From positions 101,689 to 118,154 of IMG/VR virus record IMGVR_UViG_3300032038_000024: a DNA stretch of 16,466 nt; one strand, written 5' to 3'. Positions 1 to 16,466 of this stretch are shown one piece after another (the stretch's first letter is position 1; every line of letters starts with the position of its first letter). Under the pieces are notes generated by a model. That model did not search any database. It worked only from the letters and a program-made list of their open reading frames with translations, and was not told the DNA's origin. The position numbers and the translations under genes were made by a program. This DNA is from a virus (taxonomy: Duplodnaviria > Heunggongvirae > Uroviricota > Caudoviricetes).

Positions 1-1
1 A

Positions 2-502
2 AGTTTGTACTTCATATAATGCTCCCATGACATCAGTTAAGTTATAACCTGTACCTGATCCGAATACATCAGATAAAGTTCCGCCTGCTCCTGATGCTAA
101 TGCTGAGTTATTCAATATCATACGTTCAAGTGAGAAGTCTCCCATTATTCCATAATTGAAACTATCTGTAGTTTTATATACACCAAATACAGATACAATT
201 CTTTGTGGTAATGTTATTGTATTATTAGGACCACATCTACAAAAATCTGAATTTTTTACACAATAATATCTTTCTTCAACAGCAGGATCATAATCTTCCC
301 AGAATTTTTGAGCAGCTTGAAGAATAAGTGGAGGTATTGCAGAGGCTGGTAATGGCATAGGCAATGCACATGATTGAGTTATTTCTTGAATAATTCTTTT
401 AATGAAATTATAATCCATTTGATCTTCAATTTGTGCTTTTTGCTTTAAATATTCTTCCATCCCAACAGTATTCTGCTGATTTGTTTGAACACAATTAGTC
501 AT
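2..502 (-). CDS. Probable neck/head-completion protein, T4 gp13-like (5' part; runs off the window start)
   Basis: Manual translation from ATG at 502: MTNCVQTNQQNTVGMEEYLKQKAQIEDQMDYNFIKRIIQEITQSCALPMPLPASAIPPLILQAAQKFWEDYDPAVEERYYCVKNSDFCRCGPNNNITLPQRIVSVFGVYK...; open to the window edge. The pattern 'I.QA.Q.FWE.YD.AVEE.YY...ITLP..IVSVFGV' resembles gp13-like neck proteins. Absent from the ORF track because it is truncated. The CDS is well supported; the product call is tentative. Confidence 0.55.
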   Translation of the reverse strand, partial: MTNCVQTNQQNTVGMEEYLKQKAQIEDQMDYNFIKRIIQEITQSCALPMPLPASAIPPLILQAAQKFWEDYDPAVEERYYCVKNSDFCRCGPNNTITLPQRIVSVFGVYKTTDSFNYGIMGDFSLERMILNNSALASGAGGTLSDVFGSGTGYNLTDVMGALYEVQT

Positions 503-632
503 ATATCTATTATAATCGTAATATTTTATATATTAAAAATAATTAAAATTTAGTTAAAATACCTTTATAACATTTAAAGGATGTTAACTATATTTAAAGA
601 AACAAAAGGATAAAAATATCTATATATGATAG

Positions 633-3600
633 GTGGGTGACTCAATTTTTAATAATAAATTAGGAAATTATCTAAAGAAACTTAACGACCAATATAATAG
701 TAAAGATAAATCATTAACAGAAATTCTTAAGTCATTTAGTCAAATTAGTAGTGAATATAATGAATTAAATGAAGTTAAGAATCAAATTGAAACACAATAT
801 AGTTCAAACAATTATGCAGAATGTACTGAAGAGGAACAGGAGGATTTCTTTTCAGACCAATTACAATTTATTGAAACACTTGTTGTCAATAGTATCTACG
901 AAAAATCAGGTATAATTTGGAACTGGGGAGATATCTATAACTTAATGAAAGATCCATCTTATAAGGCTGTTGATAAGATTAACCGTAAGGTTGTTTATTC
1001 ATCTTCTTCAAATCAACGTCCTATTGGTGATATGTCTTATAACATTTGGAATGGTCTTCAGATTATAGATATTGATATTAAAGATGCTGAACTTGCAAAG
1101 AATATCAAGCAGTTCTTATTTGAAGACTTAAAGCAATATCATTGGTTTTTAGGTTGTTGTATTTCTGCATCAGGAAAATCTTGTCACGTTTGGACAAAGA
1201 TTACACCTATTTCAATTGATTTAAATAGTCGTCGTATTGAATATATATGTAACTTTAGACATAAATATTCATATGTTTATATTGTATTAATGAAGCATTC
1301 AAAGACTTATGGATATACAAAGGAGGATATCTTTAAGTATATGGATATGGCTATGTGTAAACCACAACAAGGTATATTTATTGCAGCTGATGATAAAGCT
1401 TTACTTAATACAAACTTCAAAGATTTAAGACTTGATGTAAATTTTGAATCTGCTTTTCAAAGTGGTGTAACAAGTATTGATTGGATATCACATCCTGACT
1501 TAAAAGATATATTTCATAAACTTGAATGGTTTAACTTAAATACAAATACAACTGAGGATGTTGAAATAACAAATATCTCAGGTATTAATGATAGAGATGT
1601 ATCAAAAAGTAAAGGACGTCGTCACTATAAACACGCACAACGTTGGCAGCTTGCAAATACATTAACTTCAATTTATGGAGAGCAAAAAGCATTGGAAATA
1701 ATGATTGAAATTTGTGATGGTACATCAAGACGAGAATTAGCAGGAGACGTTCGTACTGCGGCAATTCATGATAAACCAATTTCTATTTGGGCTGTTAAAG
1801 AATTGAATAAAAATCATGGATTTAAATTAACTGTTAAAGCAGATAATACATTTACTGAAGAACAAAAGACTGAGGAAGAAATAAAGGATGCAACAGTTGC
1901 AGGTTTGGATCCAACAAAGATATTAAATGAATCTTCAACATCAGTAATATTACATATGAAGAATAATCAATATCTTTCTGACTTAAAAGATGAAATCATT
2001 GCAAACTTATCACATATAACATTGCTTGAAGCAGGTGCAGGTTATGGTAAAACTGAAATGATTAAAAGTCTTAAAGCAAAGACATTATTGATTCTTCCGT
2101 TTACTTCAACTATTAAAGCAAAGGTTGAAGCTGATGAAAAGACTTCTGATTGGTTATATTTTTATGGTAATAAAAGACCAACACTTGATGATATATTAGG
2201 TGATAGAAATATGTCAATGACTATTGACAAATTCTCTCGTCTTAATGTATTTGAACTTGACCAAGCAGGATTTGAATATATTGTAATTGATGAGTCACAC
2301 TTATTATTTACAAGTTCATATCGTGATGTTATGTCACCAACAATTCAGCGTCTTGCAAATTGTAAGGCAAAGATAATTATGATGACAGGAACACCAACAG
2401 GAGAAATGTTGTTCTTTCCAAATATTAAACATATTAAAGTAATCAAAGAGGATTATAGAGTAAAGGATTTTGAAATACACATGGTTCCAACAAATATTGA
2501 GAAACTTGTTGATATGTGTGATGCTATGGCTCAAGATATAATTGATGGAAAGAAAATATTGTTTCCAACAAATAAAGGTAATTTGTATTTTGAACAAGTA
2601 ACAGGATTAATACAGAATTATCTTATGAAGAAAAACTGTACAAAAGAGCTTAAAGCATTTTATTATAAGAAGTCTAATTATGGAGAAGAGACAATGGAAA
2701 CTATTAACATTGATAAATCAATTGGACTTAACGATATAATATTCTGTACAAACTATTTGTCAGTGGGTGTTGATATTTGTGATAGATATAAGTTTAGTGT
2801 TTATTTCAATGAAACGTGGATAGCACAAGATATTGAACAGTTTGCAAATCGTCTTCGTAATAATGATTTGTATATTAAATTGTTTTTGGAGAAAGAGGAT
2901 TCTACAGGAACACCAATTAATTATAAGTATATCAGTCCTTTAGATTTAAGTTTCAGTGAAAAGGATTTGTTGTTTGCACGAGACTTAATACAGACTTGTA
3001 ATGATATGCTTGAACGTAATAATGAGGAATCAAAATATAATCCTCTTATTCAATCATTATTGTCATCAAATAGATATCTTAAATATGATGAAAATGATTG
3101 TCGTTATTATATTGATGAAACAACATATAAACTTAAAGTATTCGAAGAAAGATATACTGAATATTCAAAGCAATTAAAGGTATTAGAAACAGGAATGCAA
3201 TATTATGGATATACAGTTAATCTTATCGAATCTAATAAGAGAGTTGATGAAGATATAAGTAATGATACTGAAAACTTCTTGCGTCAATGTCGTAATTATA
3301 GATACAATTATAATACAGCAGAGACATTTAATTTCTTGAATCATCTTGATGATGGAAATATTGATATTTATAAGGAGTTGTTAAAAGGTTCATATAGTAT
3401 ATTCAAAGATGATGAATATAAAATTGAAAGAGAAGAAAACAATTTATATGCAAAAGATATTGAAATATTGGAAAAGAATATACCTATTGTTATTGGTCTT
3501 TATAAGTTTTATGATTGTGATACTATTAAAGATATCTTTGAGTATTGTGTAGAGAAAAAACAAAATAGAATTAATTACACAAAACTTAATCGTATAAGAA

Positions 3601-4268
3601 AGTTCGTTCAAATAGAATCTAATCGTAAAAGAAAAAGATTGGATTTTCCTGTATTGAAATTTGTAAAACAATCACAAGACTGGGCACGTGCTCATAGTAA
3701 GACAACACAAGAAGAGATAAATAAGTATCTTGCTGATTATGCAGTGGGATATGCAAATTCAATTAAGAATGTAGTTGTTGAAGATAAAGAATATCTTGAG
3801 ACTATATTTGAATTGACAAAAGACTTATGGAAAATAATTGTGTTACAAGGAAGATCTAATAAAGGTGAATTTGGTATTATTCCATTTGAATTGCTATGGG
3901 AGAAGAAAACTGATTTAACAGATGTGTATGGTGGTTCTGAATTAACAAAGACATTCTTTATTGAAGAATTAGTTGATGAAATGAAAGATGACTTTGATGA
4001 AGATGAAGATGAAATTAATAAGCCATTTGAATTAACTGAAAAGAAGAGAATTGCTGATATAACAAATGAATTACCAAATGTTATTCATAGACCTTATGGA
4101 TATTATGAATATTCAGAGATGGATAATTCTAATAATAGATTTATGAGAAAGCAAGAAAATACAAATACATTGAGAGATGATATATTTACTCAAGATAATG
4201 TAGAAAAGACTGATAAGAAAAATAAGAAAGATGATATGAAAGATCTCTTTGAATCTATTGAAGAATAA
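633..4268 (+). CDS. Primase-helicase fusion: VirE_N/AEP-like N-terminal domain plus SF2 DExH helicase (origin-binding-protein-like)
   Basis: 1211-aa ORF with GTG start. N-terminal 'GLQIIDIDIKD' (DxD) and 'SASGKSCHVW' resemble VirE_N/BT4734-like primase motifs. SF2 motifs: Walker A 'AGAGYGKT', motif II 'IVIDESH', motif III 'MTGTP', motif V 'TNYLSVGVDI', motif VI 'QFANRLR'. Acidic C-terminal region. Confidence 0.75.
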   Translation: MGDSIFNNKLGNYLKKLNDQYNSKDKSLTEILKSFSQISSEYNELNEVKNQIETQYSSNNYAECTEEEQEDFFSDQLQFIETLVVNSIYEKSGIIWNWGDIYNLMKDPSYKAVDKINRKVVYSSSSNQRPIGDMSYNIWNGLQIIDIDIKDAELAKNIKQFLFEDLKQYHWFLGCCISASGKSCHVWTKITPISIDLNSRRIEYICNFRHKYSYVYIVLMKHSKTYGYTKEDIFKYMDMAMCKPQQGIFIAADDKALLNTNFKDLRLDVNFESAFQSGVTSIDWISHPDLKDIFHKLEWFNLNTNTTEDVEITNISGINDRDVSKSKGRRHYKHAQRWQLANTLTSIYGEQKALEIMIEICDGTSRRELAGDVRTAAIHDKPISIWAVKELNKNHGFKLTVKADNTFTEEQKTEEEIKDATVAGLDPTKILNESSTSVILHMKNNQYLSDLKDEIIANLSHITLLEAGAGYGKTEMIKSLKAKTLLILPFTSTIKAKVEADEKTSDWLYFYGNKRPTLDDILGDRNMSMTIDKFSRLNVFELDQAGFEYIVIDESHLLFTSSYRDVMSPTIQRLANCKAKIIMMTGTPTGEMLFFPNIKHIKVIKEDYRVKDFEIHMVPTNIEKLVDMCDAMAQDIIDGKKILFPTNKGNLYFEQVTGLIQNYLMKKNCTKELKAFYYKKSNYGEETMETINIDKSIGLNDIIFCTNYLSVGVDICDRYKFSVYFNETWIAQDIEQFANRLRNNDLYIKLFLEKEDSTGTPINYKYISPLDLSFSEKDLLFARDLIQTCNDMLERNNEESKYNPLIQSLLSSNRYLKYDENDCRYYIDETTYKLKVFEERYTEYSKQLKVLETGMQYYGYTVNLIESNKRVDEDISNDTENFLRQCRNYRYNYNTAETFNFLNHLDDGNIDIYKELLKGSYSIFKDDEYKIEREENNLYAKDIEILEKNIPIVIGLYKFYDCDTIKDIFEYCVEKKQNRINYTKLNRIRKFVQIESNRKRKRLDFPVLKFVKQSQDWARAHSKTTQEEINKYLADYAVGYANSIKNVVVEDKEYLETIFELTKDLWKIIVLQGRSNKGEFGIIPFELLWEKKTDLTDVYGGSELTKTFFIEELVDEMKDDFDEDEDEINKPFELTEKKRIADITNELPNVIHRPYGYYEYSEMDNSNNRFMRKQENTNTLRDDIFTQDNVEKTDKKNKKDDMKDLFESIEE

Positions 4269-4286
4269 ATACTATTTTATTAATAT

Positions 4287-4919
4287 ATGTTAAATGATGC
4301 CGATGATGATTATCTTACAAGTATGGCAATTGGTTTATTTGTAAGTAATCGTATAAGTAAAAAGATTAGAAATATGGAAAACAAAGGTGGAGTATTGAAC
4401 GGTGAGTTCATTAAGAAACATTTAGAAAGAGAAACAGAACTTGAAGATAAAATATTTGAACTAGAAGAACGAATAAAAAATATATCATCTAAAACATTTG
4501 GAGATGATACAAATCCTGAGGCGTATTATTCAAAAGATTCTGTATATTATACAATATTACAAGGAATGATTCCTTATATGTCAATATCATTGTCACATGA
4601 AGATGAGGTAATTAAAGTTAATGTTGATGATTGTCCTATTAATGGTCATCTTGCAAAATATTTAGAATCATTAAGAAGAGAATATTCAGAACAAATTGAA
4701 AAAACACCATGGGGTATGCCAGTATTCAATACAAGTAAAAGTCCATTTATATTAAAAGTAGATTATGGGAATGAAGCAAACAGCAAAGTAACTGCAGCAC
4801 CACAAGTTAATGCAGGATTATCTGATACTGTTGATATTGCTTCAGTAATGCCCGAATATGAAACAAAATATGGGTTAGGTGGTAAAGCATATAAAAATTT
4901 TAATTGGAAATTTCATTAA
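4287..4919 (+). CDS. Hypothetical protein with coiled-coil segment (paralog of next gene)
   Basis: 210-aa ORF; ATG follows an AT-rich tract; contains 'EFIKKHLERETELEDKIFELEERIK'. Confidence 0.8.
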   Translation: MLNDADDDYLTSMAIGLFVSNRISKKIRNMENKGGVLNGEFIKKHLERETELEDKIFELEERIKNISSKTFGDDTNPEAYYSKDSVYYTILQGMIPYMSISLSHEDEVIKVNVDDCPINGHLAKYLESLRREYSEQIEKTPWGMPVFNTSKSPFILKVDYGNEANSKVTAAPQVNAGLSDTVDIASVMPEYETKYGLGGKAYKNFNWKFH

Positions 4920-5221
4920 TGCATGAAAGAATTGGTCAAAACGGATTAGCATCAGAATTTATAAAGAATCAAATAAAAAAGAATACTGAACTTGAAAATC
5001 AGATATTAGAACTTCAAGAAACAATATCTTTATTGAAAAGAGAACCAGATAATGATTATGCATTATATCGGAGTATATTAGATATGATTATTCCTAATCT
5101 TAAATTTGAATATACTCAAGATGGTTATATAATAAAGATAGATCCACCATTAGTAATGCCGCTTGAACATATAAATGAATTAACTAAAGAAGTACAAAAA
5201 TATAAAGACAATATAAAATGA
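4919..5221 (+). CDS. Hypothetical protein, shorter paralog of 4287..4919
   Basis: The track starts at TTG 4904. ATG 4919 overlaps the upstream stop (TAATG) and is the likelier start. Contains 'EFIKNQIKKNTELENQILELQETIS'. Confidence 0.75.
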   Translation: MHERIGQNGLASEFIKNQIKKNTELENQILELQETISLLKREPDNDYALYRSILDMIIPNLKFEYTQDGYIIKIDPPLVMPLEHINELTKEVQKYKDNIK

Positions 5222-5922
5222 TATTTATTTTTCGTCAATATGATTCACAAGTAAGAATAATTATATATGCAGAATCATATTTAGAAGCAAAAGAAACATT
5301 GTTTGAATTAAATCCTTGGGCTGACAAAGTATACAACATTCTTGAATATAAAATGTATAGTGTTGATGATGTAATATATCACGATACATTAGGAATTGAA
5401 TATGATATGGGAGGATATCCTCGTATTATTTCAGAAGATGAATTTAAGGAATTAGAAAAGAATAAAGCAATTCTTGATGAGCAATTTAAGAATATTCATA
5501 ATACAAAAGTATTGACAAAAAAGTTTGCTGGAGAAAATACTAATTTATTATCAACTGAAGAATTTGTTGGTCAATTAAAAAATCATGCAGAATCAGTTGG
5601 TAAAATTAAAAATAGTATTTATCAAATGATGCGAGTTGTAGGAGATATTTGGGTTAAAGAATTTAAATCAAAATATTTAAATAATAGCCCACGTTATAGA
5701 GTATATGGTAAAAGCCGTTATCAATGTGAAAAATATCTTAATGAATTAAATGAAAAATTAAATACAGATTTTTCTACAAGATTTGATACAGTATTATTAA
5801 TAAAGAATTTTAATGATTTTACTGAAGAGGATGTATCAAATTACAAAATGATGATTAATTATATGAAAGAAAACAATATCAATAAATTTCCATTTAGTAC
5901 ATATAAAGAAGAGGAACAATAA
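5218..5922 (+). CDS. Hypothetical protein
   Basis: 234-aa ORF with ATGA overlap with the upstream stop; no recognisable motif. Confidence 0.75.
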   Translation: MIFIFRQYDSQVRIIIYAESYLEAKETLFELNPWADKVYNILEYKMYSVDDVIYHDTLGIEYDMGGYPRIISEDEFKELEKNKAILDEQFKNIHNTKVLTKKFAGENTNLLSTEEFVGQLKNHAESVGKIKNSIYQMMRVVGDIWVKEFKSKYLNNSPRYRVYGKSRYQCEKYLNELNEKLNTDFSTRFDTVLLIKNFNDFTEEDVSNYKMMINYMKENNINKFPFSTYKEEEQ

Positions 5923-5930
5923 GTTCCTCT

Positions 5931-6302
5931 TTATTTTATATTTGTTCTTTCAAATGCAACTTCTATTCCATTCTTAATATCTAATTTAGCATTTCTTCTT
6001 GACTGTTTATTCAATCGATGCCTATCATATTTATTCCAATATCCATGATCCCATAATGTACTTGTATTTTTATATAAATGCAGCCAATTAGATCTTTCTT
6101 TCGCTTCTTTCCATGATTCAGCTTTATGCCAATGTGTATCTCCTATTGTTTGTGTTCCTGCATATCTTTTATCATTTGGATATGCTTCATCTTCGGATAC
6201 TTTAATATTTTTACCCCACCCAATTTGATAGAATAATTTAACTCTTGAATTGTACTTATTAATTGTACGTCTACGTCTTTCAGCTCTATTCATAATATAC
6301 AA
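5931..6302 (-). CDS. Hypothetical basic protein
   Basis: 123-aa Arg/Lys/Trp-rich ORF converging on 5218..5922; partial copy of the promoter core (TACTATATTAT) upstream at 6316..6326. Confidence 0.75.
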   Translation of the reverse strand: MYIMNRAERRRRTINKYNSRVKLFYQIGWGKNIKVSEDEAYPNDKRYAGTQTIGDTHWHKAESWKEAKERSNWLHLYKNTSTLWDHGYWNKYDRHRLNKQSRRNAKLDIKNGIEVAFERTNIK

Positions 6303-6328
6303 ATTAAATTATATTATAATATAGTAAA

Positions 6329-6352
6329 GAGGAGATTAAATTTAACCTCCTC
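6329..6352 (-). terminator. Probable intrinsic terminator for 6376..6999
   Basis: On the - strand GAGGAGGTTAAA/TTTAATCTCCTC is near-perfectly self-complementary (one G-U pair) and is followed by TTT, 23 nt after the stop codon. Confidence 0.6.
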
Positions 6353-6375
6353 AATTAAGTATTAGATTTTATTGG

Positions 6376-6999
6376 TTAATCTCCCCAATAGGTGCAACCC
6401 TTATAAAAATTGCGGACAGACTCAGTCAAATCCTCAGCATCCTTTTTCATCTTAGCCTCAGTTTCAGCATCGACAATAAGCTCAATATGTGGGCGGAAGC
6501 AAACCTGATGTGAATTATTTGAAGCTTCATAAGTGAGTTTCCAACCCATAGCCTTCTTGAAATATTTGTTATTCTTAACGGCCTCAAAGCAACGTCCAAG
6601 CTTAGTAGGAGTCAATTCCTTGTATGAAATACAACAGTCGCCTGAGATACCCATTTCTCCAGGATTTACATCAAAATCAAAGAACGAGAGGTCATAATAG
6701 AAATCACTCATTTTGTATTCCTTGCGAGCCTTTGCAACCTCAGACTCAATATAAGCAGTACGCTTCTTCTCAGTCTTCCATTTCTTTTCAGCAAAATTGA
6801 TGGCGCGCTTGCGAGCCCATTCCATGTGGCTAAAGAAATTTCTTACCTTAGAGGCCTCCCACTCAGGAATATAGAGGTCATTGTATTTCTCCTCAGCCTC
6901 AAGAAAATCAGAGAACATTGCGCGGATAAACTCCTCAGCAGTAATGGTTGAACAGTTGATGTTACGGGAAGTAAGAATAATAGTGCGATAATCGTTCAT
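6376..6999 (-). CDS. Hypothetical protein, probably highly expressed early gene
   Basis: 207-aa ORF, much higher GC than its flanks (28/60 G+C at 6721-6780), many GAG/AAG/C-ending codons, with its own promoter motif and terminator. Confidence 0.8.
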   Translation of the reverse strand: MNDYRTIILTSRNINCSTITAEEFIRAMFSDFLEAEEKYNDLYIPEWEASKVRNFFSHMEWARKRAINFAEKKWKTEKKRTAYIESEVAKARKEYKMSDFYYDLSFFDFDVNPGEMGISGDCCISYKELTPTKLGRCFEAVKNNKYFKKAMGWKLTYEASNNSHQVCFRPHIELIVDAETEAKMKKDAEDLTESVRNFYKGCTYWGD

Positions 7000-7029
7000 A
7001 TTTCTTAAATTTTTATTGTTACTAATTAA

Positions 7030-7068
7030 TTACAAATATAATATAGTATTTTTTATATATTATTCAAA
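7030..7068 (-). promoter_or_regulatory. Promoter motif TTTGAAT-N13-TACTATATTATATTTGTAA (copy 1)
   Basis: Same arms and same 13-nt spacer as the copy at 12963..13001; ends 30 nt upstream of ATG 6999; contains TATATTTG, matching the Bacteroidota -7 consensus TAnnTTTG. Confidence 0.7.
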
Positions 7069-7151
7069 TTTTATAAGAAATTTTTTATATTATATTTAAT
7101 GAATTAATTAATATTTTTTTACTATTTTTATTTAATTATATAGAGGCTATA

Positions 7152-7790
7152 ATGAAAACAATATTGATAATTTCTCCTCATGGTGATGATGAATTGCTTG
7201 GCATGGGTGGATATATTATAAATGAAATACAAAAAGGTAATAAAGTTCATGTAATATTTGGCACTGATGGATATCCAGAAAAAAGAAATAGTGAAATAAG
7301 AGCAACAGAAATTAAAGAGGTTGCTGAATTTATTGGGTTTACATATGAAATTCTTTATCATAATATGGATTGCCTTTTATATACTATTGATAAACGAGAA
7401 ATAACCAGAAAAATTGATAAACGAATTGAAGAATTAAAACCTGATGAATTTTATTGTTGTTATCCATCTCATCATCAGGATCATGAAACAATGTATGAAT
7501 GTGCACGTGTTTGTATGAGACTTAAGGAAGGATGGATTCCAAAGATATATGGACTTTATGAATATATATTTGTAGATCCATTATCATTACCACAAGGTGG
7601 GCTTATGTATATTGATATAAGTTATGCAATTGATAAAAAATTAGAAGCATTTAAGTTATATAAATCACAAAATAAAAAATCTCCGTCTCCACTTAATATA
7701 GATAATATTAAAACATTTGCAGCAATGCGTGGATTACAATGTGGTAAACAATATGCTGAACTGATATACATACAAAAAATAATAAGTTAA
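7152..7790 (+). CDS. PIG-L/LmbE family N-acetyl-sugar de-N-acetylase
   Basis: Metal-binding 'SPHGDDELLGMGG' (HxDD) and 'HHQDH' (HxDH), plus the C-terminal 'YIDIS.AIDKKLEAFKLYKSQ...RGLQCG.QYAE' typical of the family. Confidence 0.9.
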   Translation: MKTILIISPHGDDELLGMGGYIINEIQKGNKVHVIFGTDGYPEKRNSEIRATEIKEVAEFIGFTYEILYHNMDCLLYTIDKREITRKIDKRIEELKPDEFYCCYPSHHQDHETMYECARVCMRLKEGWIPKIYGLYEYIFVDPLSLPQGGLMYIDISYAIDKKLEAFKLYKSQNKKSPSPLNIDNIKTFAAMRGLQCGKQYAELIYIQKIIS

Positions 7791-7793
7791 TAA

Positions 7794-8615
7794 ATGAATA
7801 TTTGTATATGTCAATTAATAAAAGATGAACAAAGATATATTGAAGAATGGATAGATTATTATCTTAATTTTGGTATATCAAAGTTTATATTATTTGAAGA
7901 TTTGAATAGTACATCTCATAATGACGTATTATCAAAATATGGAGATAAGGTTATTCTTCATAAATATAATGACATTGTAACTAAAGATGATGAAAAATAT
8001 TTTGTTGACATACGGCAAGAAGTAATTTGGGCTGTATTTTATAGAATATATAAAGATAAATTTGATACATGTTTGTTTATAGATCCTGACGAATATTTAA
8101 ATTGTTCACCAAAAAATTTTTTAGAAGAAGTAGAATATTTCAAAAATGATCCAAATGTACATTCAATTTATTATAGATGGTTAACACGAACAGCATCAGG
8201 TCATATTAAAGATCCATATCCTAATAAAACATATTCTGTCGTTAAAACATATACAAATGTTTTGTACGGATATAATATGATAAATAAATTAAGTGAATAT
8301 AATAATAAAGATTATAATTTTCAACGTAAGCATTTAGTTTACTTGAATAAGTTAAAAACAGTAAATGATTTTCAAGCTCCACATGGCGATAATAATTATC
8401 ATTATGAACAAGAATCATTATTCAAGTTAAATCATTATTTAACAAAATCTTGGGAAGAATATAAATGGCGTTTACTTATAAAAGGTGAACAAGTTAAAAA
8501 ATGGGGTCGAAGATTAGAAGATTTCTTTGTAATAAATCAAGATTTATTACCATATAAAGAAGAATTAATAAATGAATGTAAAGAACTAAATTATAAATAT
8601 AATGATGAGATTTAA
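7794..8615 (+). CDS. Glycosyltransferase, GT2-like/GT92-like (GT-A fold)
   Basis: 'IKDEQRYIEEWIDYYLNFGISKFILFED', DxD motif 'FIDPDEYL', C-terminal 'LNHYLTKSWEEY' as in Glyco_tranf_2_4/GT92-type proteins. Confidence 0.85.
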   Translation: MNICICQLIKDEQRYIEEWIDYYLNFGISKFILFEDLNSTSHNDVLSKYGDKVILHKYNDIVTKDDEKYFVDIRQEVIWAVFYRIYKDKFDTCLFIDPDEYLNCSPKNFLEEVEYFKNDPNVHSIYYRWLTRTASGHIKDPYPNKTYSVVKTYTNVLYGYNMINKLSEYNNKDYNFQRKHLVYLNKLKTVNDFQAPHGDNNYHYEQESLFKLNHYLTKSWEEYKWRLLIKGEQVKKWGRRLEDFFVINQDLLPYKEELINECKELNYKYNDEI

Positions 8616-9499
8616 TGATAACATGCTTAGTATTTGGTAATGGATATATATGTAAATCATTTATTGACCAATATCATGATAATATAAAGTTCATTATCAT
8701 AGATCATTCATTATACGATGTATTAAATCCAAATTATGAATTAATTGAATATTATATCAAATTAAATTCAAATAACAAAATAGATGTATTAATTGATAGT
8801 ATATGTCCAATATTACCAACATCTGAATATTGTAATAATAATATTAACTTATTATCAAAAACAATTCATCATATTTATTATATAAATACTTTATTGGTAA
8901 AATTAGGAATTAAACATATTATTTATTTATCATCAGCAGGTATAATATATGATAAACAAAATTATAATGAATCATTATCATATAATCATATAAATACATT
9001 ATATGGATTATTGAAAATTCAAAGTGAATGCACATATAAATATTTTAGCGACATAAATAAAGATATTAATTATAAAATATTAAGAATATCAAATGTATAT
9101 GGAAACATAAAATATCATTCATCAAATAGTAATGGGATTATTAATATATTGATTAAAAATTATTTAGCACATAAACAAACTGATATAACATTAAACAATA
9201 GTATTAAAAACTATATTTATATAAAAGATTTATGTGAAATCATGTATAAAATATTGTTATTTAATTTTGATAATAAGTTTGAAATAATTAATATAGGCAG
9301 TATATATGATTATTCAATAGAGGATATTATAAGTATATTGCAAAACAAATATATATTGGATATTAATTATAATAAGAATAATATTTATAATGATAATCAA
9401 TATCATATAGATATTAATAAAATTAAAAATATTTTTACAGATATAAAATTTCATTCGCTTGAAGATATTATACAAAATACAAATATAAATAATATATAA
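8615..9499 (+). CDS. NAD-dependent NDP-sugar epimerase/dehydratase (extended SDR)
   Basis: Degenerate Rossmann start 'VFGNGYICKSF', 'IIYLSSAG', catalytic YxxxK 'YGLLK', 'LRISNVYG', 'YIYIKDL', 'INIGS'. TAATG overlap with the upstream gene. Confidence 0.85.
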   Translation: MITCLVFGNGYICKSFIDQYHDNIKFIIIDHSLYDVLNPNYELIEYYIKLNSNNKIDVLIDSICPILPTSEYCNNNINLLSKTIHHIYYINTLLVKLGIKHIIYLSSAGIIYDKQNYNESLSYNHINTLYGLLKIQSECTYKYFSDINKDINYKILRISNVYGNIKYHSSNSNGIINILIKNYLAHKQTDITLNNSIKNYIYIKDLCEIMYKILLFNFDNKFEIINIGSIYDYSIEDIISILQNKYILDINYNKNNIYNDNQYHIDINKIKNIFTDIKFHSLEDIIQNTNINNI

Positions 9500-10555
9500 A
9501 TGAAAAATTGGAAAGCATATATATCATATTGTTATGAACAACAAAAATATGAATATAATCTAAAAGAAAATGATAATATAAAATTGATTAATGTATTTAA
9601 TAATCAAGATGGTGAAGATAATATTAATTATTTAAATCATTTTTATTCTGAATTAGTAATGTGTTATTATGTTTGGAAGAATCAATTATATTCTGATTAT
9701 GTATGTATATGGGATCATCGACGTTTTATAACACCTATTAATTTTGATAAATTAGATGATAATTGTATTCAAGCATATTATCATAGATATACTAATTTGA
9801 CTCCATTTGAATATATGATTCATGAAGGCATAAATGAATATATTGTTTGGCAGTTTATAAAATTTATGATAGAGGAGAAACATATAGATCATGATTTAGT
9901 AATTGATACAATATTTAAAAAATCATGGGAGAACAGATTATGGTTACATAGTTGTTTTAATTGTAATTGGAATGTTTTTAATGATTTATGTAAATTTATG
10001 TTTGATTTTGTAAATTACTTAATACCTAACGGTGATTACACTAATTATGAATCTCTTGAACAATTTGTTAAAGATATGAAAACATCAATATGTATATTGA
10101 AACCAAAATATAAGAAAAATGAAATAATTGATGGTGGACGTATTGAAGGTGAAGATAGAGTTATAGGTAATATTTATGAAATGTTATTACCTTTATATTG
10201 TGAATTTGTTGGATATAAATCATTCAGTGAAATTGAAGATAAACATATTGCATTGACATTATTTTCATATAATAAAGAAACTGTAATTGAAGATATTAGA
10301 AAATGGATTGCAAAAAATATTTTTACTGGTTGTAGAGATTTTGCAATTATAACAACTGAAAATAAATATAATGAATTGAGAGAAATTATAGATAATAATT
10401 GGTATTATATGGGTAATAATACCATAAAATTATTTACTGATAAACAAAAACAATTGTTTCATAATTATATAATATTAGGAATAAATAATTATATTGATTC
10501 TTACTCACCAGTAAATGATATTGATAAAAATAACATAAAGAAAATTAATATATGA
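9500..10555 (+). CDS. DUF4422 (GT111-like) putative glycosyltransferase with C-terminal extension
   Basis: 'NINYLNHFYSELVMCYYVWKNQLYSDYVCIWDHRRF' matches the DUF4422 pattern N..Y.ELT..YW.WKN....YIG..HYRR; later 'RVIGNIYEMLL'. Confidence 0.7.
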   Translation: MKNWKAYISYCYEQQKYEYNLKENDNIKLINVFNNQDGEDNINYLNHFYSELVMCYYVWKNQLYSDYVCIWDHRRFITPINFDKLDDNCIQAYYHRYTNLTPFEYMIHEGINEYIVWQFIKFMIEEKHIDHDLVIDTIFKKSWENRLWLHSCFNCNWNVFNDLCKFMFDFVNYLIPNGDYTNYESLEQFVKDMKTSICILKPKYKKNEIIDGGRIEGEDRVIGNIYEMLLPLYCEFVGYKSFSEIEDKHIALTLFSYNKETVIEDIRKWIAKNIFTGCRDFAIITTENKYNELREIIDNNWYYMGNNTIKLFTDKQKQLFHNYIILGINNYIDSYSPVNDIDKNNIKKINI

Positions 10556-11277
10556 AGAAATTAGTTTTGTTTGTATCTACAAATTTTGATAGATCACGAG
10601 TTAATAATAATTTTTTTAATGGAACATATAATCATTTATTTGATGAAATAAAAATATATAATGAAAACGATTTACCAGATAATATTAAAGAGAATATAAA
10701 TAATATTATGGAAAAATATGGTAAACGTGGATATGGGTTTTGGGTGTGGAAAACTTATATATTATCACATGAATTAGAACAATTAAATGATAATGATATT
10801 TTAGTACATTTAGATTCACATTGTTTTTTAGAAAATATTGAACCAAAACTTGATGAATATTTTGAATTATTACAAACCATGGAAAAACCTTTACTTGTTG
10901 GTTGGTGTTGGGATGCAAATGATTTAATGTTTAATACAAAAAAATTAATTGCATATGTTGGCAAACAATTGAATTATAAATTTTCACGAGAAGAGTTAAA
11001 ACAAAAACAAGCTGAAGGTGGTATTTTATTTATGCGAAAAAATAAGTTTATAGTTGACTTTATAAATTTATGGGATAAATTACTTAATGATGGAATTGAA
11101 TATGTAAGTGATAATTATAATACAAAAAAATATACATATAAAGAATTTCAAGATCACCGTCATGACCAAGCCCTTCTTAGTTTGTTATGTAAATATTATA
11201 AAATACCAGTATTTAAGCCATTTGGATGGGATGATTTAAATCGTGTAAATGGAAAACAAATATCATATAAAGAATAA
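10552..11277 (+). CDS. Putative GT-A-like glycosyltransferase/sugar-modifying protein
   Basis: 'RGYGFWVWKTYIL', 'NDILVHLDSHC' and 'EFQDHRHDQALLSLL' match a recurrent phage/giant-virus/bacterial glycosyltransferase-like family (GYW.WKP...D...HRHDQS). ATGA overlap with the upstream stop. Confidence 0.65.
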   Translation: MKKLVLFVSTNFDRSRVNNNFFNGTYNHLFDEIKIYNENDLPDNIKENINNIMEKYGKRGYGFWVWKTYILSHELEQLNDNDILVHLDSHCFLENIEPKLDEYFELLQTMEKPLLVGWCWDANDLMFNTKKLIAYVGKQLNYKFSREELKQKQAEGGILFMRKNKFIVDFINLWDKLLNDGIEYVSDNYNTKKYTYKEFQDHRHDQALLSLLCKYYKIPVFKPFGWDDLNRVNGKQISYKE

Positions 11278-11278
11278 A

Positions 11279-11306
11279 AAATCCATACTCCTAAGAGTAT
11301 GGATTT
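11279..11306. terminator. Intrinsic terminator between convergent operons (probably bidirectional)
   Basis: Perfect 12-bp stem AAATCCATACTC-CTAA-GAGTATGGATTT; T-run follows on the - strand and a T-rich tract on the + strand. Confidence 0.85.
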
Positions 11307-11336
11307 AACGTTTAATTTAAATTTGCAGATTGTAAA

Positions 11337-12167
11337 TTAACGTGAATAATTCTCATTCTTAGGTTGGTCAACCTTTTCATCAGTACCGTAAACTTGACGA
11401 TACTTTTGGAAATCTTCATACTTTACTTTTACAATAAGTCTCTTACCCATACGGTTACGAAGACCTAAATCAGTACGAAGAACAAGACCTTCTGCCATGT
11501 ATTCTCTGTTCTCAGAAATTGTTGAAACAAATCCCTTACGAACAAAATCAATTGCCTCATCAAGAGTAAAGTAACCAATGAATGGAACAATAGGTGCGCC
11601 AAGCTTAGTTGCAATTTCATCACGAGCTGAAGTTAAAAGATAAATATCGTTTACCTTAACATCAAACACAATGAACTCATTACCATTCTTAATGTAATTT
11701 CCACCCTTCTGAATACCATTACCATATCCTTCACCATAGATAGTATAAATATTAGGAATTTGGTCATACTCTAACCAGTTGTGGTCAATTTCCCACTCTG
11801 ATGTAGGAATGAATTCCTTCAAACCAAGTGATGCAAGAACCTTTTCCTTTGGATATTTCTCTTCCATGTGCTTAAGCAACTTTGGAGGAATCTGAGCATT
11901 GTCAGTCTTACCAGCATAACGTACATTAAACTTTACACCTGCACAAGATGGAACTTTTGATGTTTCTGACGGTACAATCTCCTTAGTAACCTCAATACGC
12001 ATATTAGTACCATCAATCTTTTCCTCACCACGCCACTTCAAACCACGAAGATACTCGAACTCAGGTTCAGTAAATGGCTCGAATGGCATAATAACATTCT
12101 TTGCATCACGCATGAAGATTGTGTTAATCTTCTGATAAGTGTTTTCGCTTCTTTTTTGTTTTCCCAT
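11337..12167 (-). CDS. ATP-dependent RNA ligase, Rnl2-like
   Basis: Nucleotidyltransferase motifs: I 'EEKIDGTN', III 'IYGEGYG', IIIa 'FIVFDVKV', IV 'AEGLVLR', V 'IVKVK'. Single adenylation domain with no OB-fold extension, which favours an RNA over a DNA ligase. Confidence 0.85.
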   Translation of the reverse strand: MGKQKRSENTYQKINTIFMRDAKNVIMPFEPFTEPEFEYLRGLKWRGEEKIDGTNMRIEVTKEIVPSETSKVPSCAGVKFNVRYAGKTDNAQIPPKLLKHMEEKYPKEKVLASLGLKEFIPTSEWEIDHNWLEYDQIPNIYTIYGEGYGNGIQKGGNYIKNGNEFIVFDVKVNDIYLLTSARDEIATKLGAPIVPFIGYFTLDEAIDFVRKGFVSTISENREYMAEGLVLRTDLGLRNRMGKRLIVKVKYEDFQKYRQVYGTDEKVDQPKNENYSR

Positions 12168-12211
12168 AATTTGTCTGTTTTAAATGTTTTTAATACTGAA
12201 ATTTAATTTGC

Positions 12212-12243
12212 GGTTCCTTAGCTCAGTAGAACATTTAACTTTT
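12212..12243 (+). pseudogene. Degenerate 5' half of a tRNA-Lys(UUU)-like sequence
   Basis: GGTTCCTTAGCTCAG----TAGAACATTTAACTTTT against the E. coli tRNA-Lys 5' half as I recall it (GGGTCGTTAGCTCAGTTGGTAGAGCAGTTGACTTTT): 27/32 identical with a 4-nt D-loop gap. No 3' half, T-arm or CCA follows. Confidence 0.45.
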
Positions 12244-12621
12244 CTTTACCTTCTTAATTATTTCATCAAGATAATCATCAGGGTTTTTACCCGCATTATG
12301 ATATTTCTGTCCAAGTTGCATTGCATAACGCCAATCATCTGAACCATCTTCAAGAGTATCTACATAATCCCAAAATGTTGTCGGTTTTACTGGTTCTTTT
12401 GGCATCAAATCTTCAATATCAATCCAATCATCACCAAGCAAATCTTCTGCAGGTATTCGATAATCATTGTCTAATGCATGTGGTGTTTTACCAACTTCAA
12501 ATACAACAAGTCGAATTAATGTTGTAGTACTTCTCAACTGAATGAATACATCATTTGACCAACTTTTACGCCTAATATAAGAATGACTCTTAAACTGTTC
12601 AAATATTTCTGGAAATGTCAT
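12235..12621 (-). CDS. DUF2829 family (Tad2-like nucleotide-sponge) protein with C-terminal extension
   Basis: 'MTFPEIFEQFKSHSYIRRKSW' and 'IPAEDLLGDDW' fit the DUF2829 pattern M.F.EA...LK.G..V.R..W...D.LA.DW; about 55 extra C-terminal residues. Confidence 0.6.
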   Translation of the reverse strand: MTFPEIFEQFKSHSYIRRKSWSNDVFIQLRSTTTLIRLVVFEVGKTPHALDNDYRIPAEDLLGDDWIDIEDLMPKEPVKPTTFWDYVDTLEDGSDDWRYAMQLGQKYHNAGKNPDDYLDEIIKKVKKS

Positions 12622-12622
12622 A

Positions 12623-12949
12623 TTACTTGTTATTAATTGAATTTAATGCAATTTCTTTTTCTCCAGGAAAGAATAACGATTCATTATTAGCTCCATAAGA
12701 ATGACCTTTATCCCAACGTTCAATTTTCTCTTCCCAAGCCTCAAGTTCAGTATAATCCTCTCCAATATTGTCTGAATGAAGTAACCACCAAAGATTCTCC
12801 ATTGCAACTTTTCGAAGAATTTCGTGATTTTCTCTCGGTAATGAAATCCAATGCCAGCATTCAGTTATTTCCCCGAGCATTTTTTTATCTTCAAAAACCT
12901 GAATTTTACGTTTACCGTATTTTTTATGAAGCTTTTTAATTGTAATCAT
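12623..12949 (-). CDS. Hypothetical protein
   Basis: 108-aa Trp-rich ORF directly downstream of promoter copy 2; its stop is 1 nt from the next start. Confidence 0.75.
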   Translation of the reverse strand: MITIKKLHKKYGKRKIQVFEDKKMLGEITECWHWISLPRENHEILRKVAMENLWWLLHSDNIGEDYTELEAWEEKIERWDKGHSYGANNESLFFPGEKEIALNSINNK

Positions 12950-12962
12950 ATTTATTTGATTT

Positions 12963-13001
12963 TTACAAATATAATATAGTACTTAATTTATAAAATTCAA
13001 A
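12963..13001 (-). promoter_or_regulatory. Promoter motif TTTGAAT-N13-TACTATATTATATTTGTAA (copy 2)
   Basis: 26 fixed positions identical to 7030..7068 with a different 13-nt spacer; ends 13 nt upstream of ATG 12949. Confidence 0.7.
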
Positions 13002-13008
13002 TAATATA

Positions 13009-13734
13009 TTATTTTATTCCAAAAATATCAAATAACTTATATTTTACTTTCCTCATATGACAACCAAACGGAAGACGATTATAAAGTTTTGGATATAACG
13101 AATATGTTTGATTTTCTGCACTAAATTTTATTGCATCATCAATAGTTATGAGTTTCAAATCATTTTGTAAGTTAAAACAAATAAACATGTCTTCATTCAT
13201 TGTAACTTTTGAAAATCGTTCTTTTTGTTTCCAACATATATCATAAAATGATTTGACATTTCTTAATGAAAATCCTCCATTAAATGCAACATTTTTATAT
13301 CCATGAATATCAATATCTTTATCACCAAATATTGCTTTATAATTATCATCAAATAAAATTAGTGCTCCAGTATAATCATATCCTTTATTACACCATTCTA
13401 AAAGTTCATCTCTAAAGATATAAGCATCTGTTTGGCAAATCAACATATATTTATATTCTTTGAAACTTAGATAAAATTTATAATTAAGACACATTTGTGA
13501 ATATTGTTCTCGTGTCTTAAATTCAAAGAATTTATATCTTACATTATCAGCATCAAATCTTTTATAAAATGATATATCTAAATCCTGTGAACATATAAAA
13601 TATATATCATACTTATGCATTAATTTTAATGTATGATATATAGATTCAACCTCATCATATAATAAAGGATCTTTAATATTATCTTTATAAATAGGAATAA
13701 CTATGCAGACGTCTTTGTTTGTTATTTCTTCCAT
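13009..13734 (-). CDS. DUF5672 family glycosyltransferase-like protein
   Basis: 'CIVIPIYK', 'YMLICQTDAYIFRDELLEWCNKGYDYTGA', 'FNGGFSLRNVK', 'NEDMF', 'AIKFSAE' and 'LPFGCH' are characteristic of DUF5672. Confidence 0.85.
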   Translation of the reverse strand: MEEITNKDVCIVIPIYKDNIKDPLLYDEVESIYHTLKLMHKYDIYFICSQDLDISFYKRFDADNVRYKFFEFKTREQYSQMCLNYKFYLSFKEYKYMLICQTDAYIFRDELLEWCNKGYDYTGALILFDDNYKAIFGDKDIDIHGYKNVAFNGGFSLRNVKSFYDICWKQKERFSKVTMNEDMFICFNLQNDLKLITIDDAIKFSAENQTYSLYPKLYNRLPFGCHMRKVKYKLFDIFGIK

Positions 13735-13737
13735 AAT

Positions 13738-14244
13738 TTATGTTTGGTAAATTTCTCTTGATTGTTTCCATGTAAGTTTATCATAAAAGAAAAGAATACG
13801 TTTTGTTGGTGCATCTCTAAAAGCAGATACTTTTGCAAATCCAAGATATTTCATTGCAAAATATTCTTCTTGAAATGTTCCTTGTGGTTTATGATCATAA
13901 AAAGATGCAGGAACACTTAAATATTCTTTTAAGTATTCATTTAATACAATTTGACGAATTATAGATTCATGTTCACATTGTTCACAAACATATTTCTTTC
14001 CATTGATGTCAATATAACCACACCATGGAAATCTTTCTCCTAATTCATTTTGTTTAGGAATATCAAAAAATGATTTGAATTTATTTTGTAAATCTTCAAA
14101 TTTTTCTTGCCATTCTTTTTCTCTTTTTTCTGATGCATAACGTGCCCATCGTTCAGCTTCAGCATCATCATAAGGAACATTAAAATGCAAATGCTGATGT
14201 TTTTCTAAAATTCGATGTAGTTGTGTATTTAATAAATCTTTCAT
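13738..14244 (-). CDS. Hypothetical protein
   Basis: 168-aa ORF; contains 'CGYID.NG..YVCEQCEHES' (possible metal-binding residues). Confidence 0.75.
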   Translation of the reverse strand: MKDLLNTQLHRILEKHQHLHFNVPYDDAEAERWARYASEKREKEWQEKFEDLQNKFKSFFDIPKQNELGERFPWCGYIDINGKKYVCEQCEHESIIRQIVLNEYLKEYLSVPASFYDHKPQGTFQEEYFAMKYLGFAKVSAFRDAPTKRILFFYDKLTWKQSREIYQT

Positions 14245-14368
14245 ATTGTTTTCTGCTAAATTTTATATTAACAATTTTACCAGTTTTCTTATCTTTTACA
14301 ACACAATATTTTTTAAAAAAATAGTAAGGATCTTTAAGACATTTTATATATTCTTCTTTATTATTCAT
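14180..14368 (-). CDS. Small protein resembling the N-terminal segment of T4-like large terminase
   Basis: 'EEYIKCLKDPYYFFKKYCVV' fits the TerL N-terminal pattern EEY.KC..DP.YF...Y..I. ATGA coupling with the upstream gene; overlaps the next gene by 65 nt; no ATPase motifs. Confidence 0.55.
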   Translation of the reverse strand: MNNKEEYIKCLKDPYYFFKKYCVVKDKKTGKIVNIKFSRKQYERFIKYTTTSNFRKTSAFAF

Positions 14369-14901
14369 ACATTCAATATCTGTTTAATTTTCCTATAATC
14401 TTTTTTTGTCAAACCGGTCCAAGGATTTGTTTGAACAAAATGTTTCTTTTGAGATTCCAACATATCGTTATCATCATCAACTATACAATAATTTGAAATA
14501 ACAAAATCTTCTTTCATAACTTTTTTATAATCTGAATATTGTCCATTTGTTATATCAAAGAAGTATTGTATTTCTTGTCCACGATGTCTACTTTTTGAAT
14601 AAGGAGTAACACCAACAATATATGGACATAACAATTGTATTCCATGATGATTAAATTCTCCTAAACCCAAACCATCTCTCATAAATTCATCATAACATTG
14701 CTGCCATGAATTACCATTACGCCATGATGAAGATATTACAAGTTTAACGTTATAATCTTTACAGAATCTTGACATACGATAGCATTCACGAGGATCTATG
14801 CTACCGTATTTTCTAATATGATTTTTATGTCTCCAACAATCATATTGAGCACTATTCATTACTCCGTCAATATCCAAAAAGATTACTTTATATTCATTCA
14901 T
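14365..14901 (-). CDS. HAD-superfamily phosphatase, HAD_SAK_2-like (RNA-repair-associated)
   Basis: 'KVIFLDIDGVMNS' (DxD), 'LVISSSWR', 'RGQEIQ', 'IVDDDNDML', 'FVQTN...GLT'. The likely start is ATG 14901 (MNEYKVIF), overlapping the upstream stop; the track extends to 14952. Confidence 0.8.
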   Translation of the reverse strand: MNEYKVIFLDIDGVMNSAQYDCWRHKNHIRKYGSIDPRECYRMSRFCKDYNVKLVISSSWRNGNSWQQCYDEFMRDGLGLGEFNHHGIQLLCPYIVGVTPYSKSRHRGQEIQYFFDITNGQYSDYKKVMKEDFVISNYCIVDDDNDMLESQKKHFVQTNPWTGLTKKDYRKIKQILNV

Positions 14902-15487
14902 ATATATTTTTAAAATCTTTACAAAGATCATTATATTGTTGCAGTTCTTCACATTTATTTGGTAAATTACGACATCTTAATAAATGTTGGAATCGTAATT
15001 CAAAATTAAGAGCCATTGAATTTTGAAAGAATTGCTTATTAAGAACTTTAATTGCTCTTATTGCTTCTGTTTCTGTAATACCGTCCTCATAATTAGTTTG
15101 AACAAAATGATATAATTGTGAGTCAAGCATATCCCCGTCGTCATCAATTATAACATAATTATTAACTTCGGGATGTTTATCAAGCCATGTTTGTATTTCA
15201 CCACCTCTTCCAGTACCCTTATATTTCTTATCAGAAAACCAAGTTGTAACATCATAAATATTATCAACAAGCCAATAAAGCATTTTATTTCTTGGACATC
15301 GTTTTGTTTTTCCAATCATATCATTAATTGTCTCTTTAACATTTTCACGACGCCAAGATGAAGATACAACAATTTTTGCATCAGTTTTATCTACAATTTT
15401 CTTAATCCATTTTATTTTATTTGCATTAATATACCACTTGGGCGGAATTGTTATAACTCCATCAAAATCAAGAAATATTACTTTCAT
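14894..15487 (-). CDS. HAD-superfamily phosphatase, HAD_SAK_2-like (paralog)
   Basis: 'KVIFLDFDGVI', 'IVVSSSWR', 'RGGEIQTWL', 'IIDDDGDML', 'FVQTNYEDGITE'. The likely start is ATG 15487 (MKVIF); the track gives 15499. Confidence 0.85.
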   Translation of the reverse strand: MKVIFLDFDGVITIPPKWYINANKIKWIKKIVDKTDAKIVVSSSWRRENVKETINDMIGKTKRCPRNKMLYWLVDNIYDVTTWFSDKKYKGTGRGGEIQTWLDKHPEVNNYVIIDDDGDMLDSQLYHFVQTNYEDGITETEAIRAIKVLNKQFFQNSMALNFELRFQHLLRCRNLPNKCEELQQYNDLCKDFKNIYE

Positions 15488-15590
15488 GTTTACTATCAAT
15501 ATCTACCCCATAAATATAATATGCTGTTTCTTCATAAGACATATTATCATAATCTGGAAAATATGGTTTATAAGTTACTATATGACTCAT
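15468..15590 (-). CDS. Small hypothetical protein (40 aa), not in the ORF track
   Basis: MSHIVTYKPYFPDYDNMSYEETAYYIYGVDIDSKHESNIS; ATGA overlap with the stop of 15587..15943; fills the gap in the operon. Confidence 0.45.
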   Translation of the reverse strand: MSHIVTYKPYFPDYDNMSYEETAYYIYGVDIDSKHESNIS

Positions 15591-15943
15591 ACTTCTTCTT
15601 CAGTATATGTTACTTTAATTTCTTTTACAACTGCATTAAATTCACCCTTTTCATTAATTAACATTGCTTCCCAATCAGGATATCTTTTAATTTCCCATTT
15701 CTTTGCATTCTTTTTTAATCTTGTAAGTGGGATATAAGAAGTATATTGCCCAAATGTAGATTTAATATGTTCAGTCTCCTCATCTGTTCTATGTTTTTTA
15801 TCTTTATAAGAATAATAAAGATACATCTCATTTGATGAAGCTTTCTTATTGTAATAGAAAACATCTCCTACATGAAAATCAATATTAGGATATGAGCAAT
15901 CCTTAATACAAGTGCATTCAATATAATAAAGTGATTTATTCAT
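15587..15943 (-). CDS. Hypothetical protein
   Basis: 118-aa ORF within the tightly packed - strand run; ATG lies 1 nt after the upstream TAA. Confidence 0.7.
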   Translation of the reverse strand: MNKSLYYIECTCIKDCSYPNIDFHVGDVFYYNKKASSNEMYLYYSYKDKKHRTDEETEHIKSTFGQYTSYIPLTRLKKNAKKWEIKRYPDWEAMLINEKGEFNAVVKEIKVTYTEEEV

Positions 15944-15944
15944 A

Positions 15945-16124
15945 TTAGACTTTTGTTACTGTTATTTTACGTTTTAATAAAGCTTGACAATTATCTAAGC
16001 TAAATATTATAACTTCCCATCCTTCTTGACCTAATTGATTAAATTTGTCCAATATTGCTTTTAATGTATATCCTGATAAATTAGGCCACATATATTCATA
16101 TTTATCGTATGATTCTAGCATCAT
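15945..16124 (-). CDS. Small DUF4177-like protein (59 aa), not in the ORF track
   Basis: MMLESYDKYEYMWPNLSGYTLKAILDKFNQLGQEGWEVIIFSLDNCQALLKRKITVTKV; 'K.EY...L..FN.LGQEGWEV...LKR' matches the DUF4177 pattern. Confidence 0.65.
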   Translation of the reverse strand: MMLESYDKYEYMWPNLSGYTLKAILDKFNQLGQEGWEVIIFSLDNCQALLKRKITVTKV

Positions 16125-16172
16125 AATTTCACTAATTTTGTATGATAATATAATTTACAATTTTTAACATTT

Positions 16173-16203
16173 GATGATGACTAGCATTCCTCTAGCCATC
16201 ATC
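16173..16203. other. Intergenic 12-bp hairpin
   Basis: - strand GATGATGGCTAG-AGGAATG-CTAGTCATCATC (one G-U pair), 9 nt after the stop of 16213..16443; no U-tract follows on that strand. Confidence 0.55.
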
Positions 16204-16212
16204 TGGATGTTT

Positions 16213-16443
16213 TTATTGTCCTAATTGGAACTCCAAAAATTCACAATCATTTGTCCAAGTAATATTTGCCTTTTCAAACATTGCTGAAACTTGTGCATAT
16301 AAAACTGAATTGACAAACGGTAATTTAGACACCCAAATGCCACGTTCCTCATCTCTTACAGGTTGTTCACCATGCATTGACAACTTACCGTTCTTATTAA
16401 CACCGGCCCAAACTTTAATTGACTTCTTTTTAAAAAAACTCAT
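16213..16443 (-). CDS. Hypothetical protein
   Basis: 76-aa ORF with an ATG in AT-rich context and a TAA stop. Confidence 0.7.
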   Translation of the reverse strand: MSFFKKKSIKVWAGVNKNGKLSMHGEQPVRDEERGIWVSKLPFVNSVLYAQVSAMFEKANITWTNDCEFLEFQLGQ

Positions 16444-16466
16444 AACTATACTAAATTTTGTTACAA

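Follow-up and report, generated by a model that had tools for sequence, protein, structure and literature searches.

Organization of the locus

The window examined here, a stretch of 16,466 nucleotides, comes from an uncultured lineage of 370-470-kb rumen and gut phages with a Bacteroidota-type host. Related contigs, recovered from the gut of sheep and cattle, measure 367-467 kb, in agreement with the jumbo-type phage proposed in an earlier note on this DNA. Five genes lie on the + strand between two - strand genes (Table 1), joined successively by a 3-nt gap, a 1-nt TAATG overlap, direct abutment and a 4-nt ATGA overlap; coordinates, junctions and flanking genes thus match the earlier description of five translationally coupled genes on the strand opposite their neighbors. 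The extreme AT-richness noted before is also borne out, as genes 1 to 5 contain 27.9, 22.9, 16.5, 21.1 and 23.4% GC, respectively, against 37-41% in the two flanking genes. The earlier view that all of the enzymes are soluble and lack a GtrA/GtrB set appears correct: no 19-residue span in the five proteins reaches the Kyte-Doolittle value of 1.6 used as criterion (maximum, 1.53), so no transmembrane segment is predicted, and no Gtr-type gene was found in the 16,466-nt window.

Table 1. Features of the five-gene cassette and of the slot that holds it
Feature	Positions	Strand	Basis or remarks
Backbone gene, 207 aa, no family; left slot edge	6376-6999	-	87-97% identity among relatives that have or lack the cassette
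Leader carried by the cassette	7081-7151	+	AT-rich element and AGAGG
Gene 1, PIG-L/LmbE-family zinc de-N-acetylase (212 aa)	7152-7790	+	Pfam PF02585
Gene 2, GT2-like GT-A glycosyltransferase (273 aa)	7794-8615	+	Pfam PF13704
Gene 3, extended-SDR NDP-sugar 4-epimerase-like enzyme (294 aa)	8615-9499	+	Pfam PF01370
Gene 4, GT111 (DUF4422, WbbM-like) glycosyltransferase (351 aa)	9500-10555	+	Pfam PF14393
Gene 5, virus-enriched GT-A nucleotide-sugar transferase, no Pfam family (241 aa)	10552-11277	+	AF2 fold
Hairpin terminator, common to the convergent RNA ligase gene	11279-11306	.	Perfect 12-bp stem
RNA ligase gene; right slot edge	11337-12167	-	Pfam PF09414, 9e-16; 81-97% identity among relatives that have or lack the cassette

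The leader is a candidate promoter and ribosome site, containing a conserved AT-rich element, T6-ACTATTTTTATTTAATTATAT (7114-7142), and AGAGG (7142-7146), 6 nt ahead of the PIG-L ATG. It is kept before the first cassette gene, PIG-L or GT-A alike, in four relatives (L001, L093, L087 and L094), and is missing from three empty slots (L100, L138 and L102). The perfect terminator said to close the operon does have a perfect stem (dG -15.9 kcal/mol, z -6.5), but its T-tract is on the RNA ligase (-) strand, and because the hairpin is also found in slots without a cassette it belongs to the phage backbone. The slot neighborhood, with a primase-helicase, the RNA ligase, a Tad2-like gene and HAD phosphatases, and with no structural genes around the cassette, looks from its gene content like an early or counter-defense region.

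Predicted enzymes

The enzyme classes previously read from the five genes, including three glycosyltransferase-like proteins, were recovered by Pfam for genes 1-4 and by the AF2 fold for gene 5. The PIG-L protein (1e-19) has the motifs HxDD (H10, D12, D13) and HxDH (H108-H111) intact in alignment with diacetylchitobiose deacetylase, BC1534 and BshB1. With 79-97% identity across all sister cassettes, it is the conserved anchor of the cassette. The GT2-like protein (Glyco_tranf_2_4, 1.2e-8) has a DPDE motif and a sole detected orthologue (L090, 59% identical), and is an optional module. The SDR protein matches the Epimerase family (2e-14) and TIGR01179 galE (4e-7), with UDP-glucose 4-epimerase 4zrm as its top PDB match; GxGxxC, SS (106-107), Y130xxxK134 and RISNVYG are invariant in five orthologues, in whose alignment the dehydratase TDE motif was not found. 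Its gene is directly upstream of the GT111 gene in every case. The GT111 protein scores just above the family cut-off (26.1 versus 25 bits, 9e-6), and its AF2 model (pLDDT 84) has a single significant PDB match, WbbM (6u4b, E 7e-8). The family motifs YYxWKN and HRR are kept in 11 paralogues, and a C-terminal alpha/beta domain of ~100 residues occurs in one sister array (L003) as a free-standing 70-74-aa ORF.

The fifth protein, without a Pfam match, gave an AF2 model (pLDDT 91) with the fold of a GT-A nucleotide-diphospho-sugar transferase. The model resembles uncharacterized giant-virus and phage proteins (TM 0.8) and more weakly GT8, GT6 and GT34; PBCV-1 A64R (PDB 2p6w) and Mimivirus R699 (PDB 9dyt) are among the weak fold matches. 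Invariant residues are G60-x-G-x-W-x-W-K, D82, D88 and R203-H-D-Q. Nearly all members of the fold family come from viruses, namely tailed phages and giant viruses; in the latter the fold is joined to GT2, GT10 or methyltransferase domains in glycan-building enzymes. The model shows the fifth protein to be a virus-enriched GT-A transferase.

Cassette variation among related phages

Comparison with relatives shows the operon to be one allele at a hypervariable slot for an accessory, swappable cassette, which the window by itself could not reveal. The same flanking genes enclose a slot that is empty or variably filled. In the three empty slots noted above (L100, L138 and L102, with helicases 96, 91 and 85% identical, respectively), the 207-aa and RNA ligase genes are separated by a spacer of ~150-290 bp ending in the shared hairpin, and both the PIG-L and GT-A families are absent from two complete relatives (G001 and G002). 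The smallest cassette (L001) consists of PIG-L and GT-A and nothing more; another (L093) carries GT-A, PIG-L, SDR and GT111; four (L088, L090, L087 and L098) add GT25 and GT10; and two (L003 and L241) hold ~12 or more transferases. Families across the larger arrays comprise GT25, GT10, GT92, GT111, GT2, WbqC and radical SAM. The invariant core is the PIG-L de-N-acetylase plus the virus-type GT-A transferase, the second universal member, present in every informative contig. The GT-A protein is fast-evolving, only 38-66% identical among sister cassettes while the phage backbone exceeds 90%, a divergence more readily reconciled with an acceptor or linkage that varies than with a constant one, for instance a DNA base. 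The operon is present in sheep and cattle gut metagenomes from several studies. An assembly chimaera with a bacterial O-antigen or CPS locus is excluded, since independent assemblies agree on the phage genes that flank the cassette.

A separate hydroxymethyl-cytosine module

A base hydroxymethylase is indeed found elsewhere in this phage group: relatives encode a T4 gp42-type dCMP hydroxymethylase (E 6e-53 to PDB 1b49) beside a dNMP kinase-like gene. This hydroxymethyl-cytosine (hmC) module comes with nucleotide-sugar genes of its own and with a transferase dedicated to it, which is a TAGT (PF20691) in G001 and is matched in position by a 533-aa protein in the cassette-bearing lineage. It is separate from the cassette by ~100 kb, as measured in G001, which has the module and no cassette. 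A PIG-L protein 85% identical to that of the window (P0200) and a hydroxymethylase (P0052) each occur on 7 contigs, the longest of 367,273 bp; because contig number and longest contig match, the two are very probably on one phage genome. Given this separate module, primary glycosylation of DNA is unlikely to be the task of the cassette. The proposal of DNA as the main acceptor is also weakened by the cassette-free complete and near-identical relatives and by the sister cassettes with ~12 transferases.

Proposed pathway and related systems

The most likely role of the cassette is to attach an amino-sugar chain to a macromolecule of either the phage or its host. From family chemistry, a transferase would transfer HexNAc to the acceptor (probably GlcNAc, with UDP-GlcNAc as donor); PIG-L would next deacetylate this sugar and so expose a free amine (GlcN), a possibility raised in the earlier note; the SDR would supply an epimeric NDP-sugar to its fixed partner GT111; and the GT2-like enzyme would attach a further residue, yielding a short GlcN-containing oligosaccharide. 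We infer which donor sugars are used, in what order the steps follow and that GT-A, rather than another transferase, adds the HexNAc; GT-A may not be the initiating transferase, because the giant-virus GT-A fold occurs in elongating multidomain enzymes.

A GlcNAc transferase followed by a zinc PIG-L/LmbE de-N-acetylase is familiar from BshA/BshB (bacillithiol), MshA/MshB (mycothiol), PIG-A/PIG-L (GPI anchor) and BtrM/BtrD (aminoglycosides). The cassette PIG-L shares their conserved metal and base motifs, but its partner has a GT-A fold rather than the GT4 (GT-B) fold of those pathways, and the pair is embedded in multi-transferase arrays without downstream ligase genes. Virion O-glycosylation operons of mycobacteriophages (Che8, Corndog and Myrna), reportedly described by Freeman et al. 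in 2023, and the capsid or fibril glycosylation clusters of giant viruses, like the cassette as proposed here, combine virus-encoded soluble transferases with nucleotide-sugar tailoring enzymes and build glycans in the cytoplasm without host export machinery; the giant-virus clusters also share the fold family of the fifth protein. The cassette differs in its enzyme families (PIG-L, GT111, GT25 and GT10), its place outside the structural module and its presence, absence and re-assortment among near-identical phages. Literature searches found no characterized phage pathway with this enzyme combination, as the earlier note had supposed.

Candidate acceptors

The acceptor is the least certain step. 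We favor proteins of the phage particle (capsid, tail or fiber), with a probability of roughly 0.4. No membrane protein was found in any cassette variant examined, which fits a pathway ending on a cytoplasmic acceptor. The absence of membrane segments, from which such an acceptor was argued earlier, does not, however, imply one: O-antigen, LOS and CPS transferases of GT25, GT10, GT111 and GT2 are soluble and act on lipid-linked acceptors, as soluble WbqC members also normally do. The enzymes could therefore work at the inner membrane face on undecaprenyl-linked LPS, CPS or glycoprotein-glycan intermediates, the altered glycan being exported by the host's own flippase and ligase. Such remodeling of the host envelope, which would change the infected-cell surface and, for example, exclude superinfecting phages or keep progeny off debris, is somewhat unlikely. 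Its attraction lies in the pan-cassette families GT25, GT10 (fucosyltransferase), GT92, GT111, GT2 and WbqC, in strain-level variability typical of surface-glycan loci, in early or counter-defense-type neighbors that fit host takeover, and in WbbM, the sole characterized GT111 member, an O-antigen galactofuranosyltransferase. In addition, the fifth protein has a homologue with 31% identity in a locus, rich in GT2 and GT10, that looks bacterial because it also holds an EamA/SMR-type small membrane protein and biotin-synthesis genes. Yet neither an initiating phosphoglycosyltransferase nor a flippase, polymerase, ligase or Gtr-type membrane protein was found in the cassette variants examined. 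The universal GT-A belongs to a fold family whose members are overwhelmingly from viruses, the phage is to all appearances virulent and very large, and we know of no lytic phage that rebuilds host O-antigen by an array of cytoplasmic transferases. Bacterial LOS and O-antigen loci with GT111 (WbbM or PamA), GT25 and GT10, such as Klebsiella O2a and Kingella pamABCDE (PMC12269835), group the same soluble families, and the DUF4422 model matches WbbM; the present cassette differs from them in lacking UDP-galactopyranose mutase, initiating transferase and export genes, and in that its genes are phage-borne, with 16-28% GC.

Extension of a DNA glycan, in which HexNAc is added to glycosylated or bare 5-hydroxymethyl-cytosine and PIG-L unmasks the amine, is unlikely. 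A cationic major-groove sugar would block restriction or CRISPR nucleases, and an arms race with nucleases that depend on modification would account for the varying cassettes. The gp42-type hydroxymethylase of the group, its probable linkage to PIG-L and the epimerase-transferase pair recall phage DNA hypermodification by T-even alpha/beta-glucosyltransferases and by 5mYOX- and ThyS-associated GT-A/GT-B enzymes with epimerases from metaviromes (bioRxiv 10.1101/2023.12.21.572611; PMC13229309). Partner-epimerase-dependent phage transferases install Hex, HexNAc and disaccharides on 5hmC, HexNAc on 5hmC being a documented product (bioRxiv 10.1101/2023.12.21.572611), and the two-gene cassette would be enough for GlcN-hmC. 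In cultured Stenotrophomonas and Vibrio phages, PIG-L genes and a transferase lie beside ParB-like genes, with sugar-tailoring genes also present in the Stenotrophomonas loci. No ParB, dioxygenase or hydroxymethylase gene adjoins the cassette, however, and the distant hmC module already has its own sugar genes and transferase and occurs without the cassette. Arrays of ~12 transferases imply glycans far exceeding any seen on DNA, and in the metavirome work (bioRxiv 10.1101/2023.12.21.572611; PMC13229309) no deacetylase is described and PIG-L action on a DNA-bound sugar is not demonstrated. As weak evidence, the cassette enzymes are acidic (pI 5.2-6.3), unlike TAGT (pI 8.7). A GlcN-conjugate metabolite, serving as a redox buffer or inhibitor and made as in the bacillithiol, mycothiol or aminoglycoside (paromamine) steps, is very improbable: 5-12-transferase arrays build polymers, not thiols, and no BshC/MshC-type ligase, aglycone-forming enzyme or GT4 BshA/MshA-type transferase is present. 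Transferase-then-deacetylase order is nevertheless the hallmark of those pathways, a radical-SAM gene adjoins PIG-L in one sister cassette, and the best curated PIG-L matches are BshB1 and BshB2, both far below cut-off (54.6 versus 182.5 bits, BshB equivalog models).

Several observations count against particle proteins as well: the cassette sits outside the structural genes in early or counter-defense-like surroundings, GT25, GT10, GT111 and WbqC are classic LPS, LOS and O-antigen families, and a DNA acceptor exists, since the phage group makes hydroxymethyl-cytosine. If particle proteins are nonetheless the acceptor, as we favor, the particles would bear a glycan coat that differs from strain to strain, comparable to those of mycobacteriophages and giant viruses.

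Phage lineage and genomic setting

The phage carrying the operon is uncultured, and no near-identical DNA was found among cultured phages. The 1211-aa helicase matches those of the jumbo phages PAU, PTm1/PTm5, pT24 and MA9V, and the contigs of the phage's close uncultured relatives, which come from rumen and gut samples, measure 367-467 kb, in agreement with the jumbo-type setting proposed in the earlier note. Operon DNA is present in sheep and cattle gut metagenomes from several studies. IMG/VR single-protein scans with the GT111, gene 5 and PIG-L proteins returned no close relatives, and the lineage was reached only via a protein collection, JGI metagenomes and the helicase. Most genes in the window lack a Shine-Dalgarno site, as expected with a Bacteroidota host. 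A giant-virus origin, to which low GC, missing Shine-Dalgarno sites, a DUF5672 gene and giant-virus-like GT-A matches might have pointed, was rejected because the flanks contain T4 gp13-like and jumbo-phage helicase genes.

The DUF5672 protein is 58-67% identical in relatives with and without the cassette, and its nearest atlas clusters come from Bacteroidota and phages. Two adjacent HAD_SAK_2-type paralogues sharing about 30% identity are likewise kept in relatives. The 21 called genes of the window end in TAA (16) or TGA (5), never in TAG, and contain no in-frame TAG. Relatives of Lak-type megaphages recode this codon; its absence from the stops here may reflect AT bias alone.

Predicted enzymes of the operon

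Five genes are arranged head to tail, joined in order by a 3-nt gap, a TAATG overlap, an abutting junction and an ATGA overlap, and are bounded on both sides by minus-strand genes. Their GC content is 16.5-27.9%, versus 37-41% for the two neighbours, so that the coupled, AT-rich and oppositely oriented operon described previously is confirmed. The maximum Kyte-Doolittle value over 19-mers is 1.53 across all five proteins, and thus none is predicted to span a membrane, as had also been claimed.

Features of the window and of related loci
Feature	Locus	Coordinates	Strand or position	Remarks
207-aa gene	window	6376-6999	-	left edge of slot
Leader, cassette-borne	window	7081-7151	5' of operon	conserved; precedes whichever gene stands first
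Gene 1, predicted PIG-L	window	7152-7790	+	PF02585 match
Gene 2, GT2-like GT-A	window	7794-8615	+	PF13704 match
Gene 3, predicted extended SDR	window	8615-9499	+	motifs, 4zrm match
Gene 4, GT111 (DUF4422)	window	9500-10555	+	PF14393, WbbM fold match
Gene 5, predicted GT-A	window	10552-11277	+	predicted fold
Hairpin	window	11279-11306	3' of operon	perfect 12-bp stem; dG -15.9 kcal/mol, z -6.5
RNA ligase gene	window	11337-12167	-	right edge of slot
DUF5672 protein	window	13009-13734	-	1e-39
HAD_SAK_2-type paralogue	window	14365-14952	-	
HAD_SAK_2-type paralogue	window	14894-15499	-	
hmC module	L152 (G001, complete 376-kb relative)	8481-17558		
hmC module	L243	7501-20705		
hmC module	L233	417-10699		
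Shorter ThyA/gp42-like paralogue	L150 (G001)	1402-2040		
Shorter ThyA/gp42-like paralogue	L240 (G002)	9689-10249		directly 3' of first copy
Free ORF of GT111 C-terminal domain	L003	9770-9994		70-74 aa, 52% identical

The product of gene 1 matches PF02585 at 1e-19 (71.7 bits, cut-off 28.2) over profile positions 1-126 of 129. Its zinc-binding and catalytic-base motifs SPHGDDE (H10, D12, D13) and HHQDH (H108-H111) align with those of the diacetylchitobiose deacetylase 8bgn, and alignment with solved family members indicates that the metal/base motifs HxDD and HxDH are intact; it is therefore a PIG-L/LmbE-family member and a predicted de-N-acetylase. Against the BshB1 equivalog TIGR04001 it scores 54.6 bits (cut-off 182.5), which is far under the BshB equivalog cut-offs and marks it as a family member rather than a BshB orthologue. 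Distant PIG-L genes (22-29% identity) are carried by cultured phages, namely Vibrio phage V-YDF132 (L086, 56790-62785) and Stenotrophomonas phages DLP3 and DLP5. Both groups have a large transferase and a ParB-like gene near PIG-L, and the DLP3 cluster additionally has WcaG, WecE and a methyltransferase; this context differs from that of the window, and the target there may be DNA.

Gene 2 encodes a GT2-like GT-A enzyme, with a PF13704 match at 1e-8 and a DPDE motif. In the gene 3 product, the Pfam match is limited to the C-terminal two thirds. Invariant among five orthologues are GNGYIC (residues 8-13; the Rossmann glycine motif GxGxxC), the S-Y-K triad residues S106/S107 and Y130xxxK134, and RISNVYG, and the same alignment contains no dehydratase TDE motif. 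The best PDB match is the UDP-glucose 4-epimerase 4zrm, and the score against the galE equivalog is 29, far under the cut-off of 262. By these features the protein is predicted to be an extended SDR of the NDP-sugar 4-epimerase (GalE-like) type.

The DUF4422 match of gene 4 is marginal (PF14393, 26.1 bits versus a cut-off of 25). Its AlphaFold model (pLDDT 84) has a sole significant PDB match in Foldseek, the GT111 enzyme WbbM (6u4b, E 6.7e-8), and the motifs YYxWKN and HRR are kept in 11 phage paralogues. A tblastn search of cultured phages with this protein found no homologue. The last ~100 residues (~250-351) form a separate C-terminal domain. This domain also occurs as a free ORF in the sister cassette L003, between the radical-SAM and GT-A genes. 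A single GT111 member has been characterised, and it transfers galactofuranose from UDP-galactofuranose (PMC12269835). Use of this donor implies that the pathway includes a UDP-Galp mutase. We detected no such mutase, either within the window or among the sister cassettes that we examined, and the fixed partner of GT111 is the SDR instead, a pairing that defines a GT111 subfamily. The enzyme could draw UDP-Galf from the host, or may use another donor.

Neither Pfam nor NCBIfam matches gene 5, a profile search against PDB sequences gave chance-level matches only, and the protein was identified solely via structure comparison. The model (pLDDT 91) appears as a single Rossmann-like alpha/beta/alpha domain with the fold of GT-A nucleotide-diphospho-sugar transferases. 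It aligns at TM ~0.8 with uncharacterised tailed-phage and giant-virus proteins, some of which are fused to GT2, GT10 or methyltransferase domains; among these matches are AFDB and ESM clusters (TM 0.8) that bear the name nucleotide-diphospho-sugar transferase or GT34, or that have a GT2/GT10 fusion; PDB matches to GT8, GT6 and GT34 are weaker but consistent (probability >=0.97). D82 and D88, candidate acidic residues for binding metal or donor, are invariant in the family. The model thus points to a GT-A nucleotide-sugar transferase, for which no CAZy family can be assigned. Its relatives number at least 210 in IMG/VR, many of them in giant-virus bins, and make up a large, virus-enriched GT-A family that lacks a Pfam model and is defined here. 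Taken together, the Pfam matches, motifs, 6u4b match and gene 5 fold agree with the earlier reading of a de-N-acetylase, an epimerase and three GT-like enzymes.

Terminator and promoter signals and metatranscriptomic contigs

The hairpin 3' of the operon had been described as its terminator. The perfect stem is present, but comparison of loci with and without the cassette indicates that the hairpin is an element of the backbone rather than of the operon. The outer arms AAATCCA…TGGATTT are kept at the same place in the related loci L001, L093, L100 and L138, and the inner stem and loop vary with compensating changes, the pattern expected of a functional terminator. To tell an early from a late promoter, the AT-rich sequence was scanned for TTTGAAT, TTATTTTTA-type, TACTAT-type and sigma-70 sequences, none of which occurred more often than expected by chance. 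In one metatranscriptomic run, whose library may contain DNA, assembled contigs cover segments of four genes of the operon at full identity, and one of them continues past the hairpin into the RNA ligase gene. Some apparent joints leave out stretches of the operon; their sides are short (21-46 nt), and they come from a mixed metagenome.

An accessory cassette with a conserved core pair

For comparison with the window we used 60 related loci, taken from ENA, Logan, JGI and IMG/VR. The flanking backbone genes, with the 207-aa gene and the RNA ligase at the edges of the slot and the helicase and HAD genes farther out, are 81-97% identical in relatives, whereas the contents of the slot differ widely. 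In L100, L138 and L102 (helicase 96, 91 and 85% identical) it is a spacer of ~150-290 bp with the hairpin at its end. It holds PIG-L and GT-A alone in L001, on a 467-kb contig; GT-A, PIG-L, SDR and GT111 in L093; the five-gene version in the window; and GT10, PIG-L, GT25, SDR, GT111, GT-A and GT111 in L088. L003 has over 12 transferases (GT25 six or seven times, several GT111, and GT92, GT10 and GT2) as well as a radical-SAM enzyme. A comparable array occupies a second slot in L087, L090 and L241, where it adjoins a homologue of window positions 16213-16443; ~12 transferase genes surround PIG-L in L241 (367-kb contig), and in L092 a WbqC-like gene follows PIG-L. None of the cassette variants examined encodes a membrane protein.

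The operon is thus an accessory, re-assorting cassette with PIG-L and GT-A as its core pair. PIG-L is 79-97% identical across cassettes, and a GT-A of the gene 5 family is found in every informative contig, with identities of only 38-66%. The SDR gene always stands immediately 5' of a GT111 gene. Both PIG-L and the gene 5 family are missing from the essentially complete relatives G001 (376 kb) and G002 (410 kb). The slot lies among replication, RNA-repair and anti-defence genes of the megaphage, and the cassettes mix GT111, GT25, GT10 and orphan viral GT-A families.

The empty slot of L102 (12322-12618) contains three tandem copies of a ~40-bp unit (…TTCACAAGGAAATTTATGAACTTGTTATATTCAAAA…), and that of L138 one full copy, which suggests that the cassette inserts at a recombination spot prone to repeats.

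Relationship to hydroxymethylated DNA

The earlier note had called for a search for a base hydroxymethylase beyond the window. A gp42-type gene is indeed present in relatives, although the module around it has its own TET-associated glycosyltransferase (TAGT, PF20691) or a replacement. Specifically, G001 encodes a T4 gp42-type dCMP hydroxymethylase (E 6e-53 to PDB 1b49) in a hydroxymethylcytosine (hmC) module with a RimK-like ligase, a dNMP kinase-like protein, a sugar nucleotidyltransferase, a HAD protein, a 343-aa SDR, an APH-like kinase and TAGT. The module recurs in many rumen contigs, and phages of this group are likely to have hmC in their DNA. The tailoring end of the module varies as well: one variant has carbamoyltransferase and carbamoyl-phosphate-synthase genes in place of TAGT, which hints at carbamoylated hmC, and in the sister-cassette lineage 533-aa and 159-aa proteins occupy the TAGT position, with a separate 224-aa DUF4422 gene inserted. 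The 533-aa protein is not homologous to the 536-aa protein adjoining PIG-L in L241. Each complete relative also has a second, shorter ThyA/gp42-like paralogue.

The PIG-L protein P0200 (85% identical to that of the window) and the hydroxymethylase P0052 each occur in 7 contigs, the longest of which is in both cases 367,273 bp, the length of the record carrying L241; the cassette and the hmC module thus very probably coexist in a single phage genome. No hydroxymethylase was found in G003 and G004, which are 16-18% genome fragments, and for two hydroxymethylases, pattern scans of IMG/VR failed to recover carriers already known. The cassette lies ~100 kb away from the hmC module (distance as measured in G001) and comes and goes independently of it. 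Since G001 and G002 have hydroxymethylase genes but neither PIG-L nor the gene 5 family, and since the module has its own TAGT or replacement, the cassette is not conserved wherever hmC is made.

Candidate products and acceptors

Only a few systems of glycosylation by phage genes are known: the glucosylation of DNA in T-even phages, the glycans on mycobacteriophage particles, and seroconverting prophages. Judged from its genes, the cassette would work like such virus-encoded modules, but it lacks the tested defining features of the T-even, Gtr and BshAB systems and is a member of none. In line with the earlier note, Pfam families of a Gtr system (GtrA flippase, GtrB, membrane Gtr(type)) and transmembrane proteins are absent from the window and sister cassettes.

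In the BshA/BshB, MshA/MshB, PIG-A/PIG-L and aminoglycoside BtrM/BtrD pathways, a GlcNAc residue is attached first and its acetyl group is then removed to give GlcN. By analogy, the core pair would put on GlcNAc and remove the acetyl group, yielding a GlcN-bearing product. The SDR would provide an epimeric donor to the GT111 enzyme, and the GT2-like enzyme may add a further residue.

We tentatively favour phage particle proteins as the acceptor, at a probability of roughly 0.4; the pathway is wholly cytoplasmic, its GT-A family is viral, and this transferase diverges fast against a constant backbone. Mycobacteriophage and giant-virus glycosylation provide precedents. Enzyme families of LPS/LOS type would also suit a lipid-linked glycan of the host envelope, but initiating and export genes occur in no cassette variant, and we regard this acceptor as rather unlikely. 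Extension of a DNA glycan appears somewhat less probable again, given the glycosylation genes of the hmC module itself and the independent variation of the cassette, despite the hydroxymethylase that very probably shares a genome with one sister cassette. A specific form of this idea, in which GT-A attaches GlcNAc either directly to hmC or to the first sugar on it, PIG-L removes the acetyl group in situ to leave a cationic glucosaminyl base and strains re-assort the sugar chain by cassette swapping to escape modification-dependent nucleases, seems improbable. The cassette enzymes are net acidic (pI 5.2-6.3) and TAGT is basic (pI 8.7), a difference of little weight. Published work on phage DNA glycans (bioRxiv 10.1101/2023.12.21.572611; PMC13229309) reports epimerase-dependent GT-A/GT-B enzymes and HexNAc-hmC, but no deacetylase. 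A small-molecule product, with the pair acting in the manner of BshA/BshB, is very improbable.

Together, these observations describe a modular glycan toolkit in a megaphage lineage common in ruminant guts, in which a conserved de-N-acetylase anchor and a fast-evolving partner transferase are accompanied by 0 to ~12 further transferases swapped among near-identical genomes. Such a pattern is characteristic of an arms race fought at a molecular surface, be it the particle, the host envelope or DNA. If DNA is the acceptor, huge phages would build a new cationic modification, and a base bearing a positively charged glucosaminyl (oligo)saccharide would be a DNA hypermodification so far undescribed; if it is the host envelope, they would rewrite the host surface. 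If, as we favour, the particle is the acceptor, huge phages would wear strain-specific sugar coats, with relevance to mucus adherence, immune recognition and host range.
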